Shown here piece after piece: positions 1 through 64,000 of a stretch of 64,000 nt of DNA. Within the stretch, counting starts at the first letter, position 1. Each line of letters opens with the position of its first letter. The DNA is from a virus. Location of the stretch: the IMG/VR virus record IMGVR_UViG_3300020419_000004. The stretch is one strand, 5' to 3'. A model generated the notes under the pieces. That model saw only the letters and a list, made by a program, of their open reading frames with translations. It made no database searches and had not been told where the DNA came from. Both the position numbers and the translations under genes were made by a program.

Positions 1-1
1 C

Positions 2-916
2 ACTTCCGTAAGACAGTTCACTCAAGAGTTTGACTGCGAGTTCTTAGGATCTGTTGATACATTGATAGCAGCATCTAAGTTGAGAGTATTAGTCTACGAT
101 GACATAATGACTAGCAATGCTGGTTTAGATGTATATGAAAATCCTGTAGACAACAACGATTATATTATATGTGTGGATGTATCTCGTGGTCTATCACAGG
201 ATTACTCTGCCTTTGTGGTTATCAATATATCTAAAGCACCGTGGAGACTGGTGGCAAAGTATAGGAACAATGAGATCAGACCTATGCTATTACCAAACGT
301 TATCTACAATGTAGCAAACAATTATAATAAAGCACACGTATTGATAGAAGTAAATGATATAGGAGAAGCAGTTGCTTCTAGTTTATTCTATGATGTCGAG
401 TATGAAAATGTACTGATGTGTGCTATGAGAGGTCGTGCAGGTCAGATAGTTGGACAAGGTTTCTCAGGTAATAAGACACAGATGGGTGTCAAGATGAGCA
501 AGACAGTTAAGGCACAAGGATGCTCTAACTTAAAGACTTTGATAGAAGATGATAAATTAATTGTTAAGGATTACAACATAGTATCTGAACTAACTACCTT
601 CATTCAAAACAAACAATCATTTGAAGCAGACGAAGGATATCATGATGACCTTGTTATGTGTTTAGTCATCTTCTCATGGTTAGTGCAGCAAGAATACTTT
701 AAAGAAATGACGGATCAGGACATCCGTCGTAGAATATACGAAGAACAGAAGAACCAGATAGAACAAGACATGGCACCATTTGGTTTTATAGACGATGGAT
801 TGGAAGATGAGATGATCAAAGACAGCGAGGGAAATATCTGGACTATTGATATGAATGAGAAAGAATACACCTTAGACGAGTATGGTGATAGGGCATTCAT
901 GTGGGACTATCGCTGA
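2..916 (+). CDS. gp17: Terminase large subunit, C-terminal nuclease part (5'-truncated by window edge)
   Basis: Frame is open from base 2 (TSVRQFTQEFDCEFLGSVDTL); CVDVSRG and GYHDDLVM RNase H-like motifs; lies before the tail sheath gene as in T4-like phages. Confidence 0.96.
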   Translation, partial: TSVRQFTQEFDCEFLGSVDTLIAASKLRVLVYDDIMTSNAGLDVYENPVDNNDYIICVDVSRGLSQDYSAFVVINISKAPWRLVAKYRNNEIRPMLLPNVIYNVANNYNKAHVLIEVNDIGEAVASSLFYDVEYENVLMCAMRGRAGQIVGQGFSGNKTQMGVKMSKTVKAQGCSNLKTLIEDDKLIVKDYNIVSELTTFIQNKQSFEADEGYHDDLVMCLVIFSWLVQQEYFKEMTDQDIRRRIYEEQKNQIEQDMAPFGFIDDGLEDEMIKDSEGNIWTIDMNEKEYTLDEYGDRAFMWDYR

Positions 917-931
917 AAGAGCTCCAATTTC

Positions 932-937
932 TAAATA
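932..937 (+). promoter_or_regulatory. T4-type late promoter (TAAATA)
   Basis: CTAAATAACT about 40 nt upstream of gp18. Confidence 0.7.
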
Positions 938-976
938 ACTATAGACAAAAATTGATTTATCATCAGGAGTACACGC

Positions 977-2962
977 ATGGCTAGCACGCTTCTATCGCCA
1001 GGAGTTGAGATCCAGGAAAGGGATCTGACTGTTGGGTCGATTGAGACGGTTGAAGTAAACGTTGGGGCAATAGCAGGATCATTTGCAAAAGGACCTGTTC
1101 TTACACCCGTTCGTATATCAAACGAATCTCAACTCATTGAAATCTTTGGAGAACCATCTGACTCTAACGCAGAAACATGGTGGACTGCAGCAAGTTTCCT
1201 ATCTTACGGTGGAGTACTTGACGTAGTTCGTTGTGCAACATCTGGACAGTTAAGTGCATCAGACGACAGTGCAACATCTCCATATCTTCTTTCTATTACT
1301 ACTAAAGAAGTATACGAAGCAACATATTTCACAGCAGCAGCAAACCCATTCCACTACGCAGCAAGAGATGTTGGTGCAGACGGAAATGCAATAAGGGTTG
1401 GGGTAATTGATAAGGGAGCAGACGTTTCCTTAAAACTAGATGGTGCTTTAGGCACTGCTACAGTTGGTACACAAGTACAGAATACAGCTGGAACTAAATC
1501 GGGTTACATCTATGCGTGGGATGGTGGCACGAATACAGTTTCACTAATTTCTTCTGACACATGGACAACAGCAGACATCGTTGAGAATGGTGTAAGTGAC
1601 TTAAACATCACAACAGTTTCTGACTGGTATGATGGACAGGATGTATTTACAGGACTTAAGTGGTCTTCTATTGCTCCTAGACCTGGCACTTCACCTTACG
1701 TCGCAGCACGTGGCGGTTCAAGTGATGAAATGCATGTTGCAGTTTGGGATGCTACTGGTGCTATCACTGGTTCACCAAACACTTTACTTGAGAAGTTTAC
1801 ATATGTTTCTAAAGCAAACAATGCTAAAACAACTCAAGGTGCAGGTAACTATTACCCACAGGTTGTACTTGACAAGAGTGCATTTGTTTACTGGGGTGCT
1901 CACGAAACATCAGTATATGATGTAAGTGGTAACCAAGCAGCTACTGGTGGTAACATCGCAGGTACTGGTAATGCAGGTAGTCCAAGTACAACAACATTTG
2001 ACTTGTTCTCTGGTCCTACTAGCTACACTATGGCGAAAGGTGCTGAAACTGGAAGTGCATCTTCTGGAGAAATTATCACTGGACTTCAAGAGTTCGCTGA
2101 TACTGAAACAGTTTCAATAGATTATCTAATTGCTGGTCCTGGTGACGCAGCAAGCAAAACCAATACTCAGGCAATCGGTGCTGCAGTATTAACAATCACT
2201 TCAAACAGAAAGGATTGTGTTGGTTTCTTATCTCCTTTCAGAGGAGACGTTGTTGGAGTTACAAGCTCCATGACACAAACACAAAACGTAGTTGACTACT
2301 ACTCAGGTATGCAAGCAACATCATTCGGTGTGTTTGATAATACATGGAAGTATGTCTACGACAGATTTGCTGACAAGTATAGATACATTCCATGTAACGG
2401 AGACGTTGCAGGATTATGTGCTGCTACTACAGCAAACGGATTACCTTGGTTCTCACCAGCAGGTTTAAACCGTGGTGCAATTAAGAATGCTGTTAAACTA
2501 GCATACTCACCAACCAAATCCGAAAGAGATTCATTGTATCAGAAGAGAATTAATCCTATAACCAGTCTACCTGGTCAAGGCATAGTTCTATTCGGTGACA
2601 AAACAGCTCTCGCTTCACCATCTGCATTTGATCGCATCAACGTTCGTCGTCTTTTCAACGTGATAGAGAAGACAATCGGCAACGCTGCGAAGGGAGTACT
2701 CTTTGAACTTAATGACGAATTCACTAGAAACAACTTTAAGAATGTTGTTGAACCATACCTTAGAGGTGTACAAGCCGAAAGAGGTATCACAGATTTCTTA
2801 GTTGTATGTGATGACACCAATAATCCTGGTTCAGTCATTGACGCGAACGAATTTAAGGCAGATTTCTATATCAAGCCTGCACGTTCAATCAACTTTATCA
2901 CATTGACATTCATTGCTACACGCACTGGCGTTAGTTTTGAAGAAGTCATCCCCCGCAGATAA
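977..2962 (+). CDS. gp18: Tail sheath protein
   Basis: LLSPGVEIQERDLT N-terminus, WFSPAGLNRG, FDRINVRRLF, KPARSINFI. Confidence 0.98.
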   Translation: MASTLLSPGVEIQERDLTVGSIETVEVNVGAIAGSFAKGPVLTPVRISNESQLIEIFGEPSDSNAETWWTAASFLSYGGVLDVVRCATSGQLSASDDSATSPYLLSITTKEVYEATYFTAAANPFHYAARDVGADGNAIRVGVIDKGADVSLKLDGALGTATVGTQVQNTAGTKSGYIYAWDGGTNTVSLISSDTWTTADIVENGVSDLNITTVSDWYDGQDVFTGLKWSSIAPRPGTSPYVAARGGSSDEMHVAVWDATGAITGSPNTLLEKFTYVSKANNAKTTQGAGNYYPQVVLDKSAFVYWGAHETSVYDVSGNQAATGGNIAGTGNAGSPSTTTFDLFSGPTSYTMAKGAETGSASSGEIITGLQEFADTETVSIDYLIAGPGDAASKTNTQAIGAAVLTITSNRKDCVGFLSPFRGDVVGVTSSMTQTQNVVDYYSGMQATSFGVFDNTWKYVYDRFADKYRYIPCNGDVAGLCAATTANGLPWFSPAGLNRGAIKNAVKLAYSPTKSERDSLYQKRINPITSLPGQGIVLFGDKTALASPSAFDRINVRRLFNVIEKTIGNAAKGVLFELNDEFTRNNFKNVVEPYLRGVQAERGITDFLVVCDDTNNPGSVIDANEFKADFYIKPARSINFITLTFIATRTGVSFEEVIPRR

Positions 2963-2981
2963 TTAACGGAGCACATTAACA

Positions 2982-3587
2982 ATGGCAACCCCACTAGGTA
3001 TTTTAGAATTCCAAAGAGCGATTAGAGGTGGTGTACGACCTAACCTCTTCTCAGTAGCCCACGCTTGGCCACAAGGCACAGCTTTATCAGAACCCGTCAT
3101 CGACGGAGTAGCAGCATCCAAAGGATCTGCTGTTACATACATGTGTAAGTCTGCTGCTTTACCAGCAACCAACGTTGGAACAGTTGAACTTCCCTTCCGT
3201 GGACGTGTTATTAAAGTTCCTGGCGACAGAACTTATGAAACATGGACAGGTACATTCTATATGGATGATGCATTCGCACTAAGAAGTGCTTATGAGAAGT
3301 GGATCCAACTTACTAATGACGTTGAAGCTAACACTGCAAACTCTGATATTGTGGACACATGGGTAGACATCCAAGTCACACAACTAGACAAGTTTGGTGG
3401 TGACGGTGCTGCAGATGGAAAACTAACAGAATTAAGACAGTACAATTTAGTCAGTGCTTGGCCTGTAAGTGTATCACAAGTATCACTTGCATACGACAAC
3501 AACGATTCATACGAAGAGTTTGATGTTGAGTTTGCTTATCAGTACCATACAAGTTCTGGTGGCAAAAACAAGAATAACGTCGTTTAG
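2982..3587 (+). CDS. gp19: Tail tube protein
   Basis: GGVRPNLF, LPFRGRVIKVPGDRTYETWT, EEFDVEFAYQY; synteny. Confidence 0.96.
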   Translation: MATPLGILEFQRAIRGGVRPNLFSVAHAWPQGTALSEPVIDGVAASKGSAVTYMCKSAALPATNVGTVELPFRGRVIKVPGDRTYETWTGTFYMDDAFALRSAYEKWIQLTNDVEANTANSDIVDTWVDIQVTQLDKFGGDGAADGKLTELRQYNLVSAWPVSVSQVSLAYDNNDSYEEFDVEFAYQYHTSSGGKNKNNVV

Positions 3588-3596
3588 AAAGTCAAC

Positions 3597-3602
3597 TAAA
3601 TA
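3597..3602 (+). promoter_or_regulatory. Late promoter (TAAATA)
   Basis: Upstream of gp20. Confidence 0.65.
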
Positions 3603-3626
3603 GTCAGGTAAAGAAACCCAAATATT

Positions 3627-5261
3627 ATGGCAGAGTTATTCGGTTTCTCGTTTAAGAAGCAAAAGATTAAGGAGCGTGCCCCGTCTCCTATCCAACCTTC
3701 TAGCGAGGACGGAGCTACTAGTTATATTGCAGGAGGTTACTATGGTCAATATCTTGACCTAGACGGTAACTTCAAAACTGAATATGACATGGTGAAGAAG
3801 TATCGGGAAATGGCGATGCATCCAGAAGTGGATTCCGCCATCGAAGATATTATACATGAAGCAATAGTTGCTGATCAAAATGATAGTCCTGTAGAAGTTA
3901 ACCTTGATAACCTTGAGGTTAGTGATTCTGTAAAAGGAATGATACGTGACGAGTTCGATTATATTAAAAACTTATTTGGATTTGATGGCAAAGCCCATGA
4001 GATGTTCCGCAGATGGTACATTGATGGGCGTTTGTACTATCATAAGGTCATTGATTTAGATGCACCACAAGACGGTATTAAAGAAGTCAGATATATTGAT
4101 CCATCAAAGATTAAGAAAGTAAGACAGATAACAAAACCCAAGACAGCAGATGAATTTATGAAGTATGACTTCGGATCATCTGAGGAATATTTCATATACA
4201 ATCCAAAAGGATTGAACAATACTTCCGCGAATAGTGGTATCAAGATTGCCAAAGATGCTATCACTTACGTGACAAGTGGTATCATGGACACCAATAGAAA
4301 TATTGTATTGTCCTATTTGCACAAAGGAATTAAAGTACTCAATCAACTTAGAATGATCGAGGACAGTCTAGTTATATACAGAATATCAAGAGCACCAGAG
4401 CGTAGAATATTTTATATTGACGTAGGTAACCTACCTAAAGTTAAGGCAGAACAATACTTACGTGAAGTTATGGGAAGGTATCGTAACAAATTAGTATACG
4501 ATGCTGCCACTGGAGAGATCAGAGACGACAGAAAATACATGTCAATGATGGAAGATTTCTGGTTACCACGTAGAGAAGGGGGTAGAGGTACTGAAATTAC
4601 TACACTTCCTGGTGGTCAGAACCTTGGAGAGCTTACAGACGTGCAATATTTCCAAACAAAACTTTACAAAGCGTTAAATGTTCCAGCTGGTCGTTTGGAA
4701 TCAGGGCAAGCATTTAACATTGGAAGGTCATCTGAGATCACTAGAGATGAATTGAAGTTCACTAAGTTTGTGGGTAAACTCCGCAAGAAGTTTAGTGATA
4801 TCTTTAATGATACTCTAAAGACCCAGTTAATCCTGAAGAGTGTCATCACTCCTGAAGACTGGGATGAGATGAAGGAGCATATCCAGTATGACTATCTCTA
4901 TGATAATCATTTCACGGAGCTAAAGAACCTAGAGATGATGACAGAGCAACTCAATGTCATTGGTCTTATGGATCCTTATGTTGGTAAGTACTTCTCTATA
5001 GATTATATTCGTCAGAATGTTCTTGGTCAAACCGAGAGACAAATTGAAGACATGGATCTTCAGATCGCAGATGATATAGAATCAGGTAGAGCAATCAATC
5101 CAACAGATCTAGTATCTGCAGATCAACAGCAGTTAGATGCAGAGACTGATAATATAGAGCTCGATCAGGAAGTTAAGAAAGCTCAAATTGCTAGTCAAAA
5201 ATCAAAAGCCGCGGCCGATCAACAGAAATCTGTTGCTCCAAAACCTAAAGCTGATAAATAA
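3627..5261 (+). CDS. gp20: Portal vertex protein
   Basis: RRWYIDGR, YRISRAPERRIFYIDVGNLPK, EDFWLPRREGGRGTEI. Confidence 0.98.
   Translation: MAELFGFSFKKQKIKERAPSPIQPSSEDGATSYIAGGYYGQYLDLDGNFKTEYDMVKKYREMAMHPEVDSAIEDIIHEAIVADQNDSPVEVNLDNLEVSDSVKGMIRDEFDYIKNLFGFDGKAHEMFRRWYIDGRLYYHKVIDLDAPQDGIKEVRYIDPSKIKKVRQITKPKTADEFMKYDFGSSEEYFIYNPKGLNNTSANSGIKIAKDAITYVTSGIMDTNRNIVLSYLHKGIKVLNQLRMIEDSLVIYRISRAPERRIFYIDVGNLPKVKAEQYLREVMGRYRNKLVYDAATGEIRDDRKYMSMMEDFWLPRREGGRGTEITTLPGGQNLGELTDVQYFQTKLYKALNVPAGRLESGQAFNIGRSSEITRDELKFTKFVGKLRKKFSDIFNDTLKTQLILKSVITPEDWDEMKEHIQYDYLYDNHFTELKNLEMMTEQLNVIGLMDPYVGKYFSIDYIRQNVLGQTERQIEDMDLQIADDIESGRAINPTDLVSADQQQLDAETDNIELDQEVKKAQIASQKSKAAADQQKSVAPKPKADK
5254..5260 (+). 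promoter_or_regulatory. Late promoter (ATAAATA)
   Basis: Overlaps the gp20 stop codon, upstream of the head-core genes. Confidence 0.65.
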
Positions 5262-5281
5262 ATTACAGACAACGTTACATT

Positions 5282-5572
5282 ATGGCAACACAAGAACGAG
5301 AAATCGTTGATTTACTTTGGGACAATGATAGGGCAGATGCCTTAGACAAACTCAAAGATATGCTACAAGTGAAAGCTGCTGCTGCAGTGGACACAAGTAA
5401 ATTGGACATTGCGAACAAAATGTTTCCGCACGTCCCTGATGATGGCAAACCAACTGGATTACCTCCAGAGGGAGAAGCATCAGAAGATGAAACTGCGGAA
5501 GTAATCAACCGCAATGCTGAAAACGAATCAGAGGAAAACGATGATGAGACTGATAACGGAACAGAACAATGA
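5282..5572 (+). CDS. Small acidic protein in the gp20-gp21 interval (prohead-core-like position)
   Basis: 96 aa, acidic tail, position of T4 gp67/gp68. Confidence 0.7.
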   Translation: MATQEREIVDLLWDNDRADALDKLKDMLQVKAAAAVDTSKLDIANKMFPHVPDDGKPTGLPPEGEASEDETAEVINRNAENESEENDDETDNGTEQ

Positions 5573-6191
5573 TATAGAAGTTCTTACCGAAGACAAAGAC
5601 GGTAAGAAGTCAACTTATATCAAAGGTATCTTCCTACAGACTGAGATCACCAACCGTAATGGTAGAATGTACAAGTTCGATACCATGAACCGTGAGGTGG
5701 GAAAGTACAACGAAGAGTTCATCCAACGCGGGAGAGCACTTGGTGAGTTAGGTCATCCAGAAGGTCCTACCGTTAACTTAGATCGTGTTTCACACAAGAT
5801 CGTTGAACTTTACCCTGAAGGTAGAAACTTCATAGGTAAGGCAAAGTTGTTAGAAACCCCTATGGGTAAGATCGCAAAGAACTTGCTTGAGGAAGGGGTA
5901 CAACTCGGTGTTTCTTCACGCGGGTTAGGTTCTCTTAAAAAAGAGGGCACAACCAGTATAGTCGCCGATGACTTCATTCTTTCTACTGCTGCTGATATAG
6001 TAGCAGACCCCTCCGCACCTGATGCTTTTGTTGAAGGTATTATGGAAGGTAAAGAATGGGCTTTAGTCGATGGTAAGATTAAAGAAGCACAAATCGAGGC
6101 TATCAAGGCATCCCTTGATAATGCACCCTCACCCCAAGAACTTGCTGAGAGGAAGGTCGCCGCGTTCGACGCATTTCTCAGAAGTTTGTGA
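5541..6191 (+). CDS. gp21: Prohead core protease
   Basis: NRNGRMY, ALGELGHP, GVSSRGLGS, DIVADPSAPDAFV; start placed at MMRLITEQ after GAGGA. Confidence 0.96.
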   Translation: MMRLITEQNNDIEVLTEDKDGKKSTYIKGIFLQTEITNRNGRMYKFDTMNREVGKYNEEFIQRGRALGELGHPEGPTVNLDRVSHKIVELYPEGRNFIGKAKLLETPMGKIAKNLLEEGVQLGVSSRGLGSLKKEGTTSIVADDFILSTAADIVADPSAPDAFVEGIMEGKEWALVDGKIKEAQIEAIKASLDNAPSPQELAERKVAAFDAFLRSL

Positions 6192-6193
6192 TT

Positions 6194-6201
6194 TATAAAT
6201 A
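6194..6201 (+). promoter_or_regulatory. Late promoter (TATAAATA)
   Basis: Full T4 late consensus upstream of gp22/gp23. Confidence 0.8.
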
Positions 6202-6248
6202 AATTATAGATTTATACACTAGTTTAAAATCCCGTAGGAGTACAAGTA

Positions 6249-7307
6249 ATGTCTACTATTGATGAAAAATTCCAAAAGGTGATCGCTGACAAGAAAGCAT
6301 CTCCTGAAGGAACTATTAAGGAAGACGCAGCAGTTGGCGACGCAGCCATCAAAAAAGGTGCGGTTCCAGCACAACAATCTGACCTTAAGAACGATGCTAT
6401 TGAAGTAGGCGGTTCTACAAAGGAGAAACCAGAAGGACCTGACAACGTAGGTGCGAAAGCAGCTGCTCCTGTGGGTGCTACAAAAGATTCTACACTCAAG
6501 ACGAAGCCAAGTGGAGCTTCATCAGCAATGCCTGGTGGACTTTCTGCTAAGATCTTTGATGATGTAGAGAAAGAAGGAGAGACAATCTCCGAAGAAGGAG
6601 TCAACGAAGACATCAAGGCAATACTGTCTGGTGCGGATCTTGACGAAGAATTCACTAAGAAAGCAACAACTGTATTTGAAGCTGCTGTATCTGCAAAGGT
6701 ATCAGACAAAGTTGAAGCACTTAAGGAAACTGCAGAACGCAGGATTGGCGAAGAACTCGAAGGAATTAAAGAGGAATTTGCTGGTCGTATAGAGAATTTC
6801 CTCTCATATGCTTGTGAAGAGTGGATGACTGAGAACGAACTTGCTATCGAAGCAGGTCTACGTGCTGAAGTCACCGAAGCATTTATGGGTGGATTAAAGA
6901 ATTTGTTCATTGAAAGCAACATCAATCTTCCAGACGAGAGTCTAGATGCGGTTGCAGACATGAGCAATAAATTAGATGAAATGGAGACCCGACTCAACGA
7001 TCAAGTTGAGAAAAACATTGGACTGCATGAGAAGGTAGCAACCTACAGAAAGAATGAGATTTTGACAGAACTATCCAGAGGACTTGCAGAAGTTCAGAAG
7101 GATAAGTTTACCTCTCTAGCTGAAGCAGTCGAATTCAAAAACGAAGAGTCGTATCGTGAAAAGCTTGGACAAATCAAAGAGAGTTACTTCGGAGCGAAAG
7201 CACCTGAGGTAGCAGAAGAAATCTCTTCTGAAGAACCCAAAGCTAAAGTTGAAGCCATTAGCGAAAGCATGTCTTCGTATGTCGAACAGCTAGCTAAAAG
7301 GCTATAA
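6249..7307 (+). CDS. gp22: Prohead core scaffold protein
   Basis: ATTVFEAAV, EEWMTENELAIE, coiled-coil acidic composition; synteny. Confidence 0.93.
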   Translation: MSTIDEKFQKVIADKKASPEGTIKEDAAVGDAAIKKGAVPAQQSDLKNDAIEVGGSTKEKPEGPDNVGAKAAAPVGATKDSTLKTKPSGASSAMPGGLSAKIFDDVEKEGETISEEGVNEDIKAILSGADLDEEFTKKATTVFEAAVSAKVSDKVEALKETAERRIGEELEGIKEEFAGRIENFLSYACEEWMTENELAIEAGLRAEVTEAFMGGLKNLFIESNINLPDESLDAVADMSNKLDEMETRLNDQVEKNIGLHEKVATYRKNEILTELSRGLAEVQKDKFTSLAEAVEFKNEESYREKLGQIKESYFGAKAPEVAEEISSEEPKAKVEAISESMSSYVEQLAKRL

Positions 7308-7346
7308 CGACTGTAAACACTAACTCAAGAACGGAGTAAATCTAGC

Positions 7347-8717
7347 ATGTTTAATGCAGAAAATCTCCAAGAGAAGTGGGCACCAGTACTTAACCATGAT
7401 GGTCTTCCTGAAATCAAGGACAACTATCGTAAGTCTGTTACCGCAATTCTCTTGGAAAACCAAGAGCGTGCTCTACAAGAAGAGCGTAACGTTCTAACAG
7501 AGGCACCAACAAACGTTGGTCCTATCAACACACAGACAACTGGAGCAGGTGCTGTATATGGTTTCGACCCTATACTTATCAGCTTAATCCGTCGTGCTAT
7601 GCCTAAGCTTATTGCTTATGACATCGCAGGCGTACAACCTATGTCTGGTCCTACTGGTCTTATCTTCGCGATGAGAAGTAGATATACAAATCAAACTGGT
7701 AACGAAGCATTCTTCGATGAGCCAGATGCACAGTTCTCTGGTACTAAAGGTGGAACTCCTCCTACAGCTACTACTGAGAAGAACCCAGGTCTTATCAACG
7801 ACGCTTCTGGTGGTGGTACAACTGCTACTAACTATGACCTTGCTTCAAGCAAGTTCGGTACAAGCGATCTAGAAGGACTAGGAGATGGTCAAGCATCTAA
7901 CGCATTCATGGAAATGGCGTTTAGCATCGACAGAATTGCTGTTGAAGCTAAAGGTAGAGCGTTAAGAGCAGACTACTCAGTTGAACTAGCACAAGACTTG
8001 AAAGCAATCCACGGATTAGATGCCGAGTCTGAACTAGCAAACATTCTTTCAACAGAGATACTTGCTGAAATCAACCGTGAGGTTGTTCGTACTGTATACA
8101 GGGGTGCAAAACCTGGTGCTCAAGCAAACGTAGCTAACGCTGGTGTGTTTGACTTAGACGTAGACAGTAATGGTAGATGGTCAGTTGAGAAATTCAAGGG
8201 ACTATTATTCCAGATCGAAAGAGATGCCAACGCAATCGCACAGGAAACTCGTAGAGGGAAGGGTAACATCATCATCACTAGTGCTGATGTAGCTTCTGCT
8301 CTTGCTATGAGTGGTGTTCTTGATTACGATTCAGGTATCAATGGTGCTGTTGGTGGTATCGGCGAAGTCGATGACACAGGTAACACTTTCGTTGGTACAT
8401 TGAACGGACGTTTCAAAGTATACATCGACCCTTATTCAGCTAACGTTAGTTCTGATCAGTACTACGTTGTTGGATACAAAGGTTCTAATGCATACGATGC
8501 AGGACTATTCTACTGTCCTTACGTTCCTCTCCAAATGTACAGAGCGATCGGTCAGGATTCATTCCAACCACGTATCGGGTTTAAGACTCGTTACGGAATG
8601 GTTCTTAACCCATTTGCTAAGGGACTCGCTGCTTTATCTGATTCAGATCCACAAGCTGCTGGTAACTTAAACGCTAACGCTTACTACAGAAGAGTAAAGG
8701 TTGCAAACCTAATGTAA
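7347..8717 (+). CDS. gp23: Major capsid protein
   Basis: EKWAPVL, VQPMSGPTGLIFAMR, ELAQDLKAIHGLDAE, QPRIGFKTRYG. Confidence 0.99.
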   Translation: MFNAENLQEKWAPVLNHDGLPEIKDNYRKSVTAILLENQERALQEERNVLTEAPTNVGPINTQTTGAGAVYGFDPILISLIRRAMPKLIAYDIAGVQPMSGPTGLIFAMRSRYTNQTGNEAFFDEPDAQFSGTKGGTPPTATTEKNPGLINDASGGGTTATNYDLASSKFGTSDLEGLGDGQASNAFMEMAFSIDRIAVEAKGRALRADYSVELAQDLKAIHGLDAESELANILSTEILAEINREVVRTVYRGAKPGAQANVANAGVFDLDVDSNGRWSVEKFKGLLFQIERDANAIAQETRRGKGNIIITSADVASALAMSGVLDYDSGINGAVGGIGEVDDTGNTFVGTLNGRFKVYIDPYSANVSSDQYYVVGYKGSNAYDAGLFYCPYVPLQMYRAIGQDSFQPRIGFKTRYGMVLNPFAKGLAALSDSDPQAAGNLNANAYYRRVKVANLM

Positions 8718-8740
8718 ACTTCGTGTTACATACACCTCAG

Positions 8741-8766
8741 AGAGACCCTAAGGGGTCTCTTTTTTT
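8741..8766 (+). terminator. Intrinsic terminator after gp23
   Basis: AGAGACCC-TAAG-GGGTCTCT 8-bp stem followed by a T tract. Confidence 0.9.
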
Positions 8767-8805
8767 GTCTAGGTATAAACTCGTAGGCATTTCTTTTTGT
8801 TAAAT

Positions 8806-8821
8806 TGTAACCGTAAATACA
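8806..8821. promoter_or_regulatory. NtcA-like palindrome TGTA-N8-TACA
   Basis: TGTA ACCGTAAA TACA in intergenic DNA; TAGACT (TAN3T) 24 nt downstream. Confidence 0.4.
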
Positions 8822-8865
8822 GTGTGGATTTGCATACATAATAGTAGACTTAGCGAGGAACATTA

Positions 8866-9030
8866 ATGCACAATCTAGTAAGTAAAAATCAATTGAGTGG
8901 TTGGAGTGTAAGTGTCGATAACAACAGTAATAAAGAATTAAACCAGATCGACGATTACTTTGACTGCCTAATAGAGTGTACAGACTTACCGAATTCGTGT
9001 CGAAGAATATGCAAAGTCATGTTGGAGTAA
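8866..9030 (+). CDS. 54-aa protein with twin CX3C motif (not in ORF track)
   Basis: MHNLVSKNQLSGW...DYFDCLIECTDLPNSCRRICKVMLE; GAGGA RBS upstream. Confidence 0.8.
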   Translation: MHNLVSKNQLSGWSVSVDNNSNKELNQIDDYFDCLIECTDLPNSCRRICKVMLE

Positions 9031-9056
9031 CCCCATGCACTAAAAACTTAATTGAA

Positions 9057-9086
9057 AGGGGTCTAAATAATTAGACCTCTTTTTTT
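9057..9086 (+). terminator. Terminator hairpin containing a late promoter (TAAATA 9064-9069)
   Basis: AGGGGTCTAA-ATAA-TTAGACCTCT followed by T6. Confidence 0.75.
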
Positions 9087-9090
9087 ATGC

Positions 9091-9696
9091 ATGGATGCCA
9101 TCACAGGTTTCGTTGATGAGTATTTGAATACGTTCGATCCTCGCGAGATAGCTAAACCAGAAGGTTGGAATAGAAATTTCTTTGGTGTACCTAACTTTCA
9201 TAGGAAGGTTATGTACAAGGAAGGACAGTACCAAGTTGAATGCTTAAACTGGCCACCACATGCTATCATACCTGAGCATAGACACCCAGATATAGATTCG
9301 TATGAAGTGTACATACGTGGTAAGATAAGTTTTAGTCATGGTGGGTATTGGATAGACAGTCACCCAGAGCAAGAGAAGATATGTAAGATGCGATCTGATT
9401 TCTTTACCCTCAAGGTATACCATGATGATATACATGGTGCATTCATGGGTGATGGTAGATCTATATTCATGTCAGTACAGCACTGGCAGAACGGTGTCAC
9501 ACCTAGTACAGTGGGTGAGAACTATGTCGGTGAGTATAACATTGATGATGTAGAAGGGCAGAGTAGCAGAGGTAAGAACGCTGAGTTGTCATGGATAGAT
9601 GCTGCACATAACGAAACTAACAAACCAGACTTTAAAGATTTTCGATTTCAAATCCACGATAAGATCAGAGATCCAGACGTTTTCTGGCTTGGATAA
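9091..9696 (+). CDS. Cupin-fold protein
   Basis: IPEHRHPDIDSYEV (HxH-x4-E) and YHDDIHG metal-binding cupin motifs. Confidence 0.65.
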   Translation: MDAITGFVDEYLNTFDPREIAKPEGWNRNFFGVPNFHRKVMYKEGQYQVECLNWPPHAIIPEHRHPDIDSYEVYIRGKISFSHGGYWIDSHPEQEKICKMRSDFFTLKVYHDDIHGAFMGDGRSIFMSVQHWQNGVTPSTVGENYVGEYNIDDVEGQSSRGKNAELSWIDAAHNETNKPDFKDFRFQIHDKIRDPDVFWLG

Positions 9697-9699
9697 ATA
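9693..9699 (+). promoter_or_regulatory. Late promoter (ATAAATA)
   Basis: Upstream of gp3. Confidence 0.65.
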
Positions 9700-9722
9700 C
9701 TACTGGAGACCTGCGTGAACTA

Positions 9723-10274
9723 ATGGAACCAAATCTTTTTTCTCCCTCTAATCAAAATTTTCTATCACCAATAGGTTTTAAATTTATTATTGGTAGGACA
9801 CCTAACGTAGACTATTTTTGTCAGTCTGCTGCTGTACCTCAAGTAGAGATAGGTGTAAGGGAGATATCAACACCAGTCAAAGACTACTCACTACCTGGCG
9901 ATAAGATGACCTTTGGTGATCTAAACCTCAGGTTCTTAGTCAATGAAGACTTGGACAATTACTATGAAATCTACAAGTGGCTTAAGGGTCTTACTAACCC
10001 TTTACATCAAAAGAATTTTCAGAAGTACCTTGCTAGTGTAGACGAGAAGGGTAGACCTGAGGAGTTCGATAAGATGATGAGTGATGCTCGTTTACTTATT
10101 TTAAACAGCAACTACCAAAGCATCTCTACCGTAAACTTCTTTAACATCTTCCCAACATCGTTGACAACACTAGAGTTTGACTCATCAGCAACTGATGTCA
10201 ACTACCTCACGGCCGACGTTAATTTCAAGTATACTCTGTATGAGATAACGGATAAGAATAATAATAAAGTATGA
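9723..10274 (+). CDS. gp3: Tail completion and sheath stabilizer
   Basis: NFLSPIGFKF, PGDKMTFGDLNLRFLVNEDLDNY, FPTSL. Confidence 0.92.
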   Translation: MEPNLFSPSNQNFLSPIGFKFIIGRTPNVDYFCQSAAVPQVEIGVREISTPVKDYSLPGDKMTFGDLNLRFLVNEDLDNYYEIYKWLKGLTNPLHQKNFQKYLASVDEKGRPEEFDKMMSDARLLILNSNYQSISTVNFFNIFPTSLTTLEFDSSATDVNYLTADVNFKYTLYEITDKNNNKV

Positions 10275-10684
10275 ACCTAGACACTTTGAATGACATGTGG
10301 GAGAAGGACTCACAACTAAATGATGAAAAATTAGATCATGACAGTTTAGCAATCCCCAAGTTACATGCTAAATATTTAAGACTTTACAACTCCTTTAATA
10401 CCTTAAAGGATCAACAGGAGATGGAAGTCAAACGCACCTATAAGAATAGGTGGGAGTACTATACTGGCAAAGCGGAGAAACCATTTCCTTTAAAACTCAT
10501 CAAGACAGATGTCCCAATATATCTGGAAGCTGATGAAGTATACAATAAGTCCGTTCTTAAACTGAAGTACTATAACCAGATGGTTGAGGCATTGAAAGCT
10601 ATTATGCAGGCGATCAATAACCGATCCTTCTATATTAAGAATGCGATAGAGTTCGCTAAGTTCCTGAAAGGTTATGAAATCTAA
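10271..10684 (+). CDS. uvsY: Recombination mediator UvsY
   Basis: IPKLHAKY, WEYYTGKA, NRSFYIKNAIEF; precedes uvsW. Confidence 0.9.
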   Translation: MNLDTLNDMWEKDSQLNDEKLDHDSLAIPKLHAKYLRLYNSFNTLKDQQEMEVKRTYKNRWEYYTGKAEKPFPLKLIKTDVPIYLEADEVYNKSVLKLKYYNQMVEALKAIMQAINNRSFYIKNAIEFAKFLKGYEI

Positions 10685-12143
10685 TGTCTACATTCAGAAG
10701 AAGAACGAAGTATATCTTACTGTAGAGTGTGAACCTCATGTAGGTTACGAGCTAGCAGATCAGTTTACTTTCGAGGTGCCTCAAGCCAAGTTCATGTCAG
10801 CGTACAAGAAAAGGTATTGGGATGGAAAAATCAAACTATTCTCCCCAGGTACAGGCGAGATTTATGTTGGCCTTCTCCCTTACATTACTTCGTTTTGCGA
10901 AGAGAAGGGGTATGAAGTTATCCATAGGGACAACGAATTTTATGGACTTCCATCAGAAGTGGATGAATTCGTTACTCCCCAAGGAATAGGTGATTGGGTA
11001 AAGACCCTTAACCTACCACATAAGGTCAGAGACTACCAGTACAAGGGTATATACGAAGCACTACGTAACAAACGTAAGCTACTACTATCACCTACAGGCA
11101 GTGGTAAGTCTCTAATGATCTATGCTCTGTCTAGGTTCTGGGCAGCAAAGAATTTACAAACACTCATAGTAGTTCCTACGACATCTCTGGTAGAGCAGAT
11201 GTACAAAGACTTTGAGGACTATGGGTGGAATGCAAAGGAGCACTGCCATAAAGTATATGCAGGTAATGATCCTAGGTCTGACAAAGACGTGATAATTACC
11301 ACATGGCAGTCAGTATACAAGCTACCAAAAGTTTACTTTGAGAATTTTGGTGCTATAATAGGAGATGAAGCACACCTGTTTAAGGCAAAATCCTTAACCA
11401 GTATCATGAATAAGCTCTATGATTGTAAGTATCGTGTAGGGTTTACTGGTACTTTAGATGGTACTGAGACAAATCGCTTGGTACTCGAAGGTGTATTTGG
11501 TAGTGTAGATAAGATAACTAAGACAGAAACCCTTATTAAAAAGGGTCATCTCTCTGAGTTTGAAATCAAAGTACTCATCCTTAAGCATGATAAGAGGACT
11601 TTTGACACATACCAAGAGGAGATGGACTACCTCGTTGACCACCAAGGTCGCAGTAAGTTCATTCGCAACCTAGTTTGTGACCTGTCTGGTAACACTCTCG
11701 TCCTGTTCAACTACGTTGAACGGCATGGTATGCCCCTTTTTGATCTCATAAATAATAAGGTAGGAGAAGATCGCTTAGTCTTTTTAGTCCACGGTGGGGT
11801 CGATACAGAGGATAGAGAGAAGGCAAGAGGGATTGCTGAGACTACACATGATAGTATTATAGTGGCATCGTATGGGACTTTTAGCACTGGGATTAATATT
11901 CGGAACTTACATAACGTTGTCTTTGCTTCGCCATCAAAATCGAAGATCAGGAACCTCCAGTCGATCGGTAGGGTCTTGAGAAAAGGAGACCACAAGACGA
12001 AAGCAGTTCTATACGACATAGCAGATGACATCTCAACTGCCACCCAAAGAAACTACACTTTAAATCATTTAACAGAACGTGTTAAAATATATAATGAAGA
12101 AAATTTTAACTATGAATTCATTGATGTCCGAATCAGAGACTAA
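10674..12143 (+). CDS. uvsW: RNA-DNA/DNA-DNA helicase UvsW
   Basis: SPTGSGKS (Walker A), DEAH, LQSIGRVLR. Confidence 0.97.
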   Translation: MKSNVYIQKKNEVYLTVECEPHVGYELADQFTFEVPQAKFMSAYKKRYWDGKIKLFSPGTGEIYVGLLPYITSFCEEKGYEVIHRDNEFYGLPSEVDEFVTPQGIGDWVKTLNLPHKVRDYQYKGIYEALRNKRKLLLSPTGSGKSLMIYALSRFWAAKNLQTLIVVPTTSLVEQMYKDFEDYGWNAKEHCHKVYAGNDPRSDKDVIITTWQSVYKLPKVYFENFGAIIGDEAHLFKAKSLTSIMNKLYDCKYRVGFTGTLDGTETNRLVLEGVFGSVDKITKTETLIKKGHLSEFEIKVLILKHDKRTFDTYQEEMDYLVDHQGRSKFIRNLVCDLSGNTLVLFNYVERHGMPLFDLINNKVGEDRLVFLVHGGVDTEDREKARGIAETTHDSIIVASYGTFSTGINIRNLHNVVFASPSKSKIRNLQSIGRVLRKGDHKTKAVLYDIADDISTATQRNYTLNHLTERVKIYNEENFNYEFIDVRIRD

Positions 12144-12144
12144 C

Positions 12145-12525
12145 ATGGAAGAACAAAAGAAGGTCGAATTCCTCGCAGCAATCAAATTGGTATCAGGAGA
12201 AGAAATTCTTGCAGTGACTGAGCATGTACATGATGAGAATGGGGATTACATGATAGTACAAAACCCTATCGAGATCGAAGAAGTCGTCTTGACAGGGAAT
12301 AAAGCAGGTGCAAAGGTGTCGCCTTGGATGAAATTTTCACGCGAGGAGGAATTTCTCATCCCTAAGGATAAGGTAATTACCGTGGTAGAAGTTGATACAG
12401 AGGTTCAGATATTCTATGCCATGTCTCTAAGGAGACTCAATGGTGATACTATATCAGATGCTTCTGGTAGACTGTCTACTGTAGAGGAAGCTCGTATTAA
12501 ACTGGATAATATATTCAATAGCTAA
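12145..12525 (+). CDS. Conserved Sm-like hypothetical protein
   Basis: IKLVSGEEIL, PWMKFS motifs; usual uvsW-gp55 position; start moved to MEEQKK. Confidence 0.75.
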   Translation: MEEQKKVEFLAAIKLVSGEEILAVTEHVHDENGDYMIVQNPIEIEEVVLTGNKAGAKVSPWMKFSREEEFLIPKDKVITVVEVDTEVQIFYAMSLRRLNGDTISDASGRLSTVEEARIKLDNIFNS

Positions 12526-12587
12526 AGCATCCCTTGAACTCGCACACTCGTAGTGTACACAAAAATGAAACACTTGTCAAGCCCCCC

Positions 12588-12616
12588 TTGCTATTTGGGT
12601 CAAAATGGTATACAAT
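12588..12616 (+). promoter_or_regulatory. Sigma70-type promoter
   Basis: TTGCTA-17 nt-TACAAT upstream of the gp55 RBS (AAGGAG). Confidence 0.7.
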
Positions 12617-12637
12617 GTATACATAAGGAGATATAAT

Positions 12638-13111
12638 ATGGCCGTCAGAAGGAAGGTACAGAGTGAGCATTACGTAAACAATAAAGAGTTCCTTGAAGCA
12701 CTCATTGTTTTTAAGGACAAGTGTGCTGTTGCAAAGGAGAAGGGCGAACAGCGTCCTCAAATCAGCAACTACATTGGAGGATGTTTTTTAAAGATCGCTA
12801 CACACCTATCATACAAACCAAACTTTGTCAACTACATGTTCCGTGAGGACATGATCTGTGATGGCATTGAAAACTGTGTACAATACATAGAGAACTTTAA
12901 TCCAGAGAAATCTAAGAACCCCTTTGCTTACTTCACTCAGATCATTTACTATGCCTTCCTAAGACGCATACAGAAAGAGAAGAGACAGTTGGAGATAAAG
13001 AACAAGATACTAACTAAGTCAGGATACGATCAGGTCTTCCATACGGATGACAAGACAGCACATTCAGACTATAATACCATTAAGGAGAACGTAGAAATAA
13101 GAATTAAGTGA
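12638..13111 (+). CDS. gp55: Late-transcription sigma factor
   Basis: HYVNNKEF, NFVNYMFREDMICDG, NPFAYFTQI. Confidence 0.97.
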   Translation: MAVRRKVQSEHYVNNKEFLEALIVFKDKCAVAKEKGEQRPQISNYIGGCFLKIATHLSYKPNFVNYMFREDMICDGIENCVQYIENFNPEKSKNPFAYFTQIIYYAFLRRIQKEKRQLEIKNKILTKSGYDQVFHTDDKTAHSDYNTIKENVEIRIK

Positions 13112-13761
13112 CATATCCAATTGTAATTGTTGATGATTTCTTTGAGGATCCTGATGCCATTGTAGCAATGGCTAATGAACTAAAGTACTATCCACCTGAC
13201 CGTGGTAACTGGCCAGGTGAAAGAACTAAGCTCCTTCACCTAGTGAACGAGAGGTTTTTTAATTACTTCGGTGAGAAGTTACATCTCCTTTTCTACGAGA
13301 ACGTACCTGAGTACTGGAATATGCAACTGCATTTTCAGAAGATACAACCATTTTCAGAAGACCAGTACAGTCCACTTAATAGAGGATGGGTTCATCAAGA
13401 CATTGATACACACTACGGTGGTATAGTATACTTGACAAAAGATCCTGATCCAGACACAGGAACGTCACTTTATAAAGCAAAGAATGGGTATGGATGGCAA
13501 TACCCTAAAGAAATTAAGATGAAGGAAGCTCACTATAGAGGTGAGGATATAGATGTGGAAGAATATAAAGCAGCATGGGAGAATGCACATCAACAGTACG
13601 AGGAGTCTGTGATGGTAACGAATGTTTATAATAGATTTGTCCTGTTCAATAACAAGACCCACCATGGTGTTAAGACATTTGGCACTAAGGAACGTCTAAC
13701 TTTAAACTTTTTTGGTATGGGGATGACAGGTAAGATCCCACCACTACAGAGGTCGAGATGA
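13108..13761 (+). CDS. 2OG-Fe(II) oxygenase-like protein (DUF6445-type)
   Basis: IVDDFFEDPD N-terminus, WVHQD (HxD), THHGV, ERLTLNFF. Confidence 0.8.
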   Translation: MTYPIVIVDDFFEDPDAIVAMANELKYYPPDRGNWPGERTKLLHLVNERFFNYFGEKLHLLFYENVPEYWNMQLHFQKIQPFSEDQYSPLNRGWVHQDIDTHYGGIVYLTKDPDPDTGTSLYKAKNGYGWQYPKEIKMKEAHYRGEDIDVEEYKAAWENAHQQYEESVMVTNVYNRFVLFNNKTHHGVKTFGTKERLTLNFFGMGMTGKIPPLQRSR

Positions 13762-14846
13762 GATATCCAGGATTAATAACAGGTCCCCAAAAAAACGTGG
13801 GCGAGCAAGAGTATGGTTGGGACTATGGAAGAATGTCCATAGATGGTAAGAAGTCCATAGACCCTATGTTAAATCTTGGTTGCTATACATTAGGGTATGG
13901 TCGTATGGAGATCATGAACTATGTGCATAATAATATGTGCATTAAACCAGAGGTAGCTGAGAACTTCTTTGATGCTCAACCTATTAAGTTGAACAATGCT
14001 ACATGGAAACTAGCAAAGATGCTCAAGGGTATTACAGGATATAGAAGTATATTCTCCTTGAGTGGTAGTGACGCAATGGAAGGAGCAGTCAAACTTGCTA
14101 GTGCATATCAGAAGCAAATAGGTCAACCTCAACGTAATGGTATAGTTACATTTAAAGATAGTTACCATGGATCAACTCTGCTCACTCAGAGTATGGGTGA
14201 TAGTATGTTAAATGATCCATATACCATGAAACCATATCAGCATATACTAAGACTACCAGTTGACTTCTATGTGGATCATTACAACTGGGATAATGTTATG
14301 TGTGTAGTGGTAGAGAGTTGTCCCTATGCCAATGGCATCAAACCTCATAGTGAAAGGTTCTGGAATAATATCTTACAGATACAGAAGAAGGGTGTTGTAC
14401 TAATAGTAGATGACATCATGACAGGAGGAGGGAAGACAGGTAACTTTGTGGGATGGAAGAAACTCCCAATTGAACCTGACATCTTCACAATGGGTAAAGC
14501 AATCACAGGAGGATACTTCCCATTAAGTATTGCATTATATAATGACACGATACATGACGCACTACCTAGAAGGTTTGAGTGGGAGCATGGATTTACTTAC
14601 AGTTTCAGTTTACCAGGTATCTTAAGTTGTCTTGCATACATTAAAATCTTAGAAGATGAACTCCTTATGAAGAAGCATAGAGACATAGTAGTAAGGGCGG
14701 TTGACCTATTCCAAAACTTAGGGTATACTGTGAAAGGACAGTTTGGAACCATAATTGAGATTGAACGTGAACACAGAGGAATGTATACCATTCCCATTGA
14801 TGCAACTGAAGAGTACTACGATGTACTGGAGCAACAACTAAAGTGA
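13758..14846 (+). CDS. Class III PLP-dependent aminotransferase
   Basis: SGSDAME, YHGST, IVDDIMTGGGKTG, DIFTMGKAITGG (PLP lysine). Confidence 0.9.
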   Translation: MRYPGLITGPQKNVGEQEYGWDYGRMSIDGKKSIDPMLNLGCYTLGYGRMEIMNYVHNNMCIKPEVAENFFDAQPIKLNNATWKLAKMLKGITGYRSIFSLSGSDAMEGAVKLASAYQKQIGQPQRNGIVTFKDSYHGSTLLTQSMGDSMLNDPYTMKPYQHILRLPVDFYVDHYNWDNVMCVVVESCPYANGIKPHSERFWNNILQIQKKGVVLIVDDIMTGGGKTGNFVGWKKLPIEPDIFTMGKAITGGYFPLSIALYNDTIHDALPRRFEWEHGFTYSFSLPGILSCLAYIKILEDELLMKKHRDIVVRAVDLFQNLGYTVKGQFGTIIEIEREHRGMYTIPIDATEEYYDVLEQQLK

Positions 14847-15889
14847 AGATTGCTATAATAACAGATCAGCACTTCGGTGCAAGGAAGTCTAGTCGAATAT
14901 TTCATGACTTCTTTAAAAAATTCTATAGAAATGTATTCTTTCCTACCCTAAAAAAACGTGGCATCGACACGGTTCTAGACCTAGGAGATACATTTGATAA
15001 CCGTAGGAACTTAGATATATGGGCAGCACAGTGGGCAACCCATAATTATTTTGATGTACTAAAGGACATGGGAGTACAAGTTCATGCCTTAGTAGGAAAC
15101 CACACAGCATATTTTAAGAATACTAATCTAGTAAACACTCTCGTAACTACAGTTGGAGAGTATGATAACGTAACAATATACAGTAAAGCAACTGAGGTAG
15201 AGATAGGTGGACTACCTATTCTATTCATACCTTGGATCAATGAAGAGAATCATGATGAGACATATGATCTAATAGCAAAGAGTAAGTGTCCAGTAGCAAT
15301 GGGACACCTAGAACTCAATGGATTTGAAGCACACAGAGGTTACATCATGGATCATGGTGCTGCTACTTCTCCCTATAGAAAATTTGAAAAGGTATTCTCA
15401 GGTCACTATCACCAAAGAAGCACCAGAGAAAACATAACATACCTAGGTAATCCATACCAGATCTATTGGAATGACTACAATTGTAAACGTGGTTTCCATA
15501 TATTTGATACTGAAACTAAAGAATTGGAGTTTATACCGAACCCTTATAGCGTCTATCAGAAAATATACTACAATGAAGATCAGTTAAATAGTAGCAAGTT
15601 TAAGTATACAGATTACACAGAAAATTTTGTCAAGATCATTGTAGAAAAGAAAAAGGACACAGATAAATTTGAGTTCTTCATCAGTCAACTATATGCTGCT
15701 GGTGTACATGAGATCAAAGTCATCGAGGATCCATCCTTTGAGCAAGATCTAAGTGAAGAGATTGATATTGAAAAGGAAGATACCCTTACTATCCTTGACA
15801 AATATGTTGATGAGATAGAGTATAAAGACAAACCTGCACTTAAATCCATTCTTAAAACCTTATATGTGGAAGCACTGGAGATCGTTTGA
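14843..15889 (+). CDS. gp47: Recombination endonuclease subunit (Mre11-like)
   Basis: ITDQHFG, LGDTFD, VGNH, SGHYH. Confidence 0.97.
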   Translation: MKIAIITDQHFGARKSSRIFHDFFKKFYRNVFFPTLKKRGIDTVLDLGDTFDNRRNLDIWAAQWATHNYFDVLKDMGVQVHALVGNHTAYFKNTNLVNTLVTTVGEYDNVTIYSKATEVEIGGLPILFIPWINEENHDETYDLIAKSKCPVAMGHLELNGFEAHRGYIMDHGAATSPYRKFEKVFSGHYHQRSTRENITYLGNPYQIYWNDYNCKRGFHIFDTETKELEFIPNPYSVYQKIYYNEDQLNSSKFKYTDYTENFVKIIVEKKKDTDKFEFFISQLYAAGVHEIKVIEDPSFEQDLSEEIDIEKEDTLTILDKYVDEIEYKDKPALKSILKTLYVEALEIV

Positions 15890-16143
15890 TGTATATTCTA
15901 GCAGTGACAGGCAAAGAAAAGGAAGGTGCCTACTCTGTTAAAGGTGAAAGTAACCAATTAGTTTACATGTTCCTTGACAAAGACGACGCAGTACGCTATG
16001 CTGGACTTCTGGAAGCTGATAACTTTCCAGATATGTCAGTGGTAGAGGTGGATGATCGTGAGATTATTCAAGCTTGTGTCACTAGCGGTCATGAATATTA
16101 TGTTGTCACTCCTGATGATATAGTAGTACCCCCTAGGGAATAA
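15886..16143 (+). CDS. Conserved cyanophage hypothetical between gp47 and gp46
   Basis: EGAYSV, DDAVRYAGLL, YYVVTPDDIVVPP. Confidence 0.75.
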   Translation: MMYILAVTGKEKEGAYSVKGESNQLVYMFLDKDDAVRYAGLLEADNFPDMSVVEVDDREIIQACVTSGHEYYVVTPDDIVVPPRE

Positions 16144-16152
16144 TTTGTCTAA

Positions 16153-17868
16153 ATGATTTTGTTTAAGTCTGTACGTTGGAAGAACTTTCTTTCAACTGGT
16201 AATGTTTATAGTGAAATAAGACTTGATGCAAGTCCTGCTACTCTGATAGTTGGATCAAACGGTGCAGGTAAATCCACATTCTTGGATGCTATCTGTTTTG
16301 GTTTATTCAACAAACCTTTTCGTAAGATAACCAAAACGCAACTGGTTAACGCAGTCAACGAAAAGGATCTGCTCGTCGAGATAGAATTTAGTATTGGTTC
16401 TCGTGACTATATGATACGTCGTGGATTTAAACCTACGGTGTTTGAAATCTATCTCAATGGTAAAATGCTTTCACAAGAAGCAGCGATGAACGAGCAGCAA
16501 AAGCATCTGGAGCAGAGTATACTGAGGTTGAATTATAAATCATTTACTCAGGTGGTGATCTTAGGATCATCTTGCTTTGTTCCTTTCATGCAACTTACAC
16601 CCCCCAACCGTAGAGAGGTTATTGAAGATCTCCTAGATATTCGTATCTTCTCTACTATGAATTCTTTACTGAGGGAGAAGGCAAAAGTTGTAAGAGAATC
16701 ACTTAGAGAATGTGAGTACAAAGTTGACCTTGCTAAGAACAAGGTTGAGATGCAACAAAACCTTATTGCTAATTTACAGGAGCAATCAAATGCAAATACC
16801 TCCAGACGAAAAGGAGAGATCAAAGATCTTGAAGGAGAAATCTCTAGCACAAATGATGCAGTTACAAAGGGATTGGGAGAACTCTCGTCTAAAGAAAAAA
16901 GCTTAGAAGCATATGGTGATCTAGATAAGGAGCAAACAGAACTCCTTGTATTCCAAGACAGATTTAAAACTAAGAAGAAAGCTTTTGATAAAGAGTATAA
17001 GTTCTTTGATAAGAATGATACCTGTCCTACATGTCGCCAAGCAATTACAGAAGAATTAAAACACGACAAGAAGAAAGTTATAAACGTTTCTCTAAAAGAA
17101 TTAGATGATGCATCCGTAGCACTTCAACAGAAACTGGACATCATACTAGAGAAGGTCAGTGAAAGAAATATTGTAATGAATGAACTCAGAGAAATCAATG
17201 AGAGAATTAGTAGTTGCAATAAAGAAATACAATGGAAGAAGAAACAGATAAAACAAATAGAAGATAAAATTGACACAGGTGCATCTGGTAGTCTTAAGAA
17301 AGAGAAAGAAAGATTAAAAGAAATTGCTGCTGATGGTATGAAGGTAGGGGAATCCCTACTTGACACTAAGAAACAAAGAGATGACTACGATGTCGTTTCT
17401 AATATGCTCAGGGATAGTGGTATCAAATCAGTCATCATCAAGAAGTATCTCCCAGTCATGAACCAGTTGGTCAACAGGTATCTTAAAGAATTAGATTTCT
17501 ACGTATCATTTGATCTCAATGAAAACTTTGAGGAGACTATCAAGTCAAGGTTTAGAGATGAGTTTACTTACTCTTCTTTTTCTGAAGGGGAGAAGATGAG
17601 GATTGACCTTGCTCTACTATTCACTTGGAGAACTATTGCCAAGATGAAGAACAGTGCTAATACTAATCTGCTGATCTTAGATGAGATCTTTGACAGTAGT
17701 TTAGATACATCAGGTACAGATGATTTTCTCAAGATACTACATACTGTATCCGACAGTACTAATGTCTTTGTGATCTCTCATAAAACAGAATCATTACAAG
17801 ACAGATTTGCAGCAACTCTAAAGGTTGAGAAGAAACAAAACTTCTCAGTAATTTCAAAGGAAGAATAA
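16153..17868 (+). CDS. gp46: Recombination ATPase subunit (Rad50/SbcC-like)
   Basis: GSNGAGKS, CPTC hook, FSEGE, LLILDE. Confidence 0.97.
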   Translation: MILFKSVRWKNFLSTGNVYSEIRLDASPATLIVGSNGAGKSTFLDAICFGLFNKPFRKITKTQLVNAVNEKDLLVEIEFSIGSRDYMIRRGFKPTVFEIYLNGKMLSQEAAMNEQQKHLEQSILRLNYKSFTQVVILGSSCFVPFMQLTPPNRREVIEDLLDIRIFSTMNSLLREKAKVVRESLRECEYKVDLAKNKVEMQQNLIANLQEQSNANTSRRKGEIKDLEGEISSTNDAVTKGLGELSSKEKSLEAYGDLDKEQTELLVFQDRFKTKKKAFDKEYKFFDKNDTCPTCRQAITEELKHDKKKVINVSLKELDDASVALQQKLDIILEKVSERNIVMNELREINERISSCNKEIQWKKKQIKQIEDKIDTGASGSLKKEKERLKEIAADGMKVGESLLDTKKQRDDYDVVSNMLRDSGIKSVIIKKYLPVMNQLVNRYLKELDFYVSFDLNENFEETIKSRFRDEFTYSSFSEGEKMRIDLALLFTWRTIAKMKNSANTNLLILDEIFDSSLDTSGTDDFLKILHTVSDSTNVFVISHKTESLQDRFAATLKVEKKQNFSVISKEE

Positions 17869-17869
17869 C

Positions 17870-18298
17870 ATGACAGTTTACAACGACGTTCCTCATGGAG
17901 GAAAACACGTAATGACATCATCAGGTGCGGTGCCTGGTAAAGATATCACATCCGAATCTGAAACAGCACAGACAACAGGTACAGATGTACCCGAAGATCA
18001 ACAGCATTTATTTGAGTCAGGTCTAGGGGATAATCCATCCAAACCTCCAATGAACTATCAAGGAGCTCCACTTCAAAATGGGATGACTGGTCACGTTAGT
18101 TTAAATGGTGGACTTCATCCTGATACTTATGCAGAGCATGACTGGGCAAGACAGGATAGACTTGATATGATTGGTAAGATAGATGCAATCAACCATAAGT
18201 TAGATCACATCTTAGAACACTTCCATCACAATACAACATGGACTGCTAATCTAGGTGGTGGCAACCAGATTACATTTAAGAAAGATAGTGCTTGCTGA
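17870..18298 (+). CDS. Hypothetical protein
   Basis: 142-aa ORF abutting both neighbours; no recognised motif. Confidence 0.6.
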   Translation: MTVYNDVPHGGKHVMTSSGAVPGKDITSESETAQTTGTDVPEDQQHLFESGLGDNPSKPPMNYQGAPLQNGMTGHVSLNGGLHPDTYAEHDWARQDRLDMIGKIDAINHKLDHILEHFHHNTTWTANLGGGNQITFKKDSAC

Positions 18299-18866
18299 AG
18301 TATACGATAATAAATTCGATCCAAAATATCTCCATGATATCTTTGCTACCCTTCAAGGTAAGTTAAGATATAGAGCATGTAACGTTGCTAATGCAACCAC
18401 ATGGCCATACCATCAGGAAGGTAGTCATAGATTATTTGGATCTACAATCTTTGCAAGACATCATCCCAATATCATATCATATTTGGATAACGAGAATGCT
18501 CCTACCTTCTTTAAGATGTTTGAGTTTCTCTGTAGAATAAAAAATCTTGACAGCACACGTGTATATCTGAACAGGATAGATGTAAACCTCCAACACAGTG
18601 GATGTGACGGAACGTTACATATTGACAGCAATGGTCCCACAGATCGCTCTCAGCATACTATAATGGTAATGCCGAACCCGATATGGGAAAAAGAATGGGG
18701 TGGTAAATTCCAAATCTTTTCTGAGGACAGATCAGAAATGCTAGAGGAGTATGAATATGTTCCTGGTAGGATCATAGTCTTTCCATCACACTATCCACAT
18801 AGAGGACTAGGTCCCACAAAAGAGTATATGTATAGATACTCTATAGTATTTGGATTGATCCTATGA
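18288..18866 (+). CDS. 2OG-Fe(II) oxygenase
   Basis: TLHID, WEKEWGGKF, PGRIIVFPSHYPHRG, RYSIVF; GTG start inferred. Confidence 0.85.
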   Translation: MLAEVYDNKFDPKYLHDIFATLQGKLRYRACNVANATTWPYHQEGSHRLFGSTIFARHHPNIISYLDNENAPTFFKMFEFLCRIKNLDSTRVYLNRIDVNLQHSGCDGTLHIDSNGPTDRSQHTIMVMPNPIWEKEWGGKFQIFSEDRSEMLEEYEYVPGRIIVFPSHYPHRGLGPTKEYMYRYSIVFGLIL

Positions 18867-19036
18867 AGGTACCTAATTGGCAGCATCATTCCAAGAAGGA
18901 AAAGAAACGCCATCTAAAACCACAAGCATTGCGACAAGCACGTGCCAGAAGAAACCAGTTGACAAAGTGTCTACTCAACCGTCCCAAGGGGCGGTTTTTT
19001 AGTATAATTAATAGTATAGACACACAACTGACATGA
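18863..19036 (+). CDS. Small basic protein (not in ORF track)
   Basis: MKVPNWQHHSKKEKKRHLKPQALRQAR...; ATGA overlaps at both ends. Confidence 0.6.
   Translation: MKVPNWQHHSKKEKKRHLKPQALRQARARRNQLTKCLLNRPKGRFFSIINSIDTQLT
18952..19008 (+). promoter_or_regulatory. Early-gene-type regulatory element, copy 1
   Basis: AAACCAGTTGACAAAGTG + GC hairpin AACCGTCCC/GGGGCGGTT + T run + TATAAT. Confidence 0.6.
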
Positions 19037-21234
19037 ACCTCGTTAAAGAATCACTCGCTAAACTACTCGCTACAGAAGACCTTATCGTTGAGACTAGAAG
19101 TGTTGACACTGCACAGTTTGACGTAGAGAATAGAATACTAACCTTACCTAACTGGGAGCATGACAAAACTCAGGTCATAGATGCATTGATTGCACATGAG
19201 GTAGGTCATGCACTATACACTCCTAATGACTGGTCTTTCCTTGAGGAGGTTCCAATGCCTTATGTTAATTTGTGTGAGGACATTCGTATTGAGAAGTTGA
19301 TGAAGCGTAGATACGAGGGTATTGCTAAGACATTCTTTCAAGGTTACAAGCAACTTGCAGCAGATGACTTCTTCCAGATCAATGAGCGTGGTGTTGATAG
19401 TCTAAGTCTTGTAGACAGATTAAACATACAGTACAAGGTAGGTAACTTCACTGATGTTTCTTTCTCAGATGAGGAGAGTGTATTCCTTCCTAAGTGTGAT
19501 GCACTAGAAACATTTGACGATGCAGTTGCACTTGCTAAAGAGATACATGCTTACATGAAAGATCAGTTTGATAAGCAACAGCAGCAACAGACTGAGGGTG
19601 AGGGTGATCCAGTAGCAGTTCCATCTGGAGAAGGTAATGGTCTTGAGGAAGGCAATCCTTTAGAAGATCTATCTACAGGTAAAGGTCAACCTAAGTCAGA
19701 AGAAGAAGGAGAGGGAGAAGGTACTGCAGCAAATCCATCTGCATCTGATACTCCTGAGAATACAGGTGGTGCTGTAGATGCAGGTAGAAACTCAGGTGAA
19801 CCAACAGAGTTCGATCCAACTGTAGAAACTATGGATGCTTTGAATGATGCACTTAAAAATCTTGCTAATACTGAAGCACAGGAATATGACTACGTAGAGT
19901 TACCTAAGACTATCAGCAGTAAGTACTTCATATCTAACAAAGAAGTTAGTGACATTGCAAATAATTTCTACGTAGAGAAAGAAAACCTTGCAAATCAAAA
20001 AGACTTTGCAGATCAGTATGACATGCACATGGCAAGAGAGTACACTAAAAACTTAAGCGAAGCAGATGCTGACTTCAGAAAATTCAAAATGTCACAAAAC
20101 AAAGAAGTCAACTACATGGTTAAAGAGTTTGAGATGAAGAAGTCAGCAGACAGTTATGCTCGTGCTACTGTTTCTAGAACTGGTGTTCTTAATACAGCAA
20201 AACTTCATACCTACAAGTACAACGATGATCTTTTCAGAAAAGTAACTACTGTACCTGATGGTAAGAACCACGGATTAATCTTTAATGTTGATTGGTCTGG
20301 TTCTATGTCCAACTGTATCCTTGATACAATCAAGCAAGTACTTACACTAGTATCATTCTGTCGTAAGGTTGGTATTGCTTATGATGTATACCTCTTCTCC
20401 GATAACTTTGAGAAGGATCAGCATAAGTATCATGAAGATCCAAGCACTGAGGGTAAGGTTATCCTACGTGACTTCCGTATGCTTAATGTACTTACAAGTA
20501 GCAGCAACAATAGATCTCATGACAAACAGGCACACAACTTATTCCGTCTTGCAAGTAGTTTCAGAGGGTACTACAGTTGTGGTATTCCTCACGGACTAAA
20601 CTTAGGTGGTACTCCATTGAATGAAGCAACTGTTGCTCTAAACCATATCATTCCTGAGTTCCAAAAGAGAACTGGTTCACAAAAAGTTCACGTTATCAAT
20701 CTAACTGATGGCGAAGGTTTCACACTAAAGTTTGGTAAGAAGGTTGTTTCACAATATGATGGTTCAGTATCATTCATCGGTAGAAACTGCAACGCATCAA
20801 CCAGACTACGTGACCGTCAAACTGGTAAACAGTATTCATTTACTAATGACCAGTACAACCAGACAGACACATTCATCTACCAACTACGTGACAGATTTCC
20901 TCAGTGTGAGTTCATGAACATCCGTCTTGTTGCAGGTAATGACTGGTACAGATTTAAGCGTGGTTGCTTAGGTTATGAGTATGGTGAAGGTAACGATCAA
21001 GCATGGGCAGAAGCAGACAGAGAGTGGAAGAAGACTAGATCTTTCATATGCTTATCTTCTGCATACACCGTACAGTATGCTATGGCAGTCTCTGCACTCA
21101 ACAATGATGCTGAGTTTGAGATCGAGAAAGAGGATTACACCAAGGCAGACATCAAGAGAGCATTCACTAAGTCTCTTAAAGGTAAGAAGATGAACAAGAA
21201 GATCCTATCATCCTTCATCTCACGTATCGCATAA
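19033..21234 (+). CDS. Zincin metallopeptidase + von Willebrand A domain protein (CobT-like partner)
   Basis: AHEVGH (HExxH), CEDIRIE, acidic linker, DWSGSM MIDAS, GGTP, LTDGE. Confidence 0.85.
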   Translation: MNLVKESLAKLLATEDLIVETRSVDTAQFDVENRILTLPNWEHDKTQVIDALIAHEVGHALYTPNDWSFLEEVPMPYVNLCEDIRIEKLMKRRYEGIAKTFFQGYKQLAADDFFQINERGVDSLSLVDRLNIQYKVGNFTDVSFSDEESVFLPKCDALETFDDAVALAKEIHAYMKDQFDKQQQQQTEGEGDPVAVPSGEGNGLEEGNPLEDLSTGKGQPKSEEEGEGEGTAANPSASDTPENTGGAVDAGRNSGEPTEFDPTVETMDALNDALKNLANTEAQEYDYVELPKTISSKYFISNKEVSDIANNFYVEKENLANQKDFADQYDMHMAREYTKNLSEADADFRKFKMSQNKEVNYMVKEFEMKKSADSYARATVSRTGVLNTAKLHTYKYNDDLFRKVTTVPDGKNHGLIFNVDWSGSMSNCILDTIKQVLTLVSFCRKVGIAYDVYLFSDNFEKDQHKYHEDPSTEGKVILRDFRMLNVLTSSSNNRSHDKQAHNLFRLASSFRGYYSCGIPHGLNLGGTPLNEATVALNHIIPEFQKRTGSQKVHVINLTDGEGFTLKFGKKVVSQYDGSVSFIGRNCNASTRLRDRQTGKQYSFTNDQYNQTDTFIYQLRDRFPQCEFMNIRLVAGNDWYRFKRGCLGYEYGEGNDQAWAEADREWKKTRSFICLSSAYTVQYAMAVSALNNDAEFEIEKEDYTKADIKRAFTKSLKGKKMNKKILSSFISRIA

Positions 21235-21293
21235 AAACCACTTGACAAAGTGGCACACGACCCCTACACAGGGGTCTTTTTTATTGGTATTAT
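21235..21293 (+). promoter_or_regulatory. Early-gene-type regulatory element, copy 2
   Basis: AAACCACTTGACAAAGTGG + GACCCCT/AGGGGTC hairpin + T run + TGGTATTAT. Confidence 0.6.
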
Positions 21294-21327
21294 TAATATA
21301 TACAAACGCAATTCCAATTTTTACATC

Positions 21328-22404
21328 ATGACCTTCGAGAGAAAACTATCCGTCAACTTCGTTGAAGAACTACGTGAACAGTATGGTAGTGAGATAGACG
21401 CATCTCATGTTAAGAAGTATGCAGCATCACAGAACTGCACATATGCTACAGTAGGTGGCAAGTTAACTAAACTAGGTTACAAAGTTAAGAAGGGTGCATG
21501 GAAACTAACTATCGCTGAAGGTAGAGAGATCCTAGAGAAATCACTCTCAGCACCCTCTGTATTGCCCTCAGCAGAGAGAAACCTAGTTCCTTCTATAGAT
21601 AGCACCTTCGTTAAGTTTGGTAATTTTACTGACGTTAAGAAAATTATTTCTTCTAAGTTATTCTATCCTGCATTCATTACAGGTTTATCTGGCAACGGTA
21701 AGACATTCTCTGTAGAGCAAGCATGTGCTCAGGCAAAGAGAGAACTCATCAGAGTTAACATCTCTATCGAGACAGACGAAGATGATCTCATCGGTGGTTT
21801 CAGACTTGTTGATGGCAACACAGTATGGCACAACGGTCCTGTCATCGAAGCACTTGAAAGAGGTGCAGTTCTATTACTTGACGAGATCGACCTAGCATCT
21901 AACAAGATCCTATGTCTACAGTCTATCCTTGAAGGTAAGGGTGTCTTCCTTAAGAAGATAGGTAAGTTCGTACAACCTTCACCAGGTTTTACAGTTGTTG
22001 CTACTGCTAACACTAAGGGTAAGGGTTCAGAAGATGGTAGGTTCGTAGGTACTAACGTACTCAACGAAGCATTCCTAGAAAGGTTCCCTGTTACTTTTGA
22101 GCAGTCATACCCATCAACTGTAAGTGAGCAGAAGATGCTTGACATCATCAATCCTCAGGATGACTTCAATAAGAAGTTAGTTGACTGGGCAGACATCATC
22201 CGTAAGACATTCTACGATGGTGGTATTGATGAGGTTATCAGCACACGTAGACTTGTGCACATCGTTAAAGCATACCAGATCTTTGGTAACCGTGCTAAGG
22301 CAATCACCACTTGTATCAGTAGGTTTGACGATGAGACAAAGCAAGCATTCCAAGAGTTATATGACAAGGTGGATGCAGATGTTGACTTTGAGGAAAAAGT
22401 TTGA
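21328..22404 (+). CDS. cobS: CobS-like / MoxR-family AAA+ ATPase
   Basis: GLSGNGKT, LLLDEID, ATANTKG, NEAFLERF; start moved to MTFERK. Confidence 0.9.
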   Translation: MTFERKLSVNFVEELREQYGSEIDASHVKKYAASQNCTYATVGGKLTKLGYKVKKGAWKLTIAEGREILEKSLSAPSVLPSAERNLVPSIDSTFVKFGNFTDVKKIISSKLFYPAFITGLSGNGKTFSVEQACAQAKRELIRVNISIETDEDDLIGGFRLVDGNTVWHNGPVIEALERGAVLLLDEIDLASNKILCLQSILEGKGVFLKKIGKFVQPSPGFTVVATANTKGKGSEDGRFVGTNVLNEAFLERFPVTFEQSYPSTVSEQKMLDIINPQDDFNKKLVDWADIIRKTFYDGGIDEVISTRRLVHIVKAYQIFGNRAKAITTCISRFDDETKQAFQELYDKVDADVDFEEKV

Positions 22405-22405
22405 T

Positions 22406-22834
22406 ATGATAAATGCATGGAGTTTAGCGGGTTCTATTTTAAGTGGAACCCTCGACGAAGAATATCCCATCAAACAGAGGTCTATGGAAGAACTTGATCC
22501 TTACGAATACTACGACACTTCCTTTAAGGAAAGTGACGTACACCCTATAACAGGGGATCGTAACATCGTTATAGATGAAGATAGGGTCTGTAAGTATGAT
22601 GAAGATCTAACATTGGAGATAGCGAATGAGTACATCAAAGAGACTTACTCTCAGCATTATGCCAGTGGTAAAATTCAGACCCTTGATCTAATAGAAAGTA
22701 TTGGAGACGCAGAAGCATTCTGTAGATCTAATGCAATCAAGTACCTTAGTCGGTACGACAAAAAAGGTCGTCCCCAAGACGACATTCTTAAAGCAATACA
22801 CTATTGTGTATTATTATATTATTTTAGTAAATGA
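22406..22834 (+). CDS. DUF3310-like protein
   Basis: QHY, TLDLIESIG, NAIKYLSRYDKKG, DILKAIHY; start moved to MINAW. Confidence 0.75.
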   Translation: MINAWSLAGSILSGTLDEEYPIKQRSMEELDPYEYYDTSFKESDVHPITGDRNIVIDEDRVCKYDEDLTLEIANEYIKETYSQHYASGKIQTLDLIESIGDAEAFCRSNAIKYLSRYDKKGRPQDDILKAIHYCVLLYYFSK

Positions 22835-23499
22835 AACTTTCAAAAGGTACTCTTGATATCCTCAAGAACTTCTCTAACATCAACCAATCAATCTGCTTCA
22901 AAGAAGGTACAGAGTTATCAACTCTATCCATACAGAAGAATATATTATCACGTGCGGTGATTGAAGAGAAGTTCCCAAGGACATTTGCAATCTATGATCT
23001 AAGTGAGTTCCTATCTGGACTATCACTTTTTGAAAATCCTGACTTTACTTTTGACAATGACAACTTTGTTATGATCAAAGATAGTAAATGTCAGTCAAGA
23101 TATTTCTTTGCAGATCCATCTACAATTGTACAACCACCTGAGAACAAGGTGGAACTTCCTAGTAAGGATGTGTGCTTTACTGTAGCATGGAGTGATATCT
23201 CTAACATCATCAAGGCAGCAGCAATCTATCAGATTGAAGATCTAGCAGTTGTTGGTGATGGTGCTAGTGTTAAACTTGTCGTACGTGACAAGAAGAACGA
23301 TACCTCTAACAGTTACGCTGTCAAGGTAGGGATTACCGACAAAGAATTTTGTTTCAACTTTAAAGTTGAAAACCTCAAGTTGCTACCTGGTGATTATGAG
23401 GTTACTATTAGTAAACAGAACGCATCTCTATTCAGAGATAGTAAAAGAGATCTTGAGTATCTCATCGCACTAGAACCTGATAGTAAGTATGAAGGATGA
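22831..23499 (+). CDS. gp45: Sliding clamp
   Basis: MKLSKGTLDILKNFSNINQSI, FAIYDLSEFL, YLIALE. Confidence 0.96.
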   Translation: MKLSKGTLDILKNFSNINQSICFKEGTELSTLSIQKNILSRAVIEEKFPRTFAIYDLSEFLSGLSLFENPDFTFDNDNFVMIKDSKCQSRYFFADPSTIVQPPENKVELPSKDVCFTVAWSDISNIIKAAAIYQIEDLAVVGDGASVKLVVRDKKNDTSNSYAVKVGITDKEFCFNFKVENLKLLPGDYEVTISKQNASLFRDSKRDLEYLIALEPDSKYEG

Positions 23500-24433
23500 T
23501 TTTCTTTGGGTCGAAAAGTATCGTCCCAAAACTATTGAGCAATGTATTCTCCCATCCGACATTAAGAATACATTTCAAGCTTTTGTTTCCAATGGAGAAG
23601 TTCCTAACTTACTCCTGTGTGGTACTGCTGGTATCGGTAAGACCACTATTGCAAAAGCATTATGCCATGAACTAGGAGTTGATTCTTATTTGATCAATGG
23701 ATCAGACGAGGGTCGTTTCTTAGACACTGTACGTAACAGTGCTAAACAGTTTGCTTCAACAGTATCGTTGACCTCATCATCTAAGCATAAGGTCATCATT
23801 ATAGATGAAGCAGATAACACTACACATGACGTGCAGTTATTGTTACGTGCTTCGATAGAAGAGTTCCAAAGAAATTGTAGGTTTATCTTTACCTGTAATT
23901 TCAAGAACAAAATTATTGAACCACTACATTCTAGAACCACTGTTATTGAATGCAATGTCAGAGGAAAGGACAAACAACAAATCGCTGCTCAATTTTTTGA
24001 ACGGTGTCGTGGAATACTTACCGCAGAAAATGTACAGTTTGATAATGCGGTGGTCGCTGAGGTCGTCCAGAAGTACTTCCCAGACTTCCGAAGGACACTC
24101 AACGAACTCCAAAGGTATTCCTCCACAGGGAATATCGACACTGGCATTCTGGCGGTATTAAATAATGTCAAACTTGGCGAATTATTATCGTCACTGAAGA
24201 ACAAAGAGTTCTCCGTCGCACGCAAGTGGGTCAATAGTAATTTGGACAATGATCCAAATGCTATACTGCGGACAGTATATGATAACTTGTATGATGCATT
24301 GAAACCACAGAGTATACCTCAAGCGGTTTTGATTATCTCCAAGTATCAATACCAATCTGCATTTGTCGCTGACCAAGAGATTAATCTCTTAGCAGCACTA
24401 ACTGAAATTATGGTAGAATGTGAATTCAAATGA
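23489..24433 (+). CDS. gp44: Clamp loader large subunit
   Basis: WVEKYRP, GTAGIGKT, DEAD, PLHSR, FPDFRR. Confidence 0.97.
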   Translation: MKDDFLWVEKYRPKTIEQCILPSDIKNTFQAFVSNGEVPNLLLCGTAGIGKTTIAKALCHELGVDSYLINGSDEGRFLDTVRNSAKQFASTVSLTSSSKHKVIIIDEADNTTHDVQLLLRASIEEFQRNCRFIFTCNFKNKIIEPLHSRTTVIECNVRGKDKQQIAAQFFERCRGILTAENVQFDNAVVAEVVQKYFPDFRRTLNELQRYSSTGNIDTGILAVLNNVKLGELLSSLKNKEFSVARKWVNSNLDNDPNAILRTVYDNLYDALKPQSIPQAVLIISKYQYQSAFVADQEINLLAALTEIMVECEFK

Positions 24434-24678
24434 CTAATCTAGAAAACTTCTTAGAAGAACGCGAAGCATTTAGAGCAGAACAATCTGTACGAATGGCTTC
24501 TGCATATGCCAAGAATAGAAAACTAATCAAGGCAAGAAAACAATCATCTCAAAAACTAACTGAGATTGCCTATAAGAAATGGGCAAAAGCAAAAGACCTA
24601 GAAGTAGTAGAAGAGATTAAATCTCCTTCCTTCGTAGAAAGACTTGGGTCTGCTATTGATTATTACAGGAATGTCTAA
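24430..24678 (+). CDS. Hypothetical protein
   Basis: ATGA overlap with gp44, TAATG overlap with next ORF. Confidence 0.6.
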   Translation: MTNLENFLEEREAFRAEQSVRMASAYAKNRKLIKARKQSSQKLTEIAYKKWAKAKDLEVVEEIKSPSFVERLGSAIDYYRNV

Positions 24679-24974
24679 TGACTTTTAAAAAACGTGAGAA
24701 GATCAGAGCACAAATGAAATCTAGATTTTATTATATGTTCTGGGGTGCAGCAACTGTTGCTGTTGTAAGTGGACAACTATATGTTGGCACATCATATCGT
24801 GTTATGGCAAAGTCCATGAACAGATGGTTTGAAGAGACTGTTCAAATGCTACAAGAACCTCTTCGTCCTCCTACTGGAAGATACCTTCCTTTAGTTCCAC
24901 CTCCAATGGGTGACTTTCGTGACGATCTAGACCTAACTGATTTAAACATTATTTGGTTAGATGAAGCAACTTAA
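24678..24974 (+). CDS. Hypothetical membrane protein
   Basis: Hydrophobic YYMFWGAATVAVVSGQLYVG segment. Confidence 0.65.
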   Translation: MTFKKREKIRAQMKSRFYYMFWGAATVAVVSGQLYVGTSYRVMAKSMNRWFEETVQMLQEPLRPPTGRYLPLVPPPMGDFRDDLDLTDLNIIWLDEAT

Positions 24975-25815
24975 GACACCACTCAGATATCCTGGTGGTA
25001 AGTCTAGAGCAGTTACTAAATTGTGTCAGTGGTTGCCTAGTCGAGAGATCACAGAATATCGTGAACCCTTTCTAGGTGGTGGTAGTATGGCATTGGAAAT
25101 GACCAAGAGACTACCAGAAGATGTACCCATCTGGGTCAATGATCTTTATGAACCTTTATATAATTTCTGGGTTCAGTTAAGAGATAACAGTGACTATCTT
25201 CACAGTGAACTTACAAAGGCAAAGAACTCTCATCCAGATGAAGAGAGTTCAAGAGAATTATTTTTAGACGCAAAGGAGAAACTTAATGACAGTGAAAGAT
25301 GTCAAGAAGATAGAGCAGTTGATTTTTATATCATTAATAAGTGTTCTTTCTCTGGTCTCACTGAGAGCAGTTCATTCTCAAAGGCAGCATCCCAATCTAA
25401 CTTCTCCATTAGGGGGATCGACAGGTTGCCAGAGTACAGTAAACTCATCAAGCGATGGAGAATTACTAACCTCTCCTACGAGGAACTCAACTCCGATGAG
25501 ACCTTAACGTTCATCTACTCTGATCCTCCTTATGATATTAAGGATGCTTTGTATGGACACAAAGGAGATAAGCATAGAGGATTTAATCATGCAGCATTTG
25601 CTGATAGCATGGACAAGTGTCTATGTAATGTTATGATATCCTATAACAACCACCCTGATATTATTATGAGATTTCTTGAGTGGTGCCAGTATGACTATGA
25701 TCATACTTATACAATGAGATCTACAGGCACTTACATGTCAGATCAACAAGACCGTCGTGAATTAGTATTAACAAATTATGGGAAGTTTGGGGGTTCGTGT
25801 ACTGCCAAGTGGTAA
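24961..25815 (+). CDS. dam: DNA adenine methyltransferase (D12 class)
   Basis: TPLRYPGGKSR, EPFLGGGS, DPPY. Confidence 0.93.
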   Translation: MKQLKTPLRYPGGKSRAVTKLCQWLPSREITEYREPFLGGGSMALEMTKRLPEDVPIWVNDLYEPLYNFWVQLRDNSDYLHSELTKAKNSHPDEESSRELFLDAKEKLNDSERCQEDRAVDFYIINKCSFSGLTESSSFSKAASQSNFSIRGIDRLPEYSKLIKRWRITNLSYEELNSDETLTFIYSDPPYDIKDALYGHKGDKHRGFNHAAFADSMDKCLCNVMISYNNHPDIIMRFLEWCQYDYDHTYTMRSTGTYMSDQQDRRELVLTNYGKFGGSCTAKW

Positions 25816-25987
25816 GGCACAACTATATCATACACGTAGAGGTGCATACTCTACATTCGGTAATGATATAATGACAGCAATTATACAAGGTGGTGAGATC
25901 CACTGCAATACAAAACAAGGTAGGACAATGATCTACAGAATCAATAATTCTGAGACAGGTGTTGTAGGACCTATCAGGGTATGGTAA
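25778..25987 (+). CDS. Hypothetical protein
   Basis: 69 aa, overlaps both neighbours. Confidence 0.6.
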   Translation: MGSLGVRVLPSGKAQLYHTRRGAYSTFGNDIMTAIIQGGEIHCNTKQGRTMIYRINNSETGVVGPIRVW

Positions 25988-26373
25988 TGAAACATGAACT
26001 TAAGGACTGGTTAAACTCTGTTAACTTCAATAAAAAGGATCTCCTTGCTGATGATCCTACAGCGATATCTTCTTATCCTCCTTACATAGTTAATAGATGT
26101 TTGTCTGGTACTATGGATACCATTCTGTTTGCAAACGAGATGAATTTGAATGCACATCTTGATAAGGATATGCAATACTCTTTCTTCCTATATACTTTGA
26201 GGAAACGGAAAAGGTTTTCCCCTTGGTTGAAGAAAGAACAAGTCGATGACTTGGATCTGGTCAAAAAACACTATGGTTATAGTAACGAGAAAGCAAAGGT
26301 CGCATTAACTCTTCTCACCAAAACCCAAATTGAAAAAATTCGTAACACACATGACATGGGAGGAAGAAGATGA
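25981..26373 (+). CDS. gp62: Clamp loader small subunit
   Basis: ELKDWLNSVN, YPPYIVNRCLS, KRKRFSPW. Confidence 0.93.
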   Translation: MVMKHELKDWLNSVNFNKKDLLADDPTAISSYPPYIVNRCLSGTMDTILFANEMNLNAHLDKDMQYSFFLYTLRKRKRFSPWLKKEQVDDLDLVKKHYGYSNEKAKVALTLLTKTQIEKIRNTHDMGGRR

Positions 26374-26792
26374 GTGCAATTACCGAAGAAGTCCAGTGGA
26401 CTGCTGAGAGTATGGTAGAAGTCGGGTTGAAGGAACCTGATGACTTCCTTAAAGTTAGAGAAACATTAACACGTATTGGAGTAGCTTCACGCAAAGAAAA
26501 GAAGTTATATCAATCGTGTCACATCCTTCACAAACAGGGTAGATACTATATTGTACATTTTAAAGAACTGTTTGCTCTTGATGGAAAGAAAGCAAACTTG
26601 AGTATTAATGATGTGCAACGTAGAAACCGTATAGTACAGTTACTCAGCGATTGGGGATTAGTATCTATCAACGCTAAAGAAGTTATAGCAGACGTAGCAC
26701 CTCTAAGTCAGATCAAAGTTCTTGCATATAAAGAGAAGGGAGAATGGACATTAGAGAGTAAGTATAACATTGGCAAGAAGAAGGAGGATTAA
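26370..26792 (+). CDS. regA: Translational repressor RegA
   Basis: DDFLKVRETLTRIG, HILHKQGRYYIVHFKELF. Confidence 0.97.
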   Translation: MSAITEEVQWTAESMVEVGLKEPDDFLKVRETLTRIGVASRKEKKLYQSCHILHKQGRYYIVHFKELFALDGKKANLSINDVQRRNRIVQLLSDWGLVSINAKEVIADVAPLSQIKVLAYKEKGEWTLESKYNIGKKKED

Positions 26793-26843
26793 CCGAACTT
26801 ATATTTTCGGTTAATACCATTACCTTTTTTTATGGTTCGTGTT

Positions 26844-26849
26844 TAAATA
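26844..26849 (+). promoter_or_regulatory. Late promoter (TAAATA) for hsp20
   Basis: Upstream of a cUUCGg hairpin leader and the AAGGAG RBS. Confidence 0.6.
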
Positions 26850-26902
26850 ATAGTGTACGCTTCGGGTACGAACACACACTCGCTTATTTAAGGAGAACTA
26901 TT

Positions 26903-27337
26903 ATGCGAAATTTAGCAAGATACCATGCTGCAAATCTTCCAGAACTAATGGAGAAGATTACACGCAACAGCATCGGCATGGATGAATACCTCAATCGATT
27001 CTGGGATGGAGTAGATACTACATCAAACTATCCACCATATAACATTATTGAAATTAGCAATGAAGAATCAAGATTGGAAATCGCAGCCGCTGGCTTCAAA
27101 AAAGATGACATCAAAGTCTATACGGAGTTTGGAGAATTACATGTCCAAGGCAGCAAAGAAAAACAAGAAGATGCTGGAGAGTTTGTCCATAAAGGATTGG
27201 CCAGACGTAGCTTTAAACGGAACTGGACGATCTCCAACGATACAGAGGTTAGATCCGTCAGCTTTGACGACGGACTCCTTACCATTGTATTGGGAAAGGT
27301 AGTTCCAGACCATCATAAAAGAGTAGATTACATCTAA
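26903..27337 (+). CDS. hsp20: Small heat shock protein
   Basis: NYPPYNI, AAGF, HKGLARRSF, DGLLTI. Confidence 0.95.
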   Translation: MRNLARYHAANLPELMEKITRNSIGMDEYLNRFWDGVDTTSNYPPYNIIEISNEESRLEIAAAGFKKDDIKVYTEFGELHVQGSKEKQEDAGEFVHKGLARRSFKRNWTISNDTEVRSVSFDDGLLTIVLGKVVPDHHKRVDYI

Positions 27338-27343
27338 CTACAT

Positions 27344-27380
27344 AGGAGGGGTTGACAAATGTCTATCCCTCCTTTATAAT
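27344..27380 (+). promoter_or_regulatory. Consensus sigma70 promoter overlapping a terminator-like hairpin
   Basis: TTGACA(27352)-17 nt-TATAAT(27375) inside GGAGGG...CCCTCC. Confidence 0.8.
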
Positions 27381-27401
27381 ATTTACATAAGTGTATTTGA
27401 A

Positions 27402-27794
27402 ATGGCAAAGAAGAAAGACCCCATTAACGTAACTCCACAAGGAGAGAACAATACTTTGATTAATCCTGATAGGATTAAGATTGTTGTTTTGTTTAATGGT
27501 GACAATGTGATTACAGACTTACAAGAAGCAGTCGATAAAACTAGTAACGTACGTCAAGCATATATTTTTAATTTCCCTTACAAGGTTGAATATGAGAGAC
27601 CTAGTACTAAGGGAACTACTGGTCTGATAGAAGACCCAGAGGTAAAAGTGCATTACTCTCCATGGTGTCCTCTATCAACAGAGACTAAAATTGCAATCAA
27701 TCATAATATGGTTGTAACTATTTTAGAACCAGTACCAAGTCTTAGAGAAACCTATATGACGAATGTACGTCAGATGGGTGGTTCAATAGCATGA
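27402..27794 (+). CDS. Conserved hypothetical (Sm-like)
   Basis: IKIVVLFNGDNVIT, YSPWCPLS, VVTILEP. Confidence 0.7.
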   Translation: MAKKKDPINVTPQGENNTLINPDRIKIVVLFNGDNVITDLQEAVDKTSNVRQAYIFNFPYKVEYERPSTKGTTGLIEDPEVKVHYSPWCPLSTETKIAINHNMVVTILEPVPSLRETYMTNVRQMGGSIA

Positions 27795-28273
27795 GCGTAA
27801 AGCTTTTATTATTAAAGTCAGGTGAAGAGGTCATAACTGAAGTACAAGAGGTCTTTGATCCTGAGACTAAAGAACCTGTTGGGTTTAAATTGCACAAACC
27901 TTTTAGATTAGATATTGTATCTGATGCTGAGGGTGGTATTGTACTTGACAGAACTAAAGGTTATCAGGTATCATGGTTTCCATGGGCACCCTTAAGTAAG
28001 GATAGAGATTTTTTTCTACCTGGTTACCATGTATTGACAGCATATGATCCATTGGATAGTATTGCTGAACAGTATGTCAATGCTATTAAAGAAGAAATCT
28101 ACAATGAAAACTTCAAGAAACATGAAGATGCCATTGCAGGTGGATTTGATGATGACTTAGACATGGAAGACATCTTTAAAGAAGCAGAAAAATTATTGGA
28201 GGATGATGATGGAAGTGATGGTAGTGATCCTGAGATCGGGAATACACCTGATATCCAAAGTGGAACAACTTGA
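27791..28273 (+). CDS. Conserved hypothetical (Sm-like)
   Basis: VKLLLLKSGEEVI, FPWAPLS. Confidence 0.75.
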   Translation: MSVKLLLLKSGEEVITEVQEVFDPETKEPVGFKLHKPFRLDIVSDAEGGIVLDRTKGYQVSWFPWAPLSKDRDFFLPGYHVLTAYDPLDSIAEQYVNAIKEEIYNENFKKHEDAIAGGFDDDLDMEDIFKEAEKLLEDDDGSDGSDPEIGNTPDIQSGTT

Positions 28274-28448
28274 CGAGGAACCTAATTGTCATCTAGAAGA
28301 TCCTTATCTTATTAAGGATGATGGCACTTTGGAACCTTGGCCACGTTACACAACAGATACAGACGTGTTGCTTTATTCTGAAACTCTTGCTACAATAGTA
28401 GAACCTACAAACGAAATCAAAAAGAAATACGAGATCGTTACTAAATGA
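28203..28448 (+). CDS. Conserved hypothetical (Sm-like)
   Basis: VILRSG, LEPWP, LATIVEPT; precedes gp43. Confidence 0.7.
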   Translation: MMMEVMVVILRSGIHLISKVEQLDEEPNCHLEDPYLIKDDGTLEPWPRYTTDTDVLLYSETLATIVEPTNEIKKKYEIVTK

Positions 28449-30934
28449 GTTTCTATACAAACGTTCAAATGGTTGGCGACAACTTACTATACTTGGGGTA
28501 CGAGAATGGACAACGTATCCAAAGGAAGTTTAAGTTTTCTCCAACACTTTTTATTGTCACAGAAAAAAAGACAAAGCATAAAACTTTGGATGGTAGGTAT
28601 GCCAAACCTATACAGTTTGGGTCTATCAGGGAAGCTCGTGCTTTCCGAGAGAAGTATGCTGATGTAGAAAATTTCGAGGTTCATGGTTATGACAGGTATC
28701 TCTATCAATTCATCTCGAAAGAGTTTCCGAAAGAAATTGATTACGACCTTAAAAGTCTTAAGATTACATCTCTTGATATCGAGGTGGCATGTGAAAATGG
28801 CTTTCCTAACGTGCAGGAATGCTCGCAACCTCTTCTTAGCATTACAGTACAAGACCATATCAGTCGTAAGATCAAAGTATGGGGTACCAAACCGTATACA
28901 AATAATAGAGATGACGTTGAGTACATATTGTGTGACGGTGAAGAACATCTTCTCCGTGGTTTTCTTCACTATTGGACTACTAATTTCCCAGATATTCTTA
29001 CGGGGTGGAACGTAGAACTTTATGACGTACCTTACATATGTGGTAGACTAGAACGTCTCTTCGGTGAGAAAGAAATGAAGCAGATATCTCCATGGGGTAT
29101 CGTGCACAGAGAAGAGATGGAAATAAAAGGTCGTCAACAAATACTGTACAACATGTATGGAATTAATGTCGTAGATTATCTTGATCTCTATAAGAAATTT
29201 ACTTATACAAATCAAGAATCATATCGTCTAGACCACATTGCCTTTGTTGAATTGGGTCAAAGAAAATTAGACCACAATGAGTTTGAAAACTTCAAGGACT
29301 TCTACACGAAGGACTGGCAAAAGTTTATTGACTACAACATCCTTGACGTGGAACTTGTGACACGTTTAGAAGATAAGATGAAGTTGATAGAACTTGCCAT
29401 TGCTCTCGCATATGATGCTAAGGTAAATATAAGAGATGTATATTATCAGGTGAGGATGTGGGACACCATCATCTATAATTTTCTCAAAGAGAAAGGTGTA
29501 GTTGTACCACCTGCAAAGCGATCAAACAAGAATGAAAAGTACGAAGGTGCATATGTTAAAGAACCGAAACCAGGACGCTATAATTGGGTGGTCAATTTTG
29601 ACCTCAACAGTCTGTATCCTCATCTTATTATGCAGTATAATATCTCACCCGAAACTCTCTGTGAGAGCAGACATCCATCGGCAAGCGTTGAGGGGTTACT
29701 GGGGAAGCGTTGCGAAATAGATGGGAAATATTCTGTAGCACCTAATGGTGCACAGTATCGTAAAGATATACATGGTTTTCTACCAGAAATTATGGAGAAG
29801 ATCTATACTGAACGTGTCGTTTATAAGAAGAAAATGATACAGGCAAAGGATGAGTATGAAAGAAACCCATCTGCCAAATTAGAAAAGGATATTAGTAAAT
29901 TTAATAACATACAAATGGCACGTAAGATCCAATTGAATAGTGCCTATGGTGCCATTGGAAATCAATACTTCAGATATTATAATCTACGTAATGCTGAAGC
30001 GATTACTTATGGTGGTCAGTTCAGCATTCGTTGGATTGAAAACAAAATGAACATATACCTTAACAAGGTATTGAAAACTGAAGGAGAAGATTATGTTATT
30101 GCTAGTGACACTGATAGTATCTACCTCAATATGGGTCCTCTGGTCGAGACTGTATACAAGGGAAGAGAAAAAACTGATGAGAGCGTTGTCACGTTCCTTA
30201 ATAAGGTCAGTGAAATGGAACTTGAACCTTATATTGAGGGTGCTTACAAAGAATTGGCAGAGTACGTAAGTGCGTATGAGCAGAAGATGATCATGAAACG
30301 AGAGAACATTGCATCATCAGGTATCTGGACAGCAAAGAAAAGATATATGCTCAACGTATGGGACAGTGAAGGTGTACGATACAACAAACCTAAGCTTAAG
30401 ATGATGGGTATCGAAGCTGTTAAATCTTCTACACCTGCACCATGCCGAACTGCTATTAAAGATGCCATTAATATCATGATGAGTGGTACAGAAAAGGATT
30501 TAATATCGTTTATAGATACTTTCAAGACTGAATTCAATTTATTACCACCTGAAGATATAGCATTTCCTAGGTCGGTCAATGGACTACGCAAATTCAAAGC
30601 GTCAGGAACCGTGTATACAAAGGGCACCCCTTTACATGTTCGTGGAACTTTGCTTTATAATTTTTATATCGCAAAGAACAAGCTCGAATACAAGTACCCC
30701 CTCGTACAAGAGGGTGAGAAAATAAAATACCTTTACCTACGCAGACCAAACAAAATCAGTAATGAGAACGTAATCTCTTTCCTTAATACATTCCCTCGTG
30801 AACTGGGAGTGGAAGGGCAGATAGATCGTGATGCCCAATTTAAAAAAGCTTTCCTAGACCCTTTACGTATCATCACAAATGTGATAGGATGGGAAACAGA
30901 GAAAGTATCTAACCTTGAATTTTTATTTGCATGA
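28445..30934 (+). CDS. gp43: DNA polymerase, family B
   Basis: DIE exonuclease, [28 protein letters not shown]; uninterrupted. Confidence 0.99.
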
Positions 30935-31956
30935 CTTCATCATTTTTAAAAAGCATTGTCAAAGAGATTGACAATGAATACGCAGGATTATTATCAGAAG
31001 GTGGTGTCGGTGACATTGAATCTTTTGTAGACACAGGATCATATATTTTTAATGCTCTTTGTAGTGGTAGCATCTATGGTGGTGTGCCAAGTAATAAAAT
31101 TACTGCACTAGCAGGTGAGAGTGGTACAGGTAAAACATTCTTTTGTCTTGGTGTAGTCCAGAGTTATCTAAAAGATAATCCAGATGCAGGTGTAGTTTAC
31201 TTTGAGAGTGAGGCTGCAGTCACTAAACAGATGATTGATGAACGTGGTATAGATGGACAACGTATGATACTAGTTCCTGTCACCACAGTTCAAGAGTTTA
31301 GAACACAAGCAATCCAGATCTTAGATAAATATCTTGCATTAGACATAAAGGATCGCAAACCTATGATGTTTGTGTTAGATTCTTTAGGAATGCTTTCAAC
31401 ATCTAAAGAACTAGCAGACAGTGCCGAGGGTAAAGACACTCGTGACATGACTAGAGCACAAGTTGTTAAGGCAATATTCAGAATTCTCACTTTAAAATTA
31501 GGAAAAGCAAATGTCCCCTTACTGGTTACAAATCACACATACGATGTCGTTGGTGCCTATGTTCCAACTAAAGAAATGGGTGGAGGTAGTGGACTTAAAT
31601 ACGCTGCGAGTACAATCATATACTTATCAAAGAAAAAGGAGAAAGATGGAAAGGAAGTTATTGGAAACATTGTCAAAGCAAAGGCTGCTAAGTCGCGTCT
31701 AACTGTAGAGAATTCAATAGTAGAGACGAGGTTATATTTTGATGCACGTGGACTTGACAAATATTACGGGTTACTGGAACTGGGTGAGAAGTATGGAGTT
31801 TTTGAACGTAAGGGAAACCGTGTTGTTGTTGGGGAGTCTAGCGTCTATCCTTCTGCTATTCTCAAGGATCCTGACAAGTACTTCACAGGAGAAATAATGG
31901 AGAAACTTGACTGGGCAGCAGGTCAAGAGTTTTTATATGGCAAGGAGAAAGTATAA
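30931..31956 (+). CDS. uvsX: RecA-like recombinase
   Basis: [30 protein letters not shown]. Confidence 0.97.
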
Positions 31957-32606
31957 TGTTTCCAGGATTAGAACCACCCTCTCTTGACATCAATGATTAT
32001 AAGAAGACTGTAAAAAAGAGTTCAGATATTAAAGTACTATTTCCTTCTCTCGTATTCCAAGCAAAGGTAGAGGGATTTGAACCTATCCAAGATGAACTAA
32101 TTGGGTATTCTTATGGGGAAAGAGGTAGAGATCCAGAAGGTGCATCAGCAACTAATATAAATGGTTGGCAATCTAAAAATAATTACCACGAAAAGCAATC
32201 AACTCTCCTAGATGTACTAGCAAGAGGTCTATCTAGCATTGGTGGATTTAGAGATGGATTTGGTTTGAAGATGACAGGTATGTGGATCAATATTAATCCA
32301 CCAGGTTCACTTAATAATGGACATACTCATCCCAATTGTGATCTTTCGGGTGTTATGTGGATTAAATCTCAACCTGAGTGTGGCAAGATAGAATTTGAAA
32401 ATCCAAATTACTATAGTCATCCTAACATAGCAGGTTATTCTAATGAATTGATAGAAAATACAGATATATTTCCTGCATATGATTTTGCACCTCAAGATGG
32501 TGAGATATTATTGTTCCCATCTTACCTCAGACATGGTGTACACGTGAATAATTCTAAGGAAGATAGGATATCTGTCGCATTTAACTGTAATTTGGTGCAA
32601 GCATGA
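31956..32606 (+). CDS. Putative 2OG-Fe(II) oxygenase (TIGR02466-like)
   Basis: WININ, HTHPNCDLSGV, FPSYLRHGV, RISVAFN. Confidence 0.85.
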   Translation: MFPGLEPPSLDINDYKKTVKKSSDIKVLFPSLVFQAKVEGFEPIQDELIGYSYGERGRDPEGASATNINGWQSKNNYHEKQSTLLDVLARGLSSIGGFRDGFGLKMTGMWININPPGSLNNGHTHPNCDLSGVMWIKSQPECGKIEFENPNYYSHPNIAGYSNELIENTDIFPAYDFAPQDGEILLFPSYLRHGVHVNNSKEDRISVAFNCNLVQA

Positions 32607-33181
32607 GAGACGATTTATTTGCCATCCCTGTTAGAAAATATAACGTTGACAATAATCAACAGTTTATTGATTATGTCTCTAATATATGGAAGGAAGAGAG
32701 GTTAAGAGTACCTTCTCCTTTCTTGTTTAGTGTCAGAGAATTTGGGTACAACCTAACTCAGATATACACTGACCTATTAGAGCAATTTCTTACTGATATT
32801 GAGTGTTTTGACACGCATTCAATTACTATGGATGCAATTATACTTAAGGTGTTAGAGAAGGGGGAGAGTACTGATAGATTTGATACCCTACCCAGTCACT
32901 ATACTCTAATACATTACGTTGATGTGGTTGACGGTGGAGCATCAGACACACTACATCATCCTGCAAGACAACCAATGAATGCATTCAAGCCAGCACACAT
33001 TGATGAATGGCAAGATGCAGCAGGGTTGTATATTAATAAAGGTGATGCTATAATATATCCATCCTTCATGGAGCATAGTTCTCCTGTCCAGAAGGAAACT
33101 AGAATGACAATCACAGTCCCACTAATACTAAAACTGAATGAACAAGGTAGAGAATCTAATATTAAAGAACCTACTGCTTGA
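32603..33181 (+). CDS. Degenerate TIGR02466-like oxygenase
   Basis: GDAIIYPSFMEH, RMTITV; HxH replaced by FDT. Confidence 0.6.
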   Translation: MRDDLFAIPVRKYNVDNNQQFIDYVSNIWKEERLRVPSPFLFSVREFGYNLTQIYTDLLEQFLTDIECFDTHSITMDAIILKVLEKGESTDRFDTLPSHYTLIHYVDVVDGGASDTLHHPARQPMNAFKPAHIDEWQDAAGLYINKGDAIIYPSFMEHSSPVQKETRMTITVPLILKLNEQGRESNIKEPTA

Positions 33182-34511
33182 TGAGGTCTATGTCCGTAAG
33201 GCATTACCTTTTATTAAGGGAGAGTATTTTGCTGACTTATTAGAGAAGAACTTATTTGATATTATATCTAAATACTTCTCACAGTACAACGCTTTACCTA
33301 CTAAGGAAGCACTAGAAATTGAAGTTGGTCAGTTAGATAGTATATCTGATGAGCAGCATCAAAATATTGTAAAATTAATTAGGGATATAGATGATGAAAA
33401 ATCTGATCCTGACTGGATTGTAGACACCACAGAGAAATGGTGCAAAGAACGTGCAATTTATCTTGCACTAATGGAGAGTATTAAGATAGCAGAAGGCAAT
33501 GATGACAAACAAAGTCCCACTGCTATACCTAGTATACTTTCTGAAGCCTTAGGGGTTAGTTTCGACAACCACATAGGACATGATTACCTACAAGATTACG
33601 AAGAACGATACGAGTTCTACCATAAAACTGAAGATAAGATACCTTTCGATCTGGAATTCTTCAACAAGATTACGAAAGGTGGTCTACCTAATAAAACTCT
33701 CAACATTGCTCTTGCAGGCACTGGTGTGGGGAAGTCTTTGTTCATGTGCCATGTTGCTAGTGCTGCTCTTCTCCAAGGTAAAGATGTCCTGTACATCACT
33801 CTTGAGATGGCAGAGGAAAAAATAGCAGAAAGAATAGATAGTAACCTTCTAAACTGTGATATACAGAACTTGAACCAACTACCCAAGTTGATGTTCGACA
33901 ATAAGATTACAGCATTGAGTAAGAAAACTGAAGGTAAGTTGATCGTTAAGGAATATCCTACAGCATCAGCACATTGTGGTCATTTCAAGTCATTACTCAA
34001 TGAGTTAGCCTTGAAAAAATCATTCAAACCTGATATAATATTCATAGACTACCTCAATATATGCTCATCATCAAGGTATCGAGCAGCAAGTAATGTCAAC
34101 TCGTATTCCTACATCAAGGCAATCGCAGAAGAACTTAGAGGACTTGCAGTCGAAGCAAACTTACCTATCGTATCTGCTACTCAGACCACTCGTTCTGGTT
34201 TTGCTAGTAGTGATATTGATCTCACCGATACAAGTGAGTCATTTGGTTTACCTGCTACTGCTGACCTTATGTTTGCTCTTATCTCTTCCGAAGAGTTGGA
34301 AGGATTAGGACAGATAATGGTTAAGCAATTGAAAAATAGATACAATGATCCTACTGTGAACAAACGTTTCGTGGTGGGTATTGACAGAGCTAAGATGAGG
34401 TTGTATGATGTAGAGCAAAGTGCTCAACAAAACTTGTCCGACTCTGGACAAGAGGACATGGAGAAAGTTCAAGAGAATTTATCTAAGAAATTTGCCAGTC
34501 TGAAAGTATAA
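33138..34511 (+). CDS. gp41: Replicative DNA helicase
   Basis: AGTGVGKS, ITLEMAEE, IDYLN, SESFGLPATAD, QLKNRY. Confidence 0.98.
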   Translation: MNKVENLILKNLLLDEVYVRKALPFIKGEYFADLLEKNLFDIISKYFSQYNALPTKEALEIEVGQLDSISDEQHQNIVKLIRDIDDEKSDPDWIVDTTEKWCKERAIYLALMESIKIAEGNDDKQSPTAIPSILSEALGVSFDNHIGHDYLQDYEERYEFYHKTEDKIPFDLEFFNKITKGGLPNKTLNIALAGTGVGKSLFMCHVASAALLQGKDVLYITLEMAEEKIAERIDSNLLNCDIQNLNQLPKLMFDNKITALSKKTEGKLIVKEYPTASAHCGHFKSLLNELALKKSFKPDIIFIDYLNICSSSRYRAASNVNSYSYIKAIAEELRGLAVEANLPIVSATQTTRSGFASSDIDLTDTSESFGLPATADLMFALISSEELEGLGQIMVKQLKNRYNDPTVNKRFVVGIDRAKMRLYDVEQSAQQNLSDSGQEDMEKVQENLSKKFASLKV

Positions 34512-34537
34512 TACATACATTTGATAAAGAATTTACT

Positions 34538-34942
34538 ATGACAATAGATTTTGATAAGTACAGTCATTTCGTGGATACTGTCACAAGCGATAGTTCTAAA
34601 GATTTTGTCTATCTTGCTGATCGTTTGGTTGAACTTGACCAAAAGGGTGCCAATATTGAACGCCTTACCACTGCTGGCGTTGGGCTTGCTGCTGAGTCTG
34701 GAGAGTTCTTGGAGATCGTTAAGAAGATGGTCTTCCAAGGAAAGCCATGGAACGATGATAATAGAAAGCATCTTATTATTGAGTTGGGTGACGTTATGTG
34801 GTACGTGGCACAAGCTTGCATGGCTCTGGACATCAGTTTTGATGAGGTAATTGAAGGTAATATTAAGAAATTAGAGAAGAGATATCCTGGCGGTAAGTTT
34901 GATATCAATTACTCCGAAGTTCGTGCAGAAGACGACCTCTAA
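34538..34942 (+). CDS. mazG: MazG-like nucleotide pyrophosphohydrolase
   Basis: AESGEFLEIVKK, ELGDVMWY, KLEKRYP. Confidence 0.95.
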   Translation: MTIDFDKYSHFVDTVTSDSSKDFVYLADRLVELDQKGANIERLTTAGVGLAAESGEFLEIVKKMVFQGKPWNDDNRKHLIIELGDVMWYVAQACMALDISFDEVIEGNIKKLEKRYPGGKFDINYSEVRAEDDL

Positions 34943-35567
34943 ATTTCACCAAGCATTCCCTTTATTAATATATGAGAAGGAACTTACTGGTTTCTTGAAC
35001 GTATTGTACCAAGGATTTGACGATGCTAAATTTGACAACAGCACAGGTAAAATAACAGGGGAATTAAATGGTAAGGTTCTAGTCCATCAGGACTTAAGAC
35101 TAGAACCATTTTTTAGAGCTGTGAAAAAGTGTGCTGTAGAGTACATGGATCAGTTTGCCATAGACAAATCTACCTACGAGGTAAATTTTGTTAAGTCTTG
35201 GTTTACTATCTGTGATCCTGGTCAGCACTTCCCATGTCACTATCACTCATGTGCACACATATCATGGGTATACTATATACAGACACCTGGTGACCCCTTA
35301 ATTTTACATAAAAAGAACCCTAACGAATGGTTTGGAGATGCATTTAAACTCATTAAAGAAAATAGATTTAACAATGGTGATGGATATGCTATCACCCCAC
35401 AGGCTCAGCACCTTATTATGTTTCCTGGTCATCTTGAACACTATACTACTTCTCAACCCAGAGAACATAGACGAATTAGTCTTGCTGGTGACATCCTTCT
35501 AACTCTAAAACATAGAACGGATACAGAATCGGGGTTGCTTCCTCCTAAATATTGGAAAAGCTTCTGA
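34899..35567 (+). CDS. Putative 2OG-Fe(II) oxygenase (TIGR02466-like)
   Basis: SWF, CHYHSCAHISWVYY, FPGHLEH, RISLAGD; start uncertain. Confidence 0.8.
   Translation: MISITPKFVQKTTSKFHQAFPLLIYEKELTGFLNVLYQGFDDAKFDNSTGKITGELNGKVLVHQDLRLEPFFRAVKKCAVEYMDQFAIDKSTYEVNFVKSWFTICDPGQHFPCHYHSCAHISWVYYIQTPGDPLILHKKNPNEWFGDAFKLIKENRFNNGDGYAITPQAQHLIMFPGHLEHYTTSQPREHRRISLAGDILLTLKHRTDTESGLLPPKYWKSF
35546..35551 (+). promoter_or_regulatory. Possible late promoter (TAAATA)
   Basis: 22 nt upstream of the 35573 ATG. Confidence 0.45.
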
Positions 35568-35572
35568 TAATA

Positions 35573-37108
35573 ATGGCATACCAGAACATTGATAGAAGAG
35601 ATTTACTAAGAGCAATCAAGGGTCGTCCTGTAAAGGAAGAGATGGAAAATATAATGGATGTTGCAGGTCAGGACTCTGTTTGGAGACATGATCCCAACAT
35701 AAACTATGGTAAATGGGATGGTAAATCAACATTTGGCACTGAACCTACAGATAGTTGGATCTCTATAAAAACTAGTGAGAGTGCTGTCAGAAGATTGATC
35801 GCACGGTATAAAAATAGTTACATAACTGCACTGAAAGGTAGTTCTAAAGACTATGATACTGGAGTTAAACCATACATCTCACTGTACGTTGGTACTCAGA
35901 AAATAAAATTCCAAGCAACAGGTAAACTTACTGACTCTACTGGTAAAGCGGTCAGTGAAGCGACCATGACAAGGATGCAAGAACTAGGTTCTGCCTTTGT
36001 ATTCAAAAGAGCTATAGCAGAGAACGCAACGTGGAAGGATGCAGAAGCATTAAAGAGCGATGACGATACTATGAAAGGTATCAAGGATATATGGAAGAGG
36101 ATTGGTAAGGTAGATGAAGTTGATGACACTTGGATAGACAATTTCTATAAGCAACAGAAGACATTGCTTGCTAAGATAGGCAAACCTGCGTTCACAGAGT
36201 TCAATCGTGACGGTGGGTTCATGGAATTTATTACTAAGATAGTCAAAGACAATTTTGATATCAGTGCTAAGGACAACTGGAACCCTGCAGACATATGGTT
36301 GATACAGGATGAGACTAAGTGGACAAATATGATAGGTGCTGCGGTAAATTCTGGTAGAAGAGGACGTTCAAAAGCAAAGTCAATTACCGAATTAAATGCT
36401 ATAATGAGAATGTTATTCAAAGCTAGACAAGTGTTTGGTATTTCTCTCAAAAAGGTAGCTGCAGGACAGGATGCACGAATACAATTTGTGAATGATAAGA
36501 GTGAGTTCTTTACCAAGTTGGATCAGTTGCATTTTGAGTATGAGAAAGCTGATTGTAAGATGGGACAGAAGAAAGACAAGGAAGGTTCTATAACTTTATC
36601 CACTCAGGACACTAGATTGTACATAAAAGATGGTGGTAATACATATAATTTTCAAATCAAAGGCAACAACAGCACTGGGTATTCTAATTTAAAATATGAA
36701 CCCACCTCATCAGGTGCTACTGCTGCTAGATTAGGTAAAGCAACTGTGGAACTGGTAGAACAACTGTTAAAAGACTACAGTTTGAGTTTCCAAAAAAGTA
36801 ATGAAGCATATCCAATGGATGCTGCCCAGTTTCTTGCCAATAAAAATGGCAAGTGGAAAGAACTGATAGAGGTTTTGGATAAAGCAGGTGTAGATATTGA
36901 TGTTCCTGATGTGGATACAGCATATAATAATTTACTATTTGTATTTGGTACAAAACCTCATGTTGCTAACTCCAAATGCCAACAGATCAAATGGTTATCT
37001 GAGTACCTATCACTCAGTGATGAAGATAGAGATCAGTTTGGAACTGACATGGTATTTCTTGCCAAAAAAGAAGGACGAAAGTACGGTGCATTTGCTAAAA
37101 TATACTAA
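35573..37108 (+). CDS. Large hypothetical protein, possible PD-(D/E)xK restriction-endonuclease-like fold
   Basis: MQELGS ... WNPADIW ... GISLKK. Confidence 0.55.
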   Translation: MAYQNIDRRDLLRAIKGRPVKEEMENIMDVAGQDSVWRHDPNINYGKWDGKSTFGTEPTDSWISIKTSESAVRRLIARYKNSYITALKGSSKDYDTGVKPYISLYVGTQKIKFQATGKLTDSTGKAVSEATMTRMQELGSAFVFKRAIAENATWKDAEALKSDDDTMKGIKDIWKRIGKVDEVDDTWIDNFYKQQKTLLAKIGKPAFTEFNRDGGFMEFITKIVKDNFDISAKDNWNPADIWLIQDETKWTNMIGAAVNSGRRGRSKAKSITELNAIMRMLFKARQVFGISLKKVAAGQDARIQFVNDKSEFFTKLDQLHFEYEKADCKMGQKKDKEGSITLSTQDTRLYIKDGGNTYNFQIKGNNSTGYSNLKYEPTSSGATAARLGKATVELVEQLLKDYSLSFQKSNEAYPMDAAQFLANKNGKWKELIEVLDKAGVDIDVPDVDTAYNNLLFVFGTKPHVANSKCQQIKWLSEYLSLSDEDRDQFGTDMVFLAKKEGRKYGAFAKIY

Positions 37109-38319
37109 TGAGTAAGAACACACACCTCGAACACTTAGAAGATAGCATCCTCCTTGATGGTAAAGAGGGTGCTACAGATGCTTTTGTGTTCTTGGATGAA
37201 CTTGCTAAGACTTTTAGTGCTGGTGGTAATAATAACTTAAAAATTACTACTAAATGGGACGGTGCACCTGCTGTATTCTGTGGCACATATCCTGGCACCA
37301 ATAGATTTTTTGTTGGTAGTAAATCTATCTTCAATAAGGATGCCAAGATCAATTTTACACACTCAGATGTAGATGCATACCATGGTGGGTCACCTGGTCT
37401 TGCTACTAAGTTGAAAGATTGTCTGACTTACCTCCCTGATCTAGGCATTAAGGGTATAGCACAGGGTGACTTACTCTTTACTGATGATAAAGAAAAGAAA
37501 AAAATTGATGGACAGGACTGTCTTATATTTCAACCCAATACTATCACCTATTGTATCCCTTCAGAGGATGAACTATATGAAAAGGCACTCAAAGCAAAAC
37601 TTGGTATAGTATTTCATACCAGTTATAGTGGTAGTACTATCCAAGGGTTGAAAGCATCGTTTGGATACAACGTTAACCAACTAAACAACAGTAAAGATGT
37701 GTTAGTTCTTAGTGCTGAGACAGAACAACTAGGTAATGACATCTTACTTGATAGTTCTGAGAAGAATGAACTGGTATCAATAAGGACTAAGAGTGCTAGT
37801 CTGGTAGCAGGTACGTTCCTAGACACCATGGCAGAGCATAATGCAGGTAAAGATCAGTTAGCTGTTGGAACTAGACTAAAGATCTTCTTTAACAAGTATG
37901 TTAGAGAGGGTAAAAAGATGGGATCATCCGTTACAGTTGTAAAAGAATTTAAAAAGTACTTTGAGGATGAGTGTAGGAAGGCAGCAGACAAATTGAAGTC
38001 ACCAAAAGGTAAGGCAGGTAAACTTGCTAAGTTATATGATGGTCAAGATCTTATCAAGAAGCATGAGAGTGACTTAACCAAGACGATTGATCTATATAAG
38101 AACCTCCAGTTGGCAAAGGAGATGTTCATTCGTAAACTAGAGAAGGGTGAAAGGTTTGGTACATATCTCAGGACAGAGAATGGGTACAAGATCACTGCAC
38201 CAGAGGGATATGTTGCTATCCAAGAGGGATCTAAGGCAGTTAAACTGGTTGATCGTCTCACCTTTAGTGTTGCCAACTTCAATGTAGAAAAGAACTGGGT
38301 CGCAGGAGATAGTAAATGA
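37108..38319 (+). CDS. DUF6267-like protein with ATP-dependent ligase/nucleotidyltransferase motifs
   Basis: TKWDG (I), QGDL (III), PEGYV (IV), AVKLVDR (V). Confidence 0.7.
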   Translation: MSKNTHLEHLEDSILLDGKEGATDAFVFLDELAKTFSAGGNNNLKITTKWDGAPAVFCGTYPGTNRFFVGSKSIFNKDAKINFTHSDVDAYHGGSPGLATKLKDCLTYLPDLGIKGIAQGDLLFTDDKEKKKIDGQDCLIFQPNTITYCIPSEDELYEKALKAKLGIVFHTSYSGSTIQGLKASFGYNVNQLNNSKDVLVLSAETEQLGNDILLDSSEKNELVSIRTKSASLVAGTFLDTMAEHNAGKDQLAVGTRLKIFFNKYVREGKKMGSSVTVVKEFKKYFEDECRKAADKLKSPKGKAGKLAKLYDGQDLIKKHESDLTKTIDLYKNLQLAKEMFIRKLEKGERFGTYLRTENGYKITAPEGYVAIQEGSKAVKLVDRLTFSVANFNVEKNWVAGDSK

Positions 38320-38867
38320 GCACATGTTATTTCACATTTGGTAGGTTCAATCCACCCACCATAGGACACGAAAAACTTATCAAGGCAGTGGAGAAAGAAG
38401 CGGGTTCTAGTGACTGGTTGATCTTTCCATCACAGACACACAAAAAACCAGATAATCCATTGCCATATGAGTATAAGGTTTCCGTAATGCAGAAGATGTT
38501 TCCGTTTGCTGCAGATCATATTGATGAAAAGGCATGTTGCAATACTATTATTAAAGTTGCACAGCATTTAATGATGAAAGACTATAGTGACCTCATAATG
38601 GTGGTGGGTTCTGATAGGGTAACTGACTTTGATAAGATACTACAGAAATATAATAGGGTAGACTTCTCATTTAGTACTATTCAAGTTGTATCTGCTGGTG
38701 AGAGAGATCCAGACGCGGAAGGTGCCAGTGGAATGTCTGCAAGTAAGATGAGAGCAGCAGCAAAAGATGTAAAAACAGTAGATTTTATGAGTGGAATACC
38801 AGATACTATGAGTGCTGAAGATAAACTAGAGCTCATGGCAAAGGTTAGAGAGGGTATGGGCTTATAA
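38316..38867 (+). CDS. Cytidylyltransferase-like nucleotidyltransferase
   Basis: FGRFNPPTIGH, VVGSDR, MSASKMR. Confidence 0.9.
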   Translation: MSTCYFTFGRFNPPTIGHEKLIKAVEKEAGSSDWLIFPSQTHKKPDNPLPYEYKVSVMQKMFPFAADHIDEKACCNTIIKVAQHLMMKDYSDLIMVVGSDRVTDFDKILQKYNRVDFSFSTIQVVSAGERDPDAEGASGMSASKMRAAAKDVKTVDFMSGIPDTMSAEDKLELMAKVREGMGL

Positions 38868-38870
38868 ATA
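38863..38870 (+). promoter_or_regulatory. Late promoter (TATAAATA)
   Basis: Full consensus upstream of ATG 38895. Confidence 0.75.
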
Positions 38871-38894
38871 AGTTTGATATGTACATCTATATTA

Positions 38895-40088
38895 ATGAAA
38901 TCTTTCTCTGACTTTGCAAAGAAAACGCAAGCCGCGGAAAAAAACATCACTCGTGACAAGTTCTATAAGAACGAAGTCTATAAAAAAGGAGAGTGGGTTT
39001 TAACTGAAGCTGGTCAGGTAGGTAAGATTTTACGTCGAGGTCCTAACTATGTGCTGTGTCTTACTGCTGAAGAAACAACCTTCCGCACTTGGATTACAGA
39101 CATCAAAGAAGTATTCGAGATTGGAACTGATGCGTATCGTGAGTATGTTATGTCATTAACGCCTGGTCAGAAGGTACAGAAACCTTCAGGTACAGTTGCA
39201 GTTAAACAAGTTATTCCAACAGACCCTAAAAAAGATAAGATGAGCCATCACGAGGAAAAGAAGTCACTAGCACAATTAGCTGCTGAGACAAGTTTAAACA
39301 CTAAGTTCAAGAGTGTTAAAGAGACATGGAGATATGATTACTCCGCAACCATAGGTAACACAGACATTAAAGGCAAGGGTGCTGATGGTGTAGGTGGTGG
39401 TGATGCACCAGGTATGAAACTTGCAGAACCAAAGGGTGAAGAAGGTAAACCAGAAATAAAAAAGGTAAAGCATTCATGTGCTACTAAGGTAGAGCATGCA
39501 GAGTGGGGCACAGGTAACTGTCTATCAGGAGAGCATACTCTTCTAGAAGATGGAACTGTAACACACTATGATGTTATGTTTGAGCATGGACTAGAGAAAA
39601 ATGTCGCTGTTGAAGACATTACTATTACTAAAGAAGCAGTTCATGAGCATGTTACTAGACCAGAAGGTAACATAGATCAAGAAGAAGTAAACACTGATCT
39701 ACCTGCAGGACCACACGGACAGACTTTCGTAGAACCTGCAATCAAGTCAGAAGGATACGGTAAAGGTAGTAAGAAGAAGAAGGCACAGGAAGAAAGATCC
39801 GAAGTCGTTGGTGAAGAGAAGAAAAAGAAAGGCAAGGGTAAGTTCTGGCAAGACTCTGATGGTGATGGTAAGTGGTACGAAAAGGATGACGTAAAGAAAG
39901 AAGAGACTGTTGAAGAAGGTAAGGGTCTCTATGCTAACATCCATGCTAAGAGAAAGCGTGGTGAGAAAATGCGTAGTAAGGGTGACAAAGGTGCACCAAG
40001 TGAGAAGGACTTTAAAGATTCAGCGAAGACAGCTAAGAAAGAATCATTATCTTTCGCAGCATTCAGGAGTATTGCTGAAAAAAAGTAA
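38895..40088 (+). CDS. Mosaic K/E-rich putative internal head protein
   Basis: MKSFSDF start; HSCATKVEHAEWG, WQDSDGDGKWYE and GLYANIHAKRKR modules; late promoter. Confidence 0.7.
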   Translation: MKSFSDFAKKTQAAEKNITRDKFYKNEVYKKGEWVLTEAGQVGKILRRGPNYVLCLTAEETTFRTWITDIKEVFEIGTDAYREYVMSLTPGQKVQKPSGTVAVKQVIPTDPKKDKMSHHEEKKSLAQLAAETSLNTKFKSVKETWRYDYSATIGNTDIKGKGADGVGGGDAPGMKLAEPKGEEGKPEIKKVKHSCATKVEHAEWGTGNCLSGEHTLLEDGTVTHYDVMFEHGLEKNVAVEDITITKEAVHEHVTRPEGNIDQEEVNTDLPAGPHGQTFVEPAIKSEGYGKGSKKKKAQEERSEVVGEEKKKKGKGKFWQDSDGDGKWYEKDDVKKEETVEEGKGLYANIHAKRKRGEKMRSKGDKGAPSEKDFKDSAKTAKKESLSFAAFRSIAEKK

Positions 40089-40126
40089 GTGGGACTGTCG
40101 AGGTGATGCCTACGATGGAGGATCCC
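40065..40126 (+). other. Candidate -1 programmed ribosomal frameshift signal
   Basis: AGGAG - 9 nt - A AAA AAG - TAA - stem-loop starting 5 nt downstream. Confidence 0.6.
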
Positions 40127-40273
40127 GATGGTCGTAAACATGGTAATGAACCAGCACCTAAGGTTGACGAGAAGACTGGGAAGGTAAAGAAGATGACTTG
40201 CAATCACACCAAAGAAGGTGTAGAATGTCCAGTACACGGAAGTAAAGGTTGTCCGAATATAATAAACGTTTAG
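40106..40273 (+). CDS. 55-aa Cys/His ORF in the -1 frame; probably the frameshift extension of 38895-40088
   Basis: MPTMEDPDG...CNHTKEGVECPVHGSKGCP; frame open back to the slippery site. Confidence 0.65.
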   Translation: MPTMEDPDGRKHGNEPAPKVDEKTGKVKKMTCNHTKEGVECPVHGSKGCPNIINV

Positions 40274-40276
40274 AGT

Positions 40277-40978
40277 ATGAGAAAAATTTGGCAAGAGGAT
40301 GTGATCTCTGATCTATCCTCATTTCGTAATCTCAAAAATCAATATAGACAGATCATTCCAGAGATCATAAAATTTGTGGAGGTCAATCAACCCATCTTAA
40401 ACGAGTGGGTGCTTGACAAGTGGGTAGAAGATAGAAATATGGGTAGAGTACAACTATGGGATGGGTCATGGACAGTGATCCCTATGCCACTTAATCCTGT
40501 AGGTACTACAGCAACAGAAGAAGACTTTGAACTCAGCGAGATGGTATCATTCGTTGAGTTATTTAATACTACGATAGAAAAGGTACAAGAAGTACTACCG
40601 AAATTGACTGAGAGTATGGAACAATTGTGTCCTACATTCTACAATGCTATCAAAGAAGATGTAGATGGACAGTTACTTAAGTCATGTACTATAAGTAAGC
40701 TATCGCCAGGTACAAAGATCAATCCACATAGCGGTGACATAGATTCTTTACGACTCCACTACCCTATCATTGAAGATGATGGTGCATGGTTGAGTGTACG
40801 TGGACGTAAAAGAACATGGAAGGTAGGAGAACTCTTTGCATTCCATGATCATGACAAGCATTGGGCACAACATAACGGTAAACACGACAGAATTGTGGTG
40901 ATTATGGACTATGCACTGTCTCAACTAGAGGAAAGGGGTATATTTATAGAGAAATGGGAGGAAGAACTGGCTATATAA
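40277..40978 (+). CDS. Aspartyl/asparaginyl beta-hydroxylase-domain protein
   Basis: LSPGTKINPHSG, LRLHYP, WKVGELFAFHD, HWAQHNG, RIVVIMD. Confidence 0.88.
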   Translation: MRKIWQEDVISDLSSFRNLKNQYRQIIPEIIKFVEVNQPILNEWVLDKWVEDRNMGRVQLWDGSWTVIPMPLNPVGTTATEEDFELSEMVSFVELFNTTIEKVQEVLPKLTESMEQLCPTFYNAIKEDVDGQLLKSCTISKLSPGTKINPHSGDIDSLRLHYPIIEDDGAWLSVRGRKRTWKVGELFAFHDHDKHWAQHNGKHDRIVVIMDYALSQLEERGIFIEKWEEELAI

Positions 40979-40999
40979 TGTAACAATTGCAATTTAATT

Positions 41000-41185
41000 A
41001 TGACTAAATTCCTACTACCTATCGCAATCAACGTAATAAACAAAGCGGTAGATAAGATCCCAGAGGATCTAGAAGAGACACTTAAGAAGTTCGTTATCGG
41101 CATCCTTAAAAAAGCTGCTGCTAAATCGGGCAACAAAGTAGATGATCAACTAGTCGCAGCACTAGAGAAAGCACTGCTTGAATAA
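41000..41185 (+). CDS. Small conserved amphipathic protein
   Basis: 61 aa, NKVDDQLVAALEKAL. Confidence 0.7.
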   Translation: MTKFLLPIAINVINKAVDKIPEDLEETLKKFVIGILKKAAAKSGNKVDDQLVAALEKALLE

Positions 41186-41188
41186 ATA
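41182..41188 (+). promoter_or_regulatory. Late promoter (ATAAATA)
   Basis: Upstream of 41224. Confidence 0.6.
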
Positions 41189-41223
41189 AAATATAGACAA
41201 CTTTTAAAAAATCGGAGATTGCC

Positions 41224-42087
41224 ATGTCGCTTTATGGTAAGGACGACAGTAACGCCAATAAAACCAAAGCGGGTATTGGTGTAGCTGCAAGTTCAAACAC
41301 AAAAACAATCGTCTTCATTGATGACACAGAAGCACAACTAGCTGAGAACAAAGCACGTGGTGTTAGTTCACCAGGTTGGCATAGTTTCTACACATATACT
41401 GACATGCACGGTAAGACCCGTACTAAATCAGAGATGTTAGTTTCTATTGCAGGTCCTGAGGCAAACGCAAGTGAGACACAAGCTGATGATACGATCGGAG
41501 CAGATATTACATCCGTAATCACACCAGGTACAGTTGCATCTATCACAACATTCGCTCCTGCGGGTGCTGTTGCAACGTTTACATCTAACGGTGCTGCTGA
41601 TGGTTCAAGAACAGCTGGAACATACACTGTAACTAACGCTGCAGGTAACGCATCTGGAACAGGTGCTGACTTCTCAGTCGTAGTTGCTGCAAACGGAACA
41701 CCTACAGTCACACAGACATCTGGTGGTACAGGTTACGCTGACAACGAGACAATAACAATTGCTGACGCATCACTTGGTGGTGGTGGCGGTGCTGCTGTTG
41801 TTCTTACAGTCACTGTTGCTGCAACAGCTGCTGCTACATTCACATTGAGTGGAGCATCATCTACAGGTTCAGGTGCATCTCTTACATACCAATGGCAGAG
41901 AGCAGAGTCTGGTTCAACCAACTTCCAAGACTTGGCTGGCAAGACTTCAGCAAACACTGGATCCCTTACAGGACTTACAGTTGCTGCTGACAATGGAGCA
42001 CAATACAGATGTGTTGTTAACAACAGCATCGGTGGTGTTACAAAGACCAGTACTGCAGGTACTCTAACTGTTACAGACAGAGCATAA
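41224..42087 (+). CDS. Putative virion protein with C-terminal Ig-like domain
   Basis: MSLYG...SPGW N-terminus, T/G/A-rich beta region, YQWQ...DNGAQYRCVV Ig signature. Confidence 0.8.
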   Translation: MSLYGKDDSNANKTKAGIGVAASSNTKTIVFIDDTEAQLAENKARGVSSPGWHSFYTYTDMHGKTRTKSEMLVSIAGPEANASETQADDTIGADITSVITPGTVASITTFAPAGAVATFTSNGAADGSRTAGTYTVTNAAGNASGTGADFSVVVAANGTPTVTQTSGGTGYADNETITIADASLGGGGGAAVVLTVTVAATAAATFTLSGASSTGSGASLTYQWQRAESGSTNFQDLAGKTSANTGSLTGLTVAADNGAQYRCVVNNSIGGVTKTSTAGTLTVTDRA

Positions 42088-42090
42088 TGT

Positions 42091-42462
42091 ATGAGATTTG
42101 ATGAATTGAACGAGGACAACTACGTCCTCTTTGCTATTAAACATTATGATAATCCACAGGCTGCTACAAAGGAAGATTTCTTTGAGGACATGAGACGTTT
42201 TAAATATATTAAACGTCTCCTCAAGAAATACCACAAAGGAACTGAGGTCAAACTCAATCTTCTTTTGAACCATATCATAATTATATACAACGTCTTTGGT
42301 GACGCTGCACCACTACTACTCTTCTATAAAATGGAGAGAGATTACTGGTCAGATATAAAGGCAATCATGGTATTTTTAAACAAGTACCCTGAACTAGAAA
42401 CAAGCAGTCTCCATGAGATTGCAGTTAATGAGTGTATCTTAGAGGAGCTTAAACAGATATGA
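42091..42462 (+). CDS. Conserved T4-like hypothetical protein
   Basis: FAIKHYDNP, EDMRRFKYIKRLL, LLLNHII. Confidence 0.8.
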   Translation: MRFDELNEDNYVLFAIKHYDNPQAATKEDFFEDMRRFKYIKRLLKKYHKGTEVKLNLLLNHIIIIYNVFGDAAPLLLFYKMERDYWSDIKAIMVFLNKYPELETSSLHEIAVNECILEELKQI

Positions 42463-43163
42463 TGGGTGCAATGGGTATCACTAATAAAGGTCCTATTAAT
42501 ACACCTACTACAGGACAAGGTGCTATTGCGGGCTTTGATCCTATCATGAAACTCCATAGGAGAGCAGTGAAGAAGAGGAAGAAGATGGAGTCTGCTGGTA
42601 AACAGTGGGAGCATCGGAAAGCGGATCCAACCTACATAGATGGTAGGAGTAAACAGGCTCGAAAACTTATTAAACGTCTAACTAAGAAAAAGAAAATGGC
42701 TGAGGAAACAGTACTTCGCGAAGAAGAAAAGACTAGCAGTGGCGGTGAGAACACCAAGCAGGCTTACAAATTTATTTCACAGAAACGTAAGGTTCAGAAG
42801 AAGCAAGAGCGTGAGAAGCGTGCTGCTGGACGTAAGCAAGAAATTCAAATGATATCTCGTGCCAAATCATCTGACTACCAGAAGAAAGCAAAGGATAGAC
42901 AGAAGAAGTTATCAACTCAGTTGAAGAAAGAAGAGTTTGGTGATGGTCTAGTGTACCTAGAGTCATTATGTGAACAGATTGAGAGTAATAATACTAACCC
43001 AACAACCTATTTCTTCTATGATGAGACTGAAATGGAGTTGACACAGGCAGAAGCAACTGTTATAATAGATAGGTTCAATCAGTTATCTGAAGATCATAAG
43101 GATGCATTTGCTAAGATGCTTCCCGATAGTAAAGAGATAATGACCACGTTTATGTCTATGTAA
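42459..43163 (+). CDS. Basic/acidic hypothetical, possible internal head protein
   Basis: GAIAGFDP, K/R-rich middle, EE sites. Confidence 0.65.
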   Translation: MMGAMGITNKGPINTPTTGQGAIAGFDPIMKLHRRAVKKRKKMESAGKQWEHRKADPTYIDGRSKQARKLIKRLTKKKKMAEETVLREEEKTSSGGENTKQAYKFISQKRKVQKKQEREKRAAGRKQEIQMISRAKSSDYQKKAKDRQKKLSTQLKKEEFGDGLVYLESLCEQIESNNTNPTTYFFYDETEMELTQAEATVIIDRFNQLSEDHKDAFAKMLPDSKEIMTTFMSM

Positions 43164-43996
43164 TGCTTGGGTATATTAATGTATTAAGTGAAGATCAAAC
43201 CAAACAAACAATAAACTTAGTCGAGAAACTAGAAAAAGTATGGATCCGTAGGGCACCTGACCCTATGGATTTTTTTACTGTCGGTGCATGTACATACATG
43301 GAAGGTTGTGAGAGTATTAAAAAGTACCACCGTCACAGGAAAGTCATGAACCCTGTATTGAAGAAGCATTTTACATGGTTGTATGATATATTACTAGACA
43401 AGTTAGCTACGCAGTTCGGTCCTTGTGAGATCGTAGATGAACTAGGTCATCCTGGTTTTCATATCTTCGGACATAAACCAGGTCAGGTATCAGATCCTGA
43501 GTGTGCTAGGAGGTTTGAGAAACCATTAGCATCTCTTCATGTGGACATACAGTACAAAGAACACATGAATTACTGGACAACATATGATGAGTTTGACTTA
43601 GAGGATCAATTATCATTTACTTTACCTATAGAGTTACCCACACATGGTGGTGGACTATGGTTATGGGATTGGTTGAAGTTGGATACAGAACAGATTGACA
43701 ACTTCAATTTCCAAGGTGATGAGAATAAGGATACATATATCAAACAACACATGAAAGATATTGATCCCAGAGAGAGTAAGGAGTTCTGGGAGAATGGATC
43801 TCTACCGTTTGAATACAATCCTATATACGACACGAAACCTATGGTAGTACCGTACACAGTAGGTAAATTATTCTATCATGTCGGACATATCTTACATCAA
43901 ATTATTCCTGGATATAAATTACAACCAGGTGACAGACGAATTACTTTACAGGGACATGGGATTAAGTGTGATGGCATATGGAAAATATACTTTTAG
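43163..43996 (+). CDS. 2OG-Fe(II) oxygenase-like protein, paralog A
   Basis: LHVD, LSFTLPIELPTHGGGL, HILHQI, RRITLQGHG. Confidence 0.75.
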   Translation: MLGYINVLSEDQTKQTINLVEKLEKVWIRRAPDPMDFFTVGACTYMEGCESIKKYHRHRKVMNPVLKKHFTWLYDILLDKLATQFGPCEIVDELGHPGFHIFGHKPGQVSDPECARRFEKPLASLHVDIQYKEHMNYWTTYDEFDLEDQLSFTLPIELPTHGGGLWLWDWLKLDTEQIDNFNFQGDENKDTYIKQHMKDIDPRESKEFWENGSLPFEYNPIYDTKPMVVPYTVGKLFYHVGHILHQIIPGYKLQPGDRRITLQGHGIKCDGIWKIYF

Positions 43997-44859
43997 ACTT
44001 TAATAGAATACAAGTCCTAACACCTGAGGAGACTGGGGACGTATTTAATGAGCTCATATCCATGAGGAAACTCTGGTTGCCTAGGACTAACTGGCATCCT
44101 GCATTTGAAATCACAGGATCTGACAATGATATAGAATCATACGTGCACTACTATACTCTGGGTGCTGCCCTCTATATGGATGCTAGAGATAAGGGTTGGG
44201 ACTTCTATACTAAGTTATATAAAATGTATAACCGTGTCTTGTGGAAGCGTCTAGGGTGGTTATATGATAAGTTTCTAGTAGAAATACAAAAAGAAATAGG
44301 AGAGGCAGAATACACTGAAGGACTTGGTTTACCTGGTTTTCACATCTATGAGTTTGATGATGCAACCAGTGATATAAAACACCATAGATGTCTCCACTAT
44401 GATGGACAGTGGTGGTATGCTAGGAAGTTTTTTCAGGAGAAATTTAAAAAGGTAGACTTCAAAAACCAGTTGAGTTATACATTTAGTATCAAGTTACCCC
44501 ACAGTGGTGCAGGTATTGCTATGTGGAATTTACCTAAAGAGTTTAATGATAAGGCAAATGCTCTCAAGAATGGTGAGGATATAATAAAAAGATATGAGAA
44601 CGTACAATACGTCAAGGAGATAAAGCAACTAAAGAACCTTGAGGAACCATGGAAGTATGACGAACTCTTTTATGGTGATGGTGATCTAGATCCTTTCATA
44701 CCACATGTCATCCCACATCTAGAAGGGCATTCATTCTGGTACTCTGGTATGATTATGCATCAGATGATACTAGGAGATAAGTTTAAGAAGGGTGATTATA
44801 GGATTACATTCCAAGGACATGGACTTAAGTGTGATGGTAAGTGGAGGCTTTGGTGGTGA
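43978..44859 (+). CDS. 2OG-Fe(II) oxygenase-like protein, paralog B
   Basis: LHYD, LSYTFSIKLPHSGAGI, MIMHQM, RITFQGHG. Confidence 0.75.
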   Translation: MENILLDFNRIQVLTPEETGDVFNELISMRKLWLPRTNWHPAFEITGSDNDIESYVHYYTLGAALYMDARDKGWDFYTKLYKMYNRVLWKRLGWLYDKFLVEIQKEIGEAEYTEGLGLPGFHIYEFDDATSDIKHHRCLHYDGQWWYARKFFQEKFKKVDFKNQLSYTFSIKLPHSGAGIAMWNLPKEFNDKANALKNGEDIIKRYENVQYVKEIKQLKNLEEPWKYDELFYGDGDLDPFIPHVIPHLEGHSFWYSGMIMHQMILGDKFKKGDYRITFQGHGLKCDGKWRLWW

Positions 44860-45578
44860 GTAGGACTTGGTTTGATAAATTCTGGACACATGAGGACATC
44901 TGTCCCAGACTTAAGTATCTTTTAGATGATTTTGATGCGATAAGACAAGAGTTCCTTGACAATAAGGACAAACTTGTATGGAACTCATGGAACTATGGAC
45001 TTAAGAGATACCAGAAGGACTGGGTATACAAAGCATACGAGGGTTGGGAGGTTGCAGGTCTATATGCAGAGAAACATCCATCTATCGACTGGGGTAACCT
45101 AGGATATACAGATGATCATGGGACTAAAGAGGATCCTAAAGGGGTGTATCAATGTACAGGGACAGATGATATCTTACTGGATAGAGTTGATGAGAATGGT
45201 ATAGGATATACAAAGAACTGTTTGGTGCTACCTAAGTTGACTAAGCATCTACGTGATGCAGGTATCACTAGTAGAACAGCTATCAGTGTGACTGATCCGA
45301 CTACTGGTTTGGCATGGCATGTGGATAAAGACCCAGAGACTAAGGATACTATGTTGATCAGAGGGTTGATTGGTTTAGATGTACGAGTGGGGTTTGATGA
45401 AGAGTGTTACATTGGTATCGGAACTCCTAAGCATGAGGATAAGCATGACATCAGGACAGGTGTTGACCTATTTTTTTACAGCAGAGTTCCCCATCATGTA
45501 GTAAACAGGTTGAAACACCCTCGATATTGTATACTCTTGGACGTTTTGGTACCTAAAGACACACTCCGTAATAAATAA
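44841..45578 (+). CDS. Beta-hydroxylase-like oxygenase
   Basis: GWEVAGLY, LAWHVD, RGLIGLD, PHHVVN, RYCILLD. Confidence 0.65.
   Translation: MEALVVSRTWFDKFWTHEDICPRLKYLLDDFDAIRQEFLDNKDKLVWNSWNYGLKRYQKDWVYKAYEGWEVAGLYAEKHPSIDWGNLGYTDDHGTKEDPKGVYQCTGTDDILLDRVDENGIGYTKNCLVLPKLTKHLRDAGITSRTAISVTDPTTGLAWHVDKDPETKDTMLIRGLIGLDVRVGFDEECYIGIGTPKHEDKHDIRTGVDLFFYSRVPHHVVNRLKHPRYCILLDVLVPKDTLRNK
45571..45577 (+). promoter_or_regulatory. Late promoter (ATAAATA)
   Basis: Upstream of 45603. Confidence 0.6.
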
Positions 45579-45602
45579 TTCAGTGGAAATACCTATTGTA
45601 AG

Positions 45603-46019
45603 ATGGCAGAGAACATCAACGCAGCAATAATAGAACGACTGGAGAAGGTAGTGCATAAACTCCAAGAGAACTCTGTGAAGATGGGTCAACTTCTTGCTGT
45701 GCATAATGAGAAGCTAGACAAACAGGATAGGATTGACGCAGTATTATTTGAGAAAGTAGATAGTGTCCACCGAGAAGTCACCCGCAAGACAGATGAAATC
45801 AAAAAAGGATGCGAGAGAGACATCAGAAAAGTCGATGACCGTCTTAGGACGATGGAAAAGAAAATGTGGTCTATCTTTGGTGGTCTTGCTATTATATCTT
45901 TCTTGGTTAGTCCAGTCGGACAAAAAATAATTAAACCCATCTTGACAAACGGATCAGCGTCTGCTACAGTACTAAATGCAAGACCTGTAGTGAATGAATT
46001 TTATTCAACAGTACTCTGA
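45603..46019 (+). CDS. Coiled-coil protein with C-terminal membrane anchor
   Basis: LLAVHNEKL, heptad pattern, WSIFGGLAIISFLV. Confidence 0.75.
   Translation: MAENINAAIIERLEKVVHKLQENSVKMGQLLAVHNEKLDKQDRIDAVLFEKVDSVHREVTRKTDEIKKGCERDIRKVDDRLRTMEKKMWSIFGGLAIISFLVSPVGQKIIKPILTNGSASATVLNARPVVNEFYSTVL
45942..45970 (+). promoter_or_regulatory. Sigma70-type promoter for the primase/nrd block
   Basis: TTGACA-17 nt-TACAGT with upstream TG. Confidence 0.6.
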
Positions 46020-46545
46020 TGTACTGCCTGAGGATCTTATAGGGAGTTTACTCTCTCTAATAGATCAGAACATACAATATAATGTGAGGTCTAATACTAC
46101 TCAACAGGACAAACAACTGTCCTTAGAACCCTTTTGGCCTGACTTAGCAGCACAAGTGAACCAAAGTTTACTGAGTGCTACCCTAAAGGATTACTTAGAG
46201 AGACATCCATATCTCTCAAGGCATCCTGAGTGGACGAGTGCGAACACATTGCTTCAGAAGACTTCATCATGTGAAGGATACCATGAGTGGCACTGTGAGA
46301 GTATGGGTTGGGTTAACAATAATAGAGCAATAGCATGGATGATCTACCTCAACGATGTAGATGAAGGTGGAGAGACAGAGTTCTTATATCAAAGGAAGAG
46401 GTTCAAACCTACCAGAAATACTGCATTACTGTGGCCAGGTTCATGGGATCATGTTCATAGGGGCAACCCTCCTCTTAGTGGAGACAAGTATATCTTGACA
46501 GGATGGTATACTCCTACTACTAGCATGCCTAAGTTTGAAGTATGA
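45994..46545 (+). CDS. 2OG-Fe(II) oxygenase (prolyl-hydroxylase-like)
   Basis: YHEWHCE, WMIYLNDVDEGGETEF, HVHRG, KYILTGW. Confidence 0.9.
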   Translation: MNFIQQYSDVLPEDLIGSLLSLIDQNIQYNVRSNTTQQDKQLSLEPFWPDLAAQVNQSLLSATLKDYLERHPYLSRHPEWTSANTLLQKTSSCEGYHEWHCESMGWVNNNRAIAWMIYLNDVDEGGETEFLYQRKRFKPTRNTALLWPGSWDHVHRGNPPLSGDKYILTGWYTPTTSMPKFEV

Positions 46546-47534
46546 GTTATATTGATACAAAATATCTCAATCTGGCATCTGCAACACTGCAGAAGTATAA
46601 GAAACTAAAACCAGGTGTGTGGACATTCAGATGTCCCTACTGTGGTGACAGTAAGAAACATAGAAACAAAACTAGAGGATATATCTTCTCAGTCAAGGGA
46701 GACCATGTGTTTAAATGCCACAACTGTGGTGTCACAAGGTCTTTTTCTAACTTCTTAAAGGACAATGCTCCTCATGTGTATGACCAGTATGTAATGGAGA
46801 GATACAAGGAGGGAACCATAGGTGGTAACGTTTCTAAACCAGATCTGTCACAGTTTGTTTCCAAACCAAAGTTCAAGAAACGAACCGTAGATCTGGAACC
46901 TCTTTCTTGTCTAAATAATTTTCACCTAGCGAAAAAATATATCCTCGATAGAGGTATCCCAGAGAACAAATTAGACCGATTGTACTACTGTCCTAAGTTT
47001 AAGGAATGGAGTAACACACAGAAGCAGACATTCCCTGATACCACTAACGATGAAGCGAGAATTATTATACCACTGAATGATACTGATGGAAATCTTATAG
47101 GTTTTCAAGGTAGATCTTTGTCTCCAAATGCAAAGATGAGATACATCACGGTCATGCTCGATGAGGATGCACCCAAACTATACGGACTAGATCACATAAA
47201 CAAAAATGAAACAATCTACATTGTCGAAGGACCTTTCGACTCCTTCTTCTTGGAGAACTCGGTTGCTATGTGCGGTTCCGATGTTGATATTCGGTCGTTT
47301 AATTGGAGCGATTATATTTGGGTTTATGATAATGAACCTAGGAGCAAACAAATCACCGACAAACTCTCCAAGTCAATCGACAGTGGAGATAAAGTAGTCA
47401 TTTGGCCAAGTCATATAGAGGAGAAAGACCTCAATGACATGGCTAATAGTGGTGTTAATGTAAAAAGTGTGGTACAATCTAACGTGTACCAAGGATTAAA
47501 AGCAAAGTTACAACTATCAAATTGGAAAATATGA
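46542..47534 (+). CDS. gp61: DNA primase
   Basis: RCPYCGDS and CHNCG Zn finger, FQGR, IVEGPFDS, DNEPR. Confidence 0.97.
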   Translation: MSYIDTKYLNLASATLQKYKKLKPGVWTFRCPYCGDSKKHRNKTRGYIFSVKGDHVFKCHNCGVTRSFSNFLKDNAPHVYDQYVMERYKEGTIGGNVSKPDLSQFVSKPKFKKRTVDLEPLSCLNNFHLAKKYILDRGIPENKLDRLYYCPKFKEWSNTQKQTFPDTTNDEARIIIPLNDTDGNLIGFQGRSLSPNAKMRYITVMLDEDAPKLYGLDHINKNETIYIVEGPFDSFFLENSVAMCGSDVDIRSFNWSDYIWVYDNEPRSKQITDKLSKSIDSGDKVVIWPSHIEEKDLNDMANSGVNVKSVVQSNVYQGLKAKLQLSNWKI

Positions 47535-49834
47535 GCAACGGAATTAAAGTCATCAAGAGAGATGGCACTGAGGAACAGATCAACCTAGAGAAAGTACATA
47601 GAATGGTTGAGTTTGCCTGTGATGGACTGGCAAATGTAGCAGCATCACAAGTAGAAATAAGTAGTGGTCTTCAGTTTTTCGATGGTATCAAGAGTTCCGA
47701 GATCCAAGAGATCTTAGTGAAGTCTGCATCAGATCTAATAGATTTAGATCACCCCAACTATCAGTACGTCGCTGCTAGACTGTTACTGTTTGGACTAGAG
47801 AAGTCTGTTCATGGACACCCAGACACAGCACCACCACTCAGTGAGCATATAGAAAAATGTATTAAGCAAGGTGTGTATGATCCTAATATCATCACAAAGT
47901 ATAGTGCAGATGAGTGGAAGGAAATAGATAGTTACATAGACTACGACCGTGACTTCCTCTTTACCTATGCAGGTCTAAGACAAGTCTTTGACAAGTACTT
48001 AGTTCAAGATAGAAGTACAGGAGAGAAGTACGAAACCCCACAGCAGATGTATATTATGATCGCTGCTGTATTATTTGCAAATTATCCACAAGAAAAGAGA
48101 CTCGATTATGTCAGAAGATACTACAACGCAATCTCAAAGCACAAGATCAACATCCCAACACCAGTCATGGCAGGAGTCAGAACCCCAATCAGGCAGTTTG
48201 CGTCTTGCGTTCTGGTTGATTGTGATGACACCTTGGATAGCATCTTCAGCAGCGATATGGCTATTGGTAAGTATGTTGCACAAAGGGCAGGTATCGGCAT
48301 CAACGCAGGTAGGATCCGTGGGATCAACTCTAAAATCAGGGGTGGAGAAGTGCAGCACACAGGTGTTGTCCCGTTTCTCAAAAAGTTTGAATCAACTGTC
48401 AGATGCTGCACACAAAATGGCGTGCGTGGTGGATCAGCAACTGTCCACTTCCCAATCTGGCACCAAGAAATAGAAGATATAATTGTTCTTAAGAACAACA
48501 AAGGAACCGAAGACAACAGAGTAAGGAAACTTGATTACAGTATACAGTTCTCTAAACTATTCTATGAGAGGTTCATTGCTAACAGAGACATCAGTCTCTT
48601 CTCACCACATGATGTACCAGGTTTATATGATGCCTTTGGTACTGATGCATTCGATGAAATGTATGTTCAGTATGAGAATGATCCTAATATACCTAAGGGT
48701 AAGGTCAATGCACAGGATTTAATCCTAGCAATACTTAAAGAGAGAGCAGAGACAGGTCGTGTCTACATCATGAACATAGACCACTGTAATGATCACTCAT
48801 CATTCAAAGACAAGGTGAACATGAGTAACCTATGTCAAGAGATAACTCTACCTACTGAACCTATAGATCATATAGATGACAGTAAAGGAGAGATAGCATT
48901 GTGTATTCTATCTGCTATCAACGTGGGTAAACTCACTAAGTTAGAAGACATGGAAGAACTTAGTGACCTTGTTGTACGTGGACTAGAAGAACTGATTGAC
49001 TACCAAGAGTATCCAGTTCGTGCTGCTGAAATCAGTACAAAGTCACGTAGATCATTAGGTGTAGGTTACATAGGACTAGCACACTACCTTGCTAAGAACA
49101 AAGTTAAGTATGATTCACCAGAAGCATGGAAGTTAGTACATGATTTGACTGAGCATTTCCAATACTATTTGTTAAAAGCATCTAACACCATAGCAAAAGA
49201 GAAGGGTGCATGTGAAGGTTTCTTTCACACCAAGTACTCTGACGGTATACTTCCGATAGATACTTATAAAAAGGATGTAGATGACATTACACCAAATGAC
49301 CTTTCACTTGATTGGGGAAATTTACGGGAGAACATACTCGCTTACGGGCTCAGACACAGCACACTGTCCGCACAGATGCCATCAGAAAGCAGTTCCGTTG
49401 TGTCAAATGCCACCAATGGAATCGAACCACCAAGAGATTATCTGTCCATTAAAAAGTCCAAGAAAGGACCTCTTAAGCAGATTGTTCCAGGCTATCCGTA
49501 TCTAAAGAACAACTACACGTTGTTGTGGGATATGCAAAGCAACGATGGATACATAAAAGTTACAGCAGTCATACAGAAGTTCTTTGATCAAGCAATCTCA
49601 GGCAACTGGAGTTACAATCCAGAGAACTATCCTAATGGTGAAGTGCCAACCTCTGTCATGGCAACTGACCTACTAACCACATACAAATATGGTTGGAAGA
49701 CTTCTTACTACCAGAATACATATGATGCTAAGAAAGATGGTGATGAGGTCATAGAAGAGAAGAAAAGTAAACTAGAAAGTTTACTAGCAGAAATGGAAAC
49801 AGCAGATGAAGACTGCGAATCATGTAAACTCTAA
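47531..49834 (+). CDS. nrdA: Ribonucleotide reductase class Ia alpha
   Basis: ATP cone VIKRDG, PTPVMAG, SNLCQEI, PSESSS, CESCKL. Confidence 0.98.
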   Translation: MSNGIKVIKRDGTEEQINLEKVHRMVEFACDGLANVAASQVEISSGLQFFDGIKSSEIQEILVKSASDLIDLDHPNYQYVAARLLLFGLEKSVHGHPDTAPPLSEHIEKCIKQGVYDPNIITKYSADEWKEIDSYIDYDRDFLFTYAGLRQVFDKYLVQDRSTGEKYETPQQMYIMIAAVLFANYPQEKRLDYVRRYYNAISKHKINIPTPVMAGVRTPIRQFASCVLVDCDDTLDSIFSSDMAIGKYVAQRAGIGINAGRIRGINSKIRGGEVQHTGVVPFLKKFESTVRCCTQNGVRGGSATVHFPIWHQEIEDIIVLKNNKGTEDNRVRKLDYSIQFSKLFYERFIANRDISLFSPHDVPGLYDAFGTDAFDEMYVQYENDPNIPKGKVNAQDLILAILKERAETGRVYIMNIDHCNDHSSFKDKVNMSNLCQEITLPTEPIDHIDDSKGEIALCILSAINVGKLTKLEDMEELSDLVVRGLEELIDYQEYPVRAAEISTKSRRSLGVGYIGLAHYLAKNKVKYDSPEAWKLVHDLTEHFQYYLLKASNTIAKEKGACEGFFHTKYSDGILPIDTYKKDVDDITPNDLSLDWGNLRENILAYGLRHSTLSAQMPSESSSVVSNATNGIEPPRDYLSIKKSKKGPLKQIVPGYPYLKNNYTLLWDMQSNDGYIKVTAVIQKFFDQAISGNWSYNPENYPNGEVPTSVMATDLLTTYKYGWKTSYYQNTYDAKKDGDEVIEEKKSKLESLLAEMETADEDCESCKL

Positions 49835-51027
49835 TGGAACAAACGTTAATGACAAATGACTGGAACGGATACTCTAACGAGAAAAAGTTTGATGGGGTAA
49901 CGGTATTTAATACCAACCCTGTTGACAGTAAGTCACAACCCATGTTCTTTGGACAACCTCTTGGTCTCCAAAGATATGATGAGTATAAGTATCCTGTATT
50001 CGATAAACTAACTACACAACAGTTAGGATATTTCTGGAGACCAGAGGAGGTATCACTCCAAAAGGACAGAGCAGATTATAAGTTACTGACACCAGAACAA
50101 AAGCACATATATACTTCAAATCTGAAATATCAGATCATGCTTGACAGTGTACAAGGTCGAGCACCTGGCATGGCATTCATGCCCTATTGTTCTCTTCCAG
50201 AATTGGAGGGAGCAATGAATGTATGGCAACTCATGGAGATGATTCATAGTAGATCATACACATACATAATTAAAAACGTATACCCTCATCCAAGTGAAGT
50301 GTTCGATACTATACTTGGTGATGAAAAGATACTCAGTCGTGCAAGCTCAGTAACTTCATCGTATAACGAACTTATAAATCATGCACACGAATACGATAGC
50401 GGTAACATCTGGAGGATGGCCGCTGAAGGACACCCATCAGGAGCATATGACAGGAAAGAACTCAAAAGGAAACTCTACCGAGCAGTCCTCAACGTCAATA
50501 TTCTTGAAGGCATTAGGTTCTATGTCTCCTTCGCTTGCTCGTTTGCGTTTGGTGAACTCAAAGTTATGGAAGGATCCGCTAAGATTATCTCTCTTATCGC
50601 CAGAGATGAAAGCCAACATCTTGTCCTTACTCAACAGATCATCAAAGCGTGGCAAAATGGTGACGATGAAGAAATGGTGGTCATCGCTGCAGAAGAAAAA
50701 TCCAACATCATAGACATGTTTAAGAACGCTGTTGAAGAAGAGAAGGCATGGGCATCATACCTCTTCAAAAACGGTAGTATGATAGGACTAAATGAAAAAT
50801 TATTATCACAGTACGTAGAGTTCACTGCTAACAGAAGACTACGTGCTCTTGGTTTCGATCCATTGTATGACATTGGTATTAGAAACAATCCTTTACCATG
50901 GACACAGTACTGGTTAAATAGTAAGGGACAGCAGAACGCACCACAAGAAACGGAGATCGAATCTTATGTCGTCGGAGGAATCAAACAAGATGTCACCAAA
51001 GAAACCTTCAAAGGATTTTCTCTTTGA
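49834..51027 (+). CDS. nrdB: Ribonucleotide reductase class Ia beta
   Basis: FWRPEEV, DSVQGR, EMIHSRSY, EGIRFY, RDESQH. Confidence 0.98.
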   Translation: MEQTLMTNDWNGYSNEKKFDGVTVFNTNPVDSKSQPMFFGQPLGLQRYDEYKYPVFDKLTTQQLGYFWRPEEVSLQKDRADYKLLTPEQKHIYTSNLKYQIMLDSVQGRAPGMAFMPYCSLPELEGAMNVWQLMEMIHSRSYTYIIKNVYPHPSEVFDTILGDEKILSRASSVTSSYNELINHAHEYDSGNIWRMAAEGHPSGAYDRKELKRKLYRAVLNVNILEGIRFYVSFACSFAFGELKVMEGSAKIISLIARDESQHLVLTQQIIKAWQNGDDEEMVVIAAEEKSNIIDMFKNAVEEEKAWASYLFKNGSMIGLNEKLLSQYVEFTANRRLRALGFDPLYDIGIRNNPLPWTQYWLNSKGQQNAPQETEIESYVVGGIKQDVTKETFKGFSL

Positions 51028-51118
51028 GAATCCTAGACCAGAGGAGGAGATAGCAGAGATGATGCAAGCAATCATTGATGCAGAAGACATTAACTATGAG
51101 GATATGGCAGGAGGATAA
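50990..51118 (+). CDS. 42-aa acidic small protein (not in ORF track)
   Basis: MSPKKPSKDFLFENPRPEEEIAEMM...; TAATG-coupled to 51118. Confidence 0.45.
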   Translation: MSPKKPSKDFLFENPRPEEEIAEMMQAIIDAEDINYEDMAGG

Positions 51119-51516
51119 TGCCTAAGATTAAATTTGAAAAGACTTTACTTGTAGGATCAGGTAAAATTGCATGGTATCAGAAGGCAGAGAGATGGGCTAA
51201 CAGACAACCCAATCAGTTTGTTAAGTATTTCTCTCTTGGTTTCATAGCATACTTGAAAAAGTGGTGGATTGATGTTAAGATAGAGAACACAATGCGTGAT
51301 GTAGACCGTCAGGCAATAGATATTTTAGACCAGTGGGAGAAAGATGACAAAGAACGATGGCCAGACATCATGGAGAAAGGAGTATTTGGAGATGAAAGCT
51401 GGTCTCTCGAAATTTCAAATCCAGTTGTTGAAAGAGGGTCCTCATCAACTAGCACAAGCATGGTTACTGGGAGCGATGCACAACGACTACAAGAAGATGA
51501 AGGGGATCAAGGATGA
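51118..51516 (+). CDS. Hypothetical protein
   Basis: 132 aa; 3' part overlaps the next ORF. Confidence 0.6.
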   Translation: MPKIKFEKTLLVGSGKIAWYQKAERWANRQPNQFVKYFSLGFIAYLKKWWIDVKIENTMRDVDRQAIDILDQWEKDDKERWPDIMEKGVFGDESWSLEISNPVVERGSSSTSTSMVTGSDAQRLQEDEGDQG

Positions 51517-51601
51517 ATACCCAGAAGAAAACACAGGACAACTACGGTCATCCCTACAAAACTGGGAAAAAAGTATCAAGAAATACAACAAACTTGACTA
51601 A
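51344..51601 (+). CDS. Conserved cyanophage hypothetical
   Basis: LLKEGPHQLAQAWLLGAM. Confidence 0.6.
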   Translation: MTKNDGQTSWRKEYLEMKAGLSKFQIQLLKEGPHQLAQAWLLGAMHNDYKKMKGIKDEYPEENTGQLRSSLQNWEKSIKKYNKLD

Positions 51602-51623
51602 ATAGATATGGGTATGCTAACAT
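51594..51623 (+). promoter_or_regulatory. Overlapping sigma70-like (TTGACT-18 nt-TAACAT) and late (TAAATA 51599) promoters
   Basis: Predicted sigma70 start falls at about 51630, the first base of the aptamer. Confidence 0.45.
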
Positions 51624-51630
51624 ACCTTTA

Positions 51631-51676
51631 CGTTCATCCCCAAAAGGGGGACGCAAGTAAGCCGACTCGGAACGGG
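51631..51676 (+). ncRNA. Glutamine-riboswitch-like aptamer 1 (Downstream-peptide/glnA class)
   Basis: P1 CGTTC/GAACG, P2 TCCCC/GGGGA, then CGCAAGTAAG and GAC. Confidence 0.75.
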
Positions 51677-51678
51677 TT

Positions 51679-51868
51679 CGTTCATCCTCATGTATAACAT
51701 TCTTTCCATGTTAATAGTACTCGGAGCACCACTTAATTGTGCAGATGCTAATGAGTTACTATCTTTAATTAGACCCTTTGATCCTCAAAGGTTGGAGATG
51801 GTAAAGGTGATTATTGCACATACTGATCCAGTATGTTTTGAGGACGCACAAGTTGACTGAAGGAACGG
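51679..51868 (+). ncRNA. Glutamine-riboswitch-like aptamer 2 with an ORF in its P2 loop
   Basis: CGTTCA-TCCTCA ... TGAGGA-CGCA...GAC...GGAACG. Confidence 0.65.
51690..51860 (+). CDS. 56-aa peptide nested in aptamer 2 (not in ORF track)
   Basis: MYNILSMLIVLGAPLNCADA...PVCFEDAQVD; hydrophobic N-terminus, two Cys. Confidence 0.7.
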   Translation: MYNILSMLIVLGAPLNCADANELLSLIRPFDPQRLEMVKVIIAHTDPVCFEDAQVD

Positions 51869-51903
51869 TCTAATCCACCTCATTCCAACAGGAGCAAAAG
51901 CAA

Positions 51904-52029
51904 ATGGCTAACGTCACATACCGTGGTGTCAAGTATGACACTAACAGAAGCAAGACTCAGCAATCAAACAAGGTCGATCTAGTTTACCGTGGTGTAAAAC
52001 TAAATAAAGATCTTACAGTTGCGAAGTAA
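51904..52029 (+). CDS. DUF4278-like 41-aa peptide
   Basis: Two YRGV repeats (VTYRGVKY, LVYRGVKL); AGGAG RBS. Confidence 0.8.
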   Translation: MANVTYRGVKYDTNRSKTQQSNKVDLVYRGVKLNKDLTVAK

Positions 52030-52115
52030 TGGAAGTACTATGGATCACTGCTGCTTCAGCAGTCTTCCTAACCATTATCTACGCTGAGACTTTAATCCTT
52101 TATAAGGATGCTTAA
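52029..52115 (+). CDS. 28-aa single-TM microprotein
   Basis: MEVLWITAASAVFLTIIYAETLILYKDA; TAATG coupling. Confidence 0.55.
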   Translation: MEVLWITAASAVFLTIIYAETLILYKDA

Positions 52116-52120
52116 ATCTC

Positions 52121-52154
52121 TCCCCGACTACATAATGTAATCGGGGATTTTTTT
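52121..52154 (+). terminator. Intrinsic terminator
   Basis: TCCCCGA...TCGGGGA followed by T7. Confidence 0.8.
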
Positions 52155-52307
52155 ATGCAAAGAAGTAGATTAAAGACGTTGATAACAGACCTAGAAGACC
52201 TTCTTACAGAACTGAAGGCAGAAGTTTACGCAGACAAGGACGCATATATTGACAGTGATGGTGCACAATGGTATAGTGGTGATGACGATGACGGATACGC
52301 AGATTGA
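52155..52307 (+). CDS. 50-aa acidic conserved hypothetical
   Basis: LKTLITDLEDLLTELKAEVYAD...DDDDGYAD. Confidence 0.65.
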   Translation: MQRSRLKTLITDLEDLLTELKAEVYADKDAYIDSDGAQWYSGDDDDGYAD

Positions 52308-53467
52308 AAGTTAGTATTGTTGGAGCAGGTAACGCAGGCATATTCACAGCACTCTATTACTCATGGTACGGTAGAAAGAAAGATCTTGAGGTAGAATTAA
52401 TACATGATCCAAACATACCACCCGAAGAGGTAGGACAAGCAACATTACTAGGTGCACCTGAGTTACTAGGTGCAGGATTTAACTACTACGATAATCATAT
52501 ACATGCTACCCCGAAGACAGGTATATTATATGAAGGTTTTGGTAAAGTAAATGAGAAATTTATACATGCTTTCCCTGCTAACACATTAGCAATGCACTAC
52601 TGTCCCTGTGAGGTGCAGAAGTTTGCATTAGAATCAGGTCGCTTTAATGTCGTAGAGAGTAATGTGGATAGTCCATATAATGTTGATGCTGATTATGTTT
52701 TTGATTGCAGAGGTACACCCAAAAATTTTACTGGATATACTAAACTTAAAAGTCCTATCAACTCTGCTCTCTTAGGTAAACCCAAGTGGGATAGTAAAGA
52801 GTTATGGAGTAGGCATGTTGCAACTCCTGATGGTTGGGCTTTTGTTATACCTATGGAGGAGAGTTCTCCATCACACAATGGTGCTGTTGGTTACCTATAC
52901 AATAATAAGATTACAAAAACAGAGGATGCTAAAAAAAATTTCGAGCAAATTTTTGACGTAGAGGTCAAACGACAGAAGACTTTTAAAAATTATATGCATA
53001 TGAATCCTATTGATGATAGGGTAATACTTCAGGGTAACAGACTATTCTTTTTAGAACCAATGGAGTCTACTGCAACAGAAACTTACTTGGAGTGGGCACG
53101 TCGTACGTTTCGTGTTATAATAGAAGGAGAACTCACCAAAGAGGATGCTGTCAAGGGGATGAAGAAGTATATAAAACAAATTCAGAACTTTATTCTATGG
53201 CATTATCAATTTGGATCTAAGTATGACACACCTTTCTGGGAACATGCTAAGAATATTCTCTTTCATGACCCTCTCTTTGATAAGTACCTTGATATGGCTA
53301 CATCATTAAAGTTAGAGCAGTGTGAAGAGGTAACTTACAGTGACTATAACAGTGGTGTTACTTGGAAGGGTGATGGGTATAGAGAAACAAGTCTTGCTTA
53401 TTCTGTATGGCCTCTGATGAGTTTTAAAAATTGGCATGAGGGCATGACCCTATATAAAGGAGAATGA
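52304..53467 (+). CDS. Tryptophan-halogenase-like FAD-dependent enzyme
   Basis: VGAGNAG, VGQAT, ATPKTGI, GWAFVIP, FLEPMEST. Confidence 0.85.
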   Translation: MKVSIVGAGNAGIFTALYYSWYGRKKDLEVELIHDPNIPPEEVGQATLLGAPELLGAGFNYYDNHIHATPKTGILYEGFGKVNEKFIHAFPANTLAMHYCPCEVQKFALESGRFNVVESNVDSPYNVDADYVFDCRGTPKNFTGYTKLKSPINSALLGKPKWDSKELWSRHVATPDGWAFVIPMEESSPSHNGAVGYLYNNKITKTEDAKKNFEQIFDVEVKRQKTFKNYMHMNPIDDRVILQGNRLFFLEPMESTATETYLEWARRTFRVIIEGELTKEDAVKGMKKYIKQIQNFILWHYQFGSKYDTPFWEHAKNILFHDPLFDKYLDMATSLKLEQCEEVTYSDYNSGVTWKGDGYRETSLAYSVWPLMSFKNWHEGMTLYKGE

Positions 53468-53477
53468 AAATTATGAA

Positions 53478-53900
53478 ATGGTTGAGGGAGGAGTTTACGA
53501 AAACGCCTGGTTATATGAGGGTAAACCTTTTACTTCTAACGACATTGGCGACTTCTTCGGTTTTGTCTACAGGATTACTAATCTCCAGACAGGTAAAAGA
53601 TACATCGGACGTAAATACTTCTACCAGTTCCGAAAGCCTAGAGGTAAGTCTAGGAAAGTTAAGTCTGAAAGTGACTGGCAAAAATACTATGGGAGTAGTG
53701 ATGAACTTACTACCGATAGAAAGTCTCTTGGAAACGAATGTTTCAAACGAGAGATCTTATCCCTACATAAGACAAAGGGATGGGTTAACTATACAGAAAC
53801 CAAACAACTCTTTCTAAACAATGTCTTAAGTGAAAAGGAGAACTACTACAACAGTAATATTCTCGGACGCTACATGAAAAAAGATTACTATAATGAATGA
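53478..53900 (+). CDS. GIY-YIG endonuclease (T4 endonuclease II-like)
   Basis: GFVYRITN...RYIGRK, WQKYYGSS, YYNSNI. Confidence 0.88.
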   Translation: MVEGGVYENAWLYEGKPFTSNDIGDFFGFVYRITNLQTGKRYIGRKYFYQFRKPRGKSRKVKSESDWQKYYGSSDELTTDRKSLGNECFKREILSLHKTKGWVNYTETKQLFLNNVLSEKENYYNSNILGRYMKKDYYNE

Positions 53901-54084
53901 CACACCTCCCAAGTTAAGAACACAATGCGATAATCTACTAGCGTGGATGCAAGATCGTAGTGATGAACTAGTACTCAACAAACAGTATGAGGATATGTTT
54001 GCATTGTATATGGAATGGCATGAGTGGATCGAAGAAGATAATCCAAGTCTCATGGTGATAGGTGAGTGGGATGAAGAGGAGTGA
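53893..54084 (+). CDS. Hypothetical protein
   Basis: 63 aa, overlaps both neighbours. Confidence 0.55.
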   Translation: MNDTPPKLRTQCDNLLAWMQDRSDELVLNKQYEDMFALYMEWHEWIEEDNPSLMVIGEWDEEE

Positions 54085-54562
54085 CGTAGAGTATCTTTAT
54101 GAATGGGCAACAGAAACAGATTTTCCCTTACGGAGAGCTCCAACTGCTGTTGGTTATTCTAACAAGGATATATATTTCTGCTGGTTGAAAGCACAGAACA
54201 AAAATGGTGGCGGGGTAAGACGTTCTGTTGTTAAAGACCAGAGAGTAATAGATATCCTAGATCAAGATGAAGTTATGATGGCAACAGTATCTTTATTTGA
54301 GTCTGGAACTAAACTAGGACCACATAAAGATCCTCCTGTATATGATAAAGCATACAGGAGAATACAAATCCCACTGTACATACCATGTAACAGATGTTGC
54401 TATATGATATGGGATCATAAAAAAGTTATTTGGAAAGAGGGACAACCTCAAGTATATGATGTGATGGATTACACCCATGAAGGATACAATCTATCTGATG
54501 ATGACATGATGTTTTTATTTGTAGACATAGAGAAACGAGATGACAACGGTAACTTGCACTAA
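54071..54562 (+). CDS. Aspartyl/asparaginyl beta-hydroxylase-like protein
   Basis: GTKLGPHKD, RIQIPL, WKEG, THEGYN, LFVD. Confidence 0.8.
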   Translation: MKRSDVEYLYEWATETDFPLRRAPTAVGYSNKDIYFCWLKAQNKNGGGVRRSVVKDQRVIDILDQDEVMMATVSLFESGTKLGPHKDPPVYDKAYRRIQIPLYIPCNRCCYMIWDHKKVIWKEGQPQVYDVMDYTHEGYNLSDDDMMFLFVDIEKRDDNGNLH

Positions 54563-54776
54563 ATGCAATAACACTATTAGATCTAAACATGAGCATGACT
54601 ATAGGATGTGTGGTTGCGACAACCAGACTTATGTTTGTGGTAAGACCTATGGTGGACAAGATATGAGTTATGTGGTAGCATTGACTGAACCACGAGAGGA
54701 AGCAGAGATCCCTAGAGTAGGGACAGAAGCACCGAAGAGAAGAAGAACTAGAATGATTGATGTAGATATTAGATGA
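54540..54776 (+). CDS. Small Zn-finger protein
   Basis: CTKC...H..D...CGC motif. Confidence 0.75.
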   Translation: MTTVTCTKCNNTIRSKHEHDYRMCGCDNQTYVCGKTYGGQDMSYVVALTEPREEAEIPRVGTEAPKRRRTRMIDVDIR

Positions 54777-55519
54777 ATGTAGTACAGTATCCACGATTTA
54801 TTACTTCATCATCCGTATACAGATTGACTAGAGAGGTGAAGATGTTTGATCCTCTACCTGGTAACTGTTGGATAGGACTGCATGACACTCCAGAGAATGC
54901 AATAGAGAAGTATGTCTTAGATTCATATGACATGTACTTCAAGGACACCTACCCAAATGTTACAGGATTTGAATGGTGGTTTCATTATATAAAGGATTGT
55001 GCTAAGATGATAGGGTTCCACTCTGACCATGATGAAATGGTTAGAAGAGAGCAAGAAGGAAAAATGAAATATCCTCTTCTCTCCACCGTCACTTATCTCA
55101 ACAATCACAATTCACCAACGATCGTTTGGGACACTTCGACTGGAGAGCGACAGAATGAGTATCGAAATATACCACCTACTGAGGTTGTGTTTTCAATTCC
55201 TGAGGAAGGGAGGGTACTCACCTTCAACCCAAGATATATACACGGAGTGCTACCGCATAGCGAAGGTAGAATAACACTCATGTATAATATATGGCACTAT
55301 AGACCTGAGGGTTTGAACCGTGTTGACAAAAGAACATGGGCAAGTGATATGTCATCTCACTTCTTTGTTAAAGGAGAGAGTAGAGAACCAACCAGTTGGT
55401 TGGGTGAGACAGTAGACACCAGTGTCAAACTGTTCGGTCCTAATTGGATGAGGCATGTGACATTCAAACATCCTAAAAATGCAAACAACCACGGAGATTT
55501 TTGGAGTTTAGTCCAATGA
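54773..55519 (+). CDS. 2OG-Fe(II) oxygenase-like protein
   Basis: FEWW, FHSDHDE, STVTYL, YIHGV, RITLMYN. Confidence 0.75.
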   Translation: MNVVQYPRFITSSSVYRLTREVKMFDPLPGNCWIGLHDTPENAIEKYVLDSYDMYFKDTYPNVTGFEWWFHYIKDCAKMIGFHSDHDEMVRREQEGKMKYPLLSTVTYLNNHNSPTIVWDTSTGERQNEYRNIPPTEVVFSIPEEGRVLTFNPRYIHGVLPHSEGRITLMYNIWHYRPEGLNRVDKRTWASDMSSHFFVKGESREPTSWLGETVDTSVKLFGPNWMRHVTFKHPKNANNHGDFWSLVQ

Positions 55520-55686
55520 TTGAAATTAAAGAAGAAGATCTTAAGAAAAAAGAAAATCACTACATAAAATTAGCAGAAGAAGGCGAACCGATACTGGTAA
55601 CTAAACCAGATGGTAACAAATATCTTATGGTACCTCAAAAACCAGACGATCTAAGCCACATGTGGGATCACGACGACGGAGCTTAA
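55516..55686 (+). CDS. Phd/YefM antitoxin-like small protein
   Basis: YIKLAEEGEPILVTKPDGNKYLMVP. Confidence 0.55.
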   Translation: MIEIKEEDLKKKENHYIKLAEEGEPILVTKPDGNKYLMVPQKPDDLSHMWDHDDGA

Positions 55687-55817
55687 TGTACACAATCTAC
55701 GAAACACACATCGAAATATTAGAAAAAGAAAATGAGAAGTTGGAACAGCAACTTCTATTCTATCAACAGTTATTAGAATACAAGACCCTAGGGCAACCGC
55801 AAGACGAAGATAAATAA
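55686..55817 (+). CDS. 43-aa coiled-coil small protein (not in ORF track)
   Basis: HIEILEKENEKLEQQL; TAATG coupling. Confidence 0.55.
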   Translation: MYTIYETHIEILEKENEKLEQQLLFYQQLLEYKTLGQPQDEDK

Positions 55818-55835
55818 TAAAAAAAGTATTGTGAC

Positions 55836-56654
55836 ATGGACTGGTTACCACACATAGTAGTCAAGGCAGATGAAGATGCATCTCCTACAACGGCTGCGTC
55901 AGCATTAAAAACATTCGACAAAGGATTTCCAGAGCATACTGCAGTAGTTCATTACGTTGGTACTTCACCTGCTGTTAGAACATTCTGTGAGAAGTGGTGT
56001 GCTGAAGGGGGACATAAATTTATTGCATACGATCAAAGGATAAGACAATCTAGATTACACTACGCTATAGTTAAGAGTAGTAGACTTCCTGTTGTCCTCA
56101 TTAGAGGTACAGCAGTTTTTTATGCTGACATGAGTGGGTACTCATTATCTAAGGGTAAAATATTTGGTGGATATATATGGCCAACCTATGCTGCTCAACC
56201 AATCACAGATGAGAAAAATTTAATTAGATTATCTGCAGTAGATAAAACTATTATATTCTGTGGAGAACCTATCAAGGCAATGAACCTTGTGAATGAGATT
56301 ACTAAGTGGGACAGACCAGATGTTTCAAATGAAGCGAGTGGTGCTACGAAGTGGGATGGTCAGACTATAGTAATGAATGGTGAAGTGTACCAACAGGAGA
56401 GTGGGTTCTTCAACATGATATACCAGTGGGATCCTTCAGTATTCTCTAAGTTTAACAAGGCAACCTTTGACAATTATGAGACAATACTGTTTGGAAATAG
56501 GATCACAAAGGTACATGATGAATTACAGAACATACCAGGACAAGAAGCAATAGTCATGGGTGGTATCAACGCTGCACTCAATGAAAATTACGATGAACTC
56601 AAGGGAATTATGAAGACATCTCTTGATAGTTTAAAGGAGTACGTAGTAAAATAG
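55836..56654 (+). CDS. Hypothetical protein
   Basis: 272-aa ORF; no confident family. Confidence 0.7.
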   Translation: MDWLPHIVVKADEDASPTTAASALKTFDKGFPEHTAVVHYVGTSPAVRTFCEKWCAEGGHKFIAYDQRIRQSRLHYAIVKSSRLPVVLIRGTAVFYADMSGYSLSKGKIFGGYIWPTYAAQPITDEKNLIRLSAVDKTIIFCGEPIKAMNLVNEITKWDRPDVSNEASGATKWDGQTIVMNGEVYQQESGFFNMIYQWDPSVFSKFNKATFDNYETILFGNRITKVHDELQNIPGQEAIVMGGINAALNENYDELKGIMKTSLDSLKEYVVK

Positions 56655-56681
56655 CTACATAGAGTCAGTCACATTAGATAA

Positions 56682-57092
56682 ATGGCTGAACAAGTTAAAA
56701 AAGAGGAACCTAAAAAGAAAGGTCTCCTAGGTAAGATTAAAGAGCATGCAGAGGATAAGGAGGAGCAACTTGCTATCCTGTCTACCTTCGTGCGACTTGG
56801 AATCTTAGTTTGGTCGGGCGGAATCTTAACATTAGCGTACGTTGATCTACCACCTGCATTAAAAATTCCTAAACAGGACATGGATCCGACCTTCATAGCT
56901 TCGGTCTTCACAGGAGTCGTAGCTACCTTCGGTGTCTCCGCAGGAGGTAAGAAGAAGAATGGTGCAGATGCTGGTGCAAACATATCTAAAAAAGACATGG
57001 AGTTTCTTATTGCTAAGGCATCAGAGACTGCACCTGCACAAACAATCAGGATTGAACAAGGTCCTGTCAAAATAGTCCCTGACTCAAAGTAA
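56682..57092 (+). CDS. Two-TM membrane protein
   Basis: LGILVWSGGILTLAY; DPTFIASVFTGVVATFGV. Confidence 0.8.
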   Translation: MAEQVKKEEPKKKGLLGKIKEHAEDKEEQLAILSTFVRLGILVWSGGILTLAYVDLPPALKIPKQDMDPTFIASVFTGVVATFGVSAGGKKKNGADAGANISKKDMEFLIAKASETAPAQTIRIEQGPVKIVPDSK

Positions 57093-57097
57093 AAATC

Positions 57098-57325
57098 ATG
57101 CAAAAAATTATAAATGCGATCGCAATATCGTCTGGTGTTGTATCTCTTGCCCTTGTTGCTTCTGGGGTCGGTGTATATCTCAACCGAGGAAAAATTATTG
57201 ATAGTGTCAAGTCTCAAGTCATGGAGCAAGTCTCTGGTGCACTTGGTTCATCACTTGGTGGCATGGTTCCAGACGTAACTGGACCTGCACAACCTTCCGT
57301 ACCAACTCTACCTTCTTTACCATGA
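57098..57325 (+). CDS. Membrane-anchored small protein
   Basis: MQKIINAIAISSGVVSLALV TM; Pro-rich tail. Confidence 0.75.
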   Translation: MQKIINAIAISSGVVSLALVASGVGVYLNRGKIIDSVKSQVMEQVSGALGSSLGGMVPDVTGPAQPSVPTLPSLP

Positions 57326-57579
57326 CTTTCGCAGGAGAACAGGTCAAAAGGTTCTTTAACACAGGACAGTGGGCATTAAAGTTAATCTTTATTGTTGTTC
57401 TGTGTGAACTAGGCATTGTTATGGGTGCTTTGATTGGACTAGCAGGACCACTTGATGAGAATGACAGCAACAACATCAAACATATTATGGGTATGATTGC
57501 TACTAAGTCATTTGCACTATATGCTGCTGAAAAAGCAGGAGCAAAAGAAAAGTATCTAATTGAAAAAACAAAAGCATGA
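57322..57579 (+). CDS. Membrane protein
   Basis: WALKLIFIVVLCELGIVMG; IATKSFALYAAEK. Confidence 0.7.
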   Translation: MTFAGEQVKRFFNTGQWALKLIFIVVLCELGIVMGALIGLAGPLDENDSNNIKHIMGMIATKSFALYAAEKAGAKEKYLIEKTKA

Positions 57580-57788
57580 TAGGTGAGGAAACCCCAGAGA
57601 TTAAATACGACAGAGCACTGACTCTATTTGAAGAGTCAGTCATGGAACCTAACCATAAACTTAGAGGTTGTGCACACAACCAAGGATGCTATGATGATCT
57701 CATGGAGATCAGAGAGCATGTATTGAAATATCTTAAGACATTGAGAGTAGTCCATTACGATGACTATACCGTTCATAAAAATAAATGA
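57576..57788 (+). CDS. Conserved hypothetical
   Basis: LRGCAHNQGCYDDLMEIREHVL. Confidence 0.65.
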   Translation: MIGEETPEIKYDRALTLFEESVMEPNHKLRGCAHNQGCYDDLMEIREHVLKYLKTLRVVHYDDYTVHKNK

Positions 57789-58497
57789 TATAAATGTAAG
57801 GAACTTAAATGTACCTCACATTCATACCTTTAGTTACGATCTACCAACTCCTGTAGCACCAGGTCATCCTCGTGTTACCGAGTATATTGGTAGACCTATC
57901 GTAGATATACCAGGTTGTGTAGAAGCACATCCAGACGATAGGAATGCACAGAATTTACCAGAGGATGATTCCGCAAAGGTTCAAACGTTTTGTGATGGCG
58001 AGGTTCCATCATATAATGCGATGGATTATACACCAGAGCAATTAATAATTCAGAGAGAAGTACCACCACCTGTTGTAAATCCACCACCAGAGGTAGATCC
58101 ACCAGAGGTTCCACCCACAGGTGACCTTGGTACAGAGACTGAATGTCCTGGTCCTAATAACCTAAGAGTTGGTGACTTAACACAGGCAGGTGATGAGAAA
58201 GTTGTAGGTCATGAACTACAAGGCACTGTCTGTGTGACATTGTACGAACCAACTACTGCTGCTGAGAAATTTCTACCCTCAGTCAATCAGTCCACCACCA
58301 CAGTGGCAATCGCAGTGTTAGCTACAGCAGGTGCAGCTGCTACACCATTACTATTGAGAGTTATAAAACCAGTCATAAAAAAACTAACCACTTTTATACA
58401 AAAGAAGTTAGGTAAGAAAGTATCTAAACCATCCCGTCAAGATATTCAAACTGACAAGTATCGTGAGAAGAAAGGACTACCCCCTATCAAACGTTAG
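57760..58497 (+). CDS. Pro/Cys-rich protein with C-terminal TM and basic tail
   Basis: GCVEAH, FCD, ECPGP, VCVTLYE, TTVAIAVLATAGAAATPLL. Confidence 0.75.
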   Translation: MTIPFIKINDINVRNLNVPHIHTFSYDLPTPVAPGHPRVTEYIGRPIVDIPGCVEAHPDDRNAQNLPEDDSAKVQTFCDGEVPSYNAMDYTPEQLIIQREVPPPVVNPPPEVDPPEVPPTGDLGTETECPGPNNLRVGDLTQAGDEKVVGHELQGTVCVTLYEPTTAAEKFLPSVNQSTTTVAIAVLATAGAAATPLLLRVIKPVIKKLTTFIQKKLGKKVSKPSRQDIQTDKYREKKGLPPIKR

Positions 58498-59384
58498 GGA
58501 TTACCTATTGATATTTCATTTAGAACACTAGCATCACTCTTATCACCGAAGTTGAAACTCACACCCCTCTGTTCATTTTTAGGAATACTATGTGTATGCT
58601 GACCTACCACACCAGGTGGGTTAACTAATACAACGTCAGCACATACAGCATGGTAAGGAGACTTTGGATGGAACATAATACCAGCTTTCATTAACTCCCC
58701 GCAATTTTTTAACCTGGCTATCTCAAAGTCAAGTCGTTTATTAGCAGTCAACTGTGCACGGTATTCATTGTGCAGTGTGGCTGCTGTTTTGCATAGTTCT
58801 ACCTGTTCTTTATCCAATGGTTTAGACCATGTAGCAGACATACCTATTGATATAGTTTGATTATTCTTTTGACCTGTACGAGTAGGAACGTAGTATAGTA
58901 TCTCACCAGGATTGTCGGGTACTCCGTCATCGTTGGCATCTACGTTGTTGTAGACAGGATCCTGGTAAATTGGTTCGTAAGGATGTTGTTGTGATAAATT
59001 TCCAGTGGCGTATGGCGTAAAATTGAAGGTAGCACCTTGACATGAGATACCATCACCATAAGATGATGTTACATATGGACCTTGTAAAACTTGTATTGCC
59101 TGGTTGGTCACTGAGCCTGAAGAATTGGCAATCGGGTTTGCAGTAGCAGATACACCACCCACATCAGTCTGTGCATATGTAGGTGCACATGTTAATAGTG
59201 CCAACGCTATTGTTGGAAAATTGAGGTTGTATCTGTGACGCTTGTTACGGTTTGGGTTCGTTGTATTATTGTGTGCGTCTGAAGCCCTGGTCCAGCGTAA
59301 TGTTCCGTAAATTGGAACGCTGCTCCTGGCGTTGTCTGCACGAAGTTTGGTTTGTTTGTGCTTGATAAATCTAGTCCAGTCCAT
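58494..59384 (-). CDS. Exported-type conserved hypothetical (true start uncertain, probably near 59230-59204)
   Basis: Signal-like ALALLTCAPTYA, SSGSVTNQAIQ, ISCQG, ARLKNCGEL, CADV. Confidence 0.75.
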   Translation of the reverse strand: MDWTRFIKHKQTKLRADNARSSVPIYGTLRWTRASDAHNNTTNPNRNKRHRYNLNFPTIALALLTCAPTYAQTDVGGVSATANPIANSSGSVTNQAIQVLQGPYVTSSYGDGISCQGATFNFTPYATGNLSQQHPYEPIYQDPVYNNVDANDDGVPDNPGEILYYVPTRTGQKNNQTISIGMSATWSKPLDKEQVELCKTAATLHNEYRAQLTANKRLDFEIARLKNCGELMKAGIMFHPKSPYHAVCADVVLVNPPGVVGQHTHSIPKNEQRGVSFNFGDKSDASVLNEISIGNP

Positions 59385-59659
59385 GTTGAGTTCACACCAT
59401 TAACGGTATTAGTTTGTGTTGTTGTCGCATCAGGTACTATGTTAGTACTACCTGCTTCTACCTCTACCCCTGTGCCACTTACCGAATAGGTCCAGCCAGT
59501 GGCATAGTCCATCGAATTTATGGTCTCCGTCACCGTAGAAGTCGTTTCCGTGTGACTCGTCATCGAGCCTTGAGTAAAATTCGGGACCACAGGCACTGCT
59601 ATCACTGGGTTTATAGCACCCAGTGTACATAACGTACATAGCAGCAGCCTATACTTCAT
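59207..59659 (-). CDS. Exported-type conserved hypothetical
   Basis: Signal peptide, VPVVPNFTQGSMTS, GAAFQFTE. Confidence 0.8.
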   Translation of the reverse strand: MKYRLLLCTLCTLGAINPVIAVPVVPNFTQGSMTSHTETTSTVTETINSMDYATGWTYSVSGTGVEVEAGSTNIVPDATTTQTNTVNGVNSTWTGLDLSSTNKPNFVQTTPGAAFQFTEHYAGPGLQTHTIIQRTQTVTSVTDTTSIFQQ

Positions 59660-59661
59660 CT

Positions 59662-60246
59662 CTAGTTGATGTTCAACTCAGTAGTGAATTGCCCAATAGA
59701 TGTAGTTCCACTTCCACCACCACCAACAGTTATACCATGACCTGATGTAACAGAACCTGTACCAGTTCCTGTTCCTACACCAGTAGATACCTGACTAGAA
59801 TAGTTTGAAACAGCACCAACGGTTGGTCCTGTAGTTACTACACTATCACCTTGAGTGTATGACTGAGTGAATGAGAACGCTGTTCCATTACCTGCAGTCA
59901 CAGCATCGTTACCAGTACCTGTGGTTGTTGTCTGCTGAGTAGCAGTCATAGAACCTAGGTTACTGTAAGTATTCTGTGTAGTAACACCTTGATCAGTAAC
60001 TGATTGGAAATCTAGTCCACCAACACCGTGTGCAGTAACGTCATTGGTTCCAGTAGAACCATACTTCTGCCAACTGGTATCGACTCCAGATCCAGAAACG
60101 CTATACGTTGAACCAATTCGTTCAACCTGAGTTGCAGCTGCACCTGTGCTCAACGAGACTGATGACTGCATTCTATGTGTGATGTCAGCGAATGCAGGAG
60201 ACCCCATGCTCCCAACCACTGCTGATATCAATAAAAGTTTTTTCAT
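59662..60246 (-). CDS. Exported-type S/T/G-rich protein
   Basis: MKKLLL signal, AFADITH, RIGSTYSVSG, AFSFTQSYTQGD. Confidence 0.8.
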   Translation of the reverse strand: MKKLLLISAVVGSMGSPAFADITHRMQSSVSLSTGAAATQVERIGSTYSVSGSGVDTSWQKYGSTGTNDVTAHGVGGLDFQSVTDQGVTTQNTYSNLGSMTATQQTTTTGTGNDAVTAGNGTAFSFTQSYTQGDSVVTTGPTVGAVSNYSSQVSTGVGTGTGTGSVTSGHGITVGGGGSGTTSIGQFTTELNIN

Positions 60247-60373
60247 TTGAATACAACTTACCCTGATTATATGTAGGCTGTTTCATTTTGTAGCATATTG
60301 AACAGTATAAGCGGTACTTATACTCATTATCGCTACAACTTATGGACGTTTGGGGTTCAAAACATAGGGGGGC

Positions 60374-60402
60374 TTGACAAAACTTTACAAAGCCTATATA
60401 AT
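60374..60402 (+). promoter_or_regulatory. Consensus sigma70 promoter of the hli operon with overlapping HLR1-like box
   Basis: TTGACA-17 nt-TATAAT; TTGACAAA-ac-TTTACAAA. Confidence 0.85.
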
Positions 60403-60428
60403 AATGTAACATAACTTAATGAAGTTTT

Positions 60429-60626
60429 ATGACTACTACAACAGAAAGCGGTGGAAGACAAAACATGTTCCCATCAGAGACACGCCCTTACATCGACGAG
60501 AGCATCTCATATGAGGGATATCCACAGAATGCAGAGAAGACTAATGGTCGTTGGGCTATGATAGGTTTCGTTGCATTACTAGGTGCATACATCACCACTG
60601 GTCAAATTATTCCTGGTATATTCTAA
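60429..60626 (+). CDS. hli: High-light-inducible protein 1
   Basis: AEKTNGRWAMIGF...TGQIIPGIF. Confidence 0.96.
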   Translation: MTTTTESGGRQNMFPSETRPYIDESISYEGYPQNAEKTNGRWAMIGFVALLGAYITTGQIIPGIF

Positions 60627-60742
60627 TGCAGAACTACTGGAAGAATGCAGAACTAATCAACGGTCGTCTAGCGATGATGGGATTAGTAATCGGCACAATC
60701 AACTACGGTCTATTCGGATGGATAGCACCAGGTCTCTTTTAA
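60626..60742 (+). CDS. hli: High-light-inducible protein 2
   Basis: AELINGRLAMMG; true start at TAATG 60626. Confidence 0.92.
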   Translation: MQNYWKNAELINGRLAMMGLVIGTINYGLFGWIAPGLF

Positions 60743-60790
60743 GAGATGAAATTTCAATCACAATTCACAATTCAAAAAGGTAATTCAATC

Positions 60791-60898
60791 ATGACACCAG
60801 AAGCAGAAAGATTTAACGGATGGATGGCAATGCTAGGTTTCGTAGCAGCAGTCGGAGCATACACAACAACAGGTCAAATCATACCAGGTATATTCTAA
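60791..60898 (+). CDS. hli: High-light-inducible protein 3 (missed by ORF track)
   Basis: MTPEAERFNGWMAMLGFVAAVGAYTTTGQIIPGIF. Confidence 0.95.
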   Translation: MTPEAERFNGWMAMLGFVAAVGAYTTTGQIIPGIF

Positions 60899-61035
60899 TG
60901 ACAAACAAAACAAAAACAATCGAGAAAGAAAAGGTAGTTGCAGAGAAGCTTAACGGCAGACTAGCAATGCTCGGTATCATAGCAGGTCTAGGTGCTTACC
61001 TAACAACAGGTCAAATCATACCAGGTTTCGTATAA
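60898..61035 (+). CDS. hli: High-light-inducible protein 4
   Basis: AEKLNGRLAMLG...TGQIIPGFV; true start 60898. Confidence 0.95.
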   Translation: MTNKTKTIEKEKVVAEKLNGRLAMLGIIAGLGAYLTTGQIIPGFV

Positions 61036-61133
61036 TGAACTCCATAAAGAGACACCCAGTTCCCTTTAAGTTTGTACCTTACATCTTTATGGTGGCAGTT
61101 ATTTCTGCTATCCCTACAGGTGTAATGGTATAA
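61035..61133 (+). CDS. 32-aa TM microprotein
   Basis: MNSIKRHPVPFKFVPYIFMVAVISAIPTGVMV; TAATG coupling. Confidence 0.55.
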   Translation: MNSIKRHPVPFKFVPYIFMVAVISAIPTGVMV

Positions 61134-61189
61134 TTACCTAGTGAGAACTTAACATAACTAAATATTTAAAGTAACAAATCTTAATACAC

Positions 61190-61363
61190 ATGAGCGAACT
61201 CGTCGCTGACAATTCAATATCACCTTTCACGGCCATTATCTGGTGCTTCTATCCATTTGCTGCCTTGGTACTCCTAGAACTAGTTCTACGTGCTATCAAC
61301 GGTGAAGATGATGACGATGATCAAGGCGGTGGACTAATGTCACCAGTATATCAAGGAACATAA
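61190..61363 (+). CDS. 57-aa TM microprotein with DDDDD-GGG tail
   Basis: FTAIIWCFYPFAALVLLEL...DDDDDQGGGLMSP. Confidence 0.7.
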   Translation: MSELVADNSISPFTAIIWCFYPFAALVLLELVLRAINGEDDDDDQGGGLMSPVYQGT

Positions 61364-61437
61364 TGTATCAAGCAATCTTTTTAATCACAATAGCAGTCTA
61401 CACTTACACTAATGTCGGTCAATTCGTTTTTCAATAG
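61363..61437 (+). CDS. 24-aa TM microprotein
   Basis: MYQAIFLITIAVYTYTNVGQFVFQ; TAATG coupling. Confidence 0.45.
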   Translation: MYQAIFLITIAVYTYTNVGQFVFQ

Positions 61438-61513
61438 TCCCTACTACTCTCTTTATGAGTTTGCATTCTTCTGTGCAGTAGGTTTTTCAGCAGGTTCATT
61501 AGGTCTACTATGA
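61412..61513 (+). CDS. 33-aa TM microprotein
   Basis: SPYYSLYEFAFFCAVGFSAGSLGLL. Confidence 0.5.
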   Translation: MSVNSFFNSPYYSLYEFAFFCAVGFSAGSLGLL

Positions 61514-61617
61514 ACTTAACCCATATACTACCGATGTTCGTCGTAATATTCTCAGGAACAGTCGTAATTACCACACTCGTGATGGTAATGATGTCACAGA
61601 TGATGCCTGAGAATTGA
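61510..61617 (+). CDS. 35-aa TM microprotein
   Basis: Hydrophobic, Met-rich; ATGA coupling. Confidence 0.5.
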   Translation: MNLTHILPMFVVIFSGTVVITTLVMVMMSQMMPEN

Positions 61618-61642
61618 CAACTCATTCTAAATACTGTATAAT
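61614..61642 (+). promoter_or_regulatory. Consensus sigma70 promoter
   Basis: TTGACA-17 nt-TATAAT upstream of 61665/ho1. Confidence 0.85.
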
Positions 61643-61664
61643 TATTAGAAGCGTACAGTAAAAC

Positions 61665-61877
61665 ATGAGAGAGCAACTAATTAAAGCACTACTGGCACAT
61701 GCTCAAGGAGATATCCAGAAACATGTAGCAAACGTAGAAGTATACCTTACAAATCCTGCAGGTATAGGTGAACACTCTGATATAACAGAAGCAATTGAGA
61801 CTGAACTCAATATCATTGCCAAGTATCAGGATCAGATTGATGTAATACAAAAGTATTTTAAGAAAAATGCTAGCTAA
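61665..61877 (+). CDS. Conserved hypothetical
   Basis: EVYLTNPAGIGEHSDI. Confidence 0.75.
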   Translation: MREQLIKALLAHAQGDIQKHVANVEVYLTNPAGIGEHSDITEAIETELNIIAKYQDQIDVIQKYFKKNAS

Positions 61878-62562
61878 AGAATTAAAGACAGGTACAAAGA
61901 GATCCCACACAGCAGCAGAGAACACTAAGTTTGTGGGGTCTTTTCTGCGTGGTGTCGTAAGCGAAGAGAACTATAGGACACTTATAAAAGACTTTTACTT
62001 TGTTTACTCTGCTATAGAAGAGGAGATGGAGAGGTTGAAGGACGATGAGTTCCTTACTCCTATCTACTTCACAGAATTAAATCGTTTGGATGCACTCAAG
62101 AAGGACTTGAGGTACTACTATGGTCCTAACTGGTCGATGGAGATCAAACCATCAGAAGGATGCATACAGTATGTTGAGAGGATACATGAGGTAGCAGAGC
62201 AAGACCCCTATCTATTAGTAGGACATCATTATACTAGGTATCTTGGTGACTTATCTGGTGGGCAGATACTTAAAGGTATAGCAGAGAAGGCATTAGATCT
62301 ACCGAAGGGTGAGGGTCTACACTTCTATGATTTCCCTGAGATTGATGACAAGAAAGAGTTCAAGGTCAAGTACAGATCAGGATTAGATAAAGTCACTAGT
62401 GATTCTAGTAAGATGAATGACATCATAGCGGAAGCAAACTATGCATTCCGATTGAACATGTATTTGTTTGATGAACTAAGTGGAACTGCTAAGGACGCAT
62501 GGAACTCAGCAGCAAAGGTCTTTATTCAGACGATGGTAGGTGCAATTACAGGTAAAAAATGA
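61867..62562 (+). CDS. ho1: Heme oxygenase
   Basis: TKRSHTAAEN, HHYTRYLGDLSGGQIL, EANYAFRLN. Confidence 0.97.
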   Translation: MLAKELKTGTKRSHTAAENTKFVGSFLRGVVSEENYRTLIKDFYFVYSAIEEEMERLKDDEFLTPIYFTELNRLDALKKDLRYYYGPNWSMEIKPSEGCIQYVERIHEVAEQDPYLLVGHHYTRYLGDLSGGQILKGIAEKALDLPKGEGLHFYDFPEIDDKKEFKVKYRSGLDKVTSDSSKMNDIIAEANYAFRLNMYLFDELSGTAKDAWNSAAKVFIQTMVGAITGKK

Positions 62563-62822
62563 TTATCTTTTCTTTTATACTTTCACTGTTTGCTAATCAT
62601 CTACCTGTGATGTACGTACAAGTACCACAGTGGGCAGATGATTGGGCAGTGTGTGCTGTAGATATACCTGACGCTAAGTGTCACTGGTATGTCATGGCAC
62701 CTGATAATACATTCGGTGAAGGATTTGATTGGGAAGAAGCACCATGGTTTGATGCTAACGGATTGAATGACGTAGCACCCATGCAAAAAGAAACTGTAGT
62801 AGAGAGGTTACAAAAACAATGA
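62559..62822 (+). CDS. Conserved hypothetical, possible signal peptide
   Basis: VPQWADDWAVCAVD, KCHWY. Confidence 0.7.
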   Translation: MIIFSFILSLFANHLPVMYVQVPQWADDWAVCAVDIPDAKCHWYVMAPDNTFGEGFDWEEAPWFDANGLNDVAPMQKETVVERLQKQ

Positions 62823-62983
62823 TCTATCACATTTACATGAACGGACAGTGTTTGTTCAAAGATTTAAACGAGAGTGAGTTCCAAGTCATATGGGGTAGGA
62901 TGTATCATTCATATTTTGGAGAGCAGATATCATATGCTGCATTTGAAGAAGAAAAGATAGAAGAAATGGAACCGAGTTATTAA
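62819..62983 (+). CDS. 54-aa hypothetical (not in ORF track)
   Basis: MIYHIY...CLFKDLNE; ATGA and TAATG coupling. Confidence 0.65.
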   Translation: MIYHIYMNGQCLFKDLNESEFQVIWGRMYHSYFGEQISYAAFEEEKIEEMEPSY

Positions 62984-63618
62984 TGGGTCAGTTTGCAATA
63001 CAACCTTTATTCCAGACACCAATCTACATCGAACAGTTTGAACCCAGTTCTAATATAGATTTAATACAAGATGAAATAGGATTAGGGTTGACCACTACAT
63101 CATTCAACGCACCAGGTTCACATAAATTCTCAGAACAACTAGGACATAACATATGTCAAGGAGAATTTGATGGTGACTGGTTGAAAGAGAAAGCATGTAT
63201 CTCTTTCATTACAGCACTCAACGGTACGATAGAAAGGTACTGTAAGCACACTGGGTTTCCTGCAACTGACATATATGATCCAGAAAATTTGACATACAAA
63301 AGAAAGTCATGGATCAATCAGTTCCGTGAAGGAAGTTATGCTCACTGCCATCATCATTCTACAGCAGATATATCTGGGGTATATTATTATCAGACTAGTG
63401 GAGATGATGGTAGTCTCTACTTTGAAAGTCCAGTAGCAGAAGCAGGTTGTACACCTGCATGGATACAATTGAACGAAAGGTTTAACATCCCACCTAGAGT
63501 GGGTCTCATGGTACTATTTCCTGGTTGGTTGAGACATGGTGTCAGTACCAACCGCACAAACAGTACACGCATCAGCATCAGTTGGAATGTCAATTTTAAA
63601 ACTGTCCATGGGGGTTGA
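62983..63618 (+). CDS. Putative 2OG-Fe(II) oxygenase (TIGR02466-like)
   Basis: SWIN, HHHSTADISGVYY, FPGWLRHGV, RISISWN. Confidence 0.85.
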   Translation: MGQFAIQPLFQTPIYIEQFEPSSNIDLIQDEIGLGLTTTSFNAPGSHKFSEQLGHNICQGEFDGDWLKEKACISFITALNGTIERYCKHTGFPATDIYDPENLTYKRKSWINQFREGSYAHCHHHSTADISGVYYYQTSGDDGSLYFESPVAEAGCTPAWIQLNERFNIPPRVGLMVLFPGWLRHGVSTNRTNSTRISISWNVNFKTVHGG

Positions 63619-63648
63619 CAGGTTTGTAAAGTTATGTTAATATAAATA
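63615..63648 (+). promoter_or_regulatory. Dual psbA promoter (sigma70-like + late) with inverted HLR1-like box
   Basis: TTGACA-17 nt-TAATAT with TG; TATAAATA 63641-63648; TTTGTAAA-gt-TATGTTAA. Confidence 0.75.
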
Positions 63649-63713
63649 AATCGGTGGTGAAAACCACACATACATGGGACTCGAACGGATCGCCCTCCCT
63701 TGTGTAACTGCTC

Positions 63714-63808
63714 TCAAACCAAGACCTATAGGCAGTATAATACTTCGTCTTTCTATCCAGTAGTGAGGGATTACTGGAAATAAATATCGCTTCTACCCTT
63801 GAAGCCCT
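63714..63808 (+). ncRNA. PhotoRC-II-like structured psbA leader
   Basis: AAGAC/GTCTT; TCCAGTAGT-GAGGG-ATTACTGGA; GCTTC/GAAGC hairpin with loop CCCT complementary to AGGG. Confidence 0.75.
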
Positions 63809-63827
63809 ATTTAAACGTCTTATTACA

Positions 63828-64000
63828 ATGACAACTCTTTCAAGACAAGGTAAACAACAAGGTTTACTAGCAGGCTGGCCTCAGTTCTGCGAATGGGTGA
63901 CATCAACAGAAAACAGAATTTATGTTGGATGGTTCGGTGTACTCATGATCCCATGCTTACTCGCAGCAGCAGCATGTTTCGTAGTTGCTTTCATAGCAGC
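63828..64000 (+). CDS. psbA: Photosystem II D1 protein (3'-truncated by window edge)
   Basis: [45 protein letters not shown]. Confidence 0.98.

Follow-up and report, generated by a model that had tools for sequence, protein, structure and literature searches.

To judge from the site and its relatives, a programmed −1 ribosomal frameshift most probably takes place at the two final sense codons of a late gene in a cyanomyovirus. The gene lies in a stretch of viral DNA of 64,000 nucleotides (IMG/VR record IMGVR_UViG_3300020419_000004), which is here called the window, and its features are collected in Table 1. Most ribosomes would read GAA AAA AAG and terminate at the TAA, which gives a protein of 397 aa. 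Some ribosomes would instead move back by one base on A_AAA_AAG, the lysine tRNAs re-pairing with AAA AAA, and would then decode GUA and continue through 62 codons, to yield a predicted trans-frame product of 459 aa that ends in a Cys3-His motif. The slip would probably be promoted by pairing of the 16S rRNA tail with the AGGAG located 9 nt upstream, by the hairpin that starts 7 nt downstream, and also by the adjacent stop codon. The slip itself, its efficiency and the binding of zinc by the tail are what we infer here.

Table 1. Positions of the features discussed in the text, numbered from the first letter of the window.
Feature	Position	Strand	Details
T4-type late-promoter-like box TATAAATA	38863..38870	+	24 nt 5' of ATG 38895
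0-frame gene, phrog_22379 / T4-like gene cluster 534 in P-HM1/P-HM2	38895..40088	+	397 aa plus TAA
Internal Shine-Dalgarno-like element AGGAG	40065..40069	+	9 nt 5' of heptamer
Slippery heptamer A_AAA_AAG	40079..40085	+	inside A7 run 40078-40084, read GAA AAA AAG in 0 frame
−1 frame extension	40085..40273	+	62 codons plus TAG 40271-40273; matches phrog_32143
0-frame stop TAA	40086..40088	+	directly 3' of heptamer
3' stem-loop	40093..40133	+	40093-40100/40126-40133, 40102-40104/40122-40124, 40109-40110/40117-40118
Internal ATG	40106..40108	+	start of separate small gene in relatives' annotation; inside hairpin
Cys/His motif C-x8-C-P-x-H-G-x3-C	40199..40252	+	ligands C39, C48, H51, C56

The Prochlorococcus phages P-HM1, P-HM2 and MED4-213 (genus Eurybiavirus) are ca 77% identical to the window at the DNA level, and by its sequence the window is a T4-like cyanomyovirus of a Eurybiavirus-like lineage. 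No tRNA gene was found within it. The frame that holds GAA AAA AAG corresponds to a listed open reading frame at 38874..40088 with a 404-aa translation. Since both the PHROG and the homologue alignments begin at the ATG at 38895, this codon is taken as the true start. On the 5' side, the gene is flanked by a DUF6267 gene and, at 38316-38867, by a genuine cytidylyltransferase with PF01467, and on the 3' side by genes for a TlmH-like Asp/Arg hydroxylase and for a head protein. The relatives of the 0-frame protein themselves carry the label "possible cytidyltransferase", for which we found no support, as no PF01467 was detected in the ORF or in the P-HM1 homologue. A Pfam search with the 404-aa translation and with this homologue returned no domain match of any kind, and the PHROG matches of the protein are restricted to the non-catalytic extensions of proteins annotated as cytidylyltransferases. 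No informative name was found among the 1248 homologues of the 397-aa protein, a search of the ESM Atlas returned viral hypothetical proteins only, and the AlphaFold2 model is of low confidence (pLDDT 43). By its sequence, the 0-frame protein is modular and lysine-rich, and it is probably a late one.

The assignment as a late protein, already made in the sequence-only reading, is supported by the promoter. Among 50 related loci, 46 carry the TATAAATA box at position −32 relative to the ATG, so that it is reasonable to regard the gene as a late gene of the T4 type. It is important to point out that the same box occurs four times across the whole window, which is not above chance, and its weight therefore comes from its position and its conservation.

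We now consider the slip site. The motif AAAAAAG occurs at 29 sites on the two strands of the window, and only one of the 29 has a long ORF upstream, a stop directly behind it and also a −1 frame that stays open over a long distance. Conservation of the site was examined by two scans of IMG/VR, neither of which required the heptamer to be present. In the first, peptide patterns from the Cys/His tail gave 49 loci, which together with P-HM1, P-HM2, MED4-213 and the window correspond to 45 unique junctions. GAA AAA AAG was found in all 45, with codons −3 to −16 free to vary, and in all 45 the −1 frame is open into the tail. The stop directly follows the heptamer in each of these junctions except that of P-HM2, where it comes one codon later. 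The second scan, with a degenerate DNA pattern for VE[VI]MP[ED][LI][DE]D, gave 85 unique contexts, of which 77 have the heptamer in register together with the stop, one is an in-frame fusion (locus L206) and seven belong to unrelated proteins. The heptamer is thus kept in 77 of the 78 related junctions, L206 being the exception. Among the 77, it is at most 60 nt away in 74 and 23 codons upstream in three (L186, L199 and L230). These three form a sub-lineage that reads TC_A_AAA_AAG plus stop and has only A6, which means that the conserved feature is the heptamer and not a long run of A.

The invariance of GAA AAA AAG is not explained by codon bias, because the lysine and glutamate codons are mixed in the same genes (57% AAG and 43% AAA for Lys, 55% GAA and 45% GAG for Glu). 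The immediate stop is present in 102 of 103 unique junctions, as TAA in 66, TAG in 34 and TGA in 2. The 0-frame product has 1248 homologues, and among the best 120 of them the C-terminus is EKK in 102 and EKKQ in 10, and none of these 120 runs on into the tail. In E. coli, A_AAA_AAG is shifty because AAA and AAG are both decoded by one tRNA-Lys(UUU). Weiss et al. are said to have described in 1987 "shifty stops", where a stop codon beside a slippery run can itself promote shifting.

Upstream of the heptamer, GGAG is found at a distance of 8-12 nt in 90 of the 103 unique junctions, compared to 5.4% of the 16-nt windows elsewhere in the same genes. The spacing at which a Shine-Dalgarno element stimulates −1 shifts is given as 9-14 nt in the review PMC5009743. 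The A6 sub-lineage is without GGAG and also without a consistent hairpin.

The stem-loop of the window encloses the internal ATG, and in nearly every junction the hairpin starts 6-10 nt after the heptamer. The sequence-only reading had placed a hairpin 3' of the heptamer, and one is indeed present there. The particular pairing that it drew (40091-40126) is possible, with −13.8 kcal/mol, but the fold conserved in relatives and the fold of minimum free energy both pair the 5' strand of the stem with a segment further downstream (Table 1). The minimum free energy is −17.0 kcal/mol, and the conserved pairing has −15.2 kcal/mol. In other words, the conserved hairpin uses the second CGAUGG and not the first, the pairing to the first being specific to the window sequence.

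To quantify the conservation of the fold, a hand-set structure of 14 pairs was evaluated on an alignment of 39 unique sequences. In this structure 86% of the cells are paired, compared to 31-58% in slid controls, three pairs show compensatory changes, and the covariation score was reached by none of 500 shuffles. At one pair of columns, 15 sequences have A-U, another 15 have G-C and 7 have G-U, and by our reading of the alignment at least three clades have switched. The 63 nt after the site fold with a mean of −18.6 kcal/mol, compared to −11.6 kcal/mol in synonymous shuffles that preserve the peptide (mean z −2.3). For the window itself the hairpin is moderately stable, with z values of −1.3 in mononucleotide shuffles and of −2.5 and −1.7 in two synonymous-shuffle tests. 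RNAalifold gives a weak consensus for the whole alignment, −4.8 kcal/mol, because the clades differ in having a bulged or an unbulged register.

We have also considered the hairpin as a marker of frameshifting only, and in so strict a form this option was rejected. The hairpin is absent in L206, yet it is kept in phages of the S-RSM4 type (L177 and L240), which have no heptamer, and the A6 sub-lineage shows neither a clear hairpin nor the GGAG. Since the loci of this type still fold the hairpin around the VEVMP codons, it may have an additional role.

The −1 frame is open for 62 codons from the slip site (40085 to 40270), and its peptide is exactly the one quoted in the sequence-only reading. 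Annotations of relatives treat the tail as a gene of its own that starts at an ATG or a GTG, and the codons between the slip site and this start are informative. The distance from the slip site to the annotated ATG is 18-30 nt and always a multiple of three. When a heptamer-anchored pattern was allowed any spacer of 12 to 27 nt, the spacer was 12, 15, 18 or 21 nt in 92 of the 94 unique matches, which places the ATG in the −1 frame, and the two exceptions are unrelated sequences. In the class with a spacer of seven codons (58 of the 103 junctions), the entropy upstream of the ATG is 0.71, 0.42 and 1.26 at codon positions 1, 2 and 3, respectively, and V-x-G-P-V-E-V is preserved through synonymous changes. 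The eight-codon class (40 junctions) has a weak third-position periodicity, 0.98/0.68/1.01. No alternative start codon is conserved in the spacer before the annotated ATG. In the window, the predicted peptide that spans the codons before the internal ATG is VSGTVEVMPTMEDPDGR.

The methionine at 40106 is invariant in 39 unique tails, and in roughly half of the relatives a GAGG precedes it at a distance of 2 nt, so the tail could also be made alone. The same methionine is, however, retained as an internal residue in the ORFs of the S-RSM4 type and in L206. Its retention at plainly internal positions makes it less convincing that the codon is conserved for use as a start.

The extension had been proposed to add a Cys/His domain, and this is consistent with the four putative ligands, which have a fixed spacing (C-x8-C-x2-H-x4-C) and are invariant in all 39 unique tails. 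The small Cys3-His motif may be a metal binder. The tail has no Pfam match and no sequence match to a solved structure in the PDB, and its AlphaFold2 model (pLDDT 62) is without a defined fold. A tblastn match of the tail in S-SM2 was dropped, as it has E = 0.01 and lies within an unrelated large gene. A search for homologues of the tail fused into longer proteins found none, which is weak evidence, and L206 emerged later from the motif scan. In L206, the Cys/His module is in frame near the N-terminus of a homologous protein, with the linker fused without the heptamer. Its presence inside this protein indicates that the Cys/His segment is a genuine module of the family, and not just the product of a free-standing gene.

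The joint is spread across several genera of cyanomyoviruses, with more than 100 distinct relatives, and among isolates it is present in Syn1, S-PM2, S-CAM3, Sf-CH11 and S-RIM44. The stop of the joint is TGA in S-CAM3 and Sf-CH11, and the junctions of S-RIM44 and Syn1 have 95-100% DNA identity. In S-PM2, the joint corresponds to p142/p143, with a 95-aa DUF3008 tail. S-PM2 and Syn1 resemble the window in having EKK, the heptamer, the stop and then V..VEVMP. They differ from it in their tails, which have 51-95 residues and are lysine-rich or of the DUF3008 type, whereas the lineage of the window has the Cys/His tail. A further difference is that in the Eurybiavirus-like lineage of the window the ORF also includes the N-terminal domain, as a fusion.

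In 120 pattern-anchored loci, the length of the −1 extension varies between ca 30 aa, in lysine-rich tails, and more than 250 aa, and the longest extensions combine the Cys/His motif with a further conserved module and with DUF6321. The upstream C-termini vary as well, and one locus (L005) pairs one upstream type with the other downstream type. The modules that are swapped include CW.GYK/PNCV and ANIHAKRKR on the upstream side, and the Cys/His tail, DUF3008, DUF6321 and lysine-rich tails of 30 to more than 250 residues on the downstream side. Judged by the sequences of these relatives, the cassette stays constant and joins modules that are interchangeable on the upstream as well as on the downstream side. 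It is conceivable, and we put this forward tentatively, that the joint (the EKK end, the heptamer, the stop and the hairpin encoding V..VEVMPELDD) is portable and stable to recombination, and that it could provide a late, possibly virion-associated protein with a swapped C-terminal module at a fixed sub-stoichiometric share.

Exceptions to the joint were also found. In the phages of the S-RSM4 type, the downstream ORF starts from its own ATG, which overlaps the upstream stop, and this means that separate expression of the downstream part is viable. In one metagenome contig (L239), the heptamer and the GGAG are both mutated and the tail is intact.

These exceptions bear directly on the most obvious alternative, namely that there are two independent genes, with the 56-aa Cys/His peptide made only from its own ATG (40106) or GTG (40103) and the heptamer being incidental. 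The invariant ATG of the tails, the annotation of a separate gene in relatives such as P-HM1 and P-HM2, the separate expression in the S-RSM4 type and the intact tail of L239 are all in line with this scenario. We nevertheless consider it unlikely, since it leaves unexplained the invariant heptamer with its immediate stop, the spacer in multiples of three with its third-position variation and conserved peptide ahead of the ATG, the placement of the ATG within the hairpin, and the in-frame fusion in L206; moreover, the methionine is kept also where it is internal. A related option is termination followed by reinitiation, in which ribosomes would terminate at the TAA and, retained by the upstream GGAG, would begin again at the ATG that lies 18 nt further on. 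Here the stop and the ATG are indeed near each other, and a Shine-Dalgarno-like element before the stop is typical of coupled genes, as described in PMC5009743. Coupling of this kind requires, however, neither a fixed frame, nor a slippery heptamer, nor coding conservation in the spacer, and the distance from GGAG to the ATG is 36 nt, all of which makes this option highly improbable.

Two further explanations would place the change of frame in the nucleic acid rather than at the ribosome. In the case of transcriptional slippage, the polymerase would extend the A7 run by one A, and the resulting A8 mRNA would be translated normally into the same fusion. An A7 run is generally short for efficient slippage, and the A6 sub-lineage keeps the exact X_XXY_YYZ pattern plus stop. 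In addition, a slipping polymerase would gain nothing from the terminal G, from the positioned GGAG or from the 3' hairpin, all of which are stimulators of ribosomal shifting. Slippage is for these reasons very unlikely, although the product would be identical and runs of A are known slippage sites, for example in the dnaX of Thermus (PMC5009743). The other explanation, which the sequence-only reading had itself named as counting against it, is a sequencing or assembly error, the true run being A8 within one continuous ORF. Homopolymer errors are common, but the same A7 (or A6) run plus stop is present in more than 100 distinct and independently assembled sequences, which include isolate genomes obtained by Sanger, 454 and Illumina sequencing and many metagenomes. 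Such an error is thereby excluded for practical purposes.

The reading that we favour is thus the programmed −1 frameshift. Observed are the sequence elements, their conservation, the coding signature ahead of the ATG and the natural in-frame fusion. The proposal of a dnaX-like cassette made in the sequence-only reading is strengthened by this conservation, by the maintenance of frame, by the coding signature, by the covariation of the hairpin and by the fusion. The heptamer, the Shine-Dalgarno-like element and the stop are located exactly where that reading had them (Table 1), and the check on homologues that it suggested comes out in its favour for each element, that is, the heptamer (45/45 and 77/78), the stop (102/103), the GGAG (90/103) and the covarying hairpin. 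Simple in-frame fusions, which it had listed as contrary evidence, are represented among the 78 related junctions by L206 alone.

T4-like cyanophages are among the most abundant viruses of the ocean, and to our knowledge their genomes have been annotated without any recoding events. The sequence-only reading knew of no report of such a site in these phages, and our search of the literature on frameshifting in cyanophages, on S-PM2 and on T4-like comparative genomics likewise gave no published report for this gene. The mechanism is a classical one, and the conserved site in this cyanophage gene, very probably a real −1 frameshift site, has been unannotated so far. In the sections of the 2016 recoding review PMC5009743 drawn on here, the word "cyanophage" is not mentioned.

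If the frameshift is real, the "hypothetical" gene pair in P-HM1, P-HM2, MED4-213, S-PM2, Syn1, S-RIM44, S-CAM3 and many uncultured relatives would be one gene with two products, the longer of which is absent from current annotations. The relatives would then constitute a natural and deeply sampled dnaX-like series, in which the spacing of the Shine-Dalgarno-like element, the register of the hairpin, the identity of the stop and the type of tail vary. The use of Shine-Dalgarno pairing in picocyanobacteria is debated, and this series of cassettes could be used to probe it. The cassette also points to a family of small shuffled modules in the late programme of the phages. What the window adds is the lineage with the Cys/His tail, unbiased conservation counts, covariation of the hairpin, the conserved late promoter and the natural in-frame fusion.

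Finally, the site can be compared with known −1 frameshift systems. The slip site of G/GT in phage lambda is G_GGA_AAG, unlike the heptamer of the window, and no sequence similarity was found between G/GT and the gene discussed here. The site in G/GT is flanked by the genes for the tail tube and the tape measure, whereas the gene of the window stands beside a cytidylyltransferase and a head-protein gene. The likeness is in the outcome, as the tail assembly chaperone of long-tailed phages is also encoded by a late gene in which a −1 shift leads to a minor isoform with an extended C-terminus (PMC5009743).

In the OrfA/OrfAB genes of the IS3 family (IS911 and IS150), A_AAA_AAG near the end of the first ORF leads to a fusion with the second ORF, as in the window, and an upstream Shine-Dalgarno-like element and a 3' structure are frequent at these sites, according to the parts of PMC5009743 that deal with them. 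The window differs in that the gene is not a transposase or part of a mobile element, the 0-frame stop abuts the heptamer and the second ORF is tiny.

The closest precedent, which the sequence-only reading had already invoked, is E. coli dnaX (tau/gamma). It has the same A_AAA_AAG, with a Shine-Dalgarno-like element ca 10 nt before it and a stem-loop 6-7 nt after it, as described in PMC5009743. The gene families are unrelated, and the outcome is inverted. In dnaX the shift leads to the shorter product, with a stop one codon into the −1 frame, whereas in the window the heptamer is followed by the 0-frame stop, and it is the longer product that would result from the shift. An arrangement in which the shift gives the longer product has been described for the dnaX of a few bacteria in the same review (PMC5009743). 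On those features of a dnaX/IS3-type −1 frameshift cassette that can be assessed in the sequence, the site in the window qualifies as one.

The junction between the 397-aa protein read in the 0 frame and its Cys/His tail is solved differently in several related loci (see table). A natural single-ORF version exists in L206, where the EKK end of the 0-frame protein and the VEVMP linker motif that follows the slip site elsewhere are fused in frame, with no slippery site, and where the Cys/His module lies close to the N-terminus of the 281-aa protein. In the S-RSM4-type phages, the slip site has given way to overlapping start and stop codons (TAATG/ATGA), again in the −1 frame, and VEVMP is found 25–30 residues into the downstream ORF (L177 and L240). 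A single metagenome contig, L239, has AAAAACAG in place of the heptamer and AGGTG in place of AGGAG (990-1030), and the Cys/His tail is intact despite both changes; either this lineage no longer shifts, or these are sequencing errors.

Some relatives carry much longer −1 extensions, of 218–256 aa, in which the Cys/His motif is followed by a DUF6321 domain. At these loci, the predicted frameshift would enlarge the protein by more than half again.

The N-terminal domain also varies in arrangement. It is joined to the next part in a single ORF in the window and in P-HM1/2, and is encoded by a separate ORF of ~90 aa in Syn1, S-PM2, S-CAM3, S-RSM4 and Sf-CH11, where the label "ribonucleotide reductase alpha subunit" is a mis-annotation. 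The separate ORF overlaps the following one by ~25 nt in the +1 frame, and in L206 a TATAAATA box lies inside this overlap.

Coordinates of the variant arrangements in related loci
Feature	Locus	Position	Strand
Single-ORF version, 281 aa	L206	684-1544	+
Start-stop overlap, S-RSM4-type	L177	1590-1690	
Start-stop overlap, S-RSM4-type	L240	1825-1925	
Long −1 extension	L064	3482-4135	-
Long −1 extension	L142	4975-5742	+
N-terminal-domain ORF / next ORF	L055	1822-2100 / 2075-2980	
N-terminal-domain ORF / next ORF	L175	645-920 / 895-1620	
Further split arrangements	L176, L177, L178		

The databases label this protein family (window 38874-40088, with homologues in P-HM1, P-HM2 and P-SSM7) "possible cytitidyltransferase", a name that no domain hit backs; the genuine cytidylyltransferase is encoded just before it (38316-38867).

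Within the 0-frame protein, the GLYANIHAKRKRG... module (window 39921-40047) shares 73–75% DNA identity with free-standing genes of 43–44 aa in two other phages, namely gp37 of Pelagibacter phage HTVC033P and gp31 of Roseobacter podovirus CRP-125, the latter flanked by scaffold and capsid genes. The module looks like a tiny unit moving among unrelated marine phages.

Follow-up and report, generated by a model that had tools for sequence, protein, structure and literature searches.

Two glutamine-aptamer cores in the 5' leader of a DUF4278 gene of a T4-like cyanophage (51631-51868, + strand) very probably form a single composite glutamine riboswitch that encloses a complete gene in the loop of one of its helices. 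The window, that is, the whole stretch of DNA analyzed (IMGVR_UViG_3300020419_000004; 64,000 nucleotides), carries a PhotoRC-II RNA and nrdB, the latter just upstream of the riboswitch, and the region is about 80% identical to the Prochlorococcus phages P-HM1 and P-HM2. Our best model consists of an outer type-I aptamer, whose P3 helix bears an inner, circularly permuted core, with the gene located in P2 of this inner core (Table 1). As to a regulatory coupling of the nested gene and the riboswitch, we consider the chances roughly balanced; anatomy and coupling taken jointly, as a composite glutamine riboswitch with a gene in its P2b loop, form a reading that we favor somewhat.

Architecture of the leader and its relatives

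All elements that an earlier sequence-only reading of this region had described were found in place. The local unit of copy 1 (51631-51674) comprises CGUUCA (51631-51636), CGCA (51652-51655), and GGAACG (51669-51674). The segment CGUUCAUCC is then repeated at 51679-51687, separated from the copy-1 GGAACG by GGUU (4 nt); the spacing of 3 nt given by the earlier reading is correct if the aptamer is taken to include the trailing G. The second core is divided into a 5' part, CGUUCA-UCCUCA (51679-51690), and a 3' part, UGAGGA-CGCA...GAAGGAACG (51839-51867), in which UGAGGA and CGCA are followed by GACUGAAGGAACGG, which extends to 51868. An ORF of 56 codons lies between the two parts. The A of its ATG belongs to the 5' P2 strand, and the 3' aptamer half encodes its last residues, EDAQVD, and its stop codon, both as had been claimed. 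The sequence CGTTCATCC occurs exactly twice in the 64 kb, compared with 0.24 occurrences expected.

Table 1. Features of the composite leader and its surroundings in the window
Feature	Position	Strand	Evidence or remark
NtcA-type box GTATCAAGAAATAC (GTA-N8-TAC), upstream of the -35 element	51573-51586	+	Sequence
Promoter-like site of sigma-70 type, TTGACT-18-TAACAT	51594-51623	+	Sequence
CGUUC(1), outer P1 5' strand	51631-51635	+	Partner 51863-51867, local alternative 51670-51674; RNAalifold, gene-free relatives
P2a hairpin UCCCC-AAAAG-GGGGA, outer core	51637-51651	+	Double-sided changes at three pairs among relatives
CGCA (ligand-contacting G strand) and AGUA (loop E 5' half)	51652-51659	+	Pocket nucleotides according to PMC6698751
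P3 5' strand AGCCGACU	51660-51667	+	Pairs with 51851-51858 at 7/8 positions
Inner P1' hairpin GGAACG(1)-GGUU-CGUUC(2), permuted inner core	51669-51683	+	Folding predictions
P2b 5' strand UCCUCA	51685-51690	+	A51690, in the sixth P2 pair, is also where the nested AUG begins
Nested ORF, 56 aa, phrog_504, two invariant Cys	51690-51860	+	Stop TGA 51858-51860
P2b 3' strand UGAGGA (codons ...F-E-D)	51839-51844	+	Centroid fold of the window RNA includes UCCUCA/UGAGGA
CGCA(2), ligand-contacting strand, inner core	51845-51848	+	Invariant in 87/87 split copies
P3 3' strand AGUUGACU	51851-51858	+	The nested stop codon begins with the final U of this strand
CUGAAG, anti-Shine-Dalgarno element in relatives	51857-51862	+	
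GAA (loop E 3' half) and GGAACG(2), outer P1 3' strand	51859-51867	+	
Shine-Dalgarno sequence AGGAG of the DUF4278 gene	51890-51894	+	
Output gene, 41-aa DUF4278/IF17-like peptide with two YRGV motifs	51904-52029	+	PF14105; phrog_5049
28-aa hydrophobic ORF, TAATG overlap with the DUF4278 gene, then terminator-like hairpin	52029-52154	+	Sequence reading
Terminator-like hairpin CCCCGA...UCGGGG and U run	52123-52154	+	Sequence reading

At gathering thresholds, cmscan of the window reported PhotoRC-II alone. Under permissive settings, copy 1 scored just below the thresholds of both glutamine families, with 32.1 bits on RF01739 (threshold, 35; E, 5e-5) and 32.6 bits on RF01704 (threshold, 33; E, 4e-6), the latter match having noncanonical pairs in the 3' hairpin. 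Copy 2 of the window gave no cmscan match, either whole or with its 3' half by itself, because of the 148-nt insert; by eye, four of the five pairs of the glutamine-II 3' hairpin (GUUGA...UCCAC) can be recognized in it. Natural gene-free relatives served as a proxy for a copy 2 with its loop deleted. Their compact second units reached 31.6 to 39.4 bits on RF01739, and one of them (L100), whose 3' half is identical to that of the window, scored 35.1 bits against the threshold of 35. In the Infernal check with RF01739 and RF01704 that the sequence-only reading had suggested, the gene-free proxies lay on both sides of the RF01739 threshold, copy 1 lay narrowly below both thresholds, and copy 2 itself gave no match.

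The assignment of both elements as glutamine-riboswitch cores, made in the same reading, is upheld by the core words, the pocket nucleotides, and the RF01739 scores of the gene-free relatives. CGUUCA, CGCA, and GGAACG are invariant in the 87 split copies analyzed below, and the pocket nucleotides (the C and G of CGUUC, the G of the CGCA/CGGA strand, and the C and G of GGAACG) are present in both cores of the window. The glutamine contacts in the aptamer are C1:G40 and G18>G2:C39, and a synthetic two-piece aptamer binds glutamine (PMC6698751). Since CGUUCA, CGCA, and GGAACG hold these contacts, the contact nucleotides of the split core are drawn from both sides of the gene. Both cores probably bind L-glutamine.

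Viral contigs were scanned for the 14-mer GACTGAAGGAACGG, which yielded 120 loci; together with loci collected earlier and the window, 117 of 126 matches were true 3' halves. Many of these loci are related to one another, and because the search motif dictates GACUGAAGGAACGG, its conservation is not usable as evidence. Of 116 distinct loci, 88 had a split second unit and 28 a compact one; the split aptamer is the majority form in the sampled cyanophage loci. Four architectures were encountered, namely, compact-split, which is the type of the window (56 loci), split-split (23 loci), compact-compact (18 loci), and split-compact (9 loci). Two adjoining compact units are seen in S-PM2 and AG-345-P14, the layout of the window recurs in P-SSM7 and AG-345-D19, P-HM1 has an ORF within both units, and P-HM2 likewise has both cores split. 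In cellular genomes, the specific exact motif of the 3' half was found on 14 contigs, of which the real matches were phage-like SAG or MAG contigs and the others were due to chance.

One locus without a recognizable P2 (L085) was removed from the 88 split loci, leaving 87 for the later tests. The helix closing around the gene is the same 5-bp P2 as that of the compact copies. Counted from the junction, its pairs 1 to 5 are formed in 87, 87, 87, 84, and 77 of the 87 loci, respectively, and the pair types include U-A/C-G, C-G/U-A/U-G, C-G/U-A/A-U/U-G, and A-U/U-A/C-G. Contiguous pairing averaged 5.83, against 4.30 ± 0.11 when partners were shuffled among loci. In an alignment of 46 sequences, 96.4% of the P2 cells were paired, compared with 33 to 57% for slid partners, the covariation score was 0.149 versus 0.067 ± 0.007 (0 of 500 shuffles), and three pairs showed double-sided changes. 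For split-split loci, cognate partners gave 5.4/6.0 and permuted partners 2.7/3.4. We rejected a circularly permuted P2, with the 3' strand of copy 1 pairing to the 5' strand of copy 2, because cognate partners pair better; the permutation concerns only P1 and P3. The long-range P2 around the gene, which had been proposed with covariation in homologs as a check, is real, its five pairs being kept in 77 to 87 of the 87 loci with compensatory pair types.

Pairing between the two copies

The region had been read as a pair of tandem aptamers with a compact first copy. Two cores are indeed present; they are not independent units, since the GAA and the P3 partner that copy 1 lacks come from the 3' half of copy 2, beyond the gene. 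In all 107 loci compared, the copy-1 linker begins with AGUA and never ends in GAA. The copy-2 linker never begins with AGUA in these loci, and its GAA is fixed by the search motif. With AGUA in copy 1 and GAA in copy 2, loop E (AGUA opposite GAA) is formable only between the units. The three-way junction of P1, P2, and P3 with loop E is therefore complete only with the parts of both copies and in neither copy alone.

The P3 helix falls into two classes. (i) In the short class, an inter-copy P3 (AGUCG:CGACU) has five of five pairs in 54 of 54 loci, one of which carries A:U in place of G:C, and no local hairpin is possible. (ii) The long class has an eight-position P3 between AGCCGACU and either AGCCGACU or AGUUGACU, in which two positions are constant mismatches (C.A and A.C). 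At the eighth pair, 34 loci have U:A and 15 have A:U; with local hairpins, 16 loci would instead have A.A and U.U. Unconstrained RNAalifold on 18 gene-free loci returned an outer helix, CGUUC(1):GAACG(2), and an inner hairpin, GAACG(1)-loop-CGUUC(2). The inter-copy pair 40-87 was always formed (A:U in 10, U:A in 4), and local pairs were formed in 4 of 14 by a formal count.

GGAACG(1) is followed by CGUUC(2) after 3 to 4 nt in nearly all loci. P3 is joined to GGAACG(1) by 1 nt, and CGCA(2) is joined to P3 by 2 nt. Connectors of this size would suit a core placed at the far end of P3 and would be too short for a local P1. For the window, the calculated energy was -24.3 kcal/mol for the nested fold versus -16.9 kcal/mol for the side-by-side fold. 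As the P1 strands are invariant, the choice between nested and pseudoknotted P1 partners rests on P3 covariation, connector lengths, and energy. In the nested fold of the window, P2a and the inner hairpin are local, and P2b, P3, and the outer P1 span the gene.

That copy 1 and, in relatives, the compact copy 2 are each matched locally by cmscan, and that identical P1 strands permit either partner, could also be explained by two independent aptamers lying side by side, copy 1 being self-contained and copy 2 alone being split. We regard this arrangement as improbable, because it would have to do without the GAA that copy 1 never has and the AGUA that copy 2 never has. Its local P3 could not form in the short class and would contain mismatches in 16 loci of the long class, whereas the inter-copy P3 covaries. 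Moreover, its connectors of 1 and 2 nt would be unable to span an 8-bp P3 to a local P1, and its energy in the window is 7 kcal/mol worse than that of the nested fold. The local copy-1 fold would probably form first during transcription. The compact copy 1 of the sequence-only reading is retained as a possible transient structure only; for the final fold, the nested form is better supported. An outer type-I aptamer, with P3 bearing the inner permuted core, remains our best model.

Nested gene, output gene, and proposed switch

Judged from its coding signature, the 148-nt insert is a protein-coding gene, and the earlier view of the nested ORF as a real, conserved gene is borne out. A frame from ATG to TGA was found in 78 of the 88 split loci, with the ATG 3 to 5 nt after CGUUCA and the TGA inside GACUGAAGG; in 5 further split loci, the stop, TAG or TAA, lies in the 3' strand of P2, facing the start codon. 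The frame is open despite a variation in length from 47 to 69 codons, the entropies at the three codon positions are 1.30, 0.92, and 1.47, and the median dN/dS is 0.50. The nested protein belongs to phrog_504, a family of unknown function in PHROGs with two invariant cysteines, and 45 more close homologs were found in metagenomes. AlphaFold predicted a small helical bundle (pLDDT, 75.5). A Foldseek search of the PDB with this model gave no match, Pfam gave only a subthreshold match to RMMBL, a protein atlas comparison scored below 0.9, and there was no informative name among the homologs. The label "Csm6" attached to one homolog by JGI is not credible, as that protein has only 56 aa.

The first unit also bears a gene, in its P2a, in 32 loci. 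Its product belongs to phrog_6471 and has two cysteines, and its stop is the TAA of GCAAGUAAG or lies within the P2 strand. The two families align cysteine to cysteine (hhalign, 90.9%; E, 1.2e-6), and this homology suggests that the aptamer-plus-gene unit was duplicated as a whole. With lengths of 47 to 75 aa, two invariant cysteines, a dN/dS of about 0.5, and membership in PHROG 504 and 6471, the encoded proteins differ from attenuation-type leader peptides. The nested AUG has no Shine-Dalgarno sequence.

The downstream peptide that had been proposed as an output was confirmed as a DUF4278 protein (PF14105; 28.0 bits, cutoff 25.3). A downstream ORF could be called in 104 of the 116 loci and, leaving aside the artifactual one of locus L001, always codes for a double-YRG peptide of 40 to 47 aa or its 55-aa form. 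When the 3' half and the spacer were folded alone, CUGAAG paired with the start of the Shine-Dalgarno sequence in approximately 83 of 87 loci. In 73 of 86 loci, a perfect 6/6 complement to CUGAAG (CUUUAG, CUUCAG, UUUCAG, or CUUUGG) ends 9 to 11 nt ahead of the DUF4278 start codon, compared with 3.1% of shuffled spacers. This pairing was seen in per-sequence folding only; RNAalifold on the platform alignment gave no clear anti-Shine-Dalgarno helix. The corresponding complement in the window (CAACAG) matches at only 4 of 6 positions, and the alternative predicted there has GUUGA and CGCA paired with UCCAAC-AGGAG. CUGAAG, within which the UGA of the nested gene lies, joins the last two P3 bases to the loop E GAA and the initial G of GGAACG. 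As it belongs to P3, loop E, and P1, closure of the aptamer and masking of the ribosome-binding site (RBS) would be mutually exclusive, and since the nested UGA is inside CUGAAG, a ribosome terminating on the nested gene would unmask the DUF4278 RBS. Host glutamine riboswitches of both classes are ON switches on DUF4278/IF17-like genes (PMC6212724) and are thought to relieve a pairing that hides the RBS (PMC6212724, PMC6698751).

Two further signals precede the cassette. The pattern TTGACN-16..19-TANNNT ends 7 to 9 nt before CGTTCA in 64 of 103 loci, and transcription would start at about the beginning of copy 1. A putative NtcA box is found 53 to 62 nt upstream of CGTTCA in 76 of 101 loci, with a background of 0.03 per window. 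The cassette seems to be subject to nitrogen status twice, at transcription through 2-oxoglutarate/NtcA and at translation through glutamine. At its other end, the terminator-like hairpin is absent from the list of the program scan because its loop has 12 nt.

These elements can be arranged into a mechanism, in which the leader of a small early operon would act as one composite glutamine riboswitch. Its outer type-I (glnA-type) aptamer would consist of CGUUC(1), P2a, CGCA-AGUA, P3 (AGCCGACU at 51660-67 and AGUUGACU at 51851-58), GAA, and GGAACG(2), and the far end of P3 would carry the circularly permuted core GGAACG(1)-loop-CGUUC(2), P2b, and CGCA(2), with the whole 56-codon gene in the P2b loop. 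Because of this location of the gene, P2b, P3, and the outer P1 could close only after about 170 nt more had been transcribed. Closure would also need a nested start free of ribosomes, since the AUG is in P2b, and last eight codons free of ribosomes, since these spell P2b, CGCA, and P3 and the stop overlaps loop E. Folding stabilized by glutamine would, as with the type-1 and type-2 switches of hosts, free the DUF4278 RBS, an ON switch that is suggested by the relatives, in most of which CUGAAG otherwise pairs with the first bases of this RBS. The same folding would bury the nested AUG, and the nested protein would be made mainly before aptamer closure or at low glutamine. Ribosomes terminating on the UGA inside CUGAAG may also unmask the DUF4278 RBS. 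The mutual exclusion of aptamer folding and nested translation and the translational feedback, both proposed in the sequence-only reading, are likewise hypotheses drawn from the anatomy. We tentatively envisage a two-output, translation-gated nitrogen switch, with a burst of nested protein followed by a glutamine lock that exposes the IF17-like RBS and with terminating ribosomes as a glutamine-independent second route; we see this full scheme as possible rather than probable.

In the main rival to such a coupling, the gene would be a passenger occupying a permissive P2 loop; the riboswitch would fold around this gene, whose translation would have no regulatory role. Versions with and without the gene do coexist, and they share the 3' half, the platform, and the output gene; a hairpin loop is also the least disruptive place for an insertion into an aptamer. 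Tight gene packing in phages could account for the fused start and stop codons as a matter of genome economy, but the AUG lies 3 to 5 nt after CGUUCA in two homologous gene families and four architectures, and nearly all stops fall, with hardly any spacer, in the aptamer core or the 3' strand of P2. The stop also lies within the anti-Shine-Dalgarno element, the gene has no Shine-Dalgarno sequence of its own, and the ribosomes translating it must unfold both cores. On balance, we consider a mere passenger unlikely, though it is the alternative to be taken most seriously. Far less probable is a relic, in which the insertion inactivated the second core and its halves were kept as coding sequence for the C terminus and as 5' leader. 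Coding may explain part of the conservation of the 3' half, with which the last codons (D-A-x-x-D) overlap; however, GAAGGAACGG is retained though it lies beyond the stop, P2 pairs covary across the gene, partners in split-split loci are cognate specific, and most of the diverged phages have the split form. That the 148-nt insert is instead a noncoding structured RNA domain is scarcely credible. Local hairpins predicted inside it are all that speaks for this idea. Against it stand a fold z-score of only -1.7, an ATG-TGA frame that is kept open in 78 of 88 loci although the length varies, a codon-position pattern and a dN/dS of about 0.5 that indicate coding, and the two invariant cysteines.

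Relation to known systems and significance

The phage element resembles the glutamine-I riboswitch (RF01739), as in the gifB/IF17 leader of Synechocystis PCC 6803 (PMC6212724), in that it has the same core words in the order CGUUCA, P2, CG-AAGUA, P3, and GAAGGAACG and is found in the 5' leader of a DUF4278/IF17-type gene. Like the gifB/IF17 leader, it is probably a translational ON switch, in which the 3' side of the aptamer competes with a pairing that hides the RBS. It differs in that the consensus becomes complete only by joining parts 190 to 240 nt apart, P3 carries a second, permuted core, the P2 loop holds a protein-coding gene, and the host of the RNA is a phage. With glutamine-II (RF01704) of marine picocyanobacteria, it shares the ligand-pocket nucleotides, the DUF4278 output, and the host organisms. 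That an aptamer in separate pieces can come together and bind is shown by the two-piece form of glutamine-II (PMC6698751); that published split is artificial and located in the linker, whereas the phage has a natural, gene-sized insert in a hairpin loop. In addition, unlike the phage form, glutamine-II is one compact unit, about 60 nt long, with GGAACG closed in a 3' hairpin pseudoknot.

Tandem glnA RNAs were noted earlier (PMC2864571). As in tandem riboswitches, the phage leader has two ligand-binding cores, from which a sharper response would be expected. Unlike in the glycine riboswitch and other tandem riboswitches, the phage cores are nested, share one helix, and are incomplete without sequence beyond the gene. 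Leader ORFs such as mgtL in the Mg2+ leader of Salmonella mgtA offer another comparison, and an interplay between a B12 riboswitch and a uORF is reported to exist in M. tuberculosis. In these leaders, as proposed here, translation of the ORF selects the RNA structure and integrates metabolite and translation signals. However, those ORFs encode short regulatory peptides in the expression platform, whereas the phage ORF belongs to a conserved family of 47 to 75 aa with invariant cysteines and lies inside the aptamer. Group I introns carry homing-endonuclease ORFs in peripheral loops and likewise close a helix of a structured RNA around a whole gene. In contrast to them, the phage RNA would be a ligand sensor and not a ribozyme, its gene is not a mobility gene, and the start and stop of this gene are fused to helix strands and the conserved core.

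Glutamine riboswitches are already known from the literature in T4-like cyanophages. A full-text search of the literature, which was not exhaustive, gave no description of a gene inside a glutamine aptamer or of nested cores. To our knowledge, riboswitch aptamers are treated as compact, contiguous, and noncoding, and all standard searches presume so; split elements of the present kind are systematically missed by covariance-model scans. In the leader described here, a validated aptamer class is naturally discontinuous, with helices that enclose a gene and two cores that are nested via a common helix, which suggests that "tandem" glutamine riboswitches have been misread. In this leader, competition between a ribosome and a metabolite for one RNA would be open to direct testing. 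The two small cysteine proteins and the IF17-like peptide are candidate phage tools acting on host nitrogen metabolism in infection, and the split form is the majority in a sample of a very abundant ocean virus group. If the proposed mechanism is true, these phages would have adapted a riboswitch helix to house a gene, and nitrogen status would set the order in which two small proteins are expressed.

Sequence elements around the promoter

Just upstream of the -35 element of the glutamine leader, the composite glutamine-riboswitch-like RNA, lies an NtcA-type box (GTA-N8-TAC). The box was found in 76 of 101 related loci (background, 0.03 per window), and its position is fixed in these phages, at 53 to 62 nt upstream of the first CGTTCA. 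Its centre is located about 50 nt before the putative start and thus not at the classical activator position of -41.5.

A palindrome or hairpin, GGGTATGCTAACATACC, encloses the -10 hexamer and is present at the same place in related loci. Its arms covary among phages (GGTCTATAATAGACC, GTGTTAATATTAACAC, and others), and the palindrome also matches GTA-N8-TAC in 12 loci, one of which is the window. The P-SSM7 version requires a G-U pair, which hints at an RNA hairpin. An operator and a 5' stem-loop are the two candidate readings of the palindrome.

Features downstream of the cassette and other structured RNAs

Features of the window and of related loci are compiled in the table. The terminator-like hairpin has a 12-nt loop and was not picked up by the consensus scan. 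In several relatives, a manA RNA (175 to 189 bits) is found some 230 to 270 nt 3' of the glutamine leader. The PhotoRC-II RNA is the sole Rfam match at gathering level in the window.

Coordinates of sequence features in the window and in related phage loci (L060, L100, L101)
Feature	Location	Strand	Remarks
NtcA-type box	window 51573-51586		GTA-N8-TAC
Palindrome at -10	window 51610-51626		
28-aa hydrophobic ORF, then terminator-like hairpin	window 52029-52154		overlaps DUF4278 stop (TAATG)
Promoter-like site, strong	window 52249-52277		TTGACA-17-TATAGT
387-aa protein	window 52304-53467		directly 3' of cassette; tryptophan halogenase match (PF04820, E 1e-26)
manA RNA (RF01745)	L060 586-780		
manA RNA (RF01745)	L100 5366-5559	-	
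manA RNA (RF01745)	L101 1071-1268	-	
PhotoRC-II RNA (RF01717)	window 63695-63791		63.3 bits

Variation in the nested ORF, expression platform, and output peptide

The nested ORF of the second unit usually starts 3 to 5 nt after CGUUCA, whereas this distance is 81 nt in L059 and 240 nt in L104. The second-unit loop of L104 measures 389 nt, so additional sequence, possibly a further ORF, lies between the 5' half and the nested gene.

Three loci (L029, L043, and L055) carry an additional insert of ~28 nt between GGAACGG and the ribosome binding site of the DUF4278 output gene; it contains a small hairpin (CACGGAUCACUCGAAAGAGU...), and the expression platform grows to 60 nt. The output peptide occurs in two forms among related loci (e.g., L012-L125), namely, one of 40 to 47 aa (M..VTYRGV.YD...YRGV) and one of 55 aa that has a helix at its N terminus (MNTL.LIKKQI.KAAALHDAQI) and a cysteine in its second motif (HGTFCYRG). 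This longer form accompanies the short P3 class, in which the inter-copy P3 helix has 5 pairs.
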